A DNA stretch of 64,000 nt from a virus. This document shows positions 1-64,000 of the stretch, in pieces. How positions within the stretch are numbered: the first letter of the stretch is position 1; each line of letters opens with the position of its first letter. The position numbers and the translations under genes were made by a program. The DNA lies in the IMG/VR virus record IMGVR_UViG_3300045988_062804. The stretch is one strand, 5' to 3'. The notes under the pieces were generated by a model that saw only the letters and a program-made list of their open reading frames with translations, ran no database searches and was not told the origin of the DNA.

Positions 1-297
1 ACGTCCCTCAATGTAATTCTCAATAAACTGTGATTGATAATCTCCATTAACTGTATCATTGGTAGTATATCTCCAATCCTCAAAGTCATATGTTACGGCT
101 TCAATAAAATCACAATTACATGGTAGTGTAACTGTTAAGGTTTCACAATCTATCTTACACCTATATCTATATAGTTTAGTTTGTCTATTACCTATCTTAT
201 TCCAGGCAATTAAACCTATTTCCTCAAACTCTTCCGGAGCTAACTCTATTCCATATAATAGGTTAGCTTGAGCATATGCTGACCTAAAATCTTCCAT
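1..297 (-). CDS. hypothetical protein, N-terminal part only (gene continues past left edge)
   Basis: Minus-strand ATG at 297-295, 6 nt after the stop of gene 303..977. Open frame MEDFRSAYAQANLLYGIELAPEEFEE... has no stop down to position 1. It is absent from the ORF track because there is no stop in the window. Confidence 0.5.
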   Translation of the reverse strand, partial: MEDFRSAYAQANLLYGIELAPEEFEEIGLIAWNKIGNRQTKLYRYRCKIDCETLTVTLPCNCDFIEAVTYDFEDWRYTTNDTVNGDYQSQFIENYIEGR

Positions 298-302
298 ATA
301 AT

Positions 303-977
303 TTAACGAGGTGCTTGATTATTAGGTAATATAGGAGCTGCTAGCTGTCTATAATAGCGTAGCTTTTTCTCTGTTAATCTTTTCTTTATTTCAGCGTCGA
401 TGAAAGTCATATTATTAATGTCTAATGCAGAACAACATCCATAAGTTTGTAACTGACGTGGATCTTTGAATATACCTACCACAGATACTTGCTTTATAAC
501 TGGCAGATTGAATATCCAGCAATCATACATATTGTTGGCATTAGGAGTAACATCAATATATACATAGGGTCTATTCTTAGCCCTCTTTCTATATTTATGA
601 TACTGCATTACTGTTGGGCTTATGTACCATATAAATGGCTGACCTTTATCAACAGAACCTATATATTCAATTCCTCCTCCGAACTCAGTTAGTAACTGTG
701 GTATTTCAAAGTGGAATGTTGGCGTACCATCTGTTTTATTGCCACAGGTACAGCTCTCTATATCCTTACAGTCTACGTTGATACAATTAATAGACATTAA
801 TAAATCCCTCTTAGGAATAAGCCCTTTCATGGAATATTCCTTAATGATTTGCAATCTTTCATCTACAATATCATCTTCTAGTTGTTCTATTGATAATGTG
901 TTTGTAGTAGTATAACCTCTAAGTCCAGACACTATATCATTATAGATTGCAGATGCTAGTTTAAAATAATATCCCAT
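303..977 (-). CDS. hypothetical protein (late/structural module)
   Basis: 224-aa ORF packed tightly in the minus-strand operon. No recognisable motif. Confidence 0.6.
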   Translation of the reverse strand: MGYYFKLASAIYNDIVSGLRGYTTTNTLSIEQLEDDIVDERLQIIKEYSMKGLIPKRDLLMSINCINVDCKDIESCTCGNKTDGTPTFHFEIPQLLTEFGGGIEYIGSVDKGQPFIWYISPTVMQYHKYRKRAKNRPYVYIDVTPNANNMYDCWIFNLPVIKQVSVVGIFKDPRQLQTYGCCSALDINNMTFIDAEIKKRLTEKKLRYYRQLAAPILPNNQAPR

Positions 978-987
978 AAGTATAAAG

Positions 988-1020
988 TAAAAAAGGCGAA
1001 GGCTTAATTGCCCTCGCCTT
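988..1020 (-). terminator. rho-independent terminator after gene 1026..2147
   Basis: Hairpin AAGGCGAAGG / CCCTCGCCTT followed by a T-run on the minus strand, immediately 3' of the stop. Confidence 0.6.
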
Positions 1021-1025
1021 CAGTT

Positions 1026-2147
1026 TTAAGCATTTGCTTGAGTGACTGTAATTTCTTTAGCTGCTACAGCACCAGTTTCGTCCTTTACAGTAACCTTTAC
1101 TAATGCACTGCGAGATTTACCAGTTCCATTATCTGTACCAGTAATACCAACCTTAGTCGCACCAGGAGTTACAGTAATCCAATCTGCTTCTGTCTCTGCA
1201 TCTACCCATTTAACAGTTCCCTCTTCAATAGTAGGAGTTATTTCTTGTTTAGTACCAGCCTTTACAAGATTAATATCCTGAACTCCACTCTTAATAAAGA
1301 TAGGTTTCTTCTCTGTAGTTAGAGTACCCAGCACAGCTAATGCTGCTTCGAACTCTGCAGCGATAGACTCTAGTACATAGAATACATGAGTAGTTTTAGA
1401 TGTAACTTGCTGACCAACAGCAGCACCTCCGAATAGACCTCTATCTACTGTGTAGTAAATAGTATATTGGTTGTACTTCATTCCTGGGATAGGAAGTTCC
1501 TCTTGGTTTACAGCTTCAAATCTTCTAGCTTCAATAGTAGGTAATCTAAGGTCTTTTAGGATATGAGTATAAGTACCGAATCCTTCAACACTCTTAGTGA
1601 TTGTACCTTCGATAACATCCTCAAATACTTCATTAGTAAGTGGGTTGTTAGCAGCTACGTTAAGTTTTTGAATCTTAGCCTCAGTGAATAATTGATATTC
1701 GTCTACTCCGTGGATTATTAGCTTATCGCTATTAACCTCAGTCTTGATATATTTGTCACCATAGAAAGCCTGAATCTTATCAATAACTCTTTTAATTTCT
1801 TTAGCAACATCAGTTGCAGCAGTAGAACCAGAAGTAATTCTGAACTCGTAAACAAAAGGCTTACCTTTGAATACGAAGTCATTAGAGTAGTATGAGTTCT
1901 GGCTTCCAGATAATCTGATGTATAACTTCAACCTATAGATACCTACGCCTGGGTTAGTAATAGTGAACTCTGCCTTACCAATAACTGGGTCAGAAGCAGT
2001 TCTCTTATACATCGCACTTACGTTCTTCTTGAGGAATTTGTTTACACGTCTTACCTCAATCTCGTCTGAACCCTTAACGATTTTATCTAAACCAGTGGTT
2101 ACATCTTTCAGTGAGTTTAATACAATAGTGTTAGTGTACTGAAACAT
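1026..2147 (-). CDS. virion structural protein with C-terminal Ig-like domain (decoration or capsid-associated)
   Basis: 373 aa. The C-terminus (...WITVTPGATKVGITGTDNGTGKSRSALVKVTVKDETGAVAAKEITVTQA) looks like a bacterial Ig-like (Big/BACON-type) domain. It is followed by a strong terminator, as expected for a highly expressed structural gene. Confidence 0.5.
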   Translation of the reverse strand: MFQYTNTIVLNSLKDVTTGLDKIVKGSDEIEVRRVNKFLKKNVSAMYKRTASDPVIGKAEFTITNPGVGIYRLKLYIRLSGSQNSYYSNDFVFKGKPFVYEFRITSGSTAATDVAKEIKRVIDKIQAFYGDKYIKTEVNSDKLIIHGVDEYQLFTEAKIQKLNVAANNPLTNEVFEDVIEGTITKSVEGFGTYTHILKDLRLPTIEARRFEAVNQEELPIPGMKYNQYTIYYTVDRGLFGGAAVGQQVTSKTTHVFYVLESIAAEFEAALAVLGTLTTEKKPIFIKSGVQDINLVKAGTKQEITPTIEEGTVKWVDAETEADWITVTPGATKVGITGTDNGTGKSRSALVKVTVKDETGAVAAKEITVTQANA

Positions 2148-2155
2148 AAATTAAA

Positions 2156-3106
2156 TTATTTTTTGGTTTGTGACTGTTGCTGAGCTGGATTTGCAATAGT
2201 CTGATTAACTGCTAAATTAGTTTGAAGCCTTGGGTCACCTGCGTTCTCCAATAATAGCTTTGCCAGCTCATTTATAATCTCTTGACACACATAATCTGGA
2301 AACTCCATGACTTGTGATGTATCTTCAACCATTTCAATCTGGTCTTGTGTTAGTCTAATTTTTTGAGGAGTCTTAATGTAATCAACAAATATATCAGTTA
2401 ATTGAAATACAGAAGAATCCTTGCCATACCTAATTTCAAGTCTAACTTGAGATGGATTTCCATACCTATTAACTCCTGGCTGTTCTACTAAATCTACTGA
2501 TTTACCTCCAATAGTAATTTTAGTTGGAAGTGAACCATCTGTACCAGTAGTTTGCTGAATAGTTGTGTTTGGTGATATACTTCCCTCTCCAGCAGTAAGT
2601 CTTACTGGATTAGTAGGCATTGTCGTAGCACTATTTACGTTGTGTATGAAGTAATAAGGATTTCTATAAGAGGGTTGCATATAGAAGTTCCTTATTATCT
2701 GTGACCAAAGGTCTGAGGTTAAACGCTTAGCACCAATTTGTACATAAGTACCAGCGTCATAGCACTCGTATGTCTTTACTACTTTGAAATTGCATACACA
2801 ATTCAAAATATGTAAATAATCCAATGGGAGATTTACTTCATAAACAGCCCCATACAGTGAGTTAGTTTGAGAACTAACAGCAGCGTATGTATTTGTAGCC
2901 AGAGTAGGCTGGAGGATGGCAGTAGATTTTAAAACTCTAATGTCATCTGTTGATTGTTGATTTACATCATAAATGTTGTACTTCTTATTAATGTATTGGT
3001 ATATCGCCTTATTTAATAAGTAGTTAAAGTCCTCAAGTAAAATACTTGGAGCAGCAGTCTTATTCATTTCAACTAATGCTCCTCTGTATACTTGTTTCGC
3101 TGTCAT
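2156..3106 (-). CDS. hypothetical head-module protein
   Basis: 316-aa ORF in the operon downstream of the putative capsid gene. Confidence 0.55.
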   Translation of the reverse strand: MTAKQVYRGALVEMNKTAAPSILLEDFNYLLNKAIYQYINKKYNIYDVNQQSTDDIRVLKSTAILQPTLATNTYAAVSSQTNSLYGAVYEVNLPLDYLHILNCVCNFKVVKTYECYDAGTYVQIGAKRLTSDLWSQIIRNFYMQPSYRNPYYFIHNVNSATTMPTNPVRLTAGEGSISPNTTIQQTTGTDGSLPTKITIGGKSVDLVEQPGVNRYGNPSQVRLEIRYGKDSSVFQLTDIFVDYIKTPQKIRLTQDQIEMVEDTSQVMEFPDYVCQEIINELAKLLLENAGDPRLQTNLAVNQTIANPAQQQSQTKK

Positions 3107-3116
3107 TTAGGTAATG

Positions 3117-3953
3117 TTATTTCTTAGATGCACTTTCTTCTAAGTACATATCGGGATAAGTATCTCTCTTAATAAGTTCAAGTACCTTACTGTTAGTAGG
3201 GTTCTTCATCCAAGTGATTACTGCATCGTCAGTTGCACCTAATACAATGCTATCACCATATAGATAAACCTTATTCTTAACGTATATGACATTCTTGTCT
3301 TTAGCGTCAATAAACATCAATCTCAGATTAATATCTCCACCAGTGTACAGGTCAATAATCTTCTCTGGAGATTTATGTGATATTTCAAGCAAGTAGTCTG
3401 TAATATCTGCGTCTGGTGCGTTACGCATATTCTTGCCAAGCAATCTAGCTTTAAGTGCTCTACCTTCTGCACCTTTAGGGTCACCATAGATGTAAGAGTC
3501 AGCATCATGGATAAGTTTCTTCTTAGAGATTCTCTTAGCAGTATCATATCCAGGTCTTTCTACATATAGTTCAGCTGTACCATAACGAGCACGAGCCTTA
3601 CCCTCAGCTATTTCACCATCAATTAGTAAATTTCCTTTAGAGTCCCTTGCATCTCTTGATAATGCAATAAGAGGACAATGTTGTATTGAGTGCCACTCAG
3701 CAGCCTGCCATTCATCATTTAGGTTAAATGTAGTACCATCTTCAATGATGAACACTTTATTCTCAGGAATAAGTGGTTTACCTTCATTTCTATCCTTATC
3801 AGAGATAATCATATCACCCTTACTATCTACTGGTCTCACGCAGTCAGGGAATCTACCAGTTCTTGGGTCCCTAACAGGATTCATGAAGTACTTCTGTCCA
3901 ACTTTACCGAACACACTTCTTAAAATAATTATATCGTCTAAAACATCAGCCAT
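3117..3953 (-). CDS. hypothetical head-module protein
   Basis: 278-aa ORF. No motif recognised. Confidence 0.55.
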   Translation of the reverse strand: MADVLDDIIILRSVFGKVGQKYFMNPVRDPRTGRFPDCVRPVDSKGDMIISDKDRNEGKPLIPENKVFIIEDGTTFNLNDEWQAAEWHSIQHCPLIALSRDARDSKGNLLIDGEIAEGKARARYGTAELYVERPGYDTAKRISKKKLIHDADSYIYGDPKGAEGRALKARLLGKNMRNAPDADITDYLLEISHKSPEKIIDLYTGGDINLRLMFIDAKDKNVIYVKNKVYLYGDSIVLGATDDAVITWMKNPTNSKVLELIKRDTYPDMYLEESASKK

Positions 3954-4056
3954 ATTAATTCGTATTTTTATTGTATATCATACATCATCTTTATAATGAG
4001 TATGAGAGGGACTATAGATTAGCCCCTCCCAACACATCTTGATTATATGTTTTTTA

Positions 4057-5478
4057 TTACGCTTCTTTCATAATGAAGCTTCTGTATGGAGAGAATACTC
4101 CAACACCAGAATAACCCCAGTTGATTACCTTAGATGCAGCTGTAGTACTTGAAACGATACCAGAGCTTAGACCATCTAAACCACCAACACCAGGATACTT
4201 GTTAGTAATGAAGTCACCACCCTTTAATGTGAACATTTGGATAGCTGGTTCACCGCTAGTCTTATCAGCAGTAAGGTCAAGCATTAGACCAAAGCCCTTC
4301 TCAGAACCCCATTCACGAGAGAATGTTCTGTCCACCTTGAATGAAATAGTGTTACCACCTATTTCATAACTATTGAATGTAGCACCAACGTCTACATATC
4401 CGTTAGCCTTCTTAGACCATAGATAAGTACCACAAGTTTTGAATCTTGCAAGCCACTCTGATAGGCAGCTTTGGATGTCATTCCACATCTTCTCGTTACA
4501 GATGAATACATACTTATTACCAGTTGGGTTTTCACTCTTCTCATTCATCATAGCCATAGCTGTAGTGAACGCTTCTGGAGTAAGTTTATTGTAAACATAC
4601 TTAGATGCAAATCTTTCGATTTGTGGGATGATACCGTCACCAATGTAGATTGGACGACCAGTGTCAGGGTCAGAGATTGTCGGTTTACCATTCTTATCTA
4701 CGTTAGTCTTATTGAATAATAGACCTTGGTTACGAACTTCCAAGAAGTTTCTTAATAGATTCTTCTCAAGGGTATCCATCTTGTACATTGTTTCCTTAAC
4801 AGCACCATTGCCTTCACCCTTACCAATGCTGATAAATGTTTGCTCTAGTGGCTTGAATAGAGAAGTATAGCTGTCATCAACACGGTGTGTAGTGATGTAA
4901 CCTCTATGTCTCTCAATGTTAGATTGATACTTAACATAACCCTCTTCGTGTGCCTCAGGCATAGCGTTAGATTGGAATCTTGTAGTGTCACCAATCTGGC
5001 ATCCGTCTAGGTCTAGGATTGAAGAATAGTCGTTATCAATTAGTCTTACTTCAACAGTCCAATAATTATCTGCAACTCTTGTAGGTCTGGAGATAACTTG
5101 GCATTGCTGCATTGTTTTGTCAATCTTAAAAATGTCATACTTCTGGTAATAGTTCTCTTTGAAAGCCATTACGATGGTTGTACCACCTTCACCATTAGTT
5201 GCTGGAACATCTGCGAACTCAACCCTCTTGATGTAGTTGGTTTCAACTTCCCACTCGAAGTACATACTATCAATACTTCTATATTTGCTATTTGACTTAG
5301 AATCCATGTAGAAGATGTTTCTTAGAGATTCTGTCAAGTAAGAAGCAGTTAGGTTAGGGTAGAGTCTTGAAACTATACCAAGTCTAGTTGGTTTTGTGCC
5401 TAAGAACTTATAGAAATCTTCATAAGTTCTAGTTTCGCTCATTGTAGGGCGATTGGTTACGAAATTTGCTACTATCAT
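4057..5478 (-). CDS. putative major capsid protein
   Basis: 473 aa, directly downstream of a highly acidic scaffold-like gene. Size and position fit an HK97-fold MCP. No direct homology check was possible. Confidence 0.5.
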   Translation of the reverse strand: MIVANFVTNRPTMSETRTYEDFYKFLGTKPTRLGIVSRLYPNLTASYLTESLRNIFYMDSKSNSKYRSIDSMYFEWEVETNYIKRVEFADVPATNGEGGTTIVMAFKENYYQKYDIFKIDKTMQQCQVISRPTRVADNYWTVEVRLIDNDYSSILDLDGCQIGDTTRFQSNAMPEAHEEGYVKYQSNIERHRGYITTHRVDDSYTSLFKPLEQTFISIGKGEGNGAVKETMYKMDTLEKNLLRNFLEVRNQGLLFNKTNVDKNGKPTISDPDTGRPIYIGDGIIPQIERFASKYVYNKLTPEAFTTAMAMMNEKSENPTGNKYVFICNEKMWNDIQSCLSEWLARFKTCGTYLWSKKANGYVDVGATFNSYEIGGNTISFKVDRTFSREWGSEKGFGLMLDLTADKTSGEPAIQMFTLKGGDFITNKYPGVGGLDGLSSGIVSSTTAASKVINWGYSGVGVFSPYRSFIMKEA

Positions 5479-5494
5479 ACTTTATAATTTAAAT

Positions 5495-6586
5495 TTAATC
5501 TAAATCATCAATTGTTAATACTTTCTTAGCAGGGGCAGCCTTACTACCTGCTGGTTTTTTGACCACTATCTTAGCTGCATTTGGAGCTTTACCTCCTTTA
5601 GCATCCTCAAATCCTTTATTATAATTGTATTTGGATGCTTCTGTAATCTTCTGTTTGTAATAATCAGAAATTTGACTAAACGCCTCCTGTCCTTTAAGTG
5701 CATACCAAACCATACCCACCAAGGTCTTAGGGTCATTCAATGCTTTAGCAATGTGTCTCACTCCTGCAACATCTGAATCTAAGATAAAGCTAGCAATTTC
5801 ATTCATATCGTCCTCAGACAAGGTTAGTGAGGACTCACCCAAGTCAATGGTATCATTCTCTTGAATTGCAGCTACAATAGTATCTTCGAACTCTTGAGCA
5901 GCTTTCTCTGCTGCTAATCTTTGTTCTTCTTCCTCTTGTTGAGCTAGCAACTCTTCTTTCTTCTTATACTCGTTGCGGATACCTTGAACCTTCTTCTGAT
6001 ATAATACTTCGTGCTGTTTAGCTAATTCTAATTCAGCAGCAGCATCTTCGTCAGTAAGCTCTGGGATTTTAGCTTTTAAATCTATAAGATACAGTTCATC
6101 ATCTGGAATGGAATCAACCTCATAGGTAGGAGTTTCTGAATCATTACTAGCTAAGTACTCTTGAATAGCTTGTTGAGCAATATATTTCTTATATTCCTCT
6201 GCACTCAGATTGTTCTCTCTTAACTCGTTAATAAGGCTAACCTCATCTTCTGCTAAACCATAATCGTCATTTGACTCATCATAATTTAGGATTTGAAGCT
6301 GCTCTTCTCTTGAAAGCTCATTAAAACTCTTCTCTTCGATTTCTCCTGTTTCACTCTCGAATTTGATAGCTTCAGGATTGATTCCTTTATCTTTTAGTAG
6401 GGCAACGATAATGTCCTCGTCTTCTGTCTCATTAGTTAGCTCATCCTCGTGAACTTCCTCGTCTTGTGGTACAGAACCATCAAGCCACGGCTTCTCATAG
6501 GTGTCCTCGTCAAACCCGGCTTCGTGAGTTACGTCTTCGTCTAATCCTACATCGTCAATGTCTAAATCCTCTAATTTCATATCCAT
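5495..6586 (-). CDS. acidic coiled-coil protein, putative scaffolding protein
   Basis: Extremely D/E-rich with predicted coiled coils, sitting just upstream of the putative MCP. The track ORF starts at 6676, but that extension runs through a hairpin (AGGGGTGT / ACACCCCT, about 6629..6680) following the amidase gene. The start at M31 (MDMKLEDL, ATG at 6586) is preferred. Confidence 0.5.
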   Translation of the reverse strand: MDMKLEDLDIDDVGLDEDVTHEAGFDEDTYEKPWLDGSVPQDEEVHEDELTNETEDEDIIVALLKDKGINPEAIKFESETGEIEEKSFNELSREEQLQILNYDESNDDYGLAEDEVSLINELRENNLSAEEYKKYIAQQAIQEYLASNDSETPTYEVDSIPDDELYLIDLKAKIPELTDEDAAAELELAKQHEVLYQKKVQGIRNEYKKKEELLAQQEEEEQRLAAEKAAQEFEDTIVAAIQENDTIDLGESSLTLSEDDMNEIASFILDSDVAGVRHIAKALNDPKTLVGMVWYALKGQEAFSQISDYYKQKITEASKYNYNKGFEDAKGGKAPNAAKIVVKKPAGSKAAPAKKVLTIDDLD

Positions 6587-6685
6587 ATTATTCCCTTTTA
6601 AAGTTATTTGCAAAATTAAGGAAATTTTAGGGGTGTCCAAAATGAAATACTGAAATTCATTAATATTTGAGAACACCCCTAATTA

Positions 6686-7279
6686 TTATCCTTGTATTGC
6701 CTTGATATAATCCAATATACCCTGTACGTGCAGGCGAGCTATAGTTGCTCTACCCTCATCTGATAGTAGGTACTCTACGTCTACCTTATTATCTTGAAAC
6801 AGATTCTCTGTTAAAACTGCTGGGCATTTAGTCTCCCTACATATAGCTAGATTCTGCTTCCAATATACTTGTGTTTGTGAATATTTCCTTAGTGTTAAAC
6901 CCTCTTTACGTGCTGCTTCAAACAAGCACTCTGCCAGTCTCTTACTCTTACTTGAGCTATTGTTGGAGATGAATACACTCCAACCTTTAGCGTTCATCCA
7001 ATCTGCCCCGCTACCAGCAGCATTACAGTGAATCGACACCAATACAGTATTAGCTTTTCCATGTGTATCACAGTATTGGTTTACTATTCGGCATCTTTGC
7101 ATAAGTGGTACATCTACATCATCTGTAACTACCAACTCAACATTAAAGCCTTTATCAGTTAATTGTTTCTTTACCTCGTTAGCAATCTCTCTGCAATATT
7201 TATACTCCCTAAGTCTTCCGTCTGGACTTCTTTTACCTGGAGTAGACTCTCCGTGACCTGCATCTAATAGAATTATCAT
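6686..7279 (-). CDS. N-acetylmuramoyl-L-alanine amidase (Amidase_3-type endolysin)
   Basis: Contains the motifs ILLDAGHGESTPGKRSP and SIHCNAAG, typical of zinc amidase_3 (CwlD/AmiC-like) enzymes. Confidence 0.75.
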   Translation of the reverse strand: MIILLDAGHGESTPGKRSPDGRLREYKYCREIANEVKKQLTDKGFNVELVVTDDVDVPLMQRCRIVNQYCDTHGKANTVLVSIHCNAAGSGADWMNAKGWSVFISNNSSSKSKRLAECLFEAARKEGLTLRKYSQTQVYWKQNLAICRETKCPAVLTENLFQDNKVDVEYLLSDEGRATIARLHVQGILDYIKAIQG

Positions 7280-7623
7280 AGTTTACTAAATTTTAGACAA
7301 GTGTCAAGAGTTGATAATGTTATCTTCCCCTCGCTGTCAAGCTCTTGTATTCTCTTCTTTATAATTCCAAGTTGAGAATAATTAATGTCTATTTCCTTTT
7401 GTATATCTTTACTTGGATTCCATTTAATTTGACCACCATCCTCTTTATACTGTATCTCATCCTTCTCCTCATCTGTAAATCTTAGTGACTTTACTAACTC
7501 TACAATTTCAACTAAGTCACTCATATTGCCTGCTGTAGGAAGCATAGCAATTATAGTTAGCCTATCTCTAATACTTAAGTTTACAACCATAATATTACGT
7601 ATGAAAATCCATAACCAATCCAT
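7276..7623 (-). CDS. hypothetical protein
   Basis: 115-aa ORF whose stop overlaps the amidase start (translational coupling). Confidence 0.5.
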   Translation of the reverse strand: MDWLWIFIRNIMVVNLSIRDRLTIIAMLPTAGNMSDLVEIVELVKSLRFTDEEKDEIQYKEDGGQIKWNPSKDIQKEIDINYSQLGIIKKRIQELDSEGKITLSTLDTCLKFSKL

Positions 7624-10600
7624 CTCTTACTGTAAGATAAACGTGTCCTCTACCAGATACCTTATACGTACCAGAACGGGGAATATTTAGTTTAGGTTTA
7701 CCGTCTGCCTCATAACCTTCTACAAACCCAAACCCTTCAGCATACGTTCTTTTTGTACTAAGTGAGAACCCATCGAACCATGCTGCCCATACTTCACCTT
7801 TACCTGGGTATCTAGCAGTCTTCTCTGAATTTACTGATGTAAATATTCCTGCACCCATCATAGTAAATACCATAATAGGCATAGCCCATACTCCAGTCTG
7901 GATTTTAATGCAAGTTTCCCAATCATTTCCAATCCAGCTATAATTAACAGATGCCCATCCAAGCTCTATCTTCTTGTCTGTACCACCTCCGTAGTCAAAT
8001 GTTTCCCACTCTAACCTGTTACTTCCATCTTTGTTGAGCTTAAATCCCCCAATCTGTCCATCATAAGCTGTGATGTCCCAGCATTTGATGTTAGTTGCCC
8101 TAACTTTCTTGAAGTCACAATCTTGTGCCCATATGTTTCCGTATTTACTAACTGTGAAGAATGGCTGGAACTCACCATCCACCTCGTGACCAACACTTAA
8201 TCCTCTTGATTGAATCCAACCATTAACGTCTAAAACTGCCTCTATGAATTGCCCATTATCATTAAATAGTCCACCTAGGGTCATAGCCTTGTTATCAGCT
8301 ATATTAAACCTAAATTGGTCAGCATTCATGTAAATCTCGGTCTTGTTCCTGTAAGTAGGATTGCCATTCTCGTCTAGAATAGGTTCACCTTCAAGATTTA
8401 AAGCTGGTACTTGGTCAATAGTCCCATCTTTGTTAACTACATCCCTAATTTCTAAACCTGCATTCCTAAACTTCAATAATATACTCTCTTCTGAGAAGTC
8501 CACTATAGAAGTGCCATTATTAAGGTAGAACTCTCCAGTTAAGAATACATTCTCACCGTATAACCCAAATCCATATGGCTGTTTATTACCAAAGATTTCA
8601 TTATAGATTCCATCTAGGTTTCCTACCCTTACTCTTGTTGTTTTAGTGTAAGCGTGCCTATACTTACCATCTTTTACAACTAACTCTGAGTCCTTAGTTG
8701 GATAAAGAGTGCCATAGTACTCCTTGCTCCCAATTCTGATGGGAGTTATATAATCTACATTACTAGGGGGCTGGTTCTCTTGCAGATAGTAATTATACTT
8801 TATTCCATTATACTTAAACGTGGTACCATCTTGCCTATATATATACTCGTGTCTCCTATAGATTGGAATATCATACAGTACTGAGTAGTCAGGTCTATTT
8901 AGACCACTAATTACGTCAATAAACGGACCATCATCATCACATGAGGTTAAATAGATAGCATTTTGTCTTTGCACATCATAAATGTTGCCCATCTGAATCA
9001 TATCATCACCAGGGGCTATATCATCTACTCTAGCTTCTGTGGTTTTAGATGAGGAGTTCGATTCCAGTCTACCCGTGATTGGATTATAACTCTTCTCAGT
9101 CTTAGTATACTGAGTAGTATTATATTCTTCTTTATAATCCTTAACTGAACCATTCTCGTTATAATGTATCTCAGTATACTTATCGAATACTGAAACTGCT
9201 TTCTGAACTATAAACTGTCTTGTCCCTATTTGTGTTAGTACTATAGCATCATAGTACTTTATGTTGCCATTAGTATATTTTTGACATCTAATAATGTCGC
9301 CAGCCTTGAACATTGGATATTCATCACCATCAGTATTTACAATCCACAAATTAGGCACTGTAGCTGTAGGTACGTACCCATTATCAAACTCTGAGTTTGA
9401 TTCCTGTATGGCAGAGTTTATTATAGATGTTTCAAGAGCGAAATACTTGTAGTAAGGATATATTTGGAATATATACCTACGTGCCTCCCCTTGTGAGGTA
9501 GCCTGCTCATATAAGTCCGTGTATAACTTACCAGAAGTTGGCTCAATACCCTTAGGTATCATAAATAACGGAAACTTTTTATCAAAAGTATCTCTATACT
9601 CCCATTCTATAGGTTCTGTACCTTCATCCCATTGTCCTTCATTACCTCCCCATTTAGTTACTACTATCTCTTTACTAATGTAATATAAACTTATGCAACT
9701 GAGAAGTGCTGTGTGATTTGCATCACCACTAGATGATGTTAATAAAGCTTCATCATACAATGTTTGCATTCCCTTAAATAGAGGATTATTAACTAAACCC
9801 ACAGGGTCCTTTACATGTATAATAAACTTATAGTTTACGAATGCCTTACTATTCCTATTTATCTCACTTGGTCCTGATAGCTCAGAAGTTAGCGAGATTG
9901 TACTCTCGATATTTGTCCCATTACTAGGAATTGGTAAATAGTATGTATTGCTCTTGATAATCTTAAGAGCTGCGTCTTTATTTTCTGCTGAGCCTGTCCA
10001 GGATGCAATACTCCTTAGTTCTTTATCAGTTAATATAGTGGGTTGCACAGCAGACTCACATTTACTGGAATTACTAACCCATATACTTCCATTAGTAGCA
10101 CTAATCTTGTTGATTACCATCTCATATACTTTCATAGCCTTGCGAACTACAAGATAGTCAATGGTTAACGTATTAGTGTCTGCGTCAAGTCTCCAACCAT
10201 AGCCACCAAACCCTGATGCAAACTCTGGGGAGGTAATACTTCTACTTGTTACTAAATCTCCATACATTCGGACATTCTCCTTAAAAGTCCAGTTATTCTC
10301 TGACACACCTTTGCCCTTAAATGTCCAATTACCTGTAATGTATTCATCTACTTTCTTCTTAGCCAAATCATCTGCGGAGTAACCACCTATAAATTCGGCA
10401 TTTAGATTGTTTACCAACTTAGAAGAAGCCACTATTAAAGGAGGACCAACAGTGTTAATTTCTAACTGTCCTGTCATTGTGTCTCCCTTACGCCTTACAT
10501 ATCCATCACCAGCACCTTCTGCTGCCTCTATTAGGGCTACATATCTCTCATCATAAGAAATATATAGGGTAGTTGTAAGTGTATTATAAATGAAGAATCC

Positions 10601-10837
10601 ATCTCCAGGATACTCCATCTGCTCCATCTCAAGTAAGCTCCCAACTATAATAGTCTGGCTTTTAATTTCTGACTCAGTAGCCTTGTCAAGTAATGCTAAT
10701 ACATCACTTAGAGCTCTTGAATTATTACCAGTCTTTATGTAGACCTTCCCAAGAGTTTCAAGTACTAAATCAGTGTACTTATTACCAACTATAACTTTAT
10801 CACCCCCTAAGAATGACTCTGTTCTAATGTTGTCCAT
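7595..10837 (-). CDS. large tail / tail-fibre-like structural protein
   Basis: 1080 aa. Contains the tail-fibre signature RKGDTMTGQLEIN that also recurs in the 1786-aa fibre. Located in the tail module. Confidence 0.55.
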   Translation of the reverse strand: MDNIRTESFLGGDKVIVGNKYTDLVLETLGKVYIKTGNNSRALSDVLALLDKATESEIKSQTIIVGSLLEMEQMEYPGDGFFIYNTLTTTLYISYDERYVALIEAAEGAGDGYVRRKGDTMTGQLEINTVGPPLIVASSKLVNNLNAEFIGGYSADDLAKKKVDEYITGNWTFKGKGVSENNWTFKENVRMYGDLVTSRSITSPEFASGFGGYGWRLDADTNTLTIDYLVVRKAMKVYEMVINKISATNGSIWVSNSSKCESAVQPTILTDKELRSIASWTGSAENKDAALKIIKSNTYYLPIPSNGTNIESTISLTSELSGPSEINRNSKAFVNYKFIIHVKDPVGLVNNPLFKGMQTLYDEALLTSSSGDANHTALLSCISLYYISKEIVVTKWGGNEGQWDEGTEPIEWEYRDTFDKKFPLFMIPKGIEPTSGKLYTDLYEQATSQGEARRYIFQIYPYYKYFALETSIINSAIQESNSEFDNGYVPTATVPNLWIVNTDGDEYPMFKAGDIIRCQKYTNGNIKYYDAIVLTQIGTRQFIVQKAVSVFDKYTEIHYNENGSVKDYKEEYNTTQYTKTEKSYNPITGRLESNSSSKTTEARVDDIAPGDDMIQMGNIYDVQRQNAIYLTSCDDDGPFIDVISGLNRPDYSVLYDIPIYRRHEYIYRQDGTTFKYNGIKYNYYLQENQPPSNVDYITPIRIGSKEYYGTLYPTKDSELVVKDGKYRHAYTKTTRVRVGNLDGIYNEIFGNKQPYGFGLYGENVFLTGEFYLNNGTSIVDFSEESILLKFRNAGLEIRDVVNKDGTIDQVPALNLEGEPILDENGNPTYRNKTEIYMNADQFRFNIADNKAMTLGGLFNDNGQFIEAVLDVNGWIQSRGLSVGHEVDGEFQPFFTVSKYGNIWAQDCDFKKVRATNIKCWDITAYDGQIGGFKLNKDGSNRLEWETFDYGGGTDKKIELGWASVNYSWIGNDWETCIKIQTGVWAMPIMVFTMMGAGIFTSVNSEKTARYPGKGEVWAAWFDGFSLSTKRTYAEGFGFVEGYEADGKPKLNIPRSGTYKVSGRGHVYLTVRDGLVMDFHT

Positions 10838-11165
10838 TGTTCGCTTTCAACGTTTTAAATATTCTCTCGAACTCATCAATGTCAGCCTCACCAAACTTAA
10901 CTGGTTTACCAAATAGCTTAACGACATATCCGTCTTTAGCACGAGTCTTCATAACGTCACGTAGCGCATTTCCAAATAAATCTATGTTTATATTACCACC
11001 CTTATCGAGGAATGGTTCCAAATACATTCCATACTTGTCCTCCATGTTATTAACTACGTAAGTTATGAGAGCATCAGTACCTATTGTGTTTATGCCGAAT
11101 AAGTTACCTACCAAGTTTTTAGTGAATGTGTTTGCTGCTTGAAATATCAATTCCTTGTCACTCAT
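10824..11165 (-). CDS. hypothetical protein
   Basis: 113-aa ORF with overlapping start/stop junctions to its neighbours. Confidence 0.5.
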   Translation of the reverse strand: MSDKELIFQAANTFTKNLVGNLFGINTIGTDALITYVVNNMEDKYGMYLEPFLDKGGNINIDLFGNALRDVMKTRAKDGYVVKLFGKPVKFGEADIDEFERIFKTLKANNGQH

Positions 11166-11614
11166 TATTTAGCTGTTTTATTCATCATGAGTTCATCAAA
11201 TCTCTTCTTCATCTCTGGGTCACTTTCCATTAATTCTAATAATGTGTTAACCTTTTCTTCTTTTGCCTTAATCTGAGATTGTATAAACTCCTTACTCTTT
11301 CTAATAGTAGCTAATAGATTCTCAGCTGCTACTTTACCATCAGGGGAGTTTACATATTCCGCACTAAACTTAGTACCTAAGAATGCCATGAATCCTGCTT
11401 CATAGGTCTGTTTAGCCATTTGATACTCTTGTGTTTTAGCCAATACGTTCTGCTCATCAACAGACAACGACCCAACCTCCCTGTTTATTTCATCAAGGAT
11501 GGGTTGAGTCTTCTGTTGTGCTTGCTGAGCTTGTTGCATTACTTGTAATTGTTGCAGGTACTGGTTCTGTAAGTCAGTATAATTACTGCCAAAAGGTTGT
11601 CCAAATAAGCTCAT
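11165..11614 (-). CDS. hypothetical Q-rich coiled-coil protein
   Basis: 149-aa ORF with a Q-rich N-terminus (LQQLQVMQQAQQAQQ). Confidence 0.5.
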   Translation of the reverse strand: MSLFGQPFGSNYTDLQNQYLQQLQVMQQAQQAQQKTQPILDEINREVGSLSVDEQNVLAKTQEYQMAKQTYEAGFMAFLGTKFSAEYVNSPDGKVAAENLLATIRKSKEFIQSQIKAKEEKVNTLLELMESDPEMKKRFDELMMNKTAK

Positions 11615-11626
11615 GTTATGGGATTA

Positions 11627-12076
11627 TTATGCTGCTGCTGGAATCTGTATCTCGAATACTGAGTATGCACAATTACCTTTAACTGGTAATGATGTTGGTA
11701 ACTCATCTAAGATAGCTTGATTAACAATACTAACTCCGTTAGGAATTATTACATCAATAACCTTATTAACTTCTGGAACAAGTGTAGTTATTGTTTCACT
11801 TGTTGCTGGAGAAGATAGTATAGTTGATGTCTCTTCTGTAGCTAATCTCACATTTCCCTTACAATCAGTGTACTGTATATTATGTATAATATCAAACTTA
11901 GTAACTTGCATGTAAGAAGCTGCACCTGTTGTAGCTGTGTTAATAACCTTAGCCCATCTTTGAGTAATTGTTAATGTAGACACTGGAGCTACAGATGCTC
12001 TTGCTCCGCATGGTAACGATACATTAAATTCAATTAACTGAGCACTTTCTCCTATAGGAGTAATTTTAACTTTCAT
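11627..12076 (-). CDS. hypothetical protein
   Basis: 149-aa ORF. Confidence 0.5.
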   Translation of the reverse strand: MKVKITPIGESAQLIEFNVSLPCGARASVAPVSTLTITQRWAKVINTATTGAASYMQVTKFDIIHNIQYTDCKGNVRLATEETSTILSSPATSETITTLVPEVNKVIDVIIPNGVSIVNQAILDELPTSLPVKGNCAYSVFEIQIPAAA

Positions 12077-12095
12077 AAGTGTTTGTGTTTTAAAT

Positions 12096-12132
12096 ATAAA
12101 AAATAAGGGAGACTATTTGCATAATCTCCCTT
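12096..12132 (-). terminator. rho-independent terminator after gene 12141..13007
   Basis: Hairpin AAGGGAGA / TCTCCCTT followed by a T-run on the minus strand. Confidence 0.6.
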
Positions 12133-12140
12133 TCAATATC

Positions 12141-13007
12141 TTACTGAGCTGTACAAGATGGACAAGCACTGTTGATGGCTGTATTTACTGCATTCCAGTT
12201 AGAAGCAGCTTGACCAGCATACATACCTGTACCATATTGTGTGAATGGACTACAGTATAGTGGAGAAATACTAGGAACTGGAGCACATAGGTCACTATAA
12301 GCATATTTCAGCTGTCCAGTAATCTTGTGGTCTAGTTGTCTCTGTAAATCACCAGCAGCAACTAATAGTTGTTTCTCTGACTTGCAGCAGCAGTTATCTG
12401 AATATCTTTCAGCATTAACCTTGTTAAGTTCGAACATTAGAGGTAGAGCAGCAGCAGTTGCAGCTTCCTTCTTCTCTAACTCAACTAAACGTGTGTTAAG
12501 TCTCTCGAAGATTTCTGACTTCTCTTGTACGTCTTGCTCTCTCCTCTTGTAAAGTTCATCACATAGTCTCATGTTCTGAGCATTATCACGAGTGATTATA
12601 TCAACGTACATTCCACTCTTCTCTTGTAAGTCTTCTACTCTACCCTTCCAGATTTGGTTTGTTAGAACTTGTGTTTCGTTTCCAATTCTTTCGTTAGTAG
12701 CCAAATTCCTACCATTGATGTAAGTGTATAAGTCAATATCATCTTGCATAGACTGTACTCTATTGTTCCAAGCTAGATTCTGAGACATTTGTCCTTGTGC
12801 CATAGCAGTCTGCATAGCCTTCTCAGCTATACAATTACCGTTATTACCTCCAAATAGACCTCCGAGAATACCGTTGTTACCACAGCCATTGTTACCTGTA
12901 AAAGCTCCAAGTGCTGTTCCAATAATACCTAGAGTCAGAGCTGCATTGGTTTTACCTTTCTTACCAAATTTATCCTCTGCCTCTTGCATTGTTAAAAATT
13001 CTGCCAT
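12141..13007 (-). CDS. hypothetical Gly/Asn-rich plus coiled-coil protein
   Basis: 288 aa. It has a G/N-rich hydrophobic N-terminus (GNNGCGNNGILGGLFGGNNGNC), its own promoter box upstream and its own terminator downstream. Confidence 0.55.
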   Translation of the reverse strand: MAEFLTMQEAEDKFGKKGKTNAALTLGIIGTALGAFTGNNGCGNNGILGGLFGGNNGNCIAEKAMQTAMAQGQMSQNLAWNNRVQSMQDDIDLYTYINGRNLATNERIGNETQVLTNQIWKGRVEDLQEKSGMYVDIITRDNAQNMRLCDELYKRREQDVQEKSEIFERLNTRLVELEKKEAATAAALPLMFELNKVNAERYSDNCCCKSEKQLLVAAGDLQRQLDHKITGQLKYAYSDLCAPVPSISPLYCSPFTQYGTGMYAGQAASNWNAVNTAINSACPSCTAQ

Positions 13008-13042
13008 AATTTGTTAAGCGCGCTTCTTTAATTTTCATAGTG

Positions 13043-13050
13043 CAAAGTTA
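13043..13050 (-). promoter_or_regulatory. Bacteroidota-type -7 promoter box (TAACTTTG)
   Basis: The minus-strand sequence TAACTTTG matches the TAnnTTTG consensus. It lies 36 nt upstream of the ATG at 13007, in a 156-bp intergenic gap. Confidence 0.45.
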
Positions 13051-13163
13051 ATGATTCTTAAAGGTCATACCAAAGAAATATTGTTAATCAATGTTAACTA
13101 CAAAATAATTGTATTAAAATATTCAAAAATCATTCCTATGATATAACTAGCTTATATAATTGG

Positions 13164-16100
13164 CTATAGCCATTCAGCAGGTACTAATCTAGATTCTAAT
13201 TGGTCAGCATTGGTGATGTTAGCCTTCTTAACCCCAGTTAAATATCCAGATACTACATTTAATACTGGATAAGATGGTGACGGGAACAGTGGTACAGAAC
13301 CCTTCATCTTGGTGCAGTAATAGAACATATTATTGATACTATTAATATTGTAACAATTACCTAGCAACTCCTCAGAAATTAGTAGTAGACCCCTATCTCC
13401 ACCATCAACATCAAGAACTGCAAACAAGTTTGAAGCATCTGAAATTCTATTATTATTCTTAAATGTGTTTACAAAGTCAAACTGAGGATATACCTCTGCT
13501 GTACCCTGAGCATTATATGCCCTGTTATCGAACTTACAGTTTGACCAACATCCAGAAATTACAGTTAAAAGTGTGTTACTCTCAAACATGTCTGCGTTAA
13601 TATCTACGCCTACAGGGATTGTAGTAGTCATAAAGACGTCCTTTAGGGTAGTTAGAGCTTTACAGTACTTAAACATTCCAGGGGGATACATAATACCTCT
13701 AGTGAATGTAGTGCCCTGCAGACCTACGTAAGCATCAAAGTTAGTATCCTTAAATACCGATTCCATTACTTGAGTGTCAGTTAATGAATCAAACAATTTA
13801 GCTGGAATTCTACCCTGAAGGCCCTCTATTTTGGTCCCTTTTACCACTGACTTATCACCAGTAGATGAGTTAGTCTCTATAACGTTCTCCTTCCATGTCA
13901 ATCCATCAAGCACTCCACTTAATGTACAATCTTTACTACAATATCTAAATAAATCTGTAGGTATCATATAATTCTGCCTTGAATCTATATACCTACCATT
14001 AGCTTCATGCTGCTCAATAGCTAGCTTCTGCTGAGCATCATATTTAAAATATTTTTCAGCTAGTCTAGCCTTTACATCAGCCAGCCCAGGTTCAGAGCTA
14101 CTAGCCCCTTCCCAGCCATAACCGTCCAAGTACCATACGTCAAATGCTTGCTCTCCTGGATTGTAATCCGGACTACTAGAGTCTTCATTCCTATCGTAGT
14201 TATATGATTTCTTTAGATTACTTACATCTAACTTAAATGATACTCTACTTCCAGGTACACTGATTATATGGTCATTCCAAGATGTGGTAGTACCACCCCC
14301 ATGAAGTATGATACTAGTGTCCACAGTTCTAGTAATATCATAGCCTAAACACCAACAACCTGCAAATACACTAGTCATTTTAGTTATAGTTCTATTAATA
14401 GACTTAGTGCCATCAGCATTAGTCTTAGACATAAAGAACAATCTGTATGGTATAGTACCAAATAATCCACTATTTTCGAATGCGGATGATACATCAGTTA
14501 GATTACAGTTCTTAAAACCTTCTCCAACTAATTTTATCTTTAAATTATGACAGTCCTTAAACAACCCTCTGATAATTTGTAGATTACTACAATCATCAAA
14601 CATTCCAGCTGGTGGAAATATGTATTCTTCCTTATTGTTATCTAAGTTTTCTATTCCACTAAAGAAGGCTTCTACGCTAGTCATTCTAACACATCCCTTG
14701 AATATATCTACTGGTATCTTTTGGGCAGCTGTAGTAGCTAAGCATAGAGTTCCCTTAAATATACCTATAGCTTGAAGTAAGGTCCCTCCGAGCCTTGTTA
14801 GACATCTACCCATAGTAGACAAATCTATCATTAGTTCTTTAGTTCCACCGCTGCCATCGAAAGGATATTGTATAGAACTAAAATCGGGAATATGATAGGT
14901 GTTAGAATTACTAACTACTGTGTCAGTAATCCCTCCAAATACATTAGGTTTTAATTCCCCTACCAGACTTACTCCACTATATACAGTATTATCTAATACC
15001 ATAGCCCTAACTGGTTTATCAAGAACATGGAACAATAAACTAGTCTCCCCCACGTTATCTATCTTCATTCTAACTTTACCACACCCCATAAACATACCCT
15101 TGGGGTAAGTTGCCACAAGGTTTCTAAGATTGGTAAAGAATGTTTCAGAACTTAAAGTGCCCTCCCTTATAACTGACGCTCTTGTATCCTCACATGTTTT
15201 AAGTTGCGTACAATTTCTAAACATGTAATCTACTTTTGCAAGTGTAGAATACGAAGTGGTACCATTGTATACTATAGGTGCAAAGGCATTGTTATCTATC
15301 CACTCCACCCCTGTTGAGTCAAATGCACCTTCCGCGTCAGTTACAGTTGGTATAAAGTCTAAAATACCCCAAGTAGAATCTTTAGTAGGACTATAGTCAG
15401 CCGTTCTCGAATAGAATATACCATTTAACTGAGTTTGAGTAAATATCTCTCTAATACTAGTAACCCTTGGACAATACCTAAATATGTCATACCACAGTAC
15501 ACCGTTTATACCTACACATCCCCTAAACATTCCCTCCAATGAGGCTAAATGAGGTGTTAGTCTAACCATCAAATACTTAAAGTCATCGTAGGACAGCATA
15601 CTACAGTTTTCAAAACAATAGTAACCATCTAACATGGTATCACTAAACGATATATTAGTCACATTATCTCCCTCTAAGAATACATCGGTGCCATACATAT
15701 TATACGTGGCTCGGTCATTCATGAAAAACATGTTACATCCTCTGAACGTCTCTCCTCCTAATAGAACTAAGTGACCATATACTCTTGATAATGTGGTACA
15801 ATCTCTAAACGCCCCAGATGGCAGTTCAATAGGATTGTTCTTATTGTTAGTACACTTAATGGCTTTAAGTTCCTTACAGCTAGCAGCTTGTATAGAACCC
15901 AAGTCTGGGAAATTAGATAAATTTAAGTAGTCAAATTCACTATCATTATACTTCAATGTTTTTATACTAGTCCTACTTATATTAAGTCTTTTTAGACTAG
16001 TAAAGTAAGGTTGTCCATTTACAAACAGTGAAGGTAGTACAATATCTGTAGACTTAGTGTTACTCAAGTCTAAATCTTCTAGGTTCCACGCCCCAGTCAG

Positions 16101-19100
16101 CTCTAGCTTTAGGCTTGGATTATTCTGCCCAGATACACTAAATACCTTTAATCCAGGACAGTTATCTATAAGAACATGTGCTAATGGACTTACTGAGTTG
16201 TTTATTGATACATAATCAATACTTAAGTTAGACATAGACGTACAATTTCTAATAGTTATGGACTGCACATTAACTGGAATTGCCAATGTCTTCAGGGCTG
16301 GGCAGTTATCAATAACAATTTTAGTTAACTTGTCACAGTTATCAATTAGCAGTGTTTCTAAGAATGATTGATTAGCTAAGTTTAAAGAGGTGATATTAGT
16401 ACCACTAAGGTTGTACTTCTTTAATACAGCTGAATCAGGTAGAGTCACCTTTGTAATTGTAGAATATGATATGTCAAGTTCTTGTATCTTCTCACACCCA
16501 CTTAAGTCTAATGTGTATGCTGAAGCAGTAGAACCAATGAGTTTAACTCTACTTAGATTTAACTTCTTAATGTTCTTTAAACCTATATCGTTAGCCTTAT
16601 TATATACTCCACCCTGGAAGAAGAAGGCAGCATCCACATTACTTAGTCCACTTAAATCTAACTCTTGTAACATAGGTAGATTAATATTATCCAAACCTGT
16701 CCAAGGATAACTCTTAAACTTAGTAAAATCAGTAATGTACTTGTTAGCATACATATATACTACTGTTTCACCAGTAGGCATAGGTAGTATAACTGGTGTT
16801 GGAGTGTCCGTAATCCAGAATGCACCAGTAGTCTTATCATGTGAATAGTGATAAAGTATTTGACTACTTGCAGTAATATCAGTACTGAATCTAACTTCAG
16901 TAGCAGAACCAGTGGCTTTGTTAGAAGCCCATAGACCAGTAATGGGTGATTCAATAGTAGTAGGTAATAGGTTAGTATTATCCTTGTAACCATATACTCC
17001 GTCTAAGAACATGATTCTCTTTCTGAACCAATCCTTAACGTGCATCACACGATTACCATGTAAGAACTTCAGCTGACTAAAGTCTGTACTATCTTCATAC
17101 TTACCAGTATTTGGGTCATATGTCTTAGATATAGCAAGATACTTAATCTTATAGTCATAGTTGAACATGATAGAACCTGTCTTCTCGGTATATGACTGAT
17201 AGTAATCCTTAATGAATTTATCAGGGTCAGGGAATAAGTTAGTTCTTAGATTCACGTATAATGATTCTAGGCTAGTTCTACTCTCCGTACTACCACTGTC
17301 TATGCCAGCTAAGTTTTCAAGTACTTCCCATATTCTATTCCACCATGAAGCAAAGTATTGCTTATAACTATCAGTAGACACATAGTTCTTCTCTTGAGTA
17401 TACTGAGTAATACCAGTATCTTGTGAAGCAATGTTATACCATCTATGTAAGTGTGCCCAATATTCTACAATATCCTGTCCAGCATTGTTAAGTCCGAATG
17501 CTGTATCCATATCATAGAAGCAACAATACCACACGTCAGTACCCCAACTACGAATAGTTAAGTTCTTACACATGGAGTCCACACAACCAAATAGTAATGC
17601 AATCATAAAGTAAGCACAAGCATTATCCCAGTTTAGATGCTGGTCACAAGCACTAAAGTTATAATAAGCATTCTTATCCAAATCATAGAACTCTCCAGGA
17701 ATAGGTTTAGTTGGAGTTTGTCCAGCATCATCCATTGTATATTTCTGGATACGAGTAAGAGCCATATTAGCCATTTGGTTATAAAACTTCTGTACTTGAT
17801 TATATCCGATTGCCTCATCCCTAGATGTGTACATTACATCACCCATAAACTGTACAATCTTCATATCATCCTGTTGGAATGCACCTTGAGCAGAAGAGTT
17901 CTGGTTTATTTCAATAGAGTATACTCCATTGCTAACACCAGTATTCCACTTACTAGCATCTTCCGTATAATCAGTTACTAATGTTGGTCCGTCTTGGTTT
18001 ACCTTAGTATAATCAAGAAGCAATTTTAATCCAAGATTAAAGAAAGCATATCTACCTAGATTGAAGTTGTAGATACCACAGAATTTAGGCTGCTTGATAA
18101 TACCATCAGCATCAGGAGCATATCTGATGAATAGTAACACTGGGAAGCCTTCAGAAGTATGTTTAATTTTACCTCTAATAGCATTAGCCTTATCAGCATC
18201 ACCTCCCCAAACATCATTACCTAATGACATAGGTGGTGTAGCACTAAATGGAGTAATAGATTGTCCAGAAGAGTTCTTAGCCCTACCATTAACAATCTGA
18301 CCAATTACTACGTTATTAACGTGAGCAGAGTCCACTACGTCAGCCTTTAATGTAAATTCGTTCTCTGGCAACCAATCATCAGTAGGTTGGAATAACATCT
18401 TCTTACCAGTCTGGTCTACATCTCCCATATAAATCTCAAAGTTCTTAGCGTTATAAGATAGAGAAGATGTACCCTGTAGACCAATAGTAACACCATTACC
18501 TTCAGATACACCACTGGGAGTACTAATAACTACCTTACCTTTACTATCTTGATAAGTGATTTTAACTGGGAACTTAGTACCCATTACTTCTACCTTGTCA
18601 GATGCAGAGAAGATAGCTGTTGAGTATGGTTCAAATAATGTTGGACTATTAGATGTTTCTTCTACTAATACAATGGGGTATGGAGTATTAATCTCCATTT
18701 GTTCTACAAGTTTTGAGTATAACAACTCACCAGTTAGAAATCCTCCTTTGCCACCATCTAGTGTCTTATCCCAAATTAAACAGTTGCCTGCACTATCGAA
18801 TAGGTTCTTAGTTCTTAACTCAGCATCTAATGATGCGTCAATCTGACCTCTTACAAGCCTTGCTTGTTCAGTAGCAGATATGTAGTTTTGAACAATAGCA
18901 TATTCACTCTGTGAAGATGTATAAATCTTAATATCGTAGATATTGACATCGGAGAATCTACTTCTTACTCCGTTATCATTTCTACATCCGAAATAGAAGT
19001 CAGTACCAAACATCCAGTCAATGTCAGATTGGAGTACTCTACTTACAGCAGATAGTACACCATTAACATAGATTTTAAAGTACCAAGCATTTCCAGACAG

Positions 19101-20903
19101 TAATGATACATCTAGGTCTACAGTAAGTAGTTCATTCTGTGGTAACTTAACTGTAAGGGTATCAGCAGAACCAATCTTACATACAGCCTTCTCTAGTGTT
19201 ACTTCATAACCTGTCTTTAGTTCTCCATCCTCATACTGACCTATACCACATACTACTTCCTCTGGATAAGAAGAAGCATCTGCCTTATATGTACATGAGA
19301 TATGGAATCCCATAGGTTGGAAGAATGATACACCAGCACTAACATCAACAGCGGGGAACATTTGGTCAGCTACTTCGAGATAACCATAGGCTTCACCACT
19401 CAACCTTGTTGCAGGTATTTGATTTACACCATCACTATCTTGTAAGAAACCACTAGTCTTACCATTTACACCTTTCAGAGTAAAGTTTACACCATCTTGG
19501 AACTTAGATGCAAATGCACCCTCATAGATAAACTCTCCACCACTCTTGATAGGATAGTTCCAAGTACCAGTAGCTGTATTGGGAAATCCCGTAATTTTAC
19601 TGAAGTATGCCAGCAATGTGTGCATATCATTATTAGCATATAACTCTGTACTTACACTCTCTACTATTCTACAAGTAACTGTCTTAGTATACTGGGCAGA
19701 AGTATCACCAGGGTCATTTACTGCATATCCAAATAGAGTAATTCTTAAATACTCGTCAGCCTTATTAACAGATAAGTTTACTGTACTATATACGAACCTA
19801 TTAGTTTCACTCTTATTGATGTTCTTAATTGTACCTATATCAAGTAATGACACTTCACCACTTCCATTCATTAAATGGATTTTATAATCCATATTGAATG
19901 TACTATACTTACTAAGACCATAACTAAAGTAATAGCTAAATCCTAATTGAGAACCCTGACCATACTGAGTTAAATCCTCAATAGTTTCACCAGGATTAGA
20001 AGAAGGAGTAAACTCTGTAATATCCTCAGTTACAATAACTAGGTTATTGCTGTCTGCCACAGTAACATCGAACTTAATTTGCTCAGATGATAATATCTCA
20101 CCATTAAGAGTAGTACTAGCTTGTGCTACAAAGTAGAATCTCTGTCCAGCCTTAGGATTGAAATGCTCGCTCTCAAATAATAACTTACGAGCATCATAAC
20201 TTAATGCACGAATAGCTGTAGTAATGTTACTCACTCTGGCGACTTCAATGCCATTGATAGTCATCCAGAACTCTGCTGGACTTTGCAAGATATTATTAGT
20301 TACTGTATAGTTAAGAGACACTTCTGCAACACCACCCATGTACATAGTTTTAGGTGGTATAGATTGAATCTCCAAAGAGATAGCTCCAGCTACAATCTTA
20401 ACATAGGTAGGAGTAGCATAGGTGTTCTCACTATCATAAGCGGATAGTTCCACGTCAGTAGTTCCAGATAATCCAGTAATGGTAATATCTGTCCTTGCCA
20501 TAGAATACTTCTTCCATGTTCCTAATGTTCTATTAGTAGCTAAATCTTTAGCAATTACAGTGAATGACTTTTTAACACCGCCACTCTTAATTAAGATATT
20601 AAGTGTAACAGTATTAGTAGCTGTATAGACTGTGCTACCCTCAGCTACATCAATAGTATATTCGGAGCCGTCACCACCGCCACCACCGCCACCACCTCCG
20701 ATTGCACCATTAAGGTACACCCAGGCTAGGTTTTGTTCTAACTTAGTCATTCTATTATCTAGCTTTGTAAAGCCATTGTCAATAGAAACTGATTCCCCAG
20801 CTTCATTTAAGAAGCCAGGGTTTGTCAGTTCCAATTCTGAAGCATTAGAAGCACCGTCGATTACCCATCTTCCAGTTACTTCATCATAATGTTTTATTTT
20901 CAT
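13164..20903 (-). CDS. giant (2579 aa) multidomain virion protein: N-terminal domain plus poly-Gly linker, LamG-like, CotH-like, BspA-type leucine-rich repeats
   Basis: Uninterrupted 7.7-kb ORF. It has a G9 linker near residue 70 and a LamG-like stretch (NAWYFKIYVNGV...FYFGCRNDNG...VNIYDIKIY). The CotH-like motif is WYCCFYDMDTAFG. Classical LRRs are present (LDLSG..LNLSR..LDISYS..). The C-terminal ~1200 aa carry many F-x-x-C-x-x-L repeats (FRDCTTL, FENCSML, MFRNCTQL, FKDCHNL, MFKYCKAL). Confidence 0.6.
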   Translation of the reverse strand: MKIKHYDEVTGRWVIDGASNASELELTNPGFLNEAGESVSIDNGFTKLDNRMTKLEQNLAWVYLNGAIGGGGGGGGGDGSEYTIDVAEGSTVYTATNTVTLNILIKSGGVKKSFTVIAKDLATNRTLGTWKKYSMARTDITITGLSGTTDVELSAYDSENTYATPTYVKIVAGAISLEIQSIPPKTMYMGGVAEVSLNYTVTNNILQSPAEFWMTINGIEVARVSNITTAIRALSYDARKLLFESEHFNPKAGQRFYFVAQASTTLNGEILSSEQIKFDVTVADSNNLVIVTEDITEFTPSSNPGETIEDLTQYGQGSQLGFSYYFSYGLSKYSTFNMDYKIHLMNGSGEVSLLDIGTIKNINKSETNRFVYSTVNLSVNKADEYLRITLFGYAVNDPGDTSAQYTKTVTCRIVESVSTELYANNDMHTLLAYFSKITGFPNTATGTWNYPIKSGGEFIYEGAFASKFQDGVNFTLKGVNGKTSGFLQDSDGVNQIPATRLSGEAYGYLEVADQMFPAVDVSAGVSFFQPMGFHISCTYKADASSYPEEVVCGIGQYEDGELKTGYEVTLEKAVCKIGSADTLTVKLPQNELLTVDLDVSLLSGNAWYFKIYVNGVLSAVSRVLQSDIDWMFGTDFYFGCRNDNGVRSRFSDVNIYDIKIYTSSQSEYAIVQNYISATEQARLVRGQIDASLDAELRTKNLFDSAGNCLIWDKTLDGGKGGFLTGELLYSKLVEQMEINTPYPIVLVEETSNSPTLFEPYSTAIFSASDKVEVMGTKFPVKITYQDSKGKVVISTPSGVSEGNGVTIGLQGTSSLSYNAKNFEIYMGDVDQTGKKMLFQPTDDWLPENEFTLKADVVDSAHVNNVVIGQIVNGRAKNSSGQSITPFSATPPMSLGNDVWGGDADKANAIRGKIKHTSEGFPVLLFIRYAPDADGIIKQPKFCGIYNFNLGRYAFFNLGLKLLLDYTKVNQDGPTLVTDYTEDASKWNTGVSNGVYSIEINQNSSAQGAFQQDDMKIVQFMGDVMYTSRDEAIGYNQVQKFYNQMANMALTRIQKYTMDDAGQTPTKPIPGEFYDLDKNAYYNFSACDQHLNWDNACAYFMIALLFGCVDSMCKNLTIRSWGTDVWYCCFYDMDTAFGLNNAGQDIVEYWAHLHRWYNIASQDTGITQYTQEKNYVSTDSYKQYFASWWNRIWEVLENLAGIDSGSTESRTSLESLYVNLRTNLFPDPDKFIKDYYQSYTEKTGSIMFNYDYKIKYLAISKTYDPNTGKYEDSTDFSQLKFLHGNRVMHVKDWFRKRIMFLDGVYGYKDNTNLLPTTIESPITGLWASNKATGSATEVRFSTDITASSQILYHYSHDKTTGAFWITDTPTPVILPMPTGETVVYMYANKYITDFTKFKSYPWTGLDNINLPMLQELDLSGLSNVDAAFFFQGGVYNKANDIGLKNIKKLNLSRVKLIGSTASAYTLDLSGCEKIQELDISYSTITKVTLPDSAVLKKYNLSGTNITSLNLANQSFLETLLIDNCDKLTKIVIDNCPALKTLAIPVNVQSITIRNCTSMSNLSIDYVSINNSVSPLAHVLIDNCPGLKVFSVSGQNNPSLKLELTGAWNLEDLDLSNTKSTDIVLPSLFVNGQPYFTSLKRLNISRTSIKTLKYNDSEFDYLNLSNFPDLGSIQAASCKELKAIKCTNNKNNPIELPSGAFRDCTTLSRVYGHLVLLGGETFRGCNMFFMNDRATYNMYGTDVFLEGDNVTNISFSDTMLDGYYCFENCSMLSYDDFKYLMVRLTPHLASLEGMFRGCVGINGVLWYDIFRYCPRVTSIREIFTQTQLNGIFYSRTADYSPTKDSTWGILDFIPTVTDAEGAFDSTGVEWIDNNAFAPIVYNGTTSYSTLAKVDYMFRNCTQLKTCEDTRASVIREGTLSSETFFTNLRNLVATYPKGMFMGCGKVRMKIDNVGETSLLFHVLDKPVRAMVLDNTVYSGVSLVGELKPNVFGGITDTVVSNSNTYHIPDFSSIQYPFDGSGGTKELMIDLSTMGRCLTRLGGTLLQAIGIFKGTLCLATTAAQKIPVDIFKGCVRMTSVEAFFSGIENLDNNKEEYIFPPAGMFDDCSNLQIIRGLFKDCHNLKIKLVGEGFKNCNLTDVSSAFENSGLFGTIPYRLFFMSKTNADGTKSINRTITKMTSVFAGCWCLGYDITRTVDTSIILHGGGTTTSWNDHIISVPGSRVSFKLDVSNLKKSYNYDRNEDSSSPDYNPGEQAFDVWYLDGYGWEGASSSEPGLADVKARLAEKYFKYDAQQKLAIEQHEANGRYIDSRQNYMIPTDLFRYCSKDCTLSGVLDGLTWKENVIETNSSTGDKSVVKGTKIEGLQGRIPAKLFDSLTDTQVMESVFKDTNFDAYVGLQGTTFTRGIMYPPGMFKYCKALTTLKDVFMTTTIPVGVDINADMFESNTLLTVISGCWSNCKFDNRAYNAQGTAEVYPQFDFVNTFKNNNRISDASNLFAVLDVDGGDRGLLLISEELLGNCYNINSINNMFYYCTKMKGSVPLFPSPSYPVLNVVSGYLTGVKKANITNADQLESRLVPAEWL

Positions 20904-23900
20904 TGTAATGTCTTTTCAATTACTATATTGTTGCTTGGATTGGTAGAACCATTACCTCCCACCTTTTTAAGGTCAGTATAAGCTATAGGTACATTATACT
21001 TGTAAGCCCAAACCTTAGTATTATCCTTTAGTTGAAGCTTGTATGATTTACCAAGTATTCTCTCCCTCGAAGCTGTTGTCATAGAAGGAGTCTCAACCTC
21101 ATCACCACTACCTATATTCCATATAATGTAATTAGGATATTGCTGTGCTGAGTTAACCTTTACTGTAGCAGTATTAGTTGTATTGTTCTCAATCTGACTA
21201 GATACTGGGTAGTATTCTAACAACCAAGGAATATTCTTTGCAGGTAATTCCTTATTAGAAGTTAACTTATATCCAGTAGCCTGACACATTACATATCTTA
21301 CATAATTCAAGCTTGCATCAGTGGAGATTTGAACACATTGTCTTTCTCTATCTGGTAAGCTAGTATACCATGAAGGAGTTAAGGAAGTATCGTAAACGAT
21401 AGGTTCCATTGTCCTACTTGGGTTCTCTCTTATATATCTTGAATTGGCATATGTATGTTTGTGACCACATAGGCATAGTTTAAAATCATTATCTTGCATC
21501 CATTGGCTGAACCAATAACTACCTACTGTATTTAAGTGACTACCACCCCTCTTGATGTTTAGGTCTTTATCATAAGTTCCACTCTCATTTTTCTTTAGAT
21601 AACTCATAATTAAGTCAGCCGTAATGATAGTAAATGGAGCTTCGTGACAGAACGCAACCTTCCACTTAATTTTAGCATCAGCTGCGTGTTGTGCCAAATC
21701 AGCAGTTGCCCAGTCTTTTAAGTCATTATATACATTCACACCAGTTATATCTCCGAACACGTCTGTCCTCGCTAATTCAGTGATTTCAGAGTTCATAGAC
21801 AAGAAATAGGTGTTACCATATACGAAACTATAGCAGCAGGGTATGTACACTCCAGCAGACGAAATGGGTACTGTATAAGGGTGTTCAAATGTAAAGAAAA
21901 ATTCTACATTGGCTGGGTTAGTTTTACTTTTATCTTCCCCATCCCCTAACGTGTACACATCTACAGGTGTTAAATCATTGTTGCCTACTGAGTACATCTG
22001 TTCTGTATCTCTATAGATAACATCTCCTCCCTTGTAATAGTCAATCCATTCATTAAATCTATTACCATTCTGAGTTTGGTCTCCAGTATTTAAACACCAT
22101 TCATATGGATTCTCAGCTTTGTCAGAGTTGATATACTCTGCACTAACTCTCCACATTTCATACTCTTCTGCATTGAAACCTTGTTGGTCACTTACTTGTA
22201 GGAAGTTAAATCCTCTTTCAATAACCTTGTCCCTATTTCTAAGAGTAAATGACCTTTCCTCAGTCCACGCTCCGTCTCTTCCTACCTTGTAATAATACTT
22301 CTGAGTATCAGTAGGTTCGTCGAAGTCTTTAATGAACTTATGAACTGTAAATGGTGTACCATCTGTAGTTATACTTCTAATCCTATTGTATATTTTATTA
22401 GCCCAATTCTTGTGGTTGGTAGGTCTGTTAGGATTCTGGCTAACGTCTTCTGTATTGAAGTCTTCTTTCTTGAAAGACTCAAACTTATTCTCTGGAGTAT
22501 ATTCTTCCCCATCTTTCCTTATCCAGATATATTCATCATAATATCCAACTGATACCCAGTTAAAGCATCTAGTCTTATGTGCGTCATGTCCTAATGTACA
22601 AGTAACAATGTTAGGAGCACCCTCAACTAATAGATGTTTATTGAAGAATATATTCTTATTTTGTGATGAGTTCTTAGGAGTGTACTCTTGAATATCAATA
22701 GCAGGGTTAATCTTATCCATATTGATGTAAGTCCAGTCCTTAACATTACTCCTAGCACTCAGAGCCTTAGTAGCTTGCTTAACTGGGTCCATATTATAGT
22801 AACGCATTAATAATACATTACTTCCCTTAGTAGCTATAGGAGATGCTTCACATGGCATTGACTTATCATTGTAGTTACCTATTCCGACTAAATCTACATA
22901 CCATTTAATCACTCCATTAGTAGTCCAAGGTGCTGTACTATTCATAACAGTAGTCTTGAAGTAATCTGTTGTTTCCTCACTACTAATGTAGAATGCACAG
23001 TCGTAACTAAATTTGATGCAGTTATCTTTGCTAGACCAAATACTATGAGCTTGAACTCCAGCACCTTCATCCACAGCAATCTCAAGCCTTGTATTATTAA
23101 GAGTGTCATCTTTAGTCCAATACATATCAGGTTCACCAACTCTAATTAGTGTAGTATTGATGTTCTCTACTGAGCATTGAGCACCCTTAATCAAGAATGT
23201 GCCTTGAGATTTAAGAGTACCAATTAGAGGTAATGTAACCCAATCTCCACTATTCCTTTCTGTGTAATGTAAGTATAATCCTTTTAGATTTAAGTCCTTC
23301 TTACCTAGGTTACATAGTTCTACGAAATTGTGAGATACTGGATTATAATCCTTATCCTCAGATGTTCCTCCACAATATACCATATTAACATATATCTTTG
23401 GAGAGTCTTTAGAACCAACTTCCTCTGGAATAATTGGGAAATAAGGAGTAGTATAATAAATTCCAGTACCTTGAGTCTGAGCATTACCAGCTAAAGTATT
23501 CTTATCTAATCTATAATCATGTATATCTAACTTGCCATCCTTAACCTGAATAAGGAATGTATTCTCTTTATTCGTCATGTCAGCGAACTCAATACCAATA
23601 ATCTTGGTTTTAGCTCCACTACCACTTCCAATGACTTCGGTTAATATTCCATCCATTGTCTCTGGGTCTGGTCCAGGTCCTGGGTCTTCTCCACCACCTG
23701 TGCTACCTATTTTAATTAATTTATATGTCTTAGGGTCTTTAATCCATAATGTCTGAGTATCATAACACCATAACAATTCTTTCGGTAGGAAATCACCCTT
23801 ATTAGCCTGCATTTCTGCATACGTACCACTTTTAATACATATATGCTTGGCATTAGGTAAATACTCTTCATACTCAGTAGGTTCAGGTGAATCAGCAAGA

Positions 23901-24598
23901 ACTATATCCTTATTAGCCTCTTGAGTGGCATTATCCTCTTCCTCTGAAGTACCGTAATTAGGCTCCTCATTAGGCATACCATCGTAAGCATATCTCTGAT
24001 TGTTGGTAAAATCACCCGAATCTATCTGGCAGTTAAATGCAAACTCTAGCTTCCGTACCTTGTCTTGCAGTACTGATATAACTTTCAATAGGTCTTGAAT
24101 TACAGTACTACTTGTCATATGTTCTTTATTCTCAGAAGTATCTATCCAAATACCTCCTTTATCTTCAGGTGGTGCATCCTGTATGTAGATTTTGGAGAAG
24201 GATTCCCAAACGAATCCATTAAAGTAACGTATTTCATTAATATCATTAACGAATACTATTTGTCCTTTAATTCTAAGGTCGTCTCTATCAAGTAGTTCCT
24301 CTAAGGTCTCAACTACTACAATAGACATTCCTCCACCTCCTCCACCTCCTCCACCTCCTTGTACTTTCCATACATTCCACACCCCACTATAGAATTGATA
24401 CATATGGTTGTCGTCAGGTGAATTTTTAACGTAACACAGCATACCTTCCTTTAGCTTATTAGTACTAAGGAAGGCTTCCATATCACTCATATTGGTAACT
24501 TGGATGTAACCACCACGTAAGTCATTAACATCTGCTAACGGAAAGTTAGCATTGTTCTTGGGTTTTAATTGACCAATTACCTCAATATATTCATTCAT
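20900..24598 (-). CDS. large (about 1232 aa) protein with poly-Gly linker, lamin-tail-domain-like and calcineurin-like metallophosphoesterase motifs
   Basis: The track ORF starts at 24631, but that extension crosses the upstream terminator hairpin, so the ATG at 24598 (MNEYIEV) is preferred. It has a G10 linker and an LTD-like stretch (NFVELCNLGKKDLNLKGLYLHY). Phosphoesterase-like motifs are VSDQQG, GDQTQNG, VGNNDL and CGHKHTY. Confidence 0.55.
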   Translation of the reverse strand: MNEYIEVIGQLKPKNNANFPLADVNDLRGGYIQVTNMSDMEAFLSTNKLKEGMLCYVKNSPDDNHMYQFYSGVWNVWKVQGGGGGGGGGGMSIVVVETLEELLDRDDLRIKGQIVFVNDINEIRYFNGFVWESFSKIYIQDAPPEDKGGIWIDTSENKEHMTSSTVIQDLLKVISVLQDKVRKLEFAFNCQIDSGDFTNNQRYAYDGMPNEEPNYGTSEEEDNATQEANKDIVLADSPEPTEYEEYLPNAKHICIKSGTYAEMQANKGDFLPKELLWCYDTQTLWIKDPKTYKLIKIGSTGGGEDPGPGPDPETMDGILTEVIGSGSGAKTKIIGIEFADMTNKENTFLIQVKDGKLDIHDYRLDKNTLAGNAQTQGTGIYYTTPYFPIIPEEVGSKDSPKIYVNMVYCGGTSEDKDYNPVSHNFVELCNLGKKDLNLKGLYLHYTERNSGDWVTLPLIGTLKSQGTFLIKGAQCSVENINTTLIRVGEPDMYWTKDDTLNNTRLEIAVDEGAGVQAHSIWSSKDNCIKFSYDCAFYISSEETTDYFKTTVMNSTAPWTTNGVIKWYVDLVGIGNYNDKSMPCEASPIATKGSNVLLMRYYNMDPVKQATKALSARSNVKDWTYINMDKINPAIDIQEYTPKNSSQNKNIFFNKHLLVEGAPNIVTCTLGHDAHKTRCFNWVSVGYYDEYIWIRKDGEEYTPENKFESFKKEDFNTEDVSQNPNRPTNHKNWANKIYNRIRSITTDGTPFTVHKFIKDFDEPTDTQKYYYKVGRDGAWTEERSFTLRNRDKVIERGFNFLQVSDQQGFNAEEYEMWRVSAEYINSDKAENPYEWCLNTGDQTQNGNRFNEWIDYYKGGDVIYRDTEQMYSVGNNDLTPVDVYTLGDGEDKSKTNPANVEFFFTFEHPYTVPISSAGVYIPCCYSFVYGNTYFLSMNSEITELARTDVFGDITGVNVYNDLKDWATADLAQHAADAKIKWKVAFCHEAPFTIITADLIMSYLKKNESGTYDKDLNIKRGGSHLNTVGSYWFSQWMQDNDFKLCLCGHKHTYANSRYIRENPSRTMEPIVYDTSLTPSWYTSLPDRERQCVQISTDASLNYVRYVMCQATGYKLTSNKELPAKNIPWLLEYYPVSSQIENNTTNTATVKVNSAQQYPNYIIWNIGSGDEVETPSMTTASRERILGKSYKLQLKDNTKVWAYKYNVPIAYTDLKKVGGNGSTNPSNNIVIEKTLQ

Positions 24599-24602
24599 GT
24601 GT

Positions 24603-24638
24603 ATAAAAAAATAAAGGGCTGTGAATAACACAGCCCTT
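24603..24638 (-). terminator. rho-independent terminator after gene 24647..25099
   Basis: Perfect 10-bp stem AAGGGCTGTG / CACAGCCCTT with a 5-nt loop, followed by a T-run on the minus strand. Confidence 0.7.
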
Positions 24639-24646
24639 ATTTGTAC

Positions 24647-25099
24647 TTATTCTACAAACAAGCTGTAGATTATTTCAAGAAAATCAGCAGCCTTTAGTTT
24701 AGTGCCATTAATTTCTACATCATTACCTGAATTTACGTCCACAAGCTCAAAATACTCTTCCTCGGTGAATTTACCATCCCAATCTAACTCTTCATTACTC
24801 TTTTCAGTAAGATAGGTGTCATAGCCATCCTTGATGTCAGCATTCCACTGGTTTAGTTGCGCTGCTTCTTCCTCGTTCTTTCCCTCTTTGGCAGCAAGAG
24901 CATCATAACCCTTTGGTTTAAGATTCTCCACGATAGACTTTAAATCTCTCTCAAAAGCTGACTTAATTTTTGATAACTCAAGTCTCATCGACATAACCTT
25001 TACCTTTAAAGTTTTAGGTAGCTCAGCGTCGTCAGACTTTAATAGAATCTTACTAATAAAATTGTGTTTTACGAATGCATCATTTAACGTCATATTCAT
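24647..25099 (-). CDS. hypothetical protein
   Basis: 150-aa ORF followed by a terminator. Confidence 0.55.
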   Translation of the reverse strand: MNMTLNDAFVKHNFISKILLKSDDAELPKTLKVKVMSMRLELSKIKSAFERDLKSIVENLKPKGYDALAAKEGKNEEEAAQLNQWNADIKDGYDTYLTEKSNEELDWDGKFTEEEYFELVDVNSGNDVEINGTKLKAADFLEIIYSLFVE

Positions 25100-25371
25100 T
25101 ATACATTTTTAAGTTCTACCACAGTAGCATCTAATAGTGCCACTGCCTTACCATCTATACCATTAGGGATACTACTCACACTTTGTGAGAAGTCTCCTTC
25201 CATCTCAAAGTAAGAGAAGTTGCCAGCATAATTGTCGTCTAATGTAAAGAACTGACCATTGAAATTGGTTATTCTCTTAGTTGCATCAAATGTAACATCT
25301 CCTACTAGTTTTAGGTCACTAGTTTCGTTGGATACGTTGTAAATTTCTCTCTTGTTACTTAATTGTATCAT
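25099..25371 (-). CDS. hypothetical protein
   Basis: 90-aa ORF. Its stop overlaps the start of the next gene, and it is preceded by a promoter box. Confidence 0.5.
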   Translation of the reverse strand: MIQLSNKREIYNVSNETSDLKLVGDVTFDATKRITNFNGQFFTLDDNYAGNFSYFEMEGDFSQSVSSIPNGIDGKAVALLDATVVELKNV

Positions 25372-25407
25372 AATTTATATTATTTAGTCTGTCATTTAAT
25401 ACTTGTA

Positions 25408-25415
25408 CAAATATA
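25408..25415 (-). promoter_or_regulatory. Bacteroidota-type -7 promoter box (TATATTTG)
   Basis: Minus-strand TATATTTG (TAnnTTTG) lies about 37 nt upstream of the ATG at 25371, in a 111-bp gap. Confidence 0.45.
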
Positions 25416-25482
25416 CAAACAAATACCTGAACTACAAAAGAATTTTAAGTAAATAAAGTTAAATTTGTATAAGTGCCTGATA

Positions 25483-28400
25483 TTATAACTTTCTTAAGAA
25501 TCTCACTGCCCTATACTTGGGTATTAATGTGAAATAAGCGTATGTGCTACTATTATAGTTGTATCCAGTTGAGTTACACTTACTACCTGTTCTAAATATA
25601 CCCTGGTGGGTACTTTCTCCAGAGTCGTGACCTCTATTATGCTTACCATTCAGGCTGGAAATTTTCTTAAATTCTTCATCAGATGAACTCTCAGTATATG
25701 TACCGCCCCAATAGTTATTAGTACCATTAACAAATCTATGATAGTGGTTTGGTAAATAATCGCCATCGACTGTTACATAATCGTCACCACCAATAGTATT
25801 AACCCCAGCACTGTACGTATTCTTAACACTCGTACCCCATCCTGGATGTCTTGCAGTACCTGCACCCATGGGAAATCTACCATCAAATAATGATGTAATG
25901 TCTTCCCATCCAGATGGAATATTATCACCCAGCCACATAATGATTGTACCACTAGGTATAGCGTTAGCTACGTCCTCAGTAGTAGCTAGTGCTTTCCAGC
26001 TTTGCCACCCAGAGTTATATCTTCTTGTATAGGTTCTATCATCCCACATGTTTTGTACTATCTGGAAACCATAAGCCTGGTCACCAGGATTAGAACCGAT
26101 AGTGATACCATTACTATATCCAGCACTACTGTTATTAGCCTGACCAATATTCCAAGAATAGAATACCTTAGCACCATATCCTGGATGAGAGCCATCTGGA
26201 CTTGCAGAATGCCCAGATAGCATATTAGCTCTTTCAGTTGAATCAGCTACAGTAGCTCTATCAGCTTTAGATGCTATAGCACATGTTCCTACTCTACTAC
26301 TAGCTTCTTGCTCCCATTCATTATTTAGTCTACTGGTTCTTGGTGCTACATAGTCAGGGTATGTACTATCTCCAATATTAGTATTACTTGAATAGACAGA
26401 GAATGAACGTCCGTCGGTAGTCCTGTACTGATAATTAGCTCCACCTCTCATATATAGTACTAGTGCACTTCTGTTATTTCTTTGTTCAAGACCATAACAA
26501 GGGTCATCATTAGCAAAAGAATATGAATGTCTATATATTCTTAAATACCAAGATATAGTTCCCCAACCTCCACCAATCCAGTCGAAATCAAATTGGAATG
26601 AAAAACCACCACCATGTGCAGACCATGAAGGTACATTAGATGACAGAGCATTACAGAATGTTACTCTTACTGGAGTACTATTACCAGGACTTGCATACAT
26701 TACACAAGGATACCATGTATTAGAATCTAAATGTGTTAATGATAGAGTTTGTTGACTATTAGCATTAACATAGTTAGCTGTTACATTACCGTTATGTACA
26801 CCGTCTAATAAGTCAGCGTTAAGATTTGTCCACAGTCCTGAACCACTTACAAAGTGGTTGGAACCGTTATATCCAAACTGATAACCACTTTTGCCCAACT
26901 TAATCATACCTGCACTATTATTAGTAGTACCCATTATACCTATGGTATTAACCATATTGCAATCTCCAATATAACAATCATCACCTACCAACAATCCACT
27001 ATATGTACCATTCAACCCAGCTGATTGTATAGTTAATCTACCTGTCATAGTATCTCCTGTAACATTGACATACGCAGAATCATGGTTATGTGTGCTTAGT
27101 GATATAGGTATATCATCTACGGCAAACTGACCATCACTTCTCATACCAAATCTCTTAGCATACCTATTACCCCAGTGAAATGTTATTGCAGGAGAATAAC
27201 CCCATGCTAATTGAGTATTAGTAACATTTCCATATTCTCTAATCTGGATAGCACCTCCGTATGAAGCATCTGTACTCCATGAGTTCCAAAGCATTTGAGC
27301 ACTCTTAGAACCACCTACTTGAGAGTTAATTTCATCCTTAAATGCTAATATTCTACTATAGGATGCACCTCCATACACATTACCTGCCACATAGACATTT
27401 TTGTTAAACCAGTGTCCAGAACTAGCATTAGTATTATGATGTGTGTACGCACCATTATCATTACTAATGGATGAGGTAACTCCATTCATAACCCATGACA
27501 ATCTACCTGTCATAGTATCTCCAGCTTTATTAACTTTAGTATTGGGGTCGAAGTTAGCTGAGTTCCATATAGTATATACGCTTCCCCAAGTTCCATTAGC
27601 TCTAGACTTCATGTAAAGGTTTCCACCAGTACCATAGTCATGATATATCTTACACTGATAGTTAGCGCTGTCTGAGTGCATTAATGTTACACCATAAGCA
27701 CCAAGATTGTTATCTCTCCAGAATCCAGCTCTACCTAAATCATCAGAATTACCAGTCCTTTCGTTTACACCACAAGAGCCATATGTAGAATAGATGAACT
27801 GATTCAAAGCCTTATGTCCTCCATCTCCAAGTAATACATAGGCAGCTGAAGAACCACTCTTTATAAAAGCAGGTGCTGTTACTCCGTTAGACTTTATTGA
27901 CATCCATTGAGTTAAAGTAGAACCACTCTTTCCAGAGAATTTAAAGTACTCGTTACCATTATCACCAGTTTCAAATCCAAGATACGAATCAGCATCACTA
28001 TCTCCTGTATTCTTAAAGTGAATTTTAGCATAGTCTGTGTTCCTAGACCATTGTACTACTGAATCAGTGGATATTGTAATACTACCCGTCATCGTTCCAC
28101 CAGCTAAAGGTAAGAACTTACCATCAGCCCATCCTGTAGTAGCTAGCTGCTTCCATGCTTCCCAAGCTGTACCAGTGCCAAATCTAACCCACACATTAGA
28201 ATTATCAGTAAATCCAAGCTGAGCCGCCTTACCACCAGACCAGTCAGAAGTACTACCATACTTTCTAACAGTTAGTAATCCTGTGTAACTACCACCATCA
28301 GTGAGGTTCGCCTTGGCATTAGATTTAAAATCCAACCAAACACCTGCTGAATGTTCTTGTGGAGTTGACGCTGTTTCTCTATTATCAATATGGTTTATAG

Positions 28401-30843
28401 TATTGTGAGAGTGCTCTGTTCTTAGTCCCACTAAGTTTCTAGCATCCCATATATTATAGTCAGTGCCATTATACCTATGTTGTAAGTCAGTTGCACCACT
28501 TCTAATATAAGTAGTACCAGCTTGCATACCAAGATATGTGTAAGTAGTTCCAGAATACATTACAAGACCATTACCTCCAGTACTCTGAATTTCAGTCACT
28601 TTGAGAGCCCCAGTCATTGTATCACCTGCTCTATTCACAGCATTAGCAAATGCTCTAATATTGTCACCACTAAATATGTAAGCTTGCCCTGATTCTCCAT
28701 CCTTAGTGCCCCAAACATGGGTAGGTGTAGCATTACCTATAGTCCAATTCATTGTTAATCCACCCTCTAAAGAGTACCTAACAAAGTTCTTCAGTTGATT
28801 AGGGTCGGTTTGTTTCTGGATATAGGTATCATCTAAGTAAGTGTGGAAGTTGCTTTTATCAATAACAGGTGTCCAACCTGTAATACTTCCTGCTGTATTT
28901 CTTCTGTGCCACAATCCCTCTACACCTGTTATGGCTTGAGCTAATTCAGTATAGTAACCAGACTCATTGTTGTGAAGTATTTTAAGTCTATTCGACCATG
29001 AACCTTCTATTGGTCCATTAGTAGAGTCTTGTAACACACCTGCATATGTACCATAGGATGCTCCAAGCAATCCTACTGGATTAAGGTCTATCCTTAATGC
29101 TGCACCACCAGCTGTTAATGAACCTGCATATAGGTGGGTATGTCCTTCTGTAGATACTTTAATGCCATTACTATACAAACAGTTATCTGTGCCTACATAC
29201 ACATATTGGTTACTATATGTTTGAGGAGAAGTAGTTTGAGATTCTGCACCAATTAGGAATAGTTTTCTATTTATTAAATTGGTAGCGCCCGCTGTATTTA
29301 CTGTATCACTACCTGGGTCAGCAGCTAATGTGATATTGCCCTGAGCATCTACAGTAATAAACATATTATCTCCAGCAATGAAGTTTATAATCTTCTCTTC
29401 ATGACCATCAAACTCTAAAAAGTCTACAAGATTATACCTAAACTTTAATTTATGATTTAACCTATCAGGTTTATCTTCCCATTTAGGAATGCCAGCACTC
29501 CCAATAACCATCATCTGTCCTATACTACCGTTAGCTAAACCTTTTATAAGTTTACCAGTAGTAGAATTAAATATAGCTAGTTGACCTACAATAGAAGCCG
29601 ATGGACCACTTACTACACCAGTGGTATTAGTCTGTACATATGTCCATTTCTTTTTAACGTCTTGCCAGTTAGAAGAGTTAGATGCCTGAGCCGATTCTTT
29701 ACATATTAATAGGTCACCTATTTCTACAGGTTCCCCATTAATGTATCCTACATTATCTATATAGTTTCCAGAACCAAATGTTACCACATAAGTATTACCA
29801 ATGTCAGCAGCAGGGGTGTATGTTCCTGGTGTGGATAAGCCAGCTTCCAAAGCACCTTTATAAAGCATAGCATTGTTAGCCCCCAAGATACTATCAGCAT
29901 ATGCCTTAGCTGTTTCTATAGCATTCCATACCATTAAAGGTGAGGCAGCTATAGCTGTAATTTCAGTATTATTAATATTAGTGTTACTAGTAGAGGGATT
30001 GGGCTTACTGTTTAAAGTATCTTGTAGTTTAACGTGACCATACAATTCTAACGAAGAGCCACCATATTCAGGTTTTAATGATAAGTGAATCTTTGGCGTG
30101 GCAGAGCCCTCTACATCACCCTTCAACTTACCTATGATATAACCATCTATCACTGTTAAGTCAGAGCCTACTACATTAACAGTACCCGTAGAGTTTAAGC
30201 CCCCTGTTAGTATAAGCTTTTTTGTGGCATCATTGTAACTCATACCATTAGCTTTACGTACCTGGGCTGACTCTGAGACATCCATATCAGAATATGCTAG
30301 TAATACATTCCTCTCTCCAATTGAGGTAGATGGAGTAAGTTGTTCTACATAATCCCTAATAGACACATTTCTATTAGCTATATCAGTTACATGTCCCCAT
30401 TCATCTACCGTTACATTTGGTATTGAGAATATACTAGCATTATTTACATTAGTAGATTGTCCGAAAGTCCCAGCATTAGTACCACTCTTTTTATGTATTA
30501 GCTTTCTATCAGCAGTTATCCATTCTAGTGGGACATCTGTATTCACTCTGTTAAGTGCATTACTACTAAGAATGATCCTATTACCATCACCTTTCCTTAC
30601 ACTTATACTTTCACCAGTAGTAGACATCATAAAGAATGAGTTACCAATGGTTACTTTAACAGACCCACTTTCTTCTGATACCTCTATGCTTGGATAACCA
30701 ATGCTGAAATAAGTTCCGCATGTCCACATTTCTCTTGTATCTTCTATAAATACTATAGGATTTAGTCCTGTAGGTATAGTAGGTATAAGAGGTTCAAACA
30801 ACTCCTTCTTCTTTACATATGCAATCTTCTTATCAATCACCAT
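25483..30843 (-). CDS. tail fibre protein (1786 aa) with C-terminal phage-tail-collar-like domain
   Basis: Contains the repeated fibre signature (A/T)GDTMTG(A/R)L (RAGDTMTGALKV, KAGDTMTGRLSW, VTGDTMTGRLTI, plus AGGTMTGSITI). The C-terminus (GTIIMWLGDNIPSGWEDITSLFDGRFPMGAG...LPNHYHRF) resembles a tail collar domain. Confidence 0.7.
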   Translation of the reverse strand: MVIDKKIAYVKKKELFEPLIPTIPTGLNPIVFIEDTREMWTCGTYFSIGYPSIEVSEESGSVKVTIGNSFFMMSTTGESISVRKGDGNRIILSSNALNRVNTDVPLEWITADRKLIHKKSGTNAGTFGQSTNVNNASIFSIPNVTVDEWGHVTDIANRNVSIRDYVEQLTPSTSIGERNVLLAYSDMDVSESAQVRKANGMSYNDATKKLILTGGLNSTGTVNVVGSDLTVIDGYIIGKLKGDVEGSATPKIHLSLKPEYGGSSLELYGHVKLQDTLNSKPNPSTSNTNINNTEITAIAASPLMVWNAIETAKAYADSILGANNAMLYKGALEAGLSTPGTYTPAADIGNTYVVTFGSGNYIDNVGYINGEPVEIGDLLICKESAQASNSSNWQDVKKKWTYVQTNTTGVVSGPSASIVGQLAIFNSTTGKLIKGLANGSIGQMMVIGSAGIPKWEDKPDRLNHKLKFRYNLVDFLEFDGHEEKIINFIAGDNMFITVDAQGNITLAADPGSDTVNTAGATNLINRKLFLIGAESQTTSPQTYSNQYVYVGTDNCLYSNGIKVSTEGHTHLYAGSLTAGGAALRIDLNPVGLLGASYGTYAGVLQDSTNGPIEGSWSNRLKILHNNESGYYTELAQAITGVEGLWHRRNTAGSITGWTPVIDKSNFHTYLDDTYIQKQTDPNQLKNFVRYSLEGGLTMNWTIGNATPTHVWGTKDGESGQAYIFSGDNIRAFANAVNRAGDTMTGALKVTEIQSTGGNGLVMYSGTTYTYLGMQAGTTYIRSGATDLQHRYNGTDYNIWDARNLVGLRTEHSHNTINHIDNRETASTPQEHSAGVWLDFKSNAKANLTDGGSYTGLLTVRKYGSTSDWSGGKAAQLGFTDNSNVWVRFGTGTAWEAWKQLATTGWADGKFLPLAGGTMTGSITISTDSVVQWSRNTDYAKIHFKNTGDSDADSYLGFETGDNGNEYFKFSGKSGSTLTQWMSIKSNGVTAPAFIKSGSSAAYVLLGDGGHKALNQFIYSTYGSCGVNERTGNSDDLGRAGFWRDNNLGAYGVTLMHSDSANYQCKIYHDYGTGGNLYMKSRANGTWGSVYTIWNSANFDPNTKVNKAGDTMTGRLSWVMNGVTSSISNDNGAYTHHNTNASSGHWFNKNVYVAGNVYGGASYSRILAFKDEINSQVGGSKSAQMLWNSWSTDASYGGAIQIREYGNVTNTQLAWGYSPAITFHWGNRYAKRFGMRSDGQFAVDDIPISLSTHNHDSAYVNVTGDTMTGRLTIQSAGLNGTYSGLLVGDDCYIGDCNMVNTIGIMGTTNNSAGMIKLGKSGYQFGYNGSNHFVSGSGLWTNLNADLLDGVHNGNVTANYVNANSQQTLSLTHLDSNTWYPCVMYASPGNSTPVRVTFCNALSSNVPSWSAHGGGFSFQFDFDWIGGGWGTISWYLRIYRHSYSFANDDPCYGLEQRNNRSALVLYMRGGANYQYRTTDGRSFSVYSSNTNIGDSTYPDYVAPRTSRLNNEWEQEASSRVGTCAIASKADRATVADSTERANMLSGHSASPDGSHPGYGAKVFYSWNIGQANNSSAGYSNGITIGSNPGDQAYGFQIVQNMWDDRTYTRRYNSGWQSWKALATTEDVANAIPSGTIIMWLGDNIPSGWEDITSLFDGRFPMGAGTARHPGWGTSVKNTYSAGVNTIGGDDYVTVDGDYLPNHYHRFVNGTNNYWGGTYTESSSDEEFKKISSLNGKHNRGHDSGESTHQGIFRTGSKCNSTGYNYNSSTYAYFTLIPKYRAVRFLRKL

Positions 30844-31220
30844 TATTCAATAATTTGAGTTGTTAATAAATCATCAAATCTTTTAGCTGTTTGAGCTACA
30901 GTGGATTGGGAGTTAACAAAGTTACCTGTCCAACCTATTAATAAATCTGTTCCATCAAGAATAGGATTATTCTTTATAGCTTTTCTGTTGACCGTTTTAT
31001 CACCTAAGTCATTAATCTGTTTCTGCATGTTATCGAGTTTTTCTTGAACCTTATTAACAATCTCTATGATTTCTTTGTTGTCAAGAAAGACTACCCACTG
31101 ACTTCCGTCATAAAGCAACATCTTACTGTTATCCTTAATCCAGATATGGTAAATAGTTGGAGGGATTGTATCACCCCTCCAGAAATTTACCTGCCTATTG
31201 TTTACCATTGCATCTGCCAT
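30843..31220 (-). CDS. hypothetical protein (fibre-associated)
   Basis: 125-aa ORF whose stop overlaps the fibre gene start. Confidence 0.5.
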   Translation of the reverse strand: MADAMVNNRQVNFWRGDTIPPTIYHIWIKDNSKMLLYDGSQWVVFLDNKEIIEIVNKVQEKLDNMQKQINDLGDKTVNRKAIKNNPILDGTDLLIGWTGNFVNSQSTVAQTAKRFDDLLTTQIIE

Positions 31221-31221
31221 G

Positions 31222-34107
31222 TTATTCTAGTATTATAGAAGCATTAGTAGTAATGTTATTAACAATTTCCTCTAATGCTGTAAGTTTGTCCATTAATAGT
31301 TTACCCTGCGCTGCTGATAAGCTCATGTTGGCATCTTCTGTGGTCAGATTGTTTGCTATTGTTGAAAGTATTCTCTTTGTGCAGGTGAACTTGAAAGTCT
31401 CCTCCTCACTTTCGTTATACTCCAGATTAGTAATCACCTCCAAGTCTTCGTAGTTATTTAAGTGACACATAGTAGTTACACTTACCCTTTTAACTGAATT
31501 TATGTCAGTCTGGCTAGTTCCAACCTTGTTATACACAGCAACATAATTATCAGTATCATATTCTACCACAGAGGCATAAGATGAGAATAAGGATTCCATA
31601 AATTCAATAGCATCATCTCTTACATCAAAAGGATTCTCCAAGTTTAAGATATCGTTATAAATCACTGATTGAGCTGAGTTTAAATCAGTTCTGATAGAAT
31701 CTACTTCTGACTTGATAGTAGTATCATTGTAATTCTCCAGACTGTCAACTTTATCCTTATATAGATTAGTAAAGTCATTAGTAGAAAGCCCCTTACCTTC
31801 CTCCTTTAACACAAATTTACTAACATCAGGTATTTCAGACTTTAAAGCATAACCACTTAAATCAACACCAGGTATTGCAGCTATTTGTTGTTGTACCCAA
31901 GTTTGTGAAGCTAATCCTTCAATACTAGGAATACTCGGAGTATTGATAAGGTCATTATAATCTTTAGAGAATAATTCTGACTTATCAGCTTTACTATTCA
32001 AGGCAGTCTTTACATTACCTATCTCAGTATTGATACCACCTATTGTAGTATTCTGAGCAAGTATAGCATCACTCAGTTCCTTAAACGTAGTATATGATGG
32101 GTCAGCACCTTCTAAGATTATATCAAACCTTCCATCAGTATATTGCTTAGCTTCTAATAAAGCATTACCAGCAGCACCTGCTGCTTCAGCTCCAAGTTCA
32201 TCTAATGTATATGTTGGTTTATTGGGTTGTTTAGCCCATGAGGGAACAGTAGGGTCAGTTTCTACAAACTCAGTTAAATAACCTTTAGCTTCTAACTCTT
32301 GTTCAGTAACTAAGTTATCTGGTATTGAGTTTATATAGCCCTTGTCATTCTCTAACTGTGATACTCTGGTAGGTATTTCAGTCTTATCTGCCTTACTACT
32401 AATATCTGGAATGTCAGTCTTATTAGCTTTCTTATCTACTTCACTAGATAAGTTAGTTATAGACTTTCTAATTCCAGAGTCATTGTAGTTAGTAAGACCT
32501 TGCAGTTTAGCTTTCTCAGCAGTAGTAAAGCTCTGCTCTGATAAACCCATTCCAACCTGCTTGTCAACCTTGTTGTTCCAACTATCAATATCCTGCTGAT
32601 TTATGTTCTTAGCAGCACTAGCAGCAAATTGAGGCTCTAACTCTTCTGTTAGATAACCTTTAGCTTCTAGTTCCTTATCGGTAACATACTCTTCAGGAAC
32701 TTCAGTTAGATACTCTGAGTCATTCTCTAATTGAGAGACTTTAGTGGGTATCTCACTCTTATCAGCTTTACCAGAGACATCTGGAATCTTAGCATCTACT
32801 TCCTGCTTAGTATAGTAGTTATTAAGCTGTATGTCTCCGCCTTCAATAGCTGCAAGTTTATCATCAACCTCATCCTTAGTATATACTGTATGTTTGTCAG
32901 CCTTAGCTGCTAATAGTTCTCGTATAGTTGTAGTATCAATAGTCTCAGGATTATAACCGCTCTGGTCAAGTATCTCTACAGTTGTCTCTCCTAACCCTGC
33001 ATGAGCACTCTTAAATATGTAGTACAGATTACTAAATATCTCCTGTGTTCCAAGTAACTTGAATCCACCTATGACACTACTAACTCCCAGAACTGTGTTA
33101 GCCCCATTAGGAATCATAACATATATATACTCACCAGCTCCAGCATTTACTGTGTAGACATTATCAATAGTTCTATCTAACTGTGTATAGTCTGGAGAAG
33201 TTCCAAAATAATTTGGATATTTAATGTCAAATGTAACAACTCTCGTAGCACTAATATCTTCATACTTGTACTTAAGAGTAACTACCATAGATGTAGTCCT
33301 ATTAGTAAAGATATACTCTCGCACTTCTGGACTTAGTGTAACGCCATTGATAGATTGCTCAATAACATCCTTATGGTATTCCCAAGTAACCTTTACATCA
33401 GTAGGTTCATCTCCATAACACATATACTCAGGGTCTAGAGATATAGCCTTGACGTTATCATCAATAGATGCAGCTGCAATTTTAGCATTAACCCATTCAG
33501 TAGAGGCAATTCTGTTAGAATTATCTGTCATCAAGGGCAATGTAGTAGTAGGAGTTCCAGCAAAGCTTGGAGAGAATATATCAGCTTTGTTCTTAAATCT
33601 AATTTCTATCTCACATGCCCATTGAGCGAGCTTGAGGTTAATTTCATCAATAACCTTATTAATGTCAAAGGCTATTGAATCAGTTACAAAGGTATATAAA
33701 TCTTTTTGATTAGACAAGTTACCTTTGATGTTTCCCCACTTTAGAGCATATTCATCTGCTATACCAAGATTAATTCTGGCTATAGTTCTCTGATACTCAT
33801 CAGTTAACTCTGAGAATAGATTCTCCTTTTGGAATCCATCATCCCCGCCAGTACACCCATAATATTTAGAAGTATCACAATCATCCTTAATACAGATGTG
33901 GTCTACTCCTTCCTCTTCTATTTTTACACTGTCTATCTTGTCTATTGTAATAACACCATAGTCAGCACAAATTCCCTCTACTTCTTCTTTCTCTATAACA
34001 CCATCAATTATTTTAGTATCTGGCTTTATGTTAGAAATAGAATGTGGGTAGTCAGGTAAAATGGGAGTTTCTTGTTCTTGTTCGTCAAGACGTATAAACT
34101 CTGCCAT
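31222..34107 (-). CDS. tail fibre-like protein (961 aa) with internal tandem repeats
   Basis: Carries duplicated ~50-aa segments (KADKSEIPTKVSQLENDSEYLTEVPEEYVTDKELEAKGYLTE and KADKTEIPTRVSQLENDKGYINSIPDNLVTEQELEAKGYLTE). It also has G(K/M)GLS..(D/S)FT..EK motifs shared with the DGR target fibre. Confidence 0.6.
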   Translation of the reverse strand: MAEFIRLDEQEQETPILPDYPHSISNIKPDTKIIDGVIEKEEVEGICADYGVITIDKIDSVKIEEEGVDHICIKDDCDTSKYYGCTGGDDGFQKENLFSELTDEYQRTIARINLGIADEYALKWGNIKGNLSNQKDLYTFVTDSIAFDINKVIDEINLKLAQWACEIEIRFKNKADIFSPSFAGTPTTTLPLMTDNSNRIASTEWVNAKIAAASIDDNVKAISLDPEYMCYGDEPTDVKVTWEYHKDVIEQSINGVTLSPEVREYIFTNRTTSMVVTLKYKYEDISATRVVTFDIKYPNYFGTSPDYTQLDRTIDNVYTVNAGAGEYIYVMIPNGANTVLGVSSVIGGFKLLGTQEIFSNLYYIFKSAHAGLGETTVEILDQSGYNPETIDTTTIRELLAAKADKHTVYTKDEVDDKLAAIEGGDIQLNNYYTKQEVDAKIPDVSGKADKSEIPTKVSQLENDSEYLTEVPEEYVTDKELEAKGYLTEELEPQFAASAAKNINQQDIDSWNNKVDKQVGMGLSEQSFTTAEKAKLQGLTNYNDSGIRKSITNLSSEVDKKANKTDIPDISSKADKTEIPTRVSQLENDKGYINSIPDNLVTEQELEAKGYLTEFVETDPTVPSWAKQPNKPTYTLDELGAEAAGAAGNALLEAKQYTDGRFDIILEGADPSYTTFKELSDAILAQNTTIGGINTEIGNVKTALNSKADKSELFSKDYNDLINTPSIPSIEGLASQTWVQQQIAAIPGVDLSGYALKSEIPDVSKFVLKEEGKGLSTNDFTNLYKDKVDSLENYNDTTIKSEVDSIRTDLNSAQSVIYNDILNLENPFDVRDDAIEFMESLFSSYASVVEYDTDNYVAVYNKVGTSQTDINSVKRVSVTTMCHLNNYEDLEVITNLEYNESEEETFKFTCTKRILSTIANNLTTEDANMSLSAAQGKLLMDKLTALEEIVNNITTNASIILE

Positions 34108-34110
34108 ATT

Positions 34111-35091
34111 TTAGATTTGAATAATTTGATAAGCATATGTCATAGGGTCTAAGAAGGATATGATTGTAGCTTCATTGACCTTATGAATTGTTTTAGTAAT
34201 GGTCATTGATAAACTAGTATCTCCAATAGGGAATACCTTGTTATATAATGAACCTTCCATGTAACATACATTCTCATTAAACATATTATTAACAGAGTTC
34301 CACCTTAAAGTTGTATCATGACAGCCTCTAAGGAATGTATTACCCTTACAGTCAGCTTCCAATACATTGTCATAAGTATCTCCCAAGAATATGTTGTTAG
34401 TACACCCTTGTTTTAATTCGTTATGTTTAGTATTATGTAATTCTGAACTGTCAGTAATAACTCCACCAGTTAAGTCTGAGAATGTGTAGAAATCTCCATA
34501 TGCTGCTCCAAGATTAAGATTAGTGTTGTCTAATTCATCAGCAGTTCTTCTGAACTTAATATTCTTAAAGTCATAGTATGCTGAGTTGAAGTGATTGTCT
34601 CTCATAAAGGTTATTCTACCTTTGGTAGTAATACCATCTTCAAGAGTTTCTTTAGTCGGGTCATATTCAATAACCCAATCCTTCATTTTATTATCATCAA
34701 TAACAACCCTTGGGTCTAACCTATTGTTAGTAATAGCTGTTACAATTAGCTTCCAAATAGGTGAGGGGTTAGTGGAGCTATCAGTGCCCCACGTAACCTT
34801 CTGACCAGAACTATTAGTAACGTTAGAAGAATAGATAGTTTGAAAGTCTGCAATAACATACCTTGCCCCTGTTACTAAACTCTTCTTACCTATATTATCA
34901 TTGAGTACTGCATAGGTAACTTCTAATGGTTTGGATTGTCCACCTTCTCCAGTATAATCAATGATACCTATGTTCTTCCTTAGTTGTTCCTGCTCTAAAT
35001 CAGTTAAACCACCCAATAAGTCTTTCTTCTTGAAATAATTATTTAAATCATGAATACAGGCATAACGTCTTGTATCCCTTTCTATTGCCAT
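34111..35091 (-). CDS. hypothetical tail-module protein
   Basis: 326-aa ORF. Confidence 0.5.
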   Translation of the reverse strand: MAIERDTRRYACIHDLNNYFKKKDLLGGLTDLEQEQLRKNIGIIDYTGEGGQSKPLEVTYAVLNDNIGKKSLVTGARYVIADFQTIYSSNVTNSSGQKVTWGTDSSTNPSPIWKLIVTAITNNRLDPRVVIDDNKMKDWVIEYDPTKETLEDGITTKGRITFMRDNHFNSAYYDFKNIKFRRTADELDNTNLNLGAAYGDFYTFSDLTGGVITDSSELHNTKHNELKQGCTNNIFLGDTYDNVLEADCKGNTFLRGCHDTTLRWNSVNNMFNENVCYMEGSLYNKVFPIGDTSLSMTITKTIHKVNEATIISFLDPMTYAYQIIQI

Positions 35092-35092
35092 G

Positions 35093-35278
35093 TTAATTAT
35101 TCATTAGAAATTCGTATATTCCATCTATCTTATCAAAGTATTGACAAGTCTGAATAAAGGATATTTGGTGTAGAATCATACTATAGTCTTCTACGTATCC
35201 CTTATTTAGCCTCTTAAGGAATTTGTCAAAGTCTTTGATTACTTTCTTCTTAAGGTTAGTTATTGCATCCACAACCAC
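35093..35278 (-). CDS. hypothetical small protein
   Basis: 61-aa ORF that fills the gap between its neighbours exactly. Confidence 0.35.
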   Translation of the reverse strand: MVVDAITNLKKKVIKDFDKFLKRLNKGYVEDYSMILHQISFIQTCQYFDKIDGIYEFLMNN

Positions 35279-36050
35279 CTCCTCCTATAGTATTCTTATC
35301 AACCATAACATCTTTACAAATTCCTCCACATTGAGTAATGTCTTCTAAGACTCTCTGAGCCTCATAGTATTGACCTAACTCAATTAAGTACTTGATAACA
35401 TTAATTGCCATCCATATAATATCTCTATTATAGATTAGCATCTTAACATCATCAGTTCTATTCTTACATCTTCCTGGTAAGTCTCCTAAAAGATTCTTAC
35501 ATAGTCTATAGAAACATTCATTAATATGACAAACACAGAATGTGTTCTTATCACCTCTAATGATTGTAGTAGTCTTCTCTGTAACAGTAGCTGGAGGCAT
35601 AGCATTCACCTCTAATATTTCCTCTACAGTTACTGCAATAGACTCTTCATCAACATACTTCATGAATGTCTCAGACTCTGTATCGTAGTAATAAACAGAA
35701 TTATAAGCTGTTAGTGCAGTGGGATTTCTCTCTAACACATACTTCAACCATACATCAGTTGGCAGAATTATATGTGTAACTTCATATAGACCATCAATGG
35801 GCATCTCTAATTCGGATTCATCAATGCAGTCTATAACGTGTTCTACAACATCATACTTCTGAGTTACTTCGTCTCCTGAAGACTTAATACTTGTTATAGC
35901 ATTAAGAGTAATTGTTTGGCTATAGGCATAACTACGAGTACTAACTGTGATTCCATCAGTCTCGTTTAAGTACTCGTCATTATCCCTCTCCAATCCAGTT
36001 ATCGTAATACCACAAGCACCTTTCTTGCATATTTTAAATACTGAATCCAT
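35256..36050 (-). CDS. hypothetical Cys-rich protein
   Basis: 264-aa ORF with a C-terminal GGGGCGCNN tail. Confidence 0.5.
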   Translation of the reverse strand: MDSVFKICKKGACGITITGLERDNDEYLNETDGITVSTRSYAYSQTITLNAITSIKSSGDEVTQKYDVVEHVIDCIDESELEMPIDGLYEVTHIILPTDVWLKYVLERNPTALTAYNSVYYYDTESETFMKYVDEESIAVTVEEILEVNAMPPATVTEKTTTIIRGDKNTFCVCHINECFYRLCKNLLGDLPGRCKNRTDDVKMLIYNRDIIWMAINVIKYLIELGQYYEAQRVLEDITQCGGICKDVMVDKNTIGGGGCGCNN

Positions 36051-36052
36051 AA

Positions 36053-36430
36053 TTATACGTTGAAGTCAGCTCTAACTTTAGTTTTGATTTCTCCTACTAG
36101 TGTAAGATAGTCTAGGTATTTCTGTCTATCAGTTTGATTATCAGATAATCCTAATACAATACTGTTGGAGCTGTTGATTAAATCAAACTCTTCATCTTGG
36201 TCTACATACTGCCTAATAATAGCTTTAATGCATTCTTTATGGTCTGGTTGACCATGTAGATGAACCTGAACATATGTCCACCTTGTTTCTTGTGTTACAT
36301 CTTCTGTTTCTGGGTCTATAACATCAACCACCTTTGACTTAATGTCATAGTTATAGTAATATGTGCCATTACCTAGTTTCTCTATTGAGTTAGGTTGTAC
36401 ATTCATTTCTATTCTTCTTGGTTCTAACAT
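36053..36430 (-). CDS. hypothetical protein downstream of the DGR reverse transcriptase
   Basis: 125-aa acidic ORF overlapping the RT 3' end by 41 nt. It does not look like the helical, basic Avd protein. Confidence 0.5.
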   Translation of the reverse strand: MLEPRRIEMNVQPNSIEKLGNGTYYYNYDIKSKVVDVIDPETEDVTQETRWTYVQVHLHGQPDHKECIKAIIRQYVDQDEEFDLINSSNSIVLGLSDNQTDRQKYLDYLTLVGEIKTKVRADFNV

Positions 36431-37625
36431 AAGGTCTTATTTTAAAATTTACTGGGAATGAATATCTGGTTAGAGAGTAGAATAGGTCCCTACTCTTGCT
36501 CTCAAAGTAATAAGATTTGTTATTGTACACAAAGTTAACCCTAAAACACTTGCTATAGCTAACCATATCTACAACATGAATATACTTGTTATAAAATCTT
36601 GAAATATTAGACTTCTTCCCATCCCAATTAGAGAACCTTAAACCTGTATCTCTTTGAATCTTTCTTAATAGATTCTTAGAATTACAGAACTTTAGCCAAC
36701 CAAAGTATGATTGCATTCTCCTTCTCAATTCCTGTCTGTCAATCTTACCAGACTGATATTTCCTAACAAGTCTGAATAGTCTAATCTTAATTGACTTCCT
36801 TAGTAATACATGGGTATGATAGAACCTATAACCTACAAAGTCTATACCTCTATCATCTACTGGGAATATTTGGTAATTTGATTTTAACCTTAAATTTAGA
36901 ACCTCCTTCAAGTACATCTTAATTGCTATAAGTACTGTTCTCAAGAAGTTCTTATCACTGCTGAGAATTACAATATCATCAGCATACCTGAAATAGAATT
37001 TACATTTCAACTCTTCCTTGACCCAATGGTCAAAGTAAGCTAAGTACAGATTAGCGAAGAACTGCGATAAGTAATTACCTATAGGAACTCTGTCGGCAGA
37101 ATATATGATTTCAATAAGCAATAGTAAAAGACCTTGGTCTTTAATCTTCTTCTTAATGATTTCACATAGTATGTCGTGATTAACAGATGGGTAAAACTTT
37201 CTGACATCCATCTTAAGACAGTACATTGTCTCCTCTGGATGTTTAGTTAATGCCGCTCTTAGGTCATAAGCTACATTATGAATTCCTCTATCTTTGATGC
37301 AAGAGTAAGTTTGCTTAATAAATATTTTAGTCCAAATAGGTTCCATCACGTTCATTATAGCGTGATGTGTTATCCTATCTGGATAGTATGGTAGTCTAAA
37401 TATCAACCTTTCTTTAGGTTCGTATATCTTAAACGTACTATACTCAGAGGTTTCATATACTAAGTCTTTTAATTGCTCAGATAACCTCTCATTCTCCTCC
37501 TGTCTATTCCTGTCATGCTTGAGGATTCCCCATCTAGCTGACTTATGCTTTCTAGCCTTATCATCAGCTTTCTCAATATTCTCTATATCATAAACCTTCT
37601 CATGTAAATAACCTATACGTTTCAA
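36390..37625 (-). CDS. DGR-type reverse transcriptase
   Basis: 411 aa. It has the RT catalytic box FRYADDIVIL (YxDD) and the motif PIGNYLSQFFANLYL, which matches the (I/V/L)GxxxSQ signature of DGR RTs. It sits directly 3' of a TR/VR pair. Confidence 0.9.
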   Translation of the reverse strand: MKRIGYLHEKVYDIENIEKADDKARKHKSARWGILKHDRNRQEENERLSEQLKDLVYETSEYSTFKIYEPKERLIFRLPYYPDRITHHAIMNVMEPIWTKIFIKQTYSCIKDRGIHNVAYDLRAALTKHPEETMYCLKMDVRKFYPSVNHDILCEIIKKKIKDQGLLLLLIEIIYSADRVPIGNYLSQFFANLYLAYFDHWVKEELKCKFYFRYADDIVILSSDKNFLRTVLIAIKMYLKEVLNLRLKSNYQIFPVDDRGIDFVGYRFYHTHVLLRKSIKIRLFRLVRKYQSGKIDRQELRRRMQSYFGWLKFCNSKNLLRKIQRDTGLRFSNWDGKKSNISRFYNKYIHVVDMVSYSKCFRVNFVYNNKSYYFESKSRDLFYSLTRYSFPVNFKIRPYVRTKKNRNECTT

Positions 37626-37771
37626 GTCTTATATATTTATTATGGAAGCTTTCGAGACTTAACCTACTAACACCCAGTTATTAAATACTACGTTGTCTTT
37701 TGCCAAGAGGCAAGGGTACTATTTAGACTGTAAAATGAAAACCAAATTACCTAAATAAAGAAATATATAAT

Positions 37772-37876
37772 AAGCCTACATTCGTATTAGCATTACTGAC
37801 TCCATTATTAGAATTGAAGTAGCTAAGACTAGCATTACTACCATTATTAGCGTTGCTGCTAACGATGAGTGTTTTA
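37772..37876 (-). repeat. DGR template repeat (TR)
   Basis: Non-coding ~105-nt copy of the VR. In the sense orientation it is rich in AAY/AGY codons (SSNANNGSNASLSYFNSNNGVSNANTNVG). All differences from the VR are at TR adenines. Confidence 0.9.
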
Positions 37877-37957
37877 TAGTAAATATAACTTGTCCAGCAC
37901 CAACAGTATGTAGGTAAATAGTACCCTAATCTCGTATTCTATCTATTGTATATTTTG

Positions 37958-39988
37958 TTAAACTGCCTTATTTAGTGTTCTGAAGCCCACATTCGTATCA
38001 GCATTACCGACCCCATAATGAGAATCGAAGTAGCCAAGACCAGCATTACCACCAGTATGAGCGCGGCCGCCAACGATGAGCGTTCTTAATGCTGTGCTTG
38101 AAGCATTGCAGTAGTGATAGTCACACATGTAAGTAGTAGCAGAACCGCCAACTACTGAAGGTATGATTTCACCAGTTTCTCCAAGGTCAAAGTCCTTTGT
38201 CCATCCATCAGCTGCTACTTCTGTACCAGCAACAGTCATCTTACCTTTAGCAGTATTATCGTCTCCGAATGCTGTTGGGTCAGTAGTAGTGTACACACTA
38301 CTTGGTTGATTAGCTTCTGTTCTCTCTAGGATAATGCCATCCAAGTTAGTCCAGATGTCTCCGAATGGATTATCGAATCCTCTCCATCTTGGAACCTTGA
38401 ATGTTTTAGATGCTACTGTCGTAGACTCATTTATTACTGTTTCAGGAATAACTAAATCCTTAACTCCAGTAAAGTTACCAATATCATTACAGTATCCGCA
38501 TGGTGTTAATGGGTAATAACCATTATAGTTATTCCAGTTAGTTCCATCCCATGTAGTAACACCATCTCCTAGTCCACCTTGATGATAACCATCAGCTGTT
38601 AAGTCAGCAGTGTAAGCCTTCTGTGAGTTTAGTGTAGCATACTCGATAACCCAAGCCCAGTAGAATATCCACTTGTAATATTCATAGCATAGCATTTCTG
38701 AACCAGCATTAGTAGCATAAGTTCTCATGTTTGCTCTTGAGATATTAGTTCTTGGCTTACCTAAATCACTCCTAAACTTATCTGTCTCCAAATATGTGTC
38801 ATTAGCTGTTCTGTTACCTCCACCCCTGAACTGAGTAGTGGTATTAACAACTGATACAGCTTTAGGAGTTGCGGATACAGTAGTATCAACAGTGCTTCTA
38901 TAAGCATCTACTAACATTTCTGGAATCTCAATCCACGTATCATCCATTTTAATAGTAGACATTCTAACCCATCTCTTAGTACCTTCAACTCCAGACTTAC
39001 CATAGAACTTAGGAATGTGTACCCTTACAGTACCATCAGTTCCATCAAGTACTGAATCACTTCCGTCAGCTTTCTTGGACCAGTCATTAGGGTCTAGGTA
39101 ATAATTAATCGTAGCTCCGTCAGCTACACAACCTTTATACTGAGATTGTACTGGTAATGACTTATGTAGTAATGGATTACCAATTCTAGTTAGTGTTGGG
39201 TCTGCTACTGTAGAATCCCATTCAACTCCGTAGGAGTAAATGTCTTCTAATCCAGTGTAATCAATTCCTCCTCCGCCTTGGTTATCTTGCCATTCAGCTG
39301 TTCCATCACCAGTATTTACTAGGATTTGTCCTTTAGCTCCTCCAGCTGGAATATGTTTGTTACCTGCTGTAGTAGGGTGTACATAGTTGTTAGCATTAGC
39401 TGCCACACCTTGTAGTTTAGTCTTCTCAGCTGTTGTATAATCTTCTGTAGATAATTGTTTACCTTCAACCTTATCCACCTTATTAGCTATCTTTGCTACT
39501 TCTTGCTTCTCAGCTGTTGTGTAGTCGTTAGTAGATAACTGCTTACCGTCTACCTTATCAACTTTTAGAGCAATAGCAGCTGTGCTTCTTGCCTCAGAAT
39601 CCTCAATAGCTTTATCTACTTGTGTCTTGTTGTAGTAACCTGTTAGGTCTACCTCTACGTGCTTATTACCTAAGAACTCCCATCCAGTCTTCTCACTAGT
39701 AACCATCCATATATATTCATCATATACATCGTTGGCTCTAGAGCCTTCATTAGGAACCATGTAAATGGTATTGGGATTACCCTTAGCTGGTAGTTCTGTA
39801 ACAACAAGAACTTTACCACCTGCATCAGCTATTGCATCAGTTACCCACTGTTCTGTAGCTAAACCTTCAATTACCTTATTAACAGTAGTTGACTTATTAG
39901 CCCCATTCTGAACGATAGGGATTAACTCATCACCAGCCAGTGTCGTAGCAGGGGTCATTTGAGAGATTTTAATGTCAGTTGCTGCCAT
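37958..39988 (-). CDS. DGR target: tail fibre / receptor-binding protein with C-terminal variable (C-type-lectin-like) region
   Basis: 676 aa. The fibre-like N-terminus is MAATDIKISQMTPATTLAGDELIPIVQNG, followed by repeated DKV(D/E)GKQLST(N/E)DYTTAEK motifs. The VR covers codons about 634-668, and the C-terminus ends VGFRTLNKAV (the GFR motif is common in CLec/FGE-fold DGR targets). Confidence 0.85.
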   Translation of the reverse strand: MAATDIKISQMTPATTLAGDELIPIVQNGANKSTTVNKVIEGLATEQWVTDAIADAGGKVLVVTELPAKGNPNTIYMVPNEGSRANDVYDEYIWMVTSEKTGWEFLGNKHVEVDLTGYYNKTQVDKAIEDSEARSTAAIALKVDKVDGKQLSTNDYTTAEKQEVAKIANKVDKVEGKQLSTEDYTTAEKTKLQGVAANANNYVHPTTAGNKHIPAGGAKGQILVNTGDGTAEWQDNQGGGGIDYTGLEDIYSYGVEWDSTVADPTLTRIGNPLLHKSLPVQSQYKGCVADGATINYYLDPNDWSKKADGSDSVLDGTDGTVRVHIPKFYGKSGVEGTKRWVRMSTIKMDDTWIEIPEMLVDAYRSTVDTTVSATPKAVSVVNTTTQFRGGGNRTANDTYLETDKFRSDLGKPRTNISRANMRTYATNAGSEMLCYEYYKWIFYWAWVIEYATLNSQKAYTADLTADGYHQGGLGDGVTTWDGTNWNNYNGYYPLTPCGYCNDIGNFTGVKDLVIPETVINESTTVASKTFKVPRWRGFDNPFGDIWTNLDGIILERTEANQPSSVYTTTDPTAFGDDNTAKGKMTVAGTEVAADGWTKDFDLGETGEIIPSVVGGSATTYMCDYHYCNASSTALRTLIVGGRAHTGGNAGLGYFDSHYGVGNADTNVGFRTLNKAV
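37983..38087 (-). repeat. DGR variable repeat (VR) at the 3' end of the fibre gene
   Basis: Gap-free alignment with the TR. By hand count there are 18 mismatches, all plus-strand T in TR versus C/G/A in VR, which means A in the sense strand. It encodes ...GGRAHTGGNAGLGYFDSHYGVGNADTNVGF. Confidence 0.9.
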
Positions 39989-40407
39989 TATTCAAATAAA
40001 ATTAAATCACCATTTTCTGTAACCATAAATTTACCATCTTCTAATATAATGTTTGCCAAATCCCTAAAGATTAGACCACCATCTTCTGTAAGTATATTAA
40101 CGCCAATTTCGGCAAGAATATTTCTAGTAACATCAGTAAGATAAATGTCCCCATTCTCTAACTTCCACTTGTCTACAACAACAGATTCATGTCCTTGTCT
40201 CTTGACTATCAGTGGATAACTGCTGTTCTCAAATCCTTTTAATATTACTTGTCCATTGGCATCAGTTATGTACTCCTTACCTTTAAAGATAACTATGGCT
40301 CCTACTAAAGGTAGCCCAGTACCTCTATCTATAATTCTAACTACAACTGAGATAACCTTCAGATTGGCTCTCCCAATATGGTTACCAATGCCAATATAAA
40401 TTCCCAT
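39988..40407 (-). CDS. hypothetical protein with carboxypeptidase-regulatory-like beta-sandwich motif
   Basis: 139 aa. The stretch GLPLVGAIVIFKGKEYITDANGQVILKGF resembles a CarboxypepD_reg-like domain. Confidence 0.4.
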   Translation of the reverse strand: MGIYIGIGNHIGRANLKVISVVVRIIDRGTGLPLVGAIVIFKGKEYITDANGQVILKGFENSSYPLIVKRQGHESVVVDKWKLENGDIYLTDVTRNILAEIGVNILTEDGGLIFRDLANIILEDGKFMVTENGDLILFE

Positions 40408-40408
40408 G

Positions 40409-40672
40409 TTAGTTACCTACTTGTAATGTGTTTTCAGGTACAGCTTTAATTCCTATAACTAATTCAGGATTCCATCCAGGATAGAACACAGTAGCTATAT
40501 ACTGACCCTCTGAATCTTTTAACAACACCTCTACTGTTACATTATCTTCAGTAATATTCTTAACAAGAACTGCATTACTTCCATAAGGTAACTCAAAGTC
40601 ACCTGCAGGTAGTAGAGATAGTCTACTTACTTGCAGGGAGGTTGGTCTTTCATTTTGATTGAGATTAATCAT
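40409..40672 (-). CDS. hypothetical protein
   Basis: 87-aa ORF between the portal and fibre genes. Confidence 0.45.
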   Translation of the reverse strand: MINLNQNERPTSLQVSRLSLLPAGDFELPYGSNAVLVKNITEDNVTVEVLLKDSEGQYIATVFYPGWNPELVIGIKAVPENTLQVGN

Positions 40673-40674
40673 TC

Positions 40675-42897
40675 TTATGCGTTTTTAACTTCGTTATTCA
40701 TTTGATTACCATCGAATAATTGAGCATATTCAATGTCTGTTCTCTTAGTATCATTATCAGCATCACTCTGAGATTTGTCTCTTTGAGTCCTGGCATTATA
40801 CCAGTTAATATCAGCTTCATTCTGAACCTTCTGTCTTTCAATCTCCAACTTAGCCTCATTAAGACTTTCAATCTTACCTTGAGCTTGTTGTAGTTGTTGT
40901 TGTAACTTCTGATTCTCTTGTTGTAATTGTTCAAGCTGTTGTTGCATCTGACCCATCTCATTCATCTCCTTCTTCTTCTTAGCAAATGCTTTAGTAACCT
41001 TAGCTTTCAGTTCAGTAAGACTTCTGGCAGTTAAAGCATCAACAATCATATCTGGGTCTAATTGACCACTCTTTATAAGCTCAATAATGATTTGCTGAAC
41101 GTTCTGCATCTCCTTCATAATCTGAGTACTTGGCACAATGTGTACATCGTAATCAGTATGGGTGAAATGCTCTGGTAATGCTGTGAATACCTTTTGTAAC
41201 TTATCTCCAAGAATTAGAGTTCCAGTTAATCCTTTCTTCCATACTATCTTAGCTATATCAAGACAGTCTCTAAGGATGTCTATTGACAATGTATCCATAG
41301 TCTGATAGAATGGTTTAGTAATTGTATAGGAGTTCCTTGCTCCAGCTTCTACATTACTAACAGCATCCTTCTGTTGGATACCATTTAACCTTTCCCTAAA
41401 TACTCCTGTGATAGACGAAGTCTGGTCTTCTACTCTCTGTAATGCTAAGTCAAATGCTTGGATTGTTTGTACTTTAATAGTATCAGTAAATCCAGCAAAT
41501 GAAGTATTGTTATTAAATGCTCTACCTTCTTGACTTGTATCTACTAAGGCTACTCCAGTCTTCTTAAATGCTATCCACTTCTGTATTCTTTCAGTAAGGT
41601 CATCGCCTAATATAGTTGGAAGCATTGATAAGTCTAGCCAGTCTCCATCAGTACCACTATTAGCTAGAATATTATCTCTAAAGTAAGTAATTAAGTCATA
41701 CTTGTCTTGTAGGTGTGCACATTGTAATACTAAAGATTGTGGGACATTATCCCTATTAACCAGATATACACCATTAACAGATAGTCCGCATTTAGTAGGA
41801 GCATCCTTAGTTCTAATTACATTCTCTGATTTACCAGTAAGAACATATATTGACTGTCCTATTCTAACTCCCTCGTACCTATTCTGAACATACTCATCAC
41901 CTTCCTTATCTATGTCAATCCATTCAGTTTCATAGACTGGTAATAGCTTATAGTTGAATGACTCATAAGTATCTGCGGGGAATCCTGGAACAATACCTTT
42001 ACCAGCATCTAATCCAGCACCCTCGCCTTCCATAATAGGTCTACATCCTACTTGATTCTCCATAGCTCTAATATACATATAAGAACTATCAGAGTAATGT
42101 TCATACATATCCTCTAACTCAGCTCTACTCTCATCACTTAGGTCTTTGCCATACTCAACAAGAATCTGCTGTTTAGTCATCCATTTCCTAATCACAACCC
42201 TGTAACTATCCTTTACATAAGGAGATTCAGGGTTTCTATCAACAAATGTGTTTAATGGGTTAAGAACATCAATACTAATATTAGTTCCACTGGCTGATGG
42301 TTTGACCTTATAGAATGAGCATCCAGTAACAAGTAAGTCTAATAACAGTGCCTTTAGTTTATTAGCCAGGTCAGTGTTCCTTGATTGGATTACATACTCA
42401 ATAACGTTTTGTGCAGCTATCTCATAGTCACTAATGAAGTTATTATTAATATCTTCAATTAGCTTCTCTATGTCTGCCTCAACTGAAGCATCACTAACAT
42501 TACCCCCTCCTATAAAGGCTAGAATCTGATTGTTCAAATGCTTCTGTAAGAATGTATAGACTTGCTGACTTATTTCTAACTCCTTCTGTCTAGTAATCTT
42601 GGAGATTGTTTCCTTATCTTTGCAAGATACCTTTGGAAGAATTGGAATGTCTAAATACTCTCCAATTAAAGCATCAACGTGTTTCTTTATAAGAGGAGTG
42701 AACTCAATAGAAGTAGGATTACCTATTCCAAAGTTTTCTTCAAGATACCTAAATTGCTCGGCGTCTCTCTTACCGTTATAATAGTTGTATGCCTTCTGTA
42801 ACTTCCATTTGTTGAAGACTAACTCATTTACAGCTTTGTCAATCTTCTCTATCAAATAATCATCACTTCTTTGCTTTGCACTCATCTTCGTAATCAT
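40675..42897 (-). CDS. putative portal protein
   Basis: 740 aa, next to the terminase large subunit. It has a C-terminal Q-rich coiled coil. Assigned by size and synteny only. Confidence 0.55.
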   Translation of the reverse strand: MITKMSAKQRSDDYLIEKIDKAVNELVFNKWKLQKAYNYYNGKRDAEQFRYLEENFGIGNPTSIEFTPLIKKHVDALIGEYLDIPILPKVSCKDKETISKITRQKELEISQQVYTFLQKHLNNQILAFIGGGNVSDASVEADIEKLIEDINNNFISDYEIAAQNVIEYVIQSRNTDLANKLKALLLDLLVTGCSFYKVKPSASGTNISIDVLNPLNTFVDRNPESPYVKDSYRVVIRKWMTKQQILVEYGKDLSDESRAELEDMYEHYSDSSYMYIRAMENQVGCRPIMEGEGAGLDAGKGIVPGFPADTYESFNYKLLPVYETEWIDIDKEGDEYVQNRYEGVRIGQSIYVLTGKSENVIRTKDAPTKCGLSVNGVYLVNRDNVPQSLVLQCAHLQDKYDLITYFRDNILANSGTDGDWLDLSMLPTILGDDLTERIQKWIAFKKTGVALVDTSQEGRAFNNNTSFAGFTDTIKVQTIQAFDLALQRVEDQTSSITGVFRERLNGIQQKDAVSNVEAGARNSYTITKPFYQTMDTLSIDILRDCLDIAKIVWKKGLTGTLILGDKLQKVFTALPEHFTHTDYDVHIVPSTQIMKEMQNVQQIIIELIKSGQLDPDMIVDALTARSLTELKAKVTKAFAKKKKEMNEMGQMQQQLEQLQQENQKLQQQLQQAQGKIESLNEAKLEIERQKVQNEADINWYNARTQRDKSQSDADNDTKRTDIEYAQLFDGNQMNNEVKNA

Positions 42898-43177
42898 ATA
42901 ATTGTATGGCAGTGAAGTACTTAGTTCTTACTAAGCTTCTCTCCTTTAATTCTTTCTCAATAAACTTCATAAATTCCTCAGCCGTCCCATCACACGCAAT
43001 GGACAATGGCTTCTCATCTTTATTAAGTCCAAGGTCCATTCTATATCCCACGTGCTCAGGTTCCTCACCTGGAAATTTATAAGTGGTTTCGTAAACCTTT
43101 AGGACTCCTTGATACTCTACACAATACAAAGATTTAATTAAATCTCGTATCGCTTGTTCGATGTCCTGTGTCGTCAT
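42863..43177 (-). CDS. hypothetical protein
   Basis: 104-aa ORF that overlaps both the terminase 3' end and the portal 5' end. Confidence 0.4.
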   Translation of the reverse strand: MTTQDIEQAIRDLIKSLYCVEYQGVLKVYETTYKFPGEEPEHVGYRMDLGLNKDEKPLSIACDGTAEEFMKFIEKELKERSLVRTKYFTAIQLYDYEDECKAKK

Positions 43178-45383
43178 AATATTGTGTAGGGAATAAGTTA
43201 AACTTAGGTACTATAGACTGTTTGTCTGGAATAACTCCCTTATGTTTAATGCCATATTCATCAGTCCAGTAACCAAATAGTCTTAGCTTCCTACCCCCAT
43301 TATCAGCTTCCTGTGGTGGAATACCACTTAATTCTTCATCTCCCAGTTCAGCCATACCCATTGCAGCCACAATATCAAACTTTCTCTTATTCTCGTATGA
43401 GTAAGTGATAAGCTCGTTAATCATTGGCTCAAACCACATATTATGACAATAGTCATTGATGTAACAATCAATAAGGTCTAACTGATGTTGAATAACTGCC
43501 TCAGTTGCTGGAGCACCAAATTGTCTACTCTTACCAGCTTGTATATCTGATTGAGTAGCTCTAGGTCTTCTCATTAAGAATCTCTCTTCCTTATGTTTAG
43601 TTCTAAACCAAGTAAGAATACTAATACGAGTAGATTCCAGACAAGCCTTACAGTTATAATATTCCAATATCTTTAAGGTAGTTCTATATGCCTCTTCAAG
43701 GTTGTTAGGTCTGTCCTTGTAGACACAAACATACATTGGTTCTTGTAAACCAAAGCATCTCTTCTTAACTACAACACAGAAGTCTGATGGGTCTCTTGTG
43801 CTATCTGATGTATCATTCATACCCATATCAATACCGTCAATACCAGCTACATACAGATTTCTAAAGTCTGAACCATTCTCACTCTTAATAGGATGTTCAA
43901 TAATGCAAACTTTACCTTTATCACTAGGGATGAACCTTACTCCATTCTTAGCTTCCTCTGAATGTACATTGTTTTGGAATGTATATTCTAATTGTCCCCA
44001 TTTAGGCTTTAACTCTTGTGGAGTAATCTTATGTAATTTAATTGCAGCTAACTGTTCTGTTAATAATACAGTATTGAACTGATTATCACCTTCCAAAGCT
44101 AATGCTTCATCAGGAGTAAAGCAATACTCAGCAGAGTATAGCATTAATCCCTTAGGGTCAGCTAACTTAGTAGCTCTCTTAGCTAAGTAGAACTCTTTAC
44201 CTTTCTCTGGGTCTGTCCATCCTCTATTGTCAACATATCCTGGAGCAGTAACAATAGTATATGCAGGAATGAAATATGCAGTTTCTACATAAGTACCTTC
44301 TTTAGTATAGTTATGTTTATAAGGAAGAACATCATATCCTCTGGGGTCATGGAATGCAGCAGCTACACCTTCTAATGCAGGACCACTATCACCACCTGTA
44401 CCCCAAGCTAGTTTAATACCGAATCTCTGTCCTTGAATATCAATCAAAGCATCACCCTGAATGAAAGCTTTCTTCCAATTTGGCCACGAACCGCTTTCTT
44501 CGTACATCAGAATATCAGTACGGTCACCTCTAATCTTATTAGGCTTATCAGCTGTAATACCTTCAATCTCTGACATCCACCCAGATTCTACACCATCTAC
44601 ATTCTTACTAGAAGCTCTCTTCCATTTAGCTGTGTTGTGAACCTGTCTTAGCTTTCTCATACCATCTTCCGTGTTATCATCTAGGTATGATAATTGCATC
44701 CAGCACTTACTAAGGGTATCATCAACATAACCTTCCTGCTGTGCAGCTACTACTCCTCTGAAGTGTGGTCTTGTTATATAACCATTAATAAGGATGGCAG
44801 CAGCTATTTCTGAGAATCCAACACCTCTGGCTTTTAATCCAATGGCATTCTTTCTCAATACTTTACATAGCTCTATGTAATGGAAGTACTCATATTGTTT
44901 TACGAAGAAATTCGGGAAGTCTACTGAACGACCACCACCAGCTTTAGTAGCAGAAGATAGATTAGGCAACTGGTAGTAATTTATAAAATAATAATTATCA
45001 CCAGTAATAGTATAACCATTAACAGTCATACCATTTCTACATCTATCATATTCCTGGTCCCAGAACTCACCATAAGCCTTACCAAACATTGGTTCATTGC
45101 AGTATTTACCAGTAGCAGCCTTAGTTCGTCTAGCTTCCATAAACCATTCTGGGTCAAAGTCTAATCCTCTTGTACCATCAATAGGTCTATAACCAGTAAG
45201 TTCATAAGATAGATTAGAGTCAAAATAGTCTATTGGGTCTCCAATCCTAACATCCCACCCAAATTCTGTGAGCTTCTGTTCTAGTATTCCAGTAGTTTCC
45301 CCTACCTCAGTAACCTTTTCAACTAAGACCTGGACGGTAGGGGACTCTGGTAATTTATTCTTAGGTTTCCTTCCACGTGCCAT
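43134..45383 (-). CDS. terL: terminase large subunit
   Basis: 749 aa. It has a P-loop-like stretch KARGVGFSEIAA and a Walker-B-like stretch DILMYEESGSW. The C-terminal nuclease-like acidic motifs are YVAGIDGIDMG and DIVAAMGMAE. It is adjacent to the putative portal. Confidence 0.7.
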   Translation of the reverse strand: MARGRKPKNKLPESPTVQVLVEKVTEVGETTGILEQKLTEFGWDVRIGDPIDYFDSNLSYELTGYRPIDGTRGLDFDPEWFMEARRTKAATGKYCNEPMFGKAYGEFWDQEYDRCRNGMTVNGYTITGDNYYFINYYQLPNLSSATKAGGGRSVDFPNFFVKQYEYFHYIELCKVLRKNAIGLKARGVGFSEIAAAILINGYITRPHFRGVVAAQQEGYVDDTLSKCWMQLSYLDDNTEDGMRKLRQVHNTAKWKRASSKNVDGVESGWMSEIEGITADKPNKIRGDRTDILMYEESGSWPNWKKAFIQGDALIDIQGQRFGIKLAWGTGGDSGPALEGVAAAFHDPRGYDVLPYKHNYTKEGTYVETAYFIPAYTIVTAPGYVDNRGWTDPEKGKEFYLAKRATKLADPKGLMLYSAEYCFTPDEALALEGDNQFNTVLLTEQLAAIKLHKITPQELKPKWGQLEYTFQNNVHSEEAKNGVRFIPSDKGKVCIIEHPIKSENGSDFRNLYVAGIDGIDMGMNDTSDSTRDPSDFCVVVKKRCFGLQEPMYVCVYKDRPNNLEEAYRTTLKILEYYNCKACLESTRISILTWFRTKHKEERFLMRRPRATQSDIQAGKSRQFGAPATEAVIQHQLDLIDCYINDYCHNMWFEPMINELITYSYENKRKFDIVAAMGMAELGDEELSGIPPQEADNGGRKLRLFGYWTDEYGIKHKGVIPDKQSIVPKFNLFPTQYYDDTGHRTSDTRFN

Positions 45384-45384
45384 A

Positions 45385-45972
45385 TTACTTTAGTTTTGGT
45401 ACATATCCCTCAACAGCACCAGCACGAAGACCTGTAGCAGCTTTCTGTTTCTTCTTAATACGGGCTTCTAAGGCATCTAATTCATCTAATACCTTAGATA
45501 TAGATGACATTTCACCAATAACATCTTTAGCCTTAAAGATTGGCTTACCAGTGATTGGGTCTCTTTCTTGTAAATCTGAACCCTCATTGAAATAATCAAT
45601 TAGTTCATCTACCTTATTCTGAGCTGCCCTTATTAACTTAATGTCTCTTGCTGATTCTTGTATCTCTCTATATTTCCTACATGCTGCCCTAAACAGAGGG
45701 TCGTTAAACTCCTCTTCTGTAATACCACTATCCTGCTTAGCAGCCTCATTACGTTCTGCTTCAGTAAATTGTGAGTAGTGTGATTGCCAATCAATCATTA
45801 GGTACATATAGGTAAACTCTTTGAATGCTCTTAGTTTCTTAGTACCCTTTGGGTCTTCCTTACTGATATTTCTATCATTAGTCCACAGCTCAGCGAACTC
45901 CTTAATAAGGAGAATCTCTGGCTCATTTAATCGCAATTCATGATTTACATTATCATATAGAAATATTGTCAT
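45385..45972 (-). CDS. hypothetical protein (small terminase subunit candidate, by position only)
   Basis: 195-aa helical ORF immediately upstream of terL. Confidence 0.3.
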   Translation of the reverse strand: MTIFLYDNVNHELRLNEPEILLIKEFAELWTNDRNISKEDPKGTKKLRAFKEFTYMYLMIDWQSHYSQFTEAERNEAAKQDSGITEEEFNDPLFRAACRKYREIQESARDIKLIRAAQNKVDELIDYFNEGSDLQERDPITGKPIFKAKDVIGEMSSISKVLDELDALEARIKKKQKAATGLRAGAVEGYVPKLK

Positions 45973-45977
45973 AATAA

Positions 45978-46652
45978 TTACTGTTTAATTATACGTCTTT
46001 GGACTGTTCCTCCGAAGTAATTCTTACCAATTCCTTTGTTTTTAACTACATGAGCACCTTCTCCGCCTCTACCATTCTCTTGGTCTTTTAGGTCAACTTT
46101 AACTTTCTCGTTATGGGGAAGTTTCTTGTAGTCAGCTGGTGTCATCTTTTTATAAGGAAGTTTCTTATTACTAACATTGTATACTCCTTTACTAGTGTGT
46201 ACGGTATCAGTCTTATTAACTGTAGCTCCCTTTTGGTCTTTAGGTACTGACCAAGAGTTATCTACGGTTCCACCCATATTCTTCTTAACTCTCTTCTTAG
46301 CTTTACCTCCACACTTATCCTTAAATATATCTACTACTTTAGCACCCTCAGCTTTCTTCTTACATTTAACACAGCCTCCAGCCATATACTTCTCAACCTC
46401 GTATCCTTCTGGGCACTCACCTCTAAGGGTTTGAACATAACTTAACTTGGCTCCTAATTTAGCCATTGAAATTTGATTACCTTCCATTGCTTTGTATTGT
46501 TTATAAAACTCTTTTAAATCGTTCTCTGATAGCTGTGCTACTTTGTTCTCAAAGTCCGCTGCATCTTTAGGGTTTAGGACTTTAATAAGATAGGCAGTGA
46601 ACGCTTGTTGTTCTTCGTTCATCTGCCCACCCTGTTGAAACATACTTATCAT
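45978..46652 (-). CDS. hypothetical Lys-rich protein
   Basis: 224-aa ORF. It is very basic and starts MISMFQQGG. Confidence 0.5.
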   Translation of the reverse strand: MISMFQQGGQMNEEQQAFTAYLIKVLNPKDAADFENKVAQLSENDLKEFYKQYKAMEGNQISMAKLGAKLSYVQTLRGECPEGYEVEKYMAGGCVKCKKKAEGAKVVDIFKDKCGGKAKKRVKKNMGGTVDNSWSVPKDQKGATVNKTDTVHTSKGVYNVSNKKLPYKKMTPADYKKLPHNEKVKVDLKDQENGRGGEGAHVVKNKGIGKNYFGGTVQRRIIKQ

Positions 46653-46876
46653 ACTTTAACTAAATCCTTAGTATTGTAGATAGCTTCCTGCAAAACTCCT
46701 TCTGTAGAGAACCATCTACATCTAATACCTTTAAAATAATCTTCTGTTACGTTTGGAACACCATGAGTTCTAATATTCATAGTCTCCTTCTTAACCACAA
46801 TCATTACAGGCTTGTTAGGTATATCTTGCTTAAGAGTTACTACCTCACCTGGCATAAAATAAACTTTCTCTTCCAT
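46649..46876 (-). CDS. hypothetical protein
   Basis: 75-aa ORF overlapping both neighbours. Confidence 0.45.
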   Translation of the reverse strand: MEEKVYFMPGEVVTLKQDIPNKPVMIVVKKETMNIRTHGVPNVTEDYFKGIRCRWFSTEGVLQEAIYNTKDLVKV

Positions 46877-47499
46877 TATGCATTATCACTTTTAAATTCC
46901 TTTGTATATCTATCTTTTAATCCAGAATTAACTACTACTTGAACTTGAGGTTCTGCTACAACTTCAAATCCTTGTCCGAAGAATGGAATAGGAACTCCAC
47001 AAGCTCTTCTATAGTAAATAATATCACCTTCCTTTACGAATTTACATAAGGGACTAGCCTCTATTACTAATGCTTGAACTGATAGGTTCTCCTCTTGGTC
47101 CATTTCTCCTGAATCAGGATTCTTAAATGTACCAGTATATTCTGGAAGTATCAACCCTGACTCTGTTACCTTCATCTTTTGGAATGGGTTCTTAGCATAA
47201 GGTTGTACTAGTATATAACTGTTGATGGGGACAATTTGTAAGTCCTTCATCTTCTCATCCATCATCTTAGCGTGTCTTTCCTGCTCATCAATTTTAGCAT
47301 TCCATTCTGCTCTAGCTTCTTCAACTTGTTCATTGAACTTTACTTTAGCATCCTGTTTAGCCATTTCAGCTACAGTAGGAGACATAATAAATACTTCTCC
47401 ATTACCCATTAAACTATTCTTACCATTAGCATCTCCTCTAACCAATTGATTCTTTGTCTTTAATACTGCTTCTACTGTACTTAAACTATTCATACTCAT
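46876..47499 (-). CDS. GroES/Cpn10-like co-chaperonin domain protein with N-terminal coiled-coil extension
   Basis: The C-terminal ~110 aa (IVPINSYILVQPY...VTESGLILPE...VKEGDIIYY...) follow the GroES/gp31 pattern (hPh.D+VLV ... T.sGIhLP ... VK.GD.Vhf). Confidence 0.45.
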   Translation of the reverse strand: MSMNSLSTVEAVLKTKNQLVRGDANGKNSLMGNGEVFIMSPTVAEMAKQDAKVKFNEQVEEARAEWNAKIDEQERHAKMMDEKMKDLQIVPINSYILVQPYAKNPFQKMKVTESGLILPEYTGTFKNPDSGEMDQEENLSVQALVIEASPLCKFVKEGDIIYYRRACGVPIPFFGQGFEVVAEPQVQVVVNSGLKDRYTKEFKSDNA

Positions 47500-47511
47500 T
47501 AAAAATTAAAT

Positions 47512-47784
47512 TTACCATTTTCCTATAGGACACGTCGCAGTAGGCAAAGTTGTTTTAGCTCTTAACCTGCACCCACATCCATTAATATAACCATCTTTCT
47601 TCTCTGTACTTATATCTTCATTATCGGGGTTTACCCATAACTTACTGTTACATATCTCCCCCAATACTACACTCTTCTTGTAGAGTTTACATCCTTTACA
47701 CAAACGGATGCGGGCTTCTGATATATTCTTATTAAGCCCAAGCATCTCGTTAGTGTGTCCATTTAAAATAGCACCAAGACCCAT
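47512..47784 (-). CDS. hypothetical Cys-rich (zinc-binding?) protein
   Basis: 90 aa with CKGCKLY...C...GCGCRLRAK...CPIGKW. Confidence 0.45.
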   Translation of the reverse strand: MGLGAILNGHTNEMLGLNKNISEARIRLCKGCKLYKKSVVLGEICNSKLWVNPDNEDISTEKKDGYINGCGCRLRAKTTLPTATCPIGKW

Positions 47785-47857
47785 ATTATTCTATTTAGTT
47801 CATAAAGTTGCTAATATCTCAAACCTAGTTGTTTGAAAGATACTCATATAGGTATTG

Positions 47858-48775
47858 TTAGAATTCTATAGGTCTTCTGCTATTCTTTCTGGCTTCTAAT
47901 ATAGCTTCCTTCTTATAGAACCTACACATTCTTTCCACATCATCCTTCAGATAGTCAAGCTCATGTTCTGTAACATTGCCTTGATGGTCGTAATGTATAA
48001 GTATTAATTTCTTAACGACGAACTTAGGGTTTAGCTTCTGAAGCATCCAGGCATAAGTTGATAACTGTAATGCATAGTGCATCTTGTTACAATCCATAAT
48101 GTTATTCATAGGATACTTCATCATTTGACACTTCTTTGTTCTCTTATCAAAGAATGACTTATCATCCAATTTCTTATTAGTCTTATAGTCTATGATATAG
48201 ATGTCATTGCCGTCCTTAATTAGTAAGTCGATCTGACCTGCTAATCTAAACTTACCATCATCTGACTTTCTATATATCATATACTCAGGGAATACTCCCT
48301 TCTCAATGTCAAGTAAATCCTTATTGCGCTCCATTAATGAGTCATTAGTATTTACTTCAAACTTACCTCCAAGTCCAAACTTTCTTAATTCACATTGCTT
48401 CTTAGAAGTATAATTGCCTTCTAATTCTGCATGAATTTTAGAACCCCTTTCGCAGGATTCAGCATTAGTCTTCTGCCACTCATCTAAAATATCTTGTTGA
48501 GCTTTATTGTAATCATTAACAGTAAACCCATACATATCGCAGAAGTATTTAACATCTATCTTATGTGTGTTTAGTAGCTGAGACTTCTCAGCCTTAAATT
48601 CGTCTGCTGATAATAACTTCTCTAATGCTTTATAGCCTGACCAGAAATCCTTATCAAAATCTTGGCAGAATTTGCCAATTAATGTTGTTACTGATACATA
48701 TACTCCATTTTCATCCCAGTACATATGCTTCTCATCGTTGTAGCAAACGTTCTGGTTCCGCTTGTCCACTTTCAT
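47858..48775 (-). CDS. PD-(D/E)XK family nuclease (RecB/Cas4-like exonuclease)
   Basis: Contains GQIDLLIKDGNDIYIIDYKTNKK (D...D-Y-K core) followed by YALQLSTYAWML (QhxxY motif). Confidence 0.7.
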   Translation of the reverse strand: MKVDKRNQNVCYNDEKHMYWDENGVYVSVTTLIGKFCQDFDKDFWSGYKALEKLLSADEFKAEKSQLLNTHKIDVKYFCDMYGFTVNDYNKAQQDILDEWQKTNAESCERGSKIHAELEGNYTSKKQCELRKFGLGGKFEVNTNDSLMERNKDLLDIEKGVFPEYMIYRKSDDGKFRLAGQIDLLIKDGNDIYIIDYKTNKKLDDKSFFDKRTKKCQMMKYPMNNIMDCNKMHYALQLSTYAWMLQKLNPKFVVKKLILIHYDHQGNVTEHELDYLKDDVERMCRFYKKEAILEARKNSRRPIEF

Positions 48776-49469
48776 ATAGCCTTTTAAATTTATCCTTTAC
48801 TGAATTATAATCTAACCATGTTGTAAGAGGTTGAAGAGATGGGGCTATTATAGATTGATAATATCCCAGGTAATATTCCTTCTTAATAGGATAGATAACC
48901 ACAAGCATTCCTACAGGTCCGTCTACTCCAGATAGCCTATAGAAGGCAGCTGACTTAGCATTGCTACGTTGTAACAACTCTACTAAGTTGGGCAGACTTG
49001 TGCTATATTGTTGAATACTATCCATTCTTAAAGACTTATTCTCATTTATCTTTTCAATCTCATCTCCATAGTTTGTATATTCTAGCTCCTTCCATATTCT
49101 TAAACAGCTCTTAGTATCCAGACCTCTCTTCTTCTCAGTTAGTGCTGTAAGGTATCTATACGATAATCCATGAGTACTAACCAAGGAATTGTGATAATTC
49201 AATAGGATAACATTAGACGCATCCTTGTCCTGTACCAATATTCTTTCAATGCATTCATTAATAGAAGGGGAGATTATCTTTGTATATTCCTCAGCGAGGT
49301 ACTTTTCCTGCTGGACTTGTTCAGTATAATCTTGTAAGATAAGTTTCGTATGACCTCTAAAACTAGTTTCCACTACTATTACTGATAAAACTATAATAAT
49401 GATAGTCTTAACGTTTGGACCTAAGTTATTAATCCAGCCATAAATTGCTTCTAGTCTACTTAACGACAT
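48732..49469 (-). CDS. hypothetical membrane-anchored protein
   Basis: 245 aa with an N-terminal TM helix (VKTIIIIVLSVIVV). It is the first gene of the long minus-strand module. Confidence 0.5.
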   Translation of the reverse strand: MSLSRLEAIYGWINNLGPNVKTIIIIVLSVIVVETSFRGHTKLILQDYTEQVQQEKYLAEEYTKIISPSINECIERILVQDKDASNVILLNYHNSLVSTHGLSYRYLTALTEKKRGLDTKSCLRIWKELEYTNYGDEIEKINENKSLRMDSIQQYSTSLPNLVELLQRSNAKSAAFYRLSGVDGPVGMLVVIYPIKKEYYLGYYQSIIAPSLQPLTTWLDYNSVKDKFKRLYESGQAEPERLLQR

Positions 49470-49576
49470 TAATCTATTTCCTTTAATTGTTGAATGTTAG
49501 TCTGTCTGAAATTAAACTCTAATTCATTTTCATCAATCCATTATTTATAATTTACTACCTTTCATTTGATAATGTG

Positions 49577-49584
49577 CAAATTTA
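49577..49584 (-). promoter_or_regulatory. Bacteroidota-type -7 box (TAAATTTG) for the minus-strand late module
   Basis: Minus-strand TAAATTTG in the divergent intergenic region 49470..49630. Confidence 0.35.
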
Positions 49585-49588
49585 GCTT

Positions 49589-49596
49589 TAATTTTG
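49589..49596 (+). promoter_or_regulatory. Bacteroidota-type -7 box (TAATTTTG) for the plus-strand block
   Basis: Plus-strand TAATTTTG about 35 nt upstream of the ATG at 49631. Confidence 0.4.
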
Positions 49597-49630
49597 TAAA
49601 TAAAAAAATGAAACATAAACTTATTTAATT

Positions 49631-49930
49631 ATGGAACTAAATCAGAAAGAATTGAAGGCAATGTACGTCTCTTTAAGGGAAATGTGCAGTAATGTAGATT
49701 GTGGGGGTATTCCTATGTTTAGACAGGGAAGTAAGTTAATACCAAGATGTAAGAATGGAAGTGGTATCCATATTAAGAAAGAGAATAGAGGTAAGTTTAC
49801 AGCATCAGCTAAGAAAGCTGGACAAAGTGTTCAAGAACATGCACGTTCTGTACTTAATAATCCTAATGCTACTCCATTACAGAAGAAGAGAGCTAATTTC
49901 GCTAGGAATGCAGCTAAGTGGCATCATTAA
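49631..49930 (+). CDS. hypothetical basic protein
   Basis: 99 aa. Contains RGKFTASAKKAGQSVQEHARSVLNNPNATPLQKKRANFARNAAKW, a helical basic motif. Confidence 0.5.
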   Translation: MELNQKELKAMYVSLREMCSNVDCGGIPMFRQGSKLIPRCKNGSGIHIKKENRGKFTASAKKAGQSVQEHARSVLNNPNATPLQKKRANFARNAAKWHH

Positions 49931-49939
49931 TGATTAATT

Positions 49940-50212
49940 ATGACAGAGAATGCTGAAACAGCTAAAATTAACAAAAGTTTATTAAGGGAGAGGAAGAAAG
50001 AATGTTGTATATGTGGGGAGACTACTTACTGCTGCTTAGAGTTACATCATATAAGGAATAAACTCTATACAATATCCAGAGCAGTTAAGAACCTTCCCAC
50101 TCCTCTTTTTATAAAGGAGATGAATAAATGTATAGTAGTTTGCTCAAACTGCCACAAGAAACTACATAATAATATTATTAGATATGAGGATAAAGAAGTT
50201 ACAGGAAGGTAA
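49940..50212 (+). CDS. HNH endonuclease
   Basis: 90 aa with CCICG...LELHHI...CSNCHKKLHN (Cys4 zinc plus the HNH core). Confidence 0.75.
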   Translation: MTENAETAKINKSLLRERKKECCICGETTYCCLELHHIRNKLYTISRAVKNLPTPLFIKEMNKCIVVCSNCHKKLHNNIIRYEDKEVTGR

Positions 50213-52439
50213 TATAGTAGCTAAACAGGATAATACTAGAGTAACTAGACCTATTGTTCCAGAAATTATTAAGGCTAAACCTAGACAAGACCAGCTTATT
50301 GATTTGGGAGGAACACCATCTACTGATACCAGAACTGCTGCTGAGAGAAACAGAGACTACTGGCATTCTATTAAAGGAGCTAAGGAGAGGTTTAAATCTT
50401 CAATGAGGAATGAAACTAATCCATTAGTAGGCTTAGAAAGGACAGTAATGCCTGCAATGGCAGGAGCTGCATTAGTAACAACTCCAGCTACAGTACTGGG
50501 AGGATTATTAGGTAGTGAAACTGTTAATAATGCTACTGGTGGATTTGGACAATGGCTTGAAGGTAAGACTGGTATTCCGTCTGAAGTTGGAGAATATCTA
50601 AACCCAGGTGCAGTATACGGAGGAAGTAAAGGACTTAATATTACTAAGAATGGATTAGCTACTAAGTTTATTAAGGGAGATGCTGACTTAGGTTGGAATG
50701 CTCTTAATAAGAATCATTGGATATTTAATAGAGAAGCACGTACTCCTACTAACATTGCTATGGCTACTGCTAATAGAGTAATGCCATTCTTATCTAATGT
50801 AGAGAAGACTCCAGCTAGAGTTGCAGCTTATAAAGTAGGCAGAAGAACTAAAGGTAATGCTTCTGTATCTCTAAAGGATATAAAGAGTAATGAATCTACA
50901 TATACTGGTTCAGCAACACCAGAGGGTAATAATGGTGATAGGGACTTATTAGGAATGTATCTATTCAAGAATGACCCACTAATAAGTAGAAGTCCTTGGT
51001 TTCAAAGAGTAGCTCAATCATTTAAGCCAGCTAAGGGTCAAGGGTTCAGTCATGGTGAGAGGTATAATAAGTTATATCATGGTATTGAGAATAGAAGATA
51101 CCAAATGCAATCTGTAGTTAAAGATTCTAGACCATTAAGGTTTAGAGATATAGAAGAGTTCAATGAATACTCTAATGGTATAGGTAAGTTGCAAGGTAAG
51201 GAAGGTGATATGGTTATTGAAATGCCAGATGGATTCCAAACCTTTAGACAACCTGGTACTAATTATGCAGGACCAATAGATGATGTGGGAGGTCATGTTA
51301 TAAAGATTGACTACAATAATAAGGGCAAGCTTACTCAAATATCCCAAGATATGTGGAAATTTAATCCAGCTGACTATGCTAAAAGATGGTCTGGGAAGAA
51401 TGTAGCAGAAGGAGTAAGAGCTACTAAACAAGCTGCATTAATGGATAAGGTTGGAACTCCGTTTATATTACAACAAGAGAATCCTATTTATATAGGTAGT
51501 AGGAGAGTTTGGGATAGTATTAAGAGTATTCCTAAGAATCCATACATAAGAAGACAGCCTCTAATGCAAGGTTCATTATTAACTCTCAAGAAAGGTGGAA
51601 GTTTAGTATCAGATGGTAGGAGATTTAAGTTTAAGGATTCTACATTAGTAAGGAACTCTAAGACTCTTAATAACAAGAGAGACATGAGGAAGAAGTTCAT
51701 GAAGTCTGACAGACCTACATATTCTAATAATAGAGTTAGGAAGGGACAAGAAGGATTGAGGTTTACTAGGTATGATGCAATAGAAAGACCCACATTTAAT
51801 ATGGATAATACCTTTGAGGAGTATAGATTCCCAGTTGATAATGTACCTACACCTATTATTAATAAGGAAGTGGAAACTCCAGTAGATGTACAACAACCTG
51901 TTATTAAAGAAGAACAACCTATGAAGAGAGAACTATTTAACATTAAGCCATCTAAGGGTTTAGATGAATTTAATAAGTGGTATGATGAAGTAGAGCAAGA
52001 AGACCCAGAAGCTAAGAACTATAGACAGTTCCTTACTAAAATGGCTGAACAAGAATCTGGATTTAATAGTGCAATTCAGAATAGAGCTGGTGCCCCTGCT
52101 TATGGATATTTCCAATTCATGCAAGATGGTAAGAAATATAATAATATTTCTGCTTATGCTGGAACAGATGTAGATACATTTAGGAATAATCCTAAACTAC
52201 AGATTAAAGCTGCTATTAAATTAGCTAAGCAATTTGAAAGAGGGTTTAATAAACAAGATTTAGAGCTAGCTGCACAAAAAGGATATACTAAATTTGGATT
52301 GTTAGGTGGAGCATGGTTAGCTGGTAATGGTGGAGTTAGAAAGTATCTACAAGGATTGGCTAACCCATCTGATAAACATTGGAGTAAATCTGGAAGTGGA
52401 ACGGATGTAGCTAGTAGAATACAGATGTTTAATTTCTAA
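50184..52439 (+). CDS. large protein with C-terminal lytic transglycosylase (SLT) domain
   Basis: 751 aa. The C-terminal stretch MAEQESGFNSAIQNRAGAPAYGYFQFMQ carries the SLT catalytic E-S and GY.Q motifs. The N-terminal start is uncertain because it overlaps the HNH gene. Confidence 0.65.
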   Translation: MRIKKLQEGNIVAKQDNTRVTRPIVPEIIKAKPRQDQLIDLGGTPSTDTRTAAERNRDYWHSIKGAKERFKSSMRNETNPLVGLERTVMPAMAGAALVTTPATVLGGLLGSETVNNATGGFGQWLEGKTGIPSEVGEYLNPGAVYGGSKGLNITKNGLATKFIKGDADLGWNALNKNHWIFNREARTPTNIAMATANRVMPFLSNVEKTPARVAAYKVGRRTKGNASVSLKDIKSNESTYTGSATPEGNNGDRDLLGMYLFKNDPLISRSPWFQRVAQSFKPAKGQGFSHGERYNKLYHGIENRRYQMQSVVKDSRPLRFRDIEEFNEYSNGIGKLQGKEGDMVIEMPDGFQTFRQPGTNYAGPIDDVGGHVIKIDYNNKGKLTQISQDMWKFNPADYAKRWSGKNVAEGVRATKQAALMDKVGTPFILQQENPIYIGSRRVWDSIKSIPKNPYIRRQPLMQGSLLTLKKGGSLVSDGRRFKFKDSTLVRNSKTLNNKRDMRKKFMKSDRPTYSNNRVRKGQEGLRFTRYDAIERPTFNMDNTFEEYRFPVDNVPTPIINKEVETPVDVQQPVIKEEQPMKRELFNIKPSKGLDEFNKWYDEVEQEDPEAKNYRQFLTKMAEQESGFNSAIQNRAGAPAYGYFQFMQDGKKYNNISAYAGTDVDTFRNNPKLQIKAAIKLAKQFERGFNKQDLELAAQKGYTKFGLLGGAWLAGNGGVRKYLQGLANPSDKHWSKSGSGTDVASRIQMFNF

Positions 52440-52443
52440 GAAC

Positions 52444-52701
52444 ATGAAATTTATAACCTTTATAAAGGGGATGGTTACTTCACATTCTGGCATTAGTAGT
52501 AAGAGAGTATGTGGAGTATTAGGATGGATAGTAGCTATAGTAGTATTGTTATATTGTACTGTTCATGTTATCCAAGCCCCATTAATGATAGATACATTCT
52601 TAGTATGCTGTATGGCACTACTTGGTATAGATTCAATAACTGGTATCTGGAAGAAATTTGATAAACATGATAGACCAAATAAAGAAATTCCTGAAGAGTA
52701 A
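52444..52701 (+). CDS. small membrane protein (holin candidate)
   Basis: 85 aa with two predicted TM helices, downstream of the SLT-domain gene. Confidence 0.4.
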   Translation: MKFITFIKGMVTSHSGISSKRVCGVLGWIVAIVVLLYCTVHVIQAPLMIDTFLVCCMALLGIDSITGIWKKFDKHDRPNKEIPEE

Positions 52702-52900
52702 TAAAATATTACATATGATATGCTGTTTTGCTATTGTAGTAATATTTGGATTAATCTTAAATGTAGTTAGTGGAATTGCTCTAGCTCTAATAGCTTCATT
52801 TGGTAAAGAAGCCTATGATGAAGTAAAGTACAAAGGTTGGAGCTGGGATGATTTACTAGCAGATTTATTAGGAATAGTTTTAGGAATCTTAGTACTATGA
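52658..52900 (+). CDS. small membrane protein (holin/spanin candidate)
   Basis: 80 aa with TM helices at both ends. The start is uncertain and internal ATGs exist. Confidence 0.4.
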   Translation: MINMIDQIKKFLKSNKILHMICCFAIVVIFGLILNVVSGIALALIASFGKEAYDEVKYKGWSWDDLLADLLGIVLGILVL

Positions 52901-53088
52901 ATTATAATCAAGCTACACTCCATGCTGCCACTGGTAAGATATTAATGCTTCCAGGTTGGCACGGATACTTCTATTGGAACTATGGTACTAAAGAGTTGAA
53001 CTTTAGAGACGGTGATTATCATTTAGATGGGAAGCAATTACGAGATATGAACATTAGAGATAGGAATGATTGGTATTATATTACCTAA
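52897..53088 (+). CDS. hypothetical protein
   Basis: 63-aa ORF with an ATGA overlap with the preceding gene. Confidence 0.4.
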   Translation: MNYNQATLHAATGKILMLPGWHGYFYWNYGTKELNFRDGDYHLDGKQLRDMNIRDRNDWYYIT

Positions 53089-53118
53089 ATTTTATTAACA
53101 ATTAAACACAACACAATT

Positions 53119-53319
53119 ATGAGACATTTTATGATGGACGTTTGGATTTGGACAGAGGATAAACATTCTAAGCCATTAAAGACAATTAGATTTGAACAAG
53201 ACCATTTCCCTACCGAGAAGGAATGCTGGCATTGGTTTACTAAAGACGAAGATGTAGAAGTATATATGAAGAGTGGTATTTGTGTAAAATTCAATAATAT
53301 ACATGAGTATCAGAAATAA
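53119..53319 (+). CDS. hypothetical protein
   Basis: 66-aa ORF that ends just before a bidirectional terminator. Confidence 0.4.
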   Translation: MRHFMMDVWIWTEDKHSKPLKTIRFEQDHFPTEKECWHWFTKDEDVEVYMKSGICVKFNNIHEYQK

Positions 53320-53323
53320 ACAA

Positions 53324-53358
53324 AAAGGCGAGCCTAGCATTTAGCTAAGTTCGCCTTT
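53324..53358. terminator. bidirectional hairpin terminator between convergent genes
   Basis: Stem AAAGGCGA / TCGCCTTT with an inner CTAGC/GCTAG-type extension. An A-run lies on one side and a T-run on the other. It sits between the plus-strand gene ending at 53319 and the minus-strand gene ending at 53341. Confidence 0.6.
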
Positions 53359-53535
53359 AATTTTTACTGATAGTATTGAGTCTTCCCACTGTGTTGAGAA
53401 ATTCTTTAGAGCATATAATATATTCTCTCCGAGTCTATCTAAGGATGATTCTACCTCATTATATGGAAATGGGTCTATAACGCCATAGTCTATACCATAT
53501 CCTCTAGTTCCTATTACTGTTATAATGAATTGCAT
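53341..53535 (-). CDS. hypothetical protein
   Basis: 64-aa ORF, the last gene of the minus-strand small-gene block. Confidence 0.4.
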   Translation of the reverse strand: MQFIITVIGTRGYGIDYGVIDPFPYNEVESSLDRLGENILYALKNFSTQWEDSILSVKIKGELS

Positions 53536-53804
53536 CTTCCTACAAATACAAGAATCGGATAACCATCTTCATCTAATTCCTCATTATACATCTTGTTAGA
53601 TGTCAAGTTAGAGTAACATACTTCTAGTTCTACTGCTGGATATTTAAGATAGTCCCAGCCTGGATGTATATAAGCTCTTTCTTGTATAGCTCTACACTTT
53701 AGATTGTAGAGTGCAGGAGGCATTGGATTAGAATAATTAAGAACAGCTAAATTAAATAATGCTGCACCCTTCTCACCAGTTATAAATGTAAATTGATTAC
53801 TCAT
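53520..53804 (-). CDS. hypothetical protein
   Basis: 94-aa ORF with overlapping junctions. Confidence 0.45.
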   Translation of the reverse strand: MSNQFTFITGEKGAALFNLAVLNYSNPMPPALYNLKCRAIQERAYIHPGWDYLKYPAVELEVCYSNLTSNKMYNEELDEDGYPILVFVGRCNSL

Positions 53805-54009
53805 AATATAATATTTTACCGTAATAAGTTCCTTGTATGCTAATGCAGCAATCAGCTTGTCTTAAGAACATTTCATTATTCTTTGCCTCTACTGGAGCAA
53901 TTATATATGATACATGATGACCTCTCAGCTTACTAGCTATACTGTTATCTAAATCACCTTTCTCTATTAAAAGAACTTTGTCAGACCTATCATCCCTGAA
54001 TACTTTCAT
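53797..54009 (-). CDS. hypothetical protein
   Basis: 70-aa ORF. Confidence 0.4.
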   Translation of the reverse strand: MKVFRDDRSDKVLLIEKGDLDNSIASKLRGHHVSYIIAPVEAKNNEMFLRQADCCISIQGTYYGKILYYE

Positions 54010-54211
54010 CCTTAGTCTTTATATATAGTTGGCAATGGCACATGCCCTCTTCCATTTCTCTAAACTCTTTACACATACATACTGTATTATCGTCCCTTAC
54101 TAAGGAGCAAGGACAGTATCTTTTACCATACTTCTCCTTGTTCCTTTGTAAGCCTGCTAATACAGCTTCCTTTATTTCTTTATTGTCAGTAATTCTTACC
54201 ATATGTTTCAA
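53990..54211 (-). CDS. ferredoxin-thioredoxin-reductase catalytic-chain-like Cys-rich protein
   Basis: 73 aa. The spacing in RYCPCSLVRDDNTVCMCKEFREMEEGMCHCQLY matches the CPC...C.C...C.C.L pattern of FTR beta subunits. Confidence 0.45.
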   Translation of the reverse strand: MKHMVRITDNKEIKEAVLAGLQRNKEKYGKRYCPCSLVRDDNTVCMCKEFREMEEGMCHCQLYIKTKDESIQG

Positions 54212-54395
54212 TTTCTAACGCTCTTCTCTTGTCATTCTTTATCAATTCTGCCATCTGTTCATAAGCCTTGGCTAAGTGCATATGTAATAACTCCTCAGCA
54301 ATTTGAGGATTAGTGGGGACTGTATGAGAAATTTGTACCGTTCTGTCTCCTTCTCGAAGGACTATATAGCACATTCTATCCCTGTAGTATATCAT
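54186..54395 (-). CDS. hypothetical protein
   Basis: 69-aa ORF. Confidence 0.4.
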   Translation of the reverse strand: MIYYRDRMCYIVLREGDRTVQISHTVPTNPQIAEELLHMHLAKAYEQMAELIKNDKRRALEIETYGKNY

Positions 54396-54538
54396 TTATT
54401 CTTCAGCTTTTCTTCTAGCTCAGCTATCCTCTTCTTTAAAGAATCATTCTCTTTAGCTAGTTCTATGTTATCATTCTTAACCTGTTCTGCCTTCTTCATA
54501 AACTCTTCTACACCCTGCTCAAACAGAGTTAGATTCAT
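54392..54538 (-). CDS. hypothetical 48-aa coiled-coil protein (below the ORF-track cutoff)
   Basis: MNLTLFEQGVEEFMKKAEQVKNDNIELAKENDSLKKRIAELEEKLKNK. It fills the gap exactly: its ATG is 1 nt after the upstream stop, and it has an ATGA overlap with the downstream start. Confidence 0.45.
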   Translation of the reverse strand: MNLTLFEQGVEEFMKKAEQVKNDNIELAKENDSLKKRIAELEEKLKNK

Positions 54539-54539
54539 T

Positions 54540-54929
54540 TTAATTTGTCTGATTTCTGGAATCATTGTTAAACTTATCCTCTAGTTCATTAATAATTCTG
54601 TGAAGACTTGGAATCTTACTTGTAATAATACTATCCAAGTAATCTTTAATATCATCCAGAGTCATTGCATCAAATTCATCTTTAGATAAATTACGTGATT
54701 CAATTGTCTCTATAAATACATCAATAGCATCTTTAATAGCCTGTTTGTCTCTTAGTAGCTGTTCATGCGTTAGATGAACATTAGTAATCTTAGAGAACAA
54801 TGCTGGATACTTAGTAAATATCTCTTCCAATTCTTCATCACTAATTAGCTGTAATAGTTCTACAGCTTTATTATAGAGTACTTGTGCCTCTACAACATCA
54901 TACTTATCAAGTATAGCTTTTAATTGCAT
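54540..54929 (-). CDS. hypothetical protein
   Basis: 129-aa helical ORF. Confidence 0.5.
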   Translation of the reverse strand: MQLKAILDKYDVVEAQVLYNKAVELLQLISDEELEEIFTKYPALFSKITNVHLTHEQLLRDKQAIKDAIDVFIETIESRNLSKDEFDAMTLDDIKDYLDSIITSKIPSLHRIINELEDKFNNDSRNQTN

Positions 54930-55132
54930 AGATTTCTGTAAATATTAGATAGTGTTAGACAATGCTCAATATTAGCACCATTCTCTAGTCCTGATATGAT
55001 TTTATCTAATACTGTCAGTTTAGCCACCATAGCCTTACCCCATACAATAGAATCCTCTTTAGGTTCGCAAGAACCACACTGACATTTACAACCTTCTTCT
55101 GTTGTTACAATTTCTTTTACTTCTTTAGCCAT
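54920..55132 (-). CDS. hypothetical Cys-rich protein
   Basis: 70 aa with CKCQCGSCEP. It is the first gene of the minus-strand small-gene block. Confidence 0.45.
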   Translation of the reverse strand: MAKEVKEIVTTEEGCKCQCGSCEPKEDSIVWGKAMVAKLTVLDKIISGLENGANIEHCLTLSNIYRNLCN

Positions 55133-55184
55133 AATTCAAAATTTTATAATTAATACGTTATTTCTTCCTTATTGTTTGGTAATA

Positions 55185-55192
55185 CAAAGATA
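55185..55192 (-). promoter_or_regulatory. Bacteroidota-type -7 box (TATCTTTG)
   Basis: Minus-strand TATCTTTG (TAnnTTTG) lies 53 nt upstream of the ATG at 55132. Confidence 0.35.
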
Positions 55193-55344
55193 ATACATTC
55201 TAAATAGATTACCTAATGAGTTATACTTAAATATACTTAATATAGGTGAACTCAATTACTAGGTACTCCAAAAATACGCCCCTCCCCATTGAGGTGACCA
55301 GTCAATAAATATTTGAGTTTTATTGGTAGATAATTGTTAGATTC

Positions 55345-55360
55345 GCAATTCGCGAATTGC
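55345..55360. promoter_or_regulatory. perfect 16-bp palindrome GCAATTCGCGAATTGC in the divergent control region
   Basis: The sequence is self-complementary. It is the only such G+C-containing palindrome in the 450-bp ORF-free divergent region. Confidence 0.4.
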
Positions 55361-55497
55361 AAATTCTTTAGTCTGAGTTTGTTATGAGATATGTAGTAAG
55401 TGAAATGAGGTGTATTATGAAAGGGAGGGTAGTGTACTACAAAACGCCCCCTCTGGGTTACTCAAGAAAAATCAAAAAGTTTTAGAGAATTGTCCTG

Positions 55498-55572
55498 TAC
55501 TATTACTAATATATTTCATCAGTCTTTGCTTGAATTGTTGAACTTAAAACCTTGCGGTGTAGAGGTGAACCG
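55498..55572 (+). promoter_or_regulatory. conserved early promoter/leader element, copy 1 (TACTATTACT ... TTGAATTGTTGAACTT ... CGGT-loop-ACCG hairpin)
   Basis: One of three ~75-nt elements with the same order and spacing. It ends 11 nt before the ATG of micro-ORF 55583. Confidence 0.55.
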
Positions 55573-55582
55573 TCATACAGTC

Positions 55583-55663
55583 ATGCAAACTACATACGTT
55601 TTATTCAATGGTGTTTTGGTTACTTTACAAGAGTACAAAGAAATGATTGCAGAGCAACAATAG
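55583..55663 (+). CDS. micro-ORF, 26 aa (MQTTYVLFNGVLVTLQEYKEMIAEQQ)
   Basis: Preceded by the conserved leader element and followed by a hairpin terminator. It has a paralog at 55797..55874. Confidence 0.5.
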   Translation: MQTTYVLFNGVLVTLQEYKEMIAEQQ

Positions 55664-55676
55664 TGCTCTGCTTTCA

Positions 55677-55710
55677 AAAGGGAGATTGTCTCCCTTTAAT
55701 TCTTTTCTTT
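55677..55710 (+). terminator. hairpin terminator
   Basis: GGGAGA-TTG-TCTCCC followed by a T-rich tract. Confidence 0.55.
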
Positions 55711-55714
55711 TATA

Positions 55715-55785
55715 TACTATTACTTGTTATATATCTTCATTATGGTTTTGATTATTAACTTAGGCTTTGCGGTTGTGTGTAACCG
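55715..55785 (+). promoter_or_regulatory. conserved early promoter/leader element, copy 2
   Basis: TACTATTACT at 55715, TTGATTATTAACTT at 55748, hairpin CGGTT-GTGTGT-AACCG at 55770..55785. It ends 12 nt before the ATG at 55797. Confidence 0.55.
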
Positions 55786-55796
55786 TTATCAGAATT

Positions 55797-55874
55797 ATGA
55801 ATACGACATACGTTCTTTATTGTGGTGCATTGATTACTTTAGCTGAATACAAAGCAATCATCGCTGAACAGTAG
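55797..55874 (+). CDS. micro-ORF, 25 aa (MNTTYVLYCGALITLAEYKAIIAEQ)
   Basis: Paralog of 55583..55663 with the same leader element and its own terminator. Confidence 0.5.
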   Translation: MNTTYVLYCGALITLAEYKAIIAEQ

Positions 55875-55881
55875 CATTAAT

Positions 55882-55910
55882 GGGAGTGGCGACACTCCCT
55901 TATTTTTTTT
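55882..55910 (+). terminator. rho-independent terminator
   Basis: GGGAGTG-GCGA-CACTCCC (GNRA loop) followed by T8. Confidence 0.7.
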
Positions 55911-55928
55911 ACTTTAACATTTAACAAT

Positions 55929-56096
55929 ATGATTGAGAAGATTATCAATGGAACTTATAAAGCAAAGCTATTAAAGAAGAGACTTTGCGATGTGAAGATT
56001 ATTGTTTGGGGTAATGGAGAACCTAAGACAATCGAACAAGTGAGTTACAATGAATATAACATCATTGAACCATACTTAGTTAAAGAGGGAGAGTAA
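55929..56096 (+). CDS. hypothetical 55-aa protein (below the ORF-track cutoff)
   Basis: MIEKIINGTYKAKLLKKRLCDVKIIVWGNGEPKTIEQVSYNEYNIIEPYLVKEGE. Its stop is embedded in a terminator hairpin. Confidence 0.45.
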   Translation: MIEKIINGTYKAKLLKKRLCDVKIIVWGNGEPKTIEQVSYNEYNIIEPYLVKEGE

Positions 56097-56109
56097 TCTC
56101 CCTTATTTT
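56086..56109 (+). terminator. hairpin terminator
   Basis: GGGAGA-GTAA-TCTCCC followed by TTATTTT. Confidence 0.55.
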
Positions 56110-56130
56110 CTAATCATTAATACTTATCTT

Positions 56131-56304
56131 ATGAATACATTAACAGACAAAGAACTTAATGACTTACTATCATTAATGGTTATGGTTGGGCAACAACCAT
56201 CTATTAAAGCTTATGACCTTCTTGACCCATATTATGGAAAGGTCTCTCAGGAGGTGTGGGAACATGCTAACACTCTCATTCAGTTAAGACTAAGACAGGG
56301 TTAA
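56131..56304 (+). CDS. hypothetical 57-aa protein (below the ORF-track cutoff)
   Basis: MNTLTDKELNDLLSLMVMVGQQPSIKAYDLLDPYYGKVSQEVWEHANTLIQLRLRQG. The terminator overlaps its stop. Confidence 0.45.
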   Translation: MNTLTDKELNDLLSLMVMVGQQPSIKAYDLLDPYYGKVSQEVWEHANTLIQLRLRQG

Positions 56305-56320
56305 TCCCTGTTTTAGTTTT
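56296..56320 (+). terminator. hairpin terminator
   Basis: CAGGG-TTAAT-CCCTG followed by TTTTAGTTTTT. Confidence 0.55.
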
Positions 56321-56329
56321 TGAATAATA

Positions 56330-56404
56330 TACTATTACTTAATTAATATCTTCAGAATATCCTTGAATTATTAACTTTCCCTTTTACGGTGTGGGTAAAA
56401 CCGT
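56330..56404 (+). promoter_or_regulatory. conserved early promoter/leader element, copy 3
   Basis: TACTATTACT at 56330, TTGAATTATTAACTT at 56363, hairpin ACGGT-loop-ACCGT at 56386..56404. It ends 10 nt before the ATG at 56414. Confidence 0.55.
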
Positions 56405-56413
56405 TAGAAGCAT

Positions 56414-56935
56414 ATGGATACATTATTCAGCTTTGCAATCGAGTACAACAAGGCATTCTGTGCCAAGTTAGGTGTTGAGATTAAGACTGGCTTAGATGCC
56501 TTCGAGTCTAACGACACAGTTGTGCGGCGTTCCTTAGAGGACGCAATGTTTCACGTTGGTGACATCGTGGAAATACCTGCAAAGGATAGTGACCAATGGG
56601 TTTCGTGTCCCGTAGCTAAAGGAGGCAATGCAGTGGTTCGTCCAGTCTGCAAGGTCACCGCATCAGACGGGACAGTTACAGCACGCGAGCTGTTTTACGG
56701 TACACTCACCAAATCGGTGCAGAATCGTGAGACGAAGCAGACCGTAGCTGTTACTGGCACGATTGTCGACGAACTTCGCAACTGCATCATGCAGAAGGAA
56801 GGTTGGTTGAAATTGTGCGGCAAGAAGCTCAAGGTGACCAATGCAGTCGAGGTGCCAATCATCCGAAGAGGGTGGAATGGGCAGCCAGACAGAGCTACCA
56901 CAACCACAGTCTACAGCATAGACGTGGTTGCCTAA
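56414..56935 (+). CDS. hypothetical 173-aa protein, G+C-rich paralog A
   Basis: Clear paralog of 57567..58097 (shared VTASDGT, KSVQNRETKQ.V.VTG, VPIIRRG.NGQPDR). It is visibly more G+C-rich than the rest of the window, which also explains the spurious antisense ORFs here. Confidence 0.7.
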   Translation: MDTLFSFAIEYNKAFCAKLGVEIKTGLDAFESNDTVVRRSLEDAMFHVGDIVEIPAKDSDQWVSCPVAKGGNAVVRPVCKVTASDGTVTARELFYGTLTKSVQNRETKQTVAVTGTIVDELRNCIMQKEGWLKLCGKKLKVTNAVEVPIIRRGWNGQPDRATTTTVYSIDVVA

Positions 56936-56941
56936 CACAAT

Positions 56942-56973
56942 GGAGAGTGGTGACAGCACTCTCCTTTCTTTTT
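56942..56973 (+). terminator. rho-independent terminator
   Basis: GGAGAGTG-GTGACAG-CACTCTCC followed by TTTCTTTTT. Confidence 0.7.
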
Positions 56974-56996
56974 AAAACAATTAAATACATTATATT

Positions 56997-57272
56997 ATGC
57001 AAACTAAAGAATCAGTTGAAAGACAATACGAACTATTGAAAGAACTCTATGGAATACAATCAAGGGGTTGGTCTATGCTACATGAACGATTTAACAGATA
57101 TGTGTTCTGTGAAGCTAATCGTAAATCACTTATTACTGAATACCTAATGTGGGAGGAGTTCGTAGAAGATGCTAAGAAACTTGGGGTAGTCTATTATTAT
57201 GGGATTGACCTATTTCTTAAAGAATACAAGAATGCAGTCTATTCTTGTTTAACTGGATTAGGGGGAGACTAA
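56997..57272 (+). CDS. hypothetical protein
   Basis: 91-aa ORF whose stop lies within the following terminator hairpin. Confidence 0.5.
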   Translation: MQTKESVERQYELLKELYGIQSRGWSMLHERFNRYVFCEANRKSLITEYLMWEEFVEDAKKLGVVYYYGIDLFLKEYKNAVYSCLTGLGGD

Positions 57273-57284
57273 CAATCTCCCTTT
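57263..57284 (+). terminator. hairpin terminator
   Basis: GGGAGA-CTAACAA-TCTCCC followed by TTT. Confidence 0.5.
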
Positions 57285-57566
57285 AAAACTTTCTAATGCT
57301 ACATCCTTATACTAGTACTCCTCACATCCTCGATATGTATTTGAATAAAATAATATACTAAATACTTTTATGTATTGGTGTATTAGTTTATTCAAACTCA
57401 TTCAGGGTGAGTATAAATAAAATCTGGTTATGGTGCTAAATCTTAACGCACTACTCTTTGTGTTCTGGAGTATAAACTAAACGTGGTTAATCATTAGGAG
57501 AGCACTATATGTTGGCAGCCTGGAAAGACAGGCAATATTGTTAAACTCAAATAAATTTTAAAGATT

Positions 57567-58097
57567 ATGGCAAACGAAAGCCTTTTCGCTTTTGCAACTA
57601 ATTATGCAGAAGCTAGAGCTAAAGCTCTTGGTGGTAACATTGTTAAGGGTGCAGCAGCATTCGAAGTTGAAGACGCTCCAGTAAGACGTGACTTGTCGGA
57701 AACCCAGTTCAATATTGGGGATAAGATTGTCATTCCTGCTACTGCTGATTCAGAACAATGGATTTGTACTCCGCTGACTAGAGGACAGAACCCTGTTACT
57801 CGTGCATTGTGTGAAGTCACTGCATCTGACGGTACGAAGAGTGTTAAGGAATTGTTCCTCGGTACACTCATGAAGTCAGTTCAGAATCGTGAAACTAAAC
57901 AGAACGTCAGCGTTACTGGCTCAATTACCAATTACACTTCTAACTGTATTACTAAGAAAGAGGTATGGCAGAAGTTGTTCGGTAAGACTCTGGAAGTTGT
58001 TGGTGTTCAGATGGTTCCTATTATCCGAAGAGGATTCAACGGACAACCTGACAGACCGACTGAAACATCAGTACTGAAAATCAATGTCCTCGAATAG
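57567..58097 (+). CDS. hypothetical 176-aa protein, paralog B
   Basis: Paralog of 56414..56935. Its G+C content is intermediate. Confidence 0.7.
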   Translation: MANESLFAFATNYAEARAKALGGNIVKGAAAFEVEDAPVRRDLSETQFNIGDKIVIPATADSEQWICTPLTRGQNPVTRALCEVTASDGTKSVKELFLGTLMKSVQNRETKQNVSVTGSITNYTSNCITKKEVWQKLFGKTLEVVGVQMVPIIRRGFNGQPDRPTETSVLKINVLE

Positions 58098-58120
58098 ACC
58101 TCGAAGGACAAAGACAGTTA

Positions 58121-58211
58121 AAGCTTGGGTAATGGATAAGTATCGTATTAGGACTAATGATAATATATATCAAGTCTTAGATACGAGTTCATTACCCCAA
58201 GACAAAAGCTT
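58121..58211 (+). other. long imperfect hairpin (about 35 paired positions) downstream of paralog B
   Basis: AAGCTTGGGTAATG...TATCGTATTAGGACT / AGTCTTAGATACGA...CATTACCCCAAGACAAAAGCTT with an AT-rich apical loop at about 58156..58172. It overlaps the doubtful 63-aa ORF 58084..58275. Confidence 0.45.
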
Positions 58212-58289
58212 CTGGGCGCTAATAACTCCGCTCGACTTTTGCAACTGGGCAGTCCTGAAATGGATTCCTCTTTGAGGGACATTTGTAAC

Positions 58290-58372
58290 TGTACACACAT
58301 TTAGACACAAGCTCTAAAGAATTAAATTCCAAATATACCCAAATTAAGGGTTTGGTTCTAAATGTGTGTACA
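58290..58372. repeat. perfect 16-bp inverted repeat TGTACACACATTTAGA / TCTAAATGTGTGTACA separated by 51 nt
   Basis: The arms are at 58290..58305 and 58357..58372, in an ORF-free gap. Confidence 0.6.
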
Positions 58373-58504
58373 TATATACTTCAAATTATTGTAATGCAGC
58401 ATATTAGTGTATTAACACCAATATAGAGTCCAAAGCCTCTACAAATGCAGATGGTAGTAACTAATCGTAAAACTTCACACTTGGTGGGTAAAGTGTAATA
58501 CATT

Positions 58505-58999
58505 ATGAATTCATTTAGAATTTTGAACGCAGAAGGTAAAGCAATGACAATGGGTGAATTGGATAAAGAAGCAGCTGCTTTTTGGAATAAAGAAGTTCAT
58601 CCAAAGAATTATGCTAATCCATTTCCTGATGTAATTGTTAGTGAAGATGCATCCTTTAAAGAGAAAATGCAAGCTGAAATGGCAAACGCTAGAAATAGCT
58701 CTTTAAATTGGTATGAAATCATTGGATGGAATATTGCAAATCAAGGTGATTATACCTCAGGCTGGCAAAACGTAGTACATACAATGATGGCTGAATCTCT
58801 TGGAAATTGTTTATTAAACATCAATCAAGGAGAACCAATTAAGATAGCTCATTTCATAAAGCATGATAACAATCAACTGCATCTTGAAGATAGTTACGAG
58901 GCAAGAATATATGCAACTCTTAACTATTTCAAGCCATTTGTTGATTTAATCAATCATTGGATGTCTAAAGGATATACACCTGAGAAAATCGAAGGATAA
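58505..58999 (+). CDS. hypothetical protein
   Basis: 164-aa ORF. The TAACTAATCG motif lies 38 nt upstream. Confidence 0.55.
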   Translation: MNSFRILNAEGKAMTMGELDKEAAAFWNKEVHPKNYANPFPDVIVSEDASFKEKMQAEMANARNSSLNWYEIIGWNIANQGDYTSGWQNVVHTMMAESLGNCLLNINQGEPIKIAHFIKHDNNQLHLEDSYEARIYATLNYFKPFVDLINHWMSKGYTPEKIEG

Positions 59000-59160
59000 T
59001 GAAGTACAGAATTGAGTTTAAATATCGTTACGGTAAAGACTATGTATACTGTAACGAATATCATGAAGATGAAGGGTTTGTACAACCACTTAATTCAAAT
59101 GGTAAACCAATGTGCACAATTGCAAAAACTAATATAATATGTATTAGAGAATGCAAATAA
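58999..59160 (+). CDS. hypothetical 53-aa Cys-containing protein (below the ORF-track cutoff)
   Basis: MKYRIEFKYRYGKDYVYCNEYHEDEGFVQPLNSNGKPMCTIAKTNIICIRECK. Its ATG overlaps the preceding stop (TAATG). Confidence 0.4.
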   Translation: MKYRIEFKYRYGKDYVYCNEYHEDEGFVQPLNSNGKPMCTIAKTNIICIRECK

Positions 59161-59238
59161 TTATACAGAACGCCTATCGCTGTAAAGGATGGGCAAATTT
59201 TAACTAATCGTATAAACCTATAATTGGAGGATTAAATT

Positions 59239-59625
59239 ATGAAACTATTTTACTTGCCTGATACTAAGGCAATCGTTGCAAAGTACAACAACAAGTTTGT
59301 CTCTTTACCTAATGGAGAAGAGATAGACAAACCTGCTAAGCTCATCCCTTGTCAACCATTCTTAAAGGAGTCTAAAACCTCTAAATGGAATGACATACCA
59401 GATGACGATGATGCGTTCTATGCTCATCTTAACAAATACAATGACCTAAAGACATCTGATAGACGTCCTCGTGTCATTAAAGTTCATAAAGTTAGGATGG
59501 CTGTAATATATACTACTAATGAAGTGGGAGAACCTTGGTTCCAGCTATCTGGCAATGTTCCTCACTATGTATTAAATGGAATTGCTAACGTTCTAAAAGA
59601 AGAATATTATGATTCTATTAAGTAG
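59239..59625 (+). CDS. hypothetical protein
   Basis: 128-aa ORF. The TAACTAATCG motif is at 59201..59210. Confidence 0.55.
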   Translation: MKLFYLPDTKAIVAKYNNKFVSLPNGEEIDKPAKLIPCQPFLKESKTSKWNDIPDDDDAFYAHLNKYNDLKTSDRRPRVIKVHKVRMAVIYTTNEVGEPWFQLSGNVPHYVLNGIANVLKEEYYDSIK

Positions 59626-59722
59626 TGGTATATTCATCTCTGATGGCATGGCTTCGGTCATAGCCATCATTATTGGAGTACTAACTTGTGTATTCTGGTA
59701 TAAATGCAGTAAAGAAAAGTAA
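59609..59722 (+). CDS. hypothetical 37-aa single-pass membrane peptide
   Basis: MILLSSGIFISDGMASVIAIIIGVLTCVFWYKCSKEK. It overlaps the preceding gene end by 17 nt and has a hydrophobic core with a basic tail. Confidence 0.35.
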   Translation: MILLSSGIFISDGMASVIAIIIGVLTCVFWYKCSKEK

Positions 59723-59747
59723 AATAACAATAAAATAACTAATCTAC

Positions 59748-59870
59748 ATGAAAGTAATCAAAACTAATATTAAGGCTGAAACTGTAGAAATTAATCCTAG
59801 AGAAGCGGAAGCTCTCAGAGACACATTCCAGGACAATAGACGTACTTATAACGATAATATACGCAAGTAA
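59748..59870 (+). CDS. hypothetical 40-aa protein
   Basis: MKVIKTNIKAETVEINPREAEALRDTFQDNRRTYNDNIRK. The motif variant TAACTAATCT lies directly upstream. Confidence 0.35.
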   Translation: MKVIKTNIKAETVEINPREAEALRDTFQDNRRTYNDNIRK

Positions 59871-59920
59871 GAATATGTATCACCTATGTGTCTGGAACAT
59901 TTGAATAAACCTACGTAATG

Positions 59921-59950
59921 GGTGCTAGTTTAATAGCTAGCACCGTTTAT
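59921..59950 (+). terminator. hairpin (terminator, or 5' element of the downstream ncRNA)
   Basis: Perfect 8-bp stem GGTGCTAG / CTAGCACC with an 8-nt loop, followed by GTTTAT. Confidence 0.45.
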
Positions 59951-60730
59951 CCATAATTAAGGCAGGTTCTCCGCGAGGGGAATAAGTGAAAGCACAAGTG
60001 CAATCATCTAAAAGTTTAGTGATTGATTACTGTGAGTCGAGTAGCCCAAGACCTGTGCTCACTTGGTATAAGAAGAAGCGTTTAATAGTGTACATAAAAG
60101 CGTGGATACTCAGAGCACCAAGTATGGTTGTAGGTCTCAAAAGTCTAAAGTTTATATAATGACTTTAAATCGTGAGCTTAACACCAGGTCATGTTTGAAC
60201 ATTAAGCTTTAAACATTTAGTCAGCTTATCTGACATTTTAAAAAACTCAATATAAAAGATATTGACTAATGTGTGTAACTAGTTGTCTTTAACCGCACGC
60301 CGAAGTGTTTCTACCGTAGTAGCAACAATCTCTACTAATGATGTAGATTATAGACAATGAACCACACTAGCTCTAAGAGTATTAGTTTCAGTATTTCCAA
60401 GACGTTGAGGACGCCAGTTTCTTATCTTTCTGTATATCTAATTATGTACCCGAACTACTGCTGATCCGGTTTTAGTGAATATCAGAGTAATACTAATGAA
60501 TCAGTACTGATTACGCTAATGTAATTTCATGGCTTATTAAGCTTACTAATTATTTATAGCCAAATGATAAGTTTTAGGTGTAAAATGCAATCTTCTGCAT
60601 AATTATTCATTTTAGATGGATATAATTCCATACCCCCCCCGTGAAGGGGTCGGCATCATGACTAAGCCTTTACGTGGCGATGCTATAAGTAACCTATTAA
60701 TAGGTGAAACTAATTGGTCATATTGTTTAA
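59950..60730 (+). ncRNA. candidate large structured non-coding RNA (class unknown)
   Basis: There is no ORF of 60 aa or more on either strand across about 880 bp (59871..60748) in an otherwise tightly packed genome. G+C is locally raised. Many local stems are present, including a GNRA-capped hairpin TCTCC-GCGA-GGGGA (about 59968..59981). Others are CCCC-GTGAA-GGGG (about 60636..60648), GCATC...GATGC, GTCAG-CTTAT-CTGAC and AATCAG-TA-CTGATT. The strand is inferred from the flanking genes only. Confidence 0.35.
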
Positions 60731-60748
60731 TTTAATAACTAATCGACA

Positions 60749-61042
60749 ATGAAAATTGAAAAGAACAAATTAGTGAATCGTGCTCAAGTGTTGAACCAAG
60801 ACATTCAGTTAGGTATTATTGCCTATTCTGTAGCTGAAATGGCATCTATAATCGAACAGACAGATGCTAAGCTCCACAAGGGTGAAATCACCGAAGAGCA
60901 GCACAAAACTATAGTTGATGATTGTACTGAATACATCAAGTCAGCTAAAGAGATGTGTGACGAATCCAAAATGGATTGGAGTGTATGTATCTTGTTATCA
61001 CGTACTAATCTTGATAAGTATGTGGAAAGCAAGATTGACTAA
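60749..61042 (+). CDS. hypothetical protein
   Basis: 97-aa helical ORF. The TAACTAATCG motif is at 60736..60745. Confidence 0.55.
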   Translation: MKIEKNKLVNRAQVLNQDIQLGIIAYSVAEMASIIEQTDAKLHKGEITEEQHKTIVDDCTEYIKSAKEMCDESKMDWSVCILLSRTNLDKYVESKID

Positions 61043-61172
61043 GGCATTGTTCCTACTAATGGTAGGATACTTAGGCTGGCAATGTACTAGAGCATCCTTA
61101 TGGATTCCTCTGGTATTATGTGTGTTATTAGGCATTTTTATTATTCAACTTAAAAATAAGGATTTAGCATGA
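61020..61172 (+). CDS. hypothetical 50-aa membrane protein
   Basis: MWKARLTKALFLLMVGYLGWQCTRASLWIPLVLCVLLGIFIIQLKNKDLA. It has two hydrophobic segments. The track ORF 60915..61172 is trimmed here to the ATG at 61020. Confidence 0.4.
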   Translation: MWKARLTKALFLLMVGYLGWQCTRASLWIPLVLCVLLGIFIIQLKNKDLA

Positions 61173-61609
61173 AAAAGATTGACGCAATTTTGAATGGAAC
61201 TAAAGAACAGTACCCATCATTAATAAGCAAGTTATCTAATATTCTCGAACCGTTTGCCCTGCTTGCAGTAGGCAAAGCACCCGTTTACGTTGGACGTGTA
61301 GTTGAAGAACTCGGAGTAAAGCAATGCAAGGACTGCGGAGCTTTCATATTTAACATTGATGGCAATGATGTTGCCCATGTTGATGTTAAAAGAATGGAAG
61401 CATCAGTATTCGGTGGTGAGACATTCTCAATCTCTACAGAAGATGCCGAGTCGGTAACTAATGTACTGGCTGCATTTGAGAACCATAAAGAAGAGGATGA
61501 TGAGAATCCTGTTAAGGAAATTCTTGAGAATATGCCTAAGGAACTCAAATCTCTTCTTGGAGCAGCTATCATGGTATCTAAACTCCGTAGAAAGGGAGAA
61601 GACAACTAA
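61169..61609 (+). CDS. hypothetical protein
   Basis: 146-aa ORF with an ATGA overlap with the preceding gene. Confidence 0.55.
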   Translation: MKKIDAILNGTKEQYPSLISKLSNILEPFALLAVGKAPVYVGRVVEELGVKQCKDCGAFIFNIDGNDVAHVDVKRMEASVFGGETFSISTEDAESVTNVLAAFENHKEEDDENPVKEILENMPKELKSLLGAAIMVSKLRRKGEDN

Positions 61610-61692
61610 AGAAGGTTTTTGAAGACAAATATCAAGGGGTTAGTCCACTGTGAAGTGAGCTAGCTCCGCCAACTTTTAAAGCTAATAATGAA

Positions 61693-61893
61693 ATGGATAT
61701 ACTGAAGCAATTAGAAGAAGGCAAACCTTTCTCTGGTAGAAATGGTGCTTTTACTGGAAGAGTTGAACCGCAATCAATAAGTGGAGATACTCTGAATGTC
61801 ATATGTGATAAGGATGGCACAAGATGGCATGAGAATTGGGAATTACAGCATGTTATTTGGGCATTTGAATGTGGAGATTATTACTTCTTATGA
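61693..61893 (+). CDS. hypothetical protein
   Basis: 66-aa ORF. Confidence 0.45.
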   Translation: MDILKQLEEGKPFSGRNGAFTGRVEPQSISGDTLNVICDKDGTRWHENWELQHVIWAFECGDYYFL

Positions 61894-62291
61894 TTAAGTG
61901 TGATATATCTAAATGCCATGCGAGTTGTTGTTATAACGCTCCATTGCCTAAGAAATACATATTTGCATTAAAGAATAGGATTGTTACTCCAGTTAAGGAG
62001 ATTCTCGTTATTGATGATGAGAATATGAAAGGTGAGGTAATGTGTTATCCAATCACAGACCATAACCCTGATAAGAACAAATGTCCATTCTTAACTGAGA
62101 ATTGTAGATGTAATATTTATGATAGAAGACCACCAATATGTAAGAAGTTTGGTAATGGTACAGAACCATTATTAACTTGCTCATTCTTAGTTCCAGAAGA
62201 ACAAAGAGAGTCTGTATTGGCTGGTTATAAGTCTGCTATTAATAACCTAACATCTCCAACTGCTTGGGAACTTGCTAAAAAGTATAAGTAA
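61890..62291 (+). CDS. YkgJ-like cysteine-cluster (zinc/iron-chelating) protein
   Basis: Contains KCHASCCYNAP...CPFLTENCRCNIYDRRPPICKKFG, which fits the CxxxCC ... C.F....C.IY..RP..C..F pattern. The ATG at 61890 overlaps the upstream stop (ATGA). Confidence 0.5.
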   Translation: MIKCDISKCHASCCYNAPLPKKYIFALKNRIVTPVKEILVIDDENMKGEVMCYPITDHNPDKNKCPFLTENCRCNIYDRRPPICKKFGNGTEPLLTCSFLVPEEQRESVLAGYKSAINNLTSPTAWELAKKYK

Positions 62292-62292
62292 T

Positions 62293-62652
62293 ATGCCAAA
62301 GGATTATGCGCTAAGAAAGTTACATTCTAAGGAGAAGATTATCTTCTGTGGATGTGATGCTATAAGTGGTTTATTAATGCATTACCTACTTGATGAATTG
62401 TTTGGCAGAGGTGAGTATAAGATACTTCATCACTATGATTTACGATTACAACAAGAATGGGAATGGACTATTGATGAGCCAATACCTGACAAAGATATTA
62501 TTAAGGAATGGTTCTTCTGTGAACCTGAGAGAATAATAACTACTTGTTGGGATTACGAGAGAACTCTCAAAGCTGTAGAAGATGCGCAGATTACAAATGT
62601 GCGTATCTATGAGTTTTGTAAGTATAAACACATAACTGATTTACCATTCTAA
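62293..62652 (+). CDS. hypothetical protein
   Basis: The ATG at 62293 (MPKDYALRKL...) is preferred over the TTG start used by the track. Confidence 0.5.
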   Translation: MPKDYALRKLHSKEKIIFCGCDAISGLLMHYLLDELFGRGEYKILHHYDLRLQQEWEWTIDEPIPDKDIIKEWFFCEPERIITTCWDYERTLKAVEDAQITNVRIYEFCKYKHITDLPF

Positions 62653-62692
62653 TGGTGAATACTCATAGTGCAGGAGTACAACTGCACTAACT

Positions 62693-63192
62693 GGGCTTGT
62701 ATGGTTTTGACAGGCGATTACGAGTTAGTAAGACGTGTAGAGTTGGCACCAACTCTTTAATAATGATGCACAATTTTAAGTGGAAACACTGAAGTAAGAA
62801 TGGCAGCCTAAGCTGCTGGCTTATCAGTATTTATATTGATTAAGTCGGGTTAATTGGAGAGACCTAGAAACAGAAGAGGATTGACAAACGTCATTAACCG
62901 AACGCTCTAAGAGTTAGTAAGCCGAAATCTCCACTACCTAGCTATGGGTTACAAATAGACGTTCTCCAACGTAAATGGAGTGGTGGAGCGACCGTTCGGT
63001 CAAGCCCAGTTTGGTAGTTTGTGAACAACTAAGTCGTAGCCTTACGAGGAGACGTAATTGGTGAATTAACACTCAGCTTCTTAGTAAAACTATCTACATG
63101 CTGAACTCAACAGCTGATGTAATAAAATAGAGACACACGTAATCTTATTAATGAGAGTTGTTTGGACGGCAGTTCGATTCTGCCCAAGTCCA
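62693..63192 (+). ncRNA. ssrA: phage-encoded tmRNA (ssrA-like), about 500 nt
   Basis: The 5' GGGCTTG (62693..62699) pairs with the 3' CAAGTCC (63185..63191), giving a 7-bp acceptor stem with a G3:U70 wobble (the alanine identity element), then discriminator A. The T-arm GGCAG-TTCGATT-CTGCC (63168..63184) is preceded by GGAC as in tmRNAs. The 5' GGGCTTGTATGGTTTTGACAGGCG parallels the bacterial GGGGCUGAUUCUGGAUUCGACGGG. A long-range 7-bp helix joins GATTACG (62716..62722) to CGTAATC (63138..63144) and is P2-like. The candidate tag frame is GGA AAC ACT GAA GTA AGA ATG GCA GCC TAA (62782..62811), with the stop in the loop of the GCAGC-CTAA-GCTGC hairpin. CCA is not encoded. Confidence 0.72.
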
Positions 63193-63219
63193 CATTGTAT
63201 AACTAATCGACAAAGAATT

Positions 63220-64000
63220 ATGGAAAATTTTGATTTTGCAGAACAAATTAAAAATGTTGCTACAGAGAGTGTTTATGTACTCACTGAGAAGAACAAGGAA
63301 GTAGTCAAAGCTTTACGATTGCTGCCTGGCAACAGACCTACAAAAGTTAAGAAAGTAGAATCCTTAGTGGAAGCATACAAACGAGGTGTATACATTCCTC
63401 CAATATTAGTAGCTTTACCTTACAGATTTGTAACTGAAGGTAATCATAGATTGGCTGCAGCTTTGGAGTGTATTGAAAGAGGTATTCCATTTACTCTTAG
63501 AGTATATATGTATAGGGATGATGATTCATTAGGAACAGCTCGCCTAATCAATAATACTCAAGATAGATGGAAGGCTAATGATAGATTAGACTCATATGTC
63601 TATGAGAGAAAAGAAGCATATGTTCGTCTTAAAGAGTTTATGGATTTGTATCCTTCAATCTTTAGGTTAGCTAACACATACTCAATCCAGGCTGCTTTGT
63701 GTGTACTGGCACTTGGGAGAACTAGACAATCTATGCGAAATGCTTTCAACTCTGGTAAGTTAGTAATAACAGAAGAAGCTATCTCTCATGGTAAAGAATT
63801 GATGGAAGAACTTATACTGATTTCAGAGATATTGGATACCACTTCAGTATTTGTGAGAGACCATTCAACTGCGTGGGACAAAGCTAGAAACAGGTTAGGT
63901 ATATCATTTAACCAGTTTATAGTACGGCTTCGTAAGAAGGCTGACTCATGGGAAGAACCTAAGGATAGTGTTGAAGCATGGTTTACTATGTACCTTAAAA
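63220..64000 (+). CDS. ParB-like nuclease domain protein (partial, runs off right edge)
   Basis: ATG at 63220, open to the window end (not in the track). MENFDFAEQIKNV...PPILVALPYRFVTEGNHRLAAALE carries the ParB/Srx-type G.HR..A motif. The TAACTAATCG motif is at 63200..63209. Confidence 0.55.
   Translation, partial: MENFDFAEQIKNVATESVYVLTEKNKEVVKALRLLPGNRPTKVKKVESLVEAYKRGVYIPPILVALPYRFVTEGNHRLAAALECIERGIPFTLRVYMYRDDDSLGTARLINNTQDRWKANDRLDSYVYERKEAYVRLKEFMDLYPSIFRLANTYSIQAALCVLALGRTRQSMRNAFNSGKLVITEEAISHGKELMEELILISEILDTTSVFVRDHSTAWDKARNRLGISFNQFIVRLRKKADSWEEPKDSVEAWFTMYLK

Follow-up and report, generated by a model that had tools for sequence, protein, structure and literature searches.

A diversity-generating retroelement without Avd at a tail fiber gene of a putative large crAss-like gut phage

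The locus described here lies on the minus strand of a 64-kb window (the whole 64,000-nt stretch analyzed, IMG/VR record IMGVR_UViG_3300045988_062804), and raises the question of whether a repeat pair beside a reverse transcriptase (RT) gene belongs to a diversity-generating retroelement (DGR) that still rewrites a tail fiber. The cassette is read, with high confidence, as an active, Avd-less DGR with the order target-variable repeat (VR)-template repeat (TR)-spacer-RT, located in the structural module of what is probably a large gut phage of crAss-like type. The grounds are its anatomy, the family of its RT, the restriction of between-genome variation to adenines, RNA covariation and context statistics. 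crAss-like phages carry crAss-type structural and packaging genes, with genomes of ~150-190 kb in the 'Zeta' group. TerL of the window phage is ~30% identical to those of classified Crassvirales and 59% identical to that of an unclassified gut phage contig, Pfam CrAss_Ring_2 is matched at 306..977 and relatives assemble to ~183-189 kb; TerL, CrAss_Ring_2 and the ~188-kb relatives suggest that the element resides in a large crAss-like gut phage of the Zeta group. The main coding and repeat features are:

36053..36430, minus strand: 125-aa ORF overlapping the 3′ end of the RT gene, 47% identical to cr7_1 gp04
36390..37625, minus strand: predicted DGR reverse transcriptase, 411 aa, conserved TTG start; RVT_1, PHROG 1423 and bRT matches
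37772..37875, minus strand: TR, 104 nt, non-coding, 36 adenines
37983..38086, minus strand: VR, 104 nt, defined by alignment with TR
37958..39988, minus strand: target gene, 676-aa tail fiber/tail protein (PHROG 5302 'tail protein' at 3.6e-89)

Repeats, reverse transcriptase and target gene

A script recount on the minus strand aligned TR (37875..37772) with VR (38086..37983) over 104 nt without gaps, at an offset of 211 nt. All 18 mismatches are TR adenines replaced in VR (13 by G, four by C, one by T), affecting 18/36 TR adenines, with no non-adenine mismatch inside the 104 nt (hypergeometric P = 1.4e-10 versus random placement). The preliminary description had given ~105 nt, ungapped, with 18 mismatches and none at non-A positions; the count, the lack of gaps and the restriction to adenines held on recount, but the length did not, and the outer coordinates (37876 and 38087) were 1 nt too far, this outermost column being T/A, a non-adenine mismatch. 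In-frame translations, unchanged on recomputation, are KTLIVSSNANNGSNASLSYFNSNNGVSNANTNVG for TR and RTLIVGGRAHTGGNAGLGYFDSHYGVGNADTNVG for VR, the latter spanning residues 635-669 of the 676-aa target protein, and TR adenines occupy codon positions 1, 2 and 3 in 20, 12 and four cases, respectively. TR is non-coding and falls within the 332 nt that separate the target stop codon from the RT start, where it is covered by no ORF of ≥50 aa, and no second VR-like copy was found in the 64-kb window. TR/VR homology stops at GT(A/G)GGCTT, with complete divergence beyond. In Bordetella phage BPP-1, VR and TR have been defined as ending 3′ in IMH and IMH*, respectively, with a hairpin or cruciform downstream of VR. 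In the window neither a long GC-rich IMH nor an extended IMH/IMH* pair was seen at the TR and VR 3′ ends, and no inverted repeat or hairpin was found downstream of VR.

The adjacent 411-aa ORF matches Pfam RVT_1 (1.7e-17) and PHROG 1423 (1.5e-112), and its closest PDB relative is Bordetella bRT (8ub7_A; 161 bits, E 4.5e-46, residues 7-328 aligned), whereas retron and group II RTs in PDB reach ≤55 bits (7.7e-14 or weaker). The YADD and IGNYLSQ motifs noted at first reading were located at residues 214-217 and 182-188, and equivalents of bRT R74 and I181 are retained; [I/V/L]GxxxSQ is the signature motif of DGR RTs, which also have a YxDD catalytic box, and R74 and I181 have a role in adenine mutagenesis (PMC7826257). 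Judged by these matches the ORF is a DGR-type RT, as first proposed, rather than one of group II or retron type. NCBIfam, which has no DGR RT model, scores it far below cut-offs (TIGR04416, 97 vs 300 bits; retron St85, 61 vs 235; Drt3a, 46 vs 200). These scores argue against a group II intron, retron or defense RT, as does the lack of an associated RNA family, no intron or retron (msr/msd) RNA families being found in the region. Residues ~329-411 form an extra C-terminal domain (~83 aa) that has no counterpart in bRT, is conserved in the RT of crAssphage LMMB and is missing from that of Bacteroides phage Versailles.

About three-quarters of DGRs include Avd or another accessory gene, which is therefore not universal, and Bordetella cDNA synthesis requires Avd. 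Within the window, to which the search was confined, no Avd-like Pfam match was found in neighboring ORFs or in 42 small ORFs. The element had been called 'complete', a term to be qualified for the lack of Avd in the window, which is normal for the crAss-type lineage (PMC7290462, PMC12386605).

Homologs of the target labeled tail protein or tail-collar fiber occur in cr7_1, cr85_1, crAssphage LMMB and p-crAssphage (gp54). The VR domain, in which VR ends in a …VGFR motif, gave no Pfam or PDB sequence match, and two AlphaFold2 models of it, from an alignment that held only three closely knit subfamilies, had mean pLDDT of 38.2 and 42.1. Display of VR on a ligand-binding fold, C-type lectin or Ig-like, is a DGR trait. 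Targets in Zeta crAss-like phages are likewise tail fibers with VR in the C-terminal domain, which the authors model with AlphaFold3 as a C-type lectin (PMC12386605). Other ORFs of the window (961, 1786 and 1080 aa) match tail-fiber PHROGs, so that the earlier mention of at least three other fiber-like genes was roughly right. In Porphyromonas phage005b, a phage without an RT, a distant homolog of the 125-aa ORF follows the tail gene directly, and in phage Versailles one follows the RT; by position and homology the ORF is a tail-gene partner, neither DGR component nor accessory gene, and the TR-RT cassette is an insertion that separates it from the target gene.

Variation across related genomes

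Variation was assessed by comparison of assembled genomes; across 44 related TR/VR pairs from IMG/VR there are 1001 adenine mismatches versus 50 others. Among 17 close relatives VR entropy is 1.03 bits at TR-A columns versus 0.065 bits elsewhere, and TR is almost invariant in relatives (entropy ~0 at adenine columns). VR peptides are nearly all different (116 distinct among 119 close homologs, 92-100% identical), and a TerL protein identical to that of the window occurs on 77 contigs, an identical target protein on two. In 10 genomes sharing an identical TerL protein, variable columns per 100 nt number 26.9 in VR, 2.9 in TR (0-2 TR differences), 1.6 in RT and 0 in the 146-nt TR-RT spacer; mosaic variation (7.6-9) is seen in the portal gene and in the target gene outside VR. 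Variable VR columns fall on TR adenines in 27/28 cases in this set, in agreement with the expectation that variation would be neither absent nor random. From these comparisons the DGR is evidently active in the lineage, VR changing at TR adenines while TR stays constant. In one relative (L013) TR is shortened by a 7-nt deletion and 18 mismatches lie at non-adenine positions, and in another (L079) the cassette looks recombinant.

Decay of the element in the window genome itself, leaving TR/VR and RT remnants beside a fiber that is no longer diversified, appears improbable. In its favor are the frequency with which Alpha crAss-like phages carry incomplete or decayed cassettes (PMC7290462), the state of the L013 repeats, and variation known from between-genome comparison rather than from within one sample. 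However, the RT reading frame is unbroken and retains every catalytic motif, the spacer RNA is invariant, the window TR/VR pair is free of non-adenine mismatches and the window TR is identical or nearly so to TRs of relatives whose VRs all differ. Strain recombination plus diversifying selection, with an RT from a group II intron, retron or defense system, could be invoked from the mosaic target and portal genes, the L079 cassette and the identity of the nearest NCBIfam models (group II, retron and Drt3a RTs), but is very improbable, since it cannot yield a VR pattern confined to adenines of a separate non-coding copy (27/28 columns; 1001 vs 50 mismatches), and the sub-cut-off NCBIfam scores, the bRT match and the lack of an intron or retron RNA family also oppose it.

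RNA structure around the template repeat

The following elements, predicted from sequence, flank TR:

37915..37926, minus strand: 5′ arm of a long-range helix, GGGUACUAUUUA, pairs with 37714..37725
37761..37770, minus strand: AU box 1, UUAUAUAUUU, begins 1 nt beyond TR; may pair with AU box 2
37714..37725, minus strand: 3′ arm of the long-range helix, UAAAUAGUACCC, pairs with 37915..37926
37697..37713, minus strand: stem-loop UUGCC-UCUU-GGCAA (37700..37713) plus unpaired A's, adjoining the 3′ arm without a gap
37629..37638, minus strand: AU box 2, AAAUAUAUAA, lies a little upstream of the RT start codon
37624..37717, minus strand: spacer RNA resembling Rfam RT-17 (RF03020), full-length match, 28.5 bits, E ~1e-3

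The 12-bp helix bracketing TR has compensatory double changes in 4/12 pairs (26 cells), with 90.9% of cells paired versus 34-59% in slid controls, and appears in the single-sequence MFE fold; LMMB and cr7_1 have equivalent arms, of the same architecture but different sequence. The stem of the short stem-loop is invariant in 47 relatives, and its LMMB counterpart, UUACC-UCUU-GGUAA, carries a G-C to A-U compensatory change. In the Bordetella 'cPRT Stop', sequences up- and downstream of TR form a distal duplex, after which come a short stem-loop and adenosines (bioRxiv 10.1101/2023.10.23.563531). As predicted here, the helix, stem-loop and adenosines match this design, in a DGR that has neither an Avd gene nor, in further distinction from BPP-1, the conserved Avd-binding stem-loop right after TR.

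AU box 1 is also invariant in 47 relatives, and RNAalifold pairs it (37761..37770) with AU box 2 (37629..37638). LMMB and cr7_1 have complementary boxes at matching positions but of different sequence (shuffle p 0.002-0.04); both boxes are AU-only, partly palindromic and invariant within the main lineage, and their pairing is putative rather than proven. This candidate TR-end duplex would pair downstream of the 3′ arm (pseudoknot order), not upstream as in BPP-1.

The spacer resembles RT-17, without membership of that family, as its score of 28.5 bits is below the Rfam gathering score of 40.4, as are scores at the equivalent site in relatives (cr7_1, 38.6; L081, 34.7; LMMB, 30.5 bits), although the matches are full length and in the same place in all four lineages. 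Shared with RT-17 are the location immediately upstream of the RT gene, a CCUUGCC-UCUU-GGCAAAA hairpin and a UAGUAG...CGAA internal-loop hairpin; the Rfam model has no long-range 5′ arm. RT-17 (RF03020) was described by Weinberg et al. 2017 (PMC5737381), and RT-10, a motif of that series, is the spacer between TR and RT in BPP-1.

Outcomes at template adenines and relation to known elements

Replacement of TR adenines varies with the following base: those before G become G in ~93-95% of cases, synonymous sites included, those before A or T become all four bases and those before C mostly G or A. This spectrum is measured after selection, in related genomes that are not fully independent samples, and only synonymous sites, all of which precede G, are free of protein-level selection. 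Four-fold synonymous adenines gave G 50, A 4, C 0 and T 0, compared with G 147, T 166, A 131 and C 76 at AAY first positions (C+T, Fisher p = 2.6e-14), and the second position is G in 59/104 cases for AAC versus 49/411 for AAT (p = 2e-20). The LMMB lineage replicates the effect (A before G: G 83, A 3, T 1), with TCA|G mostly changed to TCG and AAA|G always bearing G as its third base. TR AGY codons thus appear to behave as hidden glycine codons: because A before G becomes G, seven AGY (Ser) codons would be delivered as a GGY (Gly) scaffold.

Alternatively, mutation may be random and only all-glycine proteins survive, so that protein-level selection rather than context-dependent misincorporation explains the glycines. 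This is unlikely but carries more weight than either alternative to the DGR itself. In its favor, the glycines are part of a scaffold with the conserved pattern GG.A..GG.AG.G, Ser, Cys and Arg occur as rare survivors and every dataset is post-selection. It does not account for the synonymous adenines before G (G in 50/54, never C or T), for the LMMB TCA|G and AAA|G outcomes or for the strong difference between AAC and AAT second positions at equivalent hypervariable codons, and some equivalent positions are occupied by Ser and Ala in phage Versailles. Dependence of bRT misincorporation on the 3′ neighbor of the adenine has also been established experimentally (PMC12875486). In the window DGR A before G becomes G almost always, and A before C becomes G rather than C, in both respects unlike BPP-1.

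Under context-dependent misincorporation by an active DGR, a minus-strand transcript from ~37926 to 37625 would fold so that the 12-bp helix closes a TR-containing loop, followed by the short stem-loop plus unpaired adenosines and then by the RT-17-like RNA, which ends at the RT start codon. RT would bind this RNA, in a presumed RNA-RT complex with a presumed priming site, and copy TR to cDNA, misincorporating opposite adenines only, with the outcome at each set by the 3′ TR base and AGY (Ser) becoming GGY (Gly) scaffold codons. The cDNA would presumably integrate at the 3′ end of the tail fiber gene in place of the 104 nt homologous to it. Within residues 635-669 this would rewrite ~13 codons that vary freely, most of them AAY, with roughly at least 1e13 protein variants possible. 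If the fiber tip binds the host receptor, such diversification may allow receptor switching.

The experimental prototype, Bordetella BPP-1 (mtd-avd-TR-brt), shares with the window a related RT, adenine-only changes carried from TR to VR into a tail fiber C-terminus and a structured TR-RT spacer RNA, but has no counterpart of the extra RT domain, and the window TR is AAT/AGY-rich rather than AAC-rich. crAssphage LMMB (Intestiviridae; Viruses 2020, PMC7290462) has a target homologous to that of the window (29-31% identical across the C-terminal 430 aa), an RT 60% identical including the C-terminal domain, TG-VR-TR-RT order without Avd, AGY-for-Gly codons in TR, and the same long-range helix, stem-loop plus A-run, AU boxes and RT-17-like spacer. 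It differs in phage family and genome size, in the sequences of helix arms and AU boxes, in TR/VR homology that reaches further 3′ (identical IMH/IMH*) and in an unrelated ORF downstream of RT. DGRs from crAss-like phages of the Zeta group (2025, PMC12386605) also lie in large genomes, with tail fiber gene-VR-TR-RT in a structural block, mostly no Avd, and RTs of ~399-414 aa with GxxxSQ and a variable C-terminus; that paper describes neither TR-flanking RNA structure nor adenine-context dependence.

In the literature searched no report was found of a covarying TR-bracketing helix with cPRT Stop design in an Avd-less DGR, of an RT-17-like spacer, or of the change of A before G to G and the hidden glycine codons. 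The element itself is of a known kind, since the target-VR-TR-RT layout has been published for LMMB and for Zeta phages; DGRs of this kind are thus already described in crAss-like phages, of which the one in the window is a good but ordinary example.

Composition of the element and its phage

In a script recount after 36300..40100 was re-read, TR (37875..37772) and VR (38086..37983) aligned on the minus strand without gaps over 104 nt, with 18 mismatches, all 18 at TR adenines (13 become G, 4 become C and 1 becomes T). With 36 adenines in the TR, the probability of 18 random mismatches all falling on adenines is 1.4e-10. The repeat pair proposed in the preliminary description is real, but its ends at 37876 and 38087 add one T/A non-adenine column, so that the extent is 104 rather than 105 nt; the translations, AAY/AGY codon design, 411-aa ORF and IGNYLSQ and YADD motifs reported there were all found again on re-examination. 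VR encodes residues 635-669 of the 676-aa ORF at 37958..39988. No further VR-like copy was found within the 64-kb window, and neither an IMH/IMH* pair of extended length nor a hairpin near VR was seen at the locus.

Genes and domains beside the repeats
36390..37625, minus strand: reverse transcriptase (RT), the 411-aa ORF; TTG start; Pfam RVT_1, 1.7e-17; phage RT PHROG 1423, 1.5e-112
36390..36638, minus strand: extra C-terminal domain of the RT, residues ~329-411 (~83 past the end of bRT); beta-rich, basic
36053..36430, minus strand: 125-aa ORF, PHROG 11557; 41-nt overlap with the 3′ end of the RT gene

The best match of the RT among solved structures is by far bRT, the RT of the prototype DGR of Bordetella phage BPP-1 (8ub7_A; E 4.5e-46, 161 bits, residues 7-328), while retron-type and group II RT structures reach at most 55 bits. 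Counterparts of bRT R74 and I181, which promote adenine mutagenesis, I181 being residue 1 of the DGR signature [I/V/L]GxxxSQ (PMC7826257), are kept in the alignment. The RT falls far under the cut-offs of the group II, retron and Drt3a models of NCBIfam, a collection without any DGR RT model. Its TTG start (37623..37625, minus strand; TTGAAA...) is kept throughout the window lineage and in the crAss-like phage cr7_1 (NC_055895.1), and is ATG in crAssphage LMMB (Intestiviridae); low RT expression may be the effect.

The extra C-terminal domain is also present in the LMMB RT (60% identity overall) and missing from bRT and the RT of Bacteroides phage Versailles. It had no match in Pfam, NCBIfam or PDB, and a homologue search with RT residues 320-411 returned just 27 short gene-call fragments. 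No protein resembling the accessory variability determinant (Avd) was found among the neighbours or the 42 small ORFs of the window, and Avd is likewise missing from published crAss-type cassettes (PMC7290462, PMC12386605). The extra domain may compensate for this absence.

The 125-aa ORF, which is acidic and has no Pfam match, has homologues behind the tail gene in cr7_1, IAS virus, Bacteroides phage Versailles and Porphyromonas phage005b, whether an RT is present or not. A role as Avd substitute was ruled out by the homologue directly after the tail gene in phage005b, which lacks an RT; the ORF is instead a conserved partner of the tail protein. Since this homologue adjoins the tail gene in the RT-less phage, the TR-RT cassette is read as an insertion between the fibre and partner genes.

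The 676-aa target matches PHROG 5302 (tail protein, 3.6e-89); many crAss-like phages have homologues, p-crAssphage gp54 among them, that carry the annotation tail protein or tail-collar fibre. Further fibre-like genes had been proposed nearby, and the 961-, 1786- and 1080-aa ORFs of the window do match tail-fibre PHROGs. The N-terminal half of the target contains 84-nt (28-aa) tandem fibre repeats, KVDKVxGKQLSTxDYTTAEK (39400..39600, minus strand; also at about 3950..4200 in the related IMG/VR loci L013, L018 and L022), and the 961-aa neighbour has this motif too (Pfam Phage_fiber_rpt), which suggests possible module exchange between fibre genes.

The VR domain had no match in Pfam (E up to 10) or PDB (phmmer and profile searches). 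AlphaFold2 models of the target C-terminus reached pLDDT 38 (431 aa, 58 sequences) and 42 (210 aa, 147 sequences), the inputs being near-identical hypervariable copies among the matches listed. AlphaFold3 models of Zeta crAss-like target proteins contain a C-type lectin domain (PMC12386605), and VR here ends in ...VGFR, making this fold a candidate for the VR domain. Receptor switching through the fibre is a reasonable inference by analogy with the DGR prototype.

The window TerL has only ~30% identity to classified Crassvirales, a small ORF matches Pfam CrAss_Ring_2, and related contigs cluster at 183-189 kb, features compatible with the ‘Zeta’ crAss-like group. The RT has far closer relatives in Suoliviridae (cr7_1, at 70% nucleotide identity) and Intestiviridae (LMMB) than TerL has, in agreement with the report that such RTs are common to different crAss families (PMC12386605). 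In cr7_1 (4500..8500) ORFs, those of the RT and DGR target among them, are broken in the standard code, with stop-codon reassignment and a nearby tRNA gene; around the window DGR every ORF is intact under table 11. At 62693..63195 (plus strand) the window has a full-length match to Rfam tmRNA RF00023 (93.3 bits; gathering score 47), with a good acceptor/T-arm domain, a length of 503 nt owing to a large insertion, and the end CCACAU instead of CCA. ARAGORN found no tRNA or tmRNA in the window, and the Zeta crAss-like paper (PMC12386605) does not mention a tmRNA; the segment looks like a phage-borne tmRNA-like gene.

Homing across related genomes and the 3′ neighbour of TR adenines

An IMG/VR scan gave 456 relatives of the RT, and 80 of the 456 loci were retrieved for comparison. 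In the 44 loci with both repeats, comparison of each TR with its own VR gave 1001 adenine and 50 other mismatches; 18 of the latter come from a single locus with a 7-nt TR deletion (L013), which may be a decaying cassette. Across the 17 closest loci TR is almost constant, and VR columns have an entropy of 1.03 bits where TR has adenine versus 0.065 bits elsewhere. Among the matches listed, 119 close protein homologues (92-100% identical) comprise 116 distinct VR peptides. The window's TerL protein occurs unchanged on 77 contigs, its target protein on 2.

Variable columns per 100 nt in 10 genomes with identical TerL (9.3 kb TerL-to-RT alignment)
VR: 26.9
TR: 2.9
TR-RT spacer: 0
RT: 1.6
TerL: 1.4

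Between these assembled genomes, as distinct from within one population, 27 of the 28 variable VR columns lie at TR adenines, the restriction of polymorphism anticipated in the preliminary description. The portal gene (40675..43133) and the non-VR part of the target (38087..39988) have 7.6-9 variable columns per 100 nt versus 1.4 in TerL, a pattern indicating probable DGR-independent mosaic recombination in the structural module.

The locus has the defining features of a DGR: an RT of the DGR clade, adenine-only TR/VR differences, a VR at the target gene's 3′ end and a non-coding TR adjoining the RT. The element is a DGR with mutagenic homing evidenced lineage-wide, and the original interpretation is supported.

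At several TR adenines practically every VR has G, and the internal ones among them all precede G in TR. VR bases in 58 distinct TR/VR pairs were tallied according to the base 3′ of each TR adenine; these counts are post-selection and come from related genomes, and every clean synonymous site has one context (before G).

VR base by 3′ neighbour of the TR adenine
Before A: G 147, A 131, T 166, C 76
Before T: G 52, A 260, T 39, C 78
Before C: G 114, A 65, T 4, C 4
Before G: G 359, A 23, T 2, C 0

Adenine before G becomes G in about 93-95% of VRs, synonymous sites included (window TR and relatives L002-L094); before C it becomes mainly G or A, and before A or T any of the four bases. Because adenines before G become G, AGY codons are delivered as Gly: the seven TR AGY (Ser) codons are Gly in 107-118 of 119 proteins among the matches listed. 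Selection on scaffold glycines is not the whole explanation, since synonymous adenines before G also turn to G. Four-fold synonymous third-position adenines (GGA, GCA and GTA, all before G) gave G 50, A 4 and C/T 0, versus a C+T share of 46% at AAY first positions (Fisher p = 2.6e-14). In equivalent hypervariable codons the second A is G in 59/104 for AAC versus 49/411 for AAT (p = 2e-20). A-to-I editing of TR RNA was considered as a source of the A-to-G bias and dropped for want of supporting evidence.

The LMMB lineage provided a replicate (A before G: G 83, A 3, T 1): in most of its genomes TCA followed by G is converted to TCG, and AAA followed by G always has its third base changed to G. 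The TRs of cr7_1 and LMMB share the AGY-for-Gly design, whereas that of Bacteroides phage Versailles uses GGT for these glycines. Insertion by bRT opposite adenine was shown by experiment in 2026 to be dominated by the 3′ neighbour, a notable case being G insertion in the NAC context, ascribed to slippage (PMC12875486). The near-deterministic A-to-G outcome before G is not reported in that study, nor mentioned in the DGR literature searched.

RNA around the TR

The 146-nt TR-RT spacer is the best-conserved stretch of the locus. It matches Rfam motif RT-17 at full length but below threshold (28.5 bits; gathering score 40.4; E about 1e-3), and similar matches lie at the equivalent position in cr7_1 (38.6 bits), relative L081 (34.7) and LMMB (30.5). 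RT-n motifs are located beside RT genes; one of them, RT-10, is the TR-RT spacer of BPP-1, and other RT-n motifs were guessed by their authors to be DGR parts (PMC5737381).

RNA elements around the TR
37915..37926, minus strand: helix 5′ arm, GGGUACUAUUUA; 12 nt, 39 nt upstream of TR
37714..37725, minus strand: helix 3′ arm, UAAAUAGUACCC; exact complement of the 5′ arm, directly 5′ of the RT-17 hairpin
37761..37770, minus strand: AU box 1, UUAUAUAUUU; starts 1 nt past TR
37629..37638, minus strand: AU box 2, AAAUAUAUAA; just ahead of the RT start

The MFE structure of the window RNA, folded as a single sequence, includes the helix. Across 47 aligned distinct relatives, compensatory double changes affect 4 of the 12 pairs (26 cells), and 90.9% of cells are paired versus 34-59% with the partner slid 1-3 columns. 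These counts were made on named columns; RNAalifold on the whole 370-column alignment did not recover this long-range helix, MAFFT having misaligned the 5′ arm in one subgroup, which carries its own complementary arms (GGAUAUUACUU/AAGUAAUAUCC). In LMMB, arms of entirely different sequence (AAGGUUAUAUUUC/GAAGUAUAACCUU) occupy equivalent positions, and the stem-loop beside the helix differs by a compensatory change (UUACC-UCUU-GGUAA versus UUGCC-UCUU-GGCAA here); the cr7_1 helix has 13 bp with one mismatch. In relative L079 the 5′ arm belongs to one sublineage and the 3′ arm and TR end belong to a second one, a combination that breaks the helix; the locus is probably a recombinant. In L045 (about 5830..5990) the stem-loop and RT-17-like spacer segment are tandemly duplicated (CCTTGCCTCTTGGCAAAAAATAACG...CTCGAACACT twice). 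A 7-bp pairing in the single-sequence fold (CGAGAUU/AGUCUCG) was rejected, as relatives do not conserve it.

The helix, its adjacent stem-loop and the unpaired adenosines have the architecture of the Bordetella cPRT Stop, in which a distal duplex closing the TR is directly followed by a short stem-loop and unpaired adenosines, as seen by cryo-EM of bRT-Avd-RNA; it was predicted in 207 of 278 surveyed Avd-containing DGRs, 47 also with the adjacent stem-loop (bioRxiv 10.1101/2023.10.23.563531). Here it occurs in Avd-less elements.

Both AU boxes are invariant in the main lineage, and in LMMB and cr7_1 boxes of other sequence, again complementary, lie in equivalent places (shuffle p 0.002-0.04). 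Pairing of box 1 with box 2 is kept as a hypothesis, given that both consist of A and U only and are partly palindromic. If the boxes do pair, the succession of 5′ arm, box 1, 3′ arm and box 2 would form a pseudoknot, in contrast to the nested Bordetella arrangement. A cDNA priming site analogous to Bordetella Sp A56, drawn by hand pairing of the TR 3′ end with the bases immediately 5′ of the helix 3′ arm, fits the window lineage and fails in the L034 lineage, and was dropped.

Implications for crAss-like DGRs

Tail-fibre-diversifying DGRs are known already from Alpha, Epsilon and Zeta crAss-like phages, having been described in crAss-like phages since 2020 (PMC7290462) and in the Zeta group since 2025 (PMC12386605), and the element alone adds little. 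Its relatives form a very well sampled natural data set, in which one abundant phage lineage of the human gut contributes hundreds of independent VR variants, the genomes being related. Of specialist interest are the conserved extra RT domain and three features of use for DGR study and engineering: the RNA architecture, a cPRT-Stop-like structure until now surveyed only in Avd-containing DGRs and here covarying and conserved in phage DGRs that lack Avd; the connection with the orphan motif RT-17, to which the TR-RT spacer corresponds by sub-threshold resemblance; and the context rule. As the adenine outcome hangs strongly on the 3′ neighbour, repertoire sizes computed from adenine counts are overestimates, and fixed residues can be encoded in TR by adenine-containing codons.

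A joint reading, plausible but tentative, is that the crAss-type RT, without Avd and with its extra C-terminal domain, turns adenine before G into G almost deterministically, on a TR presented by an RNA resembling a pseudoknot (a helix of cPRT-Stop type together with a duplex of the TR end with the segment before the RT start) unlike the nested Bordetella form. If this reading is true, the TR would harbour sites that never diversify, namely AGY ‘masked glycine’ codons and further AG sites, and the actual repertoire would be set by AAY and a few other codons.

Follow-up and report, generated by a model that had tools for sequence, protein, structure and literature searches.

A candidate plus-strand RNA island of four separately conserved modules in a large crAss-like gut phage

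What occupies an interval of about 880 bp without a recognizable gene in a phage whose genes are otherwise tightly packed? The crAss-like phages are among the most abundant human gut viruses, and their reference genomes contain kilobase-sized gaps without annotation. We studied the interval 59871-60748 of a 64,000-nucleotide stretch of viral DNA (IMG/VR record IMGVR_UViG_3300045988_062804), hereafter the window. A first-pass annotation, based on the letters of the window, had described the interval as ORF-free and hairpin-dense, and proposed either one large structured RNA or an origin or packaging region. In the present study, we compared the interval with about 200 related loci. We found that it consists of a gene remnant and four separately conserved modules, predicted to fold as RNA of the plus strand, and not of a single unit. 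The reading that we favor, with a probability of about 0.7, is a plus-strand noncoding RNA island of four independent modules in a small-gene block of a large crAss-like gut phage, whose transcript would be processed to stable, trans-acting RNAs.

The interval indeed contains no ORF of 60 or more amino acids on either strand, and the plus-strand genes on both sides abut or overlap, as the annotation had stated. ORFs of 35-57 amino acids are present in the interval, and the longest (57 amino acids, GTG start, 59986-60159) is broken in 34 of the 34 other variants of element A, described below. Reading through TAG, TGA, or TAA uncovered no long ORF in the interval. A tblastx search with 60136-60640 showed no more protein-level conservation than nucleotide identity explains, and the indels among homologues are not multiples of three and thus break the frame. 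No array of conserved short reading frames was found, and the lack of any conserved reading frame is what is expected of a conserved structured noncoding RNA.

The composition of the interval had been called less AT-rich than that of its flanks, but the GC content is 0.33-0.39 inside and 0.31-0.39 outside. The hairpins that had been pointed out individually are real; hairpin density as a property of the single sequence is weak, with modest minimum free energy z-scores (-1.7 on the plus strand and -2.7 on the minus strand for the whole region with 20 shuffles, -1.7 for 60136-60612, and -2.8 for element A alone). The case for structure comes from comparison between loci and not from folding energies.

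The first 38 nt of the interval are a gene remnant, and the remainder is made of the four separable modules. An internal deletion in a ParB-like gene (phrog_5931 type) has left a 5' remnant at 59748-59870 (plus strand, 40 codons and a new stop) and a 3' remnant at 59871-59908 (plus strand), which holds the last 12 codons (RICITYVSGTFE) and the ancestral TAA (59906-59908). The sequence of the 5' remnant is identical to the N-terminus of a 269-amino-acid ORF in the related loci L006, L007, L008, and L012. In L006 this ORF ends with ...KVRICITYVSGTFE*, and BLASTN aligned 59865-60135 of the window to L006 7214-7484. The deletion junction is CGCAAGTA|AGAATATG, with the microhomology AAGTA. The ParB-like or phrog_5931 matches of the upstream genes came from PHROGs only; sequence searches of the same genes against Pfam, NCBIfam, and PDB gave no match, and no ParA is present.

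Element A (59909-60135, 227 nt, plus strand) follows the ancestral stop codon directly. From its aligned variants, it is predicted to be a closed three-domain RNA with paired 5' and 3' ends. The ends are paired by the closing helix P1 (59909-59915/60129-60135), which encloses P2 (59921-59930/59935-59944), P3 (59962-59966/60052-60056), a GNRA hairpin (59968-59981), a variable hairpin (60002-60024), P3d (60027-60044), the long irregular hairpin P4 (60057-60116) with a palindromic UGUACA loop (60089-60094), and P5 (60117-60128). The GNRA hairpin (stem 59968-59972/59977-59981, GCGA loop 59973-59976) had already been noticed in the single sequence, and relatives keep GCGA or GUGA. Among 35 distinct variants, the edges of conservation are sharp and coincide with the ends of P1. 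Of the cells of the 57 predicted pairs, 99.3% are paired, and double changes occur at 7 pairs compared with 2.5±0.9 in shuffled alignments (0/500), although this control overstates significance when sequences are related, and the covariation support for A comes from few independent events since most of its pairs never vary. The variable hairpin is maintained in nine sequence forms, the divergent copy L106 has changed a G-U pair of P4 to A-U, and seven G-U pairs are invariant. P2 and the UGUACA/CGUACG loop are palindromes, and the RNA may oligomerize via this covarying loop.

A search with covariance model R1 found A in a single copy per genome, without a paralogue elsewhere in the 64-kb window. 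The element is confined to one phage clade and is accessory within it, being absent from about 17 of the 38 contigs that carry element C (about 40% of the clade) and internally deleted in L009, L076, L084, and L057. It was absent from the bacterial and archaeal genomes searched and from a more distant relative, MT835492.1 (60% capsid identity). Five further loci from 17-mer scans of IMG/VR (L030, L046, L047, L051, and L054) were chance matches in unrelated coding DNA. A proposed paralogy between A and B, based on common UAAUGGGU and AAGUAU motifs, was dropped, as covariance model R1 misses B. No antisense target of the conserved loops of A was found within the 64 kb, which argues only against a base-pairing small RNA directed at the phage itself.

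The next module, B1 (about 60142-60235, plus strand), appears from its homologues to be a short module of hairpins of about 95-110 nt. The homologues are 91-94% identical in L076 and L090 and about 77% identical in L019, L060, L067, and others. Among them, helices have changed in a compensatory manner, AGCUUAA/UUAAGCU versus ACCUAG/UUAGGU and GUUUA/UAAAC versus GCCC/GGGC. The last B1 hairpin, GUCAG-CUUAU-CUGAC (about 60222-60236), abuts the A-tract of the following element.

Element D, present in the window in a long form (60240-60588, plus strand), is a broadly conserved Crassvirales RNA motif. It begins with an invariant A6 tract (60240-60245), followed by the hairpin S1 (60246-60251/60404-60409), which carries a 141-nt loop insert (60253-60393). 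The remaining parts are P0 (60403-60406/60584-60587), S2 (60411-60415/60577-60581), a conserved U-rich internal loop, AGUUU/UUUUA (60416-60420/60572-60576), S3 (60421-60426/60566-60571), and a variable apical domain (60427-60565), all on the plus strand. The alignment predicts a long bent stem (P0, S2, the internal loop, S3, and a variable tip) that follows the A6 tract and the competing hairpin S1; S1 and P0 have three nucleotides in common, and the sequences are compatible with both. P0 is 100% paired and two of its pairs fully covary (CG 27, UA 10, and UG 1; AU 25, GC 12, and GU 1). Four of the six pairs of S3 covary, and one pair of S2 occurs as G-U in 20 sequences and as A-U in 18. The loop insert has no exact match in IMG/VR and was taken for a window-specific insertion; this was refuted by cr272_1 and several IMG/VR loci, which have the same long-form insert with base sequences in common.

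D is far more widespread than A. More than 120 IMG/VR contigs contain a 19-mer of its core, the full-length element is represented by 109 distinct variants, and covariance model R3 matched the window once, at 60394-60588 (55 bits, E 2e-9). D was found in at least 13 reference Crassvirales genomes, among both Suoliviridae and Steigviridae, and no annotated feature lies beneath any match; in IMG/VR and the reference genomes it is always located within unannotated gaps. D is common to at least two Crassvirales families, unannotated in every reference genome checked, and an RNA motif absent from Rfam 15.

Element C (60609-60705, plus strand) comprises four covarying hairpins: H1 (60616-60620/60627-60631), H2 (60633-60650), H3 (60652-60657/60679-60684), which encloses the pairing GCC/GGC (60666-60668/60676-60678), and H4 (60692-60705). 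H2 is the C8/GGGG hairpin seen at first pass (60633-60640/60646-60649, loop GUGAA), and its conserved form is ACCCC-GUGAN-GGGGU. In the alignment of 25 variants, 97.9% of cells are paired, and double changes occur at 8 of 21 pairs compared with 4.8±1.0 in shuffles (0/500), a control with the same bias toward significance for related sequences. The G-U pairs of C are on the plus strand only. Covariance model R2 found C once in the window, with no paralogue elsewhere in it; a 22-mer of C occurs in 38 IMG/VR contigs, and cr272_1 has a weak C-like match (25 bits, E 7e-4). C always precedes the same gene, and D is often just 5' of an ORF, positions that would also fit cis-regulatory leaders.

Compensatory changes are thus present among the collected homologues of A, B1, C, and D, and they exceed the controls for A, C, and D, with the caveat that the sequences are related and A varies little. 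The asymmetry between strands is of the kind expected of RNA. G-U pairs are found on the plus strand, where transitions from G-C or A-U to G-U are abundant in the helices, and the A·C combinations that would correspond to them hardly occur. The interval matched no Rfam 15 family, including GOLLD, ROOL, group I and II introns, RNase P, 6S, riboswitches, and known ribozyme families, and the Rfam scans recognized no known catalytic core of a self-cleaving ribozyme in it. At E≤10, 59500-61000 gave just chance-level snoRNA and miRNA matches of 20 bits or less, and L006 7200-8020 likewise gave only chance-level matches. Scans of seven relatives revealed no family for A, B, C, or D, and that of cr272_1 revealed nothing above chance except its hammerhead. 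We did not find these elements described in the literature on crAss noncoding RNA, RAGATH-34, or crAssphage RNA motifs.

The surroundings of the interval are rich in RNA genes. At the gathering threshold, the only Rfam 15 match in the whole window is a phage tmRNA gene outside the interval (62693-63195, plus strand, RF00023, 93.3 bits, E 5e-35), which ARAGORN did not call; the scan found no known ribozyme in the 64 kb. In relatives of the window, RAGATH-34 lies about 1.6 kb beyond the tmRNA. In cr53_1, L221, L136, L161, and cr272_1, D lies within about 0.3-1.5 kb of RAGATH-14, RAGATH-6, RAGATH-7, Hatchet, or a RAGATH-1 hammerhead, and tRNAs too are found within about 1 kb of D in relatives. 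Comparable gaps in other crAss-like phages thus place D beside Hatchet or hammerhead ribozymes, RAGATH-6/7/14/34, tRNAs, or tmRNA. RAGATH stands for RNAs Associated with Genes Associated with Twister and Hammerhead ribozymes. We regard the interval as a RAGATH-type noncoding RNA island with new motifs; the location is typical for D itself, and for A and C only via their linkage to D and RAGATH-34. D shares the genomic niche of RAGATH arrays, and the modules are likewise compact, covarying, and phage-borne. However, A, B1, C, and D match no curated RAGATH or ribozyme model, and the interval has no recognizable self-cleavage core.

The part of the first-pass proposal that concerns noncoding, conserved plus-strand structure in a locus rich in RNA genes has held, and the part that concerns one ornate RNA of about 880 nt has not. 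If A, B1, D, and C were domains of one large RNA of about 830 nt like GOLLD (RF01998) or ROOL (RF03087), contiguity on one strand with linkers of just 6-20 nt would be natural, as would a location in a phage near tmRNA; GOLLD and ROOL are phage-encoded, noncoding, multi-helix RNAs, often adjoin tRNA or tmRNA genes, and have GNRA tetraloops, and the self-complementary loop of A could mediate oligomerization. A weak long-range pairing between 59872-59887 and 60700-60715 is also predicted. However, no covariance-model match to either family was obtained, the modules are 95-350 nt long compared with about 580-800 nt, each is closed by its own terminal helix, and no covarying helix between modules was seen. 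The modules are gained and lost independently, in place of one conserved architecture: L009 and L010 have A and C only, L004 and about 17 further contigs have B and C but lack A, and numerous phages devoid of both A and C carry D. In L015, A has moved upstream of a 128-amino-acid gene, away from D and C. We therefore hold a single large RNA to be highly improbable. An action of the modules in cis, as mRNA elements and not as RNA genes, we judge less improbable but still unlikely. A would then be a 3'-UTR stabilizer or processing signal of the upstream ParB-like gene, and D and C would be structured 5' leaders (riboswitch-like or protein-binding) controlling the downstream gene, with the mutually exclusive pairing of S1 and P0, both compatible with the sequence, as the switch. 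The stop codon of the upstream gene is in the same position relative to A, which starts immediately after it, in all four contexts known; C invariably lies directly 5' of a homologue of the 97-amino-acid gene; and an ATG frequently follows the end of D at a distance of 14-180 nt. However, the four contexts of A are four different genes, three ParB-like and one without a family match, and deletion or truncation of the gene has left A intact. Its about 80 invariant nucleotides beside genes only about 75% identical would be atypical of a UTR stabilizer. The ORFs that follow D, 0-410 nt away, encode 88 distinct proteins that fall into many unrelated clusters, and in cr53_1, L221, and L136 the next features past D are RNAs (RAGATH, Hatchet), not genes.

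The hairpins might instead act as DNA, namely as an origin of replication, a site for packaging, hairpin promoters used by the virion RNA polymerase as in phage N4, or a centromere-like parS site for the adjacent ParB-like protein. A site 3' of a ParB-like gene resembles the layout of parB-parS operons, A contains the palindromes of P2 and the P4 loop, and a crAss-like virion RNA polymerase transcribes single-stranded templates in vitro (bioRxiv 10.1101/2020.03.07.982082). However, the sequence of A is the same whether it follows one of three dissimilar ParB-like alleles or a gene lacking any ParB-like family match, and its pairing is RNA-like; on the template strand, the numerous G-U pairs of the helices, and the transitions from G-C to G-U, would appear as A·C mismatches. 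The stems vary freely in sequence and length and keep pairing, which is the opposite of what is expected of a DNA site recognized by a protein. The search for direct repeats and iterons in the interval gave chance two-copy matches only, and the GC skew does not change across it. About 40% of clade members lack A, which therefore cannot serve as an essential origin or packaging site. The origin or packaging alternative of the annotation is thus not supported, and we give action as DNA a very small probability. That the interval is decaying, functionless sequence, conserved by recent ancestry and recombination among close phages, we find scarcely credible. The wreck at 59748-59908 is a true gene wreck, and A has a narrow clade and several internally deleted copies; yet D is kept across families with major capsid proteins only 22-24% identical to that of this phage, the ends of A are invariant where the neighboring genes fall to 74-87% identity, and substitutions preferentially keep pairing.

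Under the RNA-island reading, the island would be transcribed within a long early or middle transcript, from which host RNases that process tRNA and tmRNA, and resident ribozymes where present, would cut discrete, stable structured RNAs. In the window, which has no known ribozyme, the processing would depend on the host RNases. The released RNAs would then act in trans during host takeover, with their invariant loops as protein-binding or tertiary-contact surfaces and with helices that need only pair. A precedent is phi14:2, a crAss-like phage whose early region contains two long intergenic stretches (g004-g005 and g005-g006) that give rise to noncoding transcripts in the sense direction that are abundant from the earliest time point and unusually stable (bioRxiv 10.1101/2020.03.07.982082). 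Expression was demonstrated in phi14:2 and is presumed for our island, and structure, which was not reported for phi14:2, is predicted here. The RNAs of the island are probably cut from an early transcript and serve as stable RNAs.

A bolder and rather doubtful proposal is that D represents an uncatalogued, family-spanning class of Crassvirales RNA with a defined activity, and that the gaps are operons of processed functional RNAs of which A and C are lineage-specific members. D might form, in cis, a triple helix that clamps the A-tract and shields processed early RNAs from exonucleases. It resembles the ENE of KSHV PAN and MALAT1 in having a stem broken by a U-rich loop (between S2 and S3) and an invariant A6 in cis, but its U tracts are shorter (3-4 U) and its A-tract is 5', not 3'; that a triple helix forms is conjecture, and we know of no bacterial or phage ENE. 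D might also be a new RNA that cleaves itself or responds to a ligand, switching between the S1 and P0 pairings, or it might guide or scaffold a phage protein, the role that RAGATH-18 proved to have for IS607 TnpB (PMC11061315).

The study shows a crAss-like gap tightly packed with conserved RNA structures. As the modules and their boundaries are defined and D lies beside ribozymes and RAGATH RNAs, the island offers concrete, testable RNAs for the role of ribozyme-rich phage arrays in infection.

Scans for conventional transcription signals were at chance level. A terminator scan gave two sites with a stem and a U-run compared with 2.5 expected, neither inside the interval, and a scan for TTGACA/TATAAT-type promoters gave 20 promoter-like sites compared with 23 expected; no Bacteroidetes-type TAnnTTTG box occurs on the plus strand of 58000-64000. 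Two related boxes follow C on the plus strand, AAACTAATTGGTCA (60707-60720) and ATAACTAATCGACAA (60735-60749), the latter running into the ATG of the 97-amino-acid gene (60749-61042) and invariant in the C alignment. A promoter-like TAACTAATCG box thus stands 3' of C, before the next gene. As had been noted at first pass, ATAACTAATCGACAA recurs exactly at 63199-63213, 4 nt past the tmRNA. The exact sequence TAACTAATC has five copies in the 64 kb, all on the plus strand between 58458 and 63208 and each 12-47 nt before an ATG, and these boxes may be promoters or transcription start sites.

The interval at 59871-60748, which the first-pass annotation had proposed as a candidate large ornate noncoding RNA of the GOLLD/ROOL kind, is a mosaic. 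Relatives were fetched from IMG/VR by the flanking 128-aa and 146-aa proteins, and later scans added about 200 loci. By BLASTN among the first relatives, only 59904-60135 and 60613/60637-60748 were conserved and collinear, and the spacing between the flanking genes varied between about 1.25 and 2.6 kb. ORFs reaching 60 aa were absent from both strands, even with any stop codon reassigned. The GCGA hairpin and the C8/GGGG hairpin were located where they had been placed, and the ATAACTAATCGACAA box is exact at 60735 and 63199, the second copy being 4 nt after the tmRNA. The lower AT content that had been claimed was not borne out by the composition. Folding was modestly better than that of shuffled sequence (z-scores: whole region, -1.7 on the + strand and -2.7 on the - strand; element A, -2.8; middle part, -1.7). 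The original observation was partly confirmed: the interpretation as structured RNA stood, whereas that as one large GOLLD/ROOL-like RNA did not.

The 5' portion of the interval is the remnant of a gene. The 40-aa ORF at 59748-59870 extends to a 269-aa protein in four relatives (L006, L007, L008, and L012), and the end of that protein, ...RICITYVSGTFE*, is the exact sequence at 59871-59908. As the two ends of the homologue match 59748-59870 and 59871-59908, the window has lost 644 nt from within the gene, and the junction shows AAGTA microhomology. The 269-aa protein is assigned to phrog_5931 and gave a weak ParB-like match; the same position can instead be occupied by a 258-aa allele that is clearly ParB-like (phrog_12305, 1e-10). 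An ORF beyond the tmRNA, with its start at 63220, is likewise clearly ParB-like and runs off the window. Pfam, NCBIfam, and PDB sequence searches of the upstream genes gave no matches.

Element A (59909-60135, + strand) is single-copy, and 35 distinct variants were collected. It is preceded by four different genes, three ParB-like and one without a family match. In a hand-curated structure of 57 pairs, 99.3% of the cells were paired, and seven pairs showed changes on both sides, versus 2.5±0.9 in shuffled controls (0/500) and at most three in slid controls. The hairpin at 60002-60024 occurs in nine sequence or length forms and is kept in each. In the divergent L048 locus, the central domain is replaced, and helix P3 is kept via three compensatory pairs. 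L106, which was found independently of the sequence of A, has four substitutions in the otherwise invariant 3' domain, three of which keep or improve pairing (two G-U to A-U and one U-A to U-G). A 57-aa ORF within A is open in the window only. The palindrome in the apical loop of the long hairpin changes from UGUACA to CGUACG in six variants; judged from the sequences, this switch would fit a GUAC loop with a closing pair or a dimer formed by kissing loops. A was absent from the bacterial genomes and from the more distant relative in which it was sought, and about 17 of the 38 clade contigs with element C are without it; thus, A is an accessory, clade-restricted RNA. Internally deleted copies, in which the central domain or some of the 3' end is missing, were seen at L009, L076, L084, L057, L042, and L045. 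The domains most often retained are P2 on the 5' side and P4/P5 on the 3' side, and these copies suggest ongoing decay or modular reduction.

Module B1 lies at about 60142-60235 (+ strand), and its homologues, 77-94% identical, show compensatory changes in two helices. In many relatives, the gap between D and C holds an extra module of 80-203 nt, element B, which the window lacks (e.g., L001 7770-7972, L107 1649-1728, and L102 1524-1633; core NNCC-AUAAUGGGUACGCCC...GUGGCACAGGAAGG-NN). Its closing stem covaries in four forms (GACC/GGUC, CACC/GGUG, CAUC/GAUG, and GACU/AGUC). B contains a GNRA hairpin, sometimes directly follows a tRNA-like 3' end, and has no Rfam match; it is a further structured RNA candidate.

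Element D (60240-60588, + strand) is the most significant of the modules because of its breadth. It is single-copy, and the copy in the window scores 55 bits against its covariance model (R3). Nearly all relatives share three collinear islands, 60238-60252, 60394-60427, and 60567-60589, at variable spacing. The 19-nt core, CCAAGAYRTTGAGGRCRCC, has at least 120 matches in IMG/VR, fewer than 10 of which are estimated to be chance hits (L198 looks like one). We extracted 109 distinct full-length versions of 78-350 nt, with the consensus UAAAAAACUCAAUAACUUYCCAAGAYRUUGAGGRCRCCAGUUUCUU, a variable stem-loop, and then AAGUUUUAGGYGUAAAAYRC. Among 38 short forms, helix P0 (YRUU/AAYR) is 100% paired (CG27/UA10/UG1 and AU25/GC12/GU1), helix S2 alternates between G-U and A-U, four of the six pairs of helix S3 covary, and the covariation score is 0.37 versus 0.157±0.011 for shuffled sequences. 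The sequences are also compatible with hairpin S1 (CUCAAU/RUUGAG), which overlaps P0 by three nucleotides; S1 and P0 could be alternative pairings, or S1 could be shortened once P0 forms. An invariant U-rich internal loop between S2 and S3, together with an invariant A6 tract upstream, invites comparison with an ENE-like triple helix, which D might form.

At least 13 reference Crassvirales genomes, belonging to Steigviridae and to three subfamilies of Suoliviridae, contain D; the gaps that hold it measure 0.6-2.2 kb, and in none was a feature annotated under the match. Through a 59-nt match, D was located in cr272_1, a Suoliviridae phage from the pig gut, where it lies in an unannotated gap of 1.5 kb, in the same long form as in the window, together with a RAGATH-1 hammerhead ribozyme (73 bits) and a weak match to C. 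Unannotated reference gaps of 1.1-2.2 kb with D include those in cr272_1 (L122 2777-4289), cr53_1 (L237 817-3056), and cr128_1 (L238 2222-3330); the records do not annotate the known RNAs there, namely the hammerhead in cr272_1 and RAGATH-14 and two Hatchet ribozymes in cr53_1. A small recurrent hairpin, GGCAGCCUGGAAAGACAGGC and variants (YCUGGAAWAGACAGR), is present at about 57515-57540 of the window, upstream of the gene at 57567, and in four copies in the cr272_1 gap (L122 3510-3530, 3625-3645, 3745-3765, and 3865-3885). It often lies immediately 5' of the A-tract of D (L171/L221).

Element C (60609-60705, + strand) consists of four hairpins, including the C8/GGGG one. It is single-copy and occurs in 38 IMG/VR contigs, a wider spread than that of A; 97.9% of the cells are paired, and 8 of 21 pairs show double changes versus 4.8±1.0 in shuffled controls. 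Two related boxes follow C, and the second, ATAACTAATCGACAA, extends into the ATG of a 97-aa gene. The exact TAACTAATC(G) occurs five times in the 64 kb, always on the + strand and confined to 58.4-63.2 kb (58458, 59201, 59736, 60736, and 63200); each copy precedes a start codon by 12-47 nt. A TAACTAATCG box lies 4 nt past the tmRNA, before the ParB-like ORF. No Bacteroidetes-type TAnnTTTG (-7) box was found on the + strand at 58000-64000. The TAACTAATC box may serve as a class-specific element of a promoter or start site.

The surroundings are rich in known RNAs. The neighbors of D in cr53_1, L221, L136, and L161 include RAGATH-14, RAGATH-6, RAGATH-7, one or two Hatchet ribozymes, and tRNAs (RAGATH, RNAs Associated with Genes Associated with Twister and Hammerhead ribozymes). 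In close relatives, about 1.6 kb separates the tmRNA from a downstream RAGATH-34 (RF03103, 72-80 bits; L001 12280-12380, L012 11863-11973, and L015 6316-6417); the homologous position is just past the 3' end of the window. Among known kinds of RNA, the modules come closest to the RAGATH-type arrays in phage-like DNA. Hatchet, from such arrays, is a ribozyme. Some array members are ribozymes, some are guide-RNA scaffolds, such as RAGATH-18 (PMC11061315), and others are orphans. A, B1, C, and D belong to no Rfam 15 family, and we file them as new RNAs of the RAGATH-array kind.

We observed RNA structure on the + strand, modularity, the breadth of D, and co-location with ribozymes, tRNAs, and tmRNA. 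The island would most likely be transcribed together with early or middle + strand genes, and the transcript would be processed into discrete stable RNAs acting in trans. A precedent is the crAss-like phage phi14:2, in which long early intergenic regions give abundant, unusually stable noncoding RNAs (bioRxiv 10.1101/2020.03.07.982082). The accessory status of A, its place in the host-takeover region, and its invariant loops suggest that it may bind a protein or serve as a decoy; no phage antisense target of its conserved loops was found in the 64 kb.

The main rival to trans-acting RNAs is that the modules are cis-acting UTR or leader elements. An upstream stop codon lies directly before the closing helix of A in all four contexts. 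The ORFs downstream of D encode 88 different proteins from many unrelated clusters; therefore, D is not the leader of one gene family. The lesser rivals are a single giant RNA, sites that act at the DNA level, and junk. Against a single giant RNA, A is upstream, not downstream, of the 128-aa gene in L015; the conservation of A is bounded exactly by the two strands of the closing helix ACCUACG/UGUAGGU, and the sequence flanking it on both sides is unrelated between contexts. Against action at the DNA level, G-U pairs are plentiful on the + strand in the helices of A, and the mirror A·C cells number three. Against junk, the first ~55 nt and the last ~80 nt of A are invariant, although the neighboring genes go down to 74-87% nucleotide identity.

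In the - strand block at 1-49469 are genes for a portal (phrog_6547), a large terminase (phrog_6681), and a tail protein, along with very large ORFs. At 4057-5478, a 473-aa ORF is distantly homologous (22-24% identity) to the protein annotated as 'major head protein' in reference Crassvirales. A + strand block that begins at about 55.5 kb holds small abutting genes and the tmRNA (62693-63195, + strand, 93 bits). The tmRNA was found by Rfam and missed by ARAGORN; since it spans 503 nt versus the 374-position model, it has large insertions. No cultured or annotated close relative was present in the phage collection searched; the close relatives come from the human gut, as contigs either about 93-109 kb or about 176-190 kb long, and these size classes could be two genome sizes or assembly concatemers. 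Eight small overlapping - strand ORFs (53085-55132) sit between + strand genes, directly followed by an ORF-poor stretch (55133-55490) across which the direction of transcription changes; a comparable switch is found a few hundred bases upstream of D in cr10_1 and cr128_1. A GC-rich patch at 56450-56900 (0.51-0.53 versus ~0.35 around it) lies within the ORF at 56414-56935 (173 aa), which has no PHROG or Pfam match, is overlapped by antisense ORFs of 70-98 aa, and may be a recently acquired or unusual gene.
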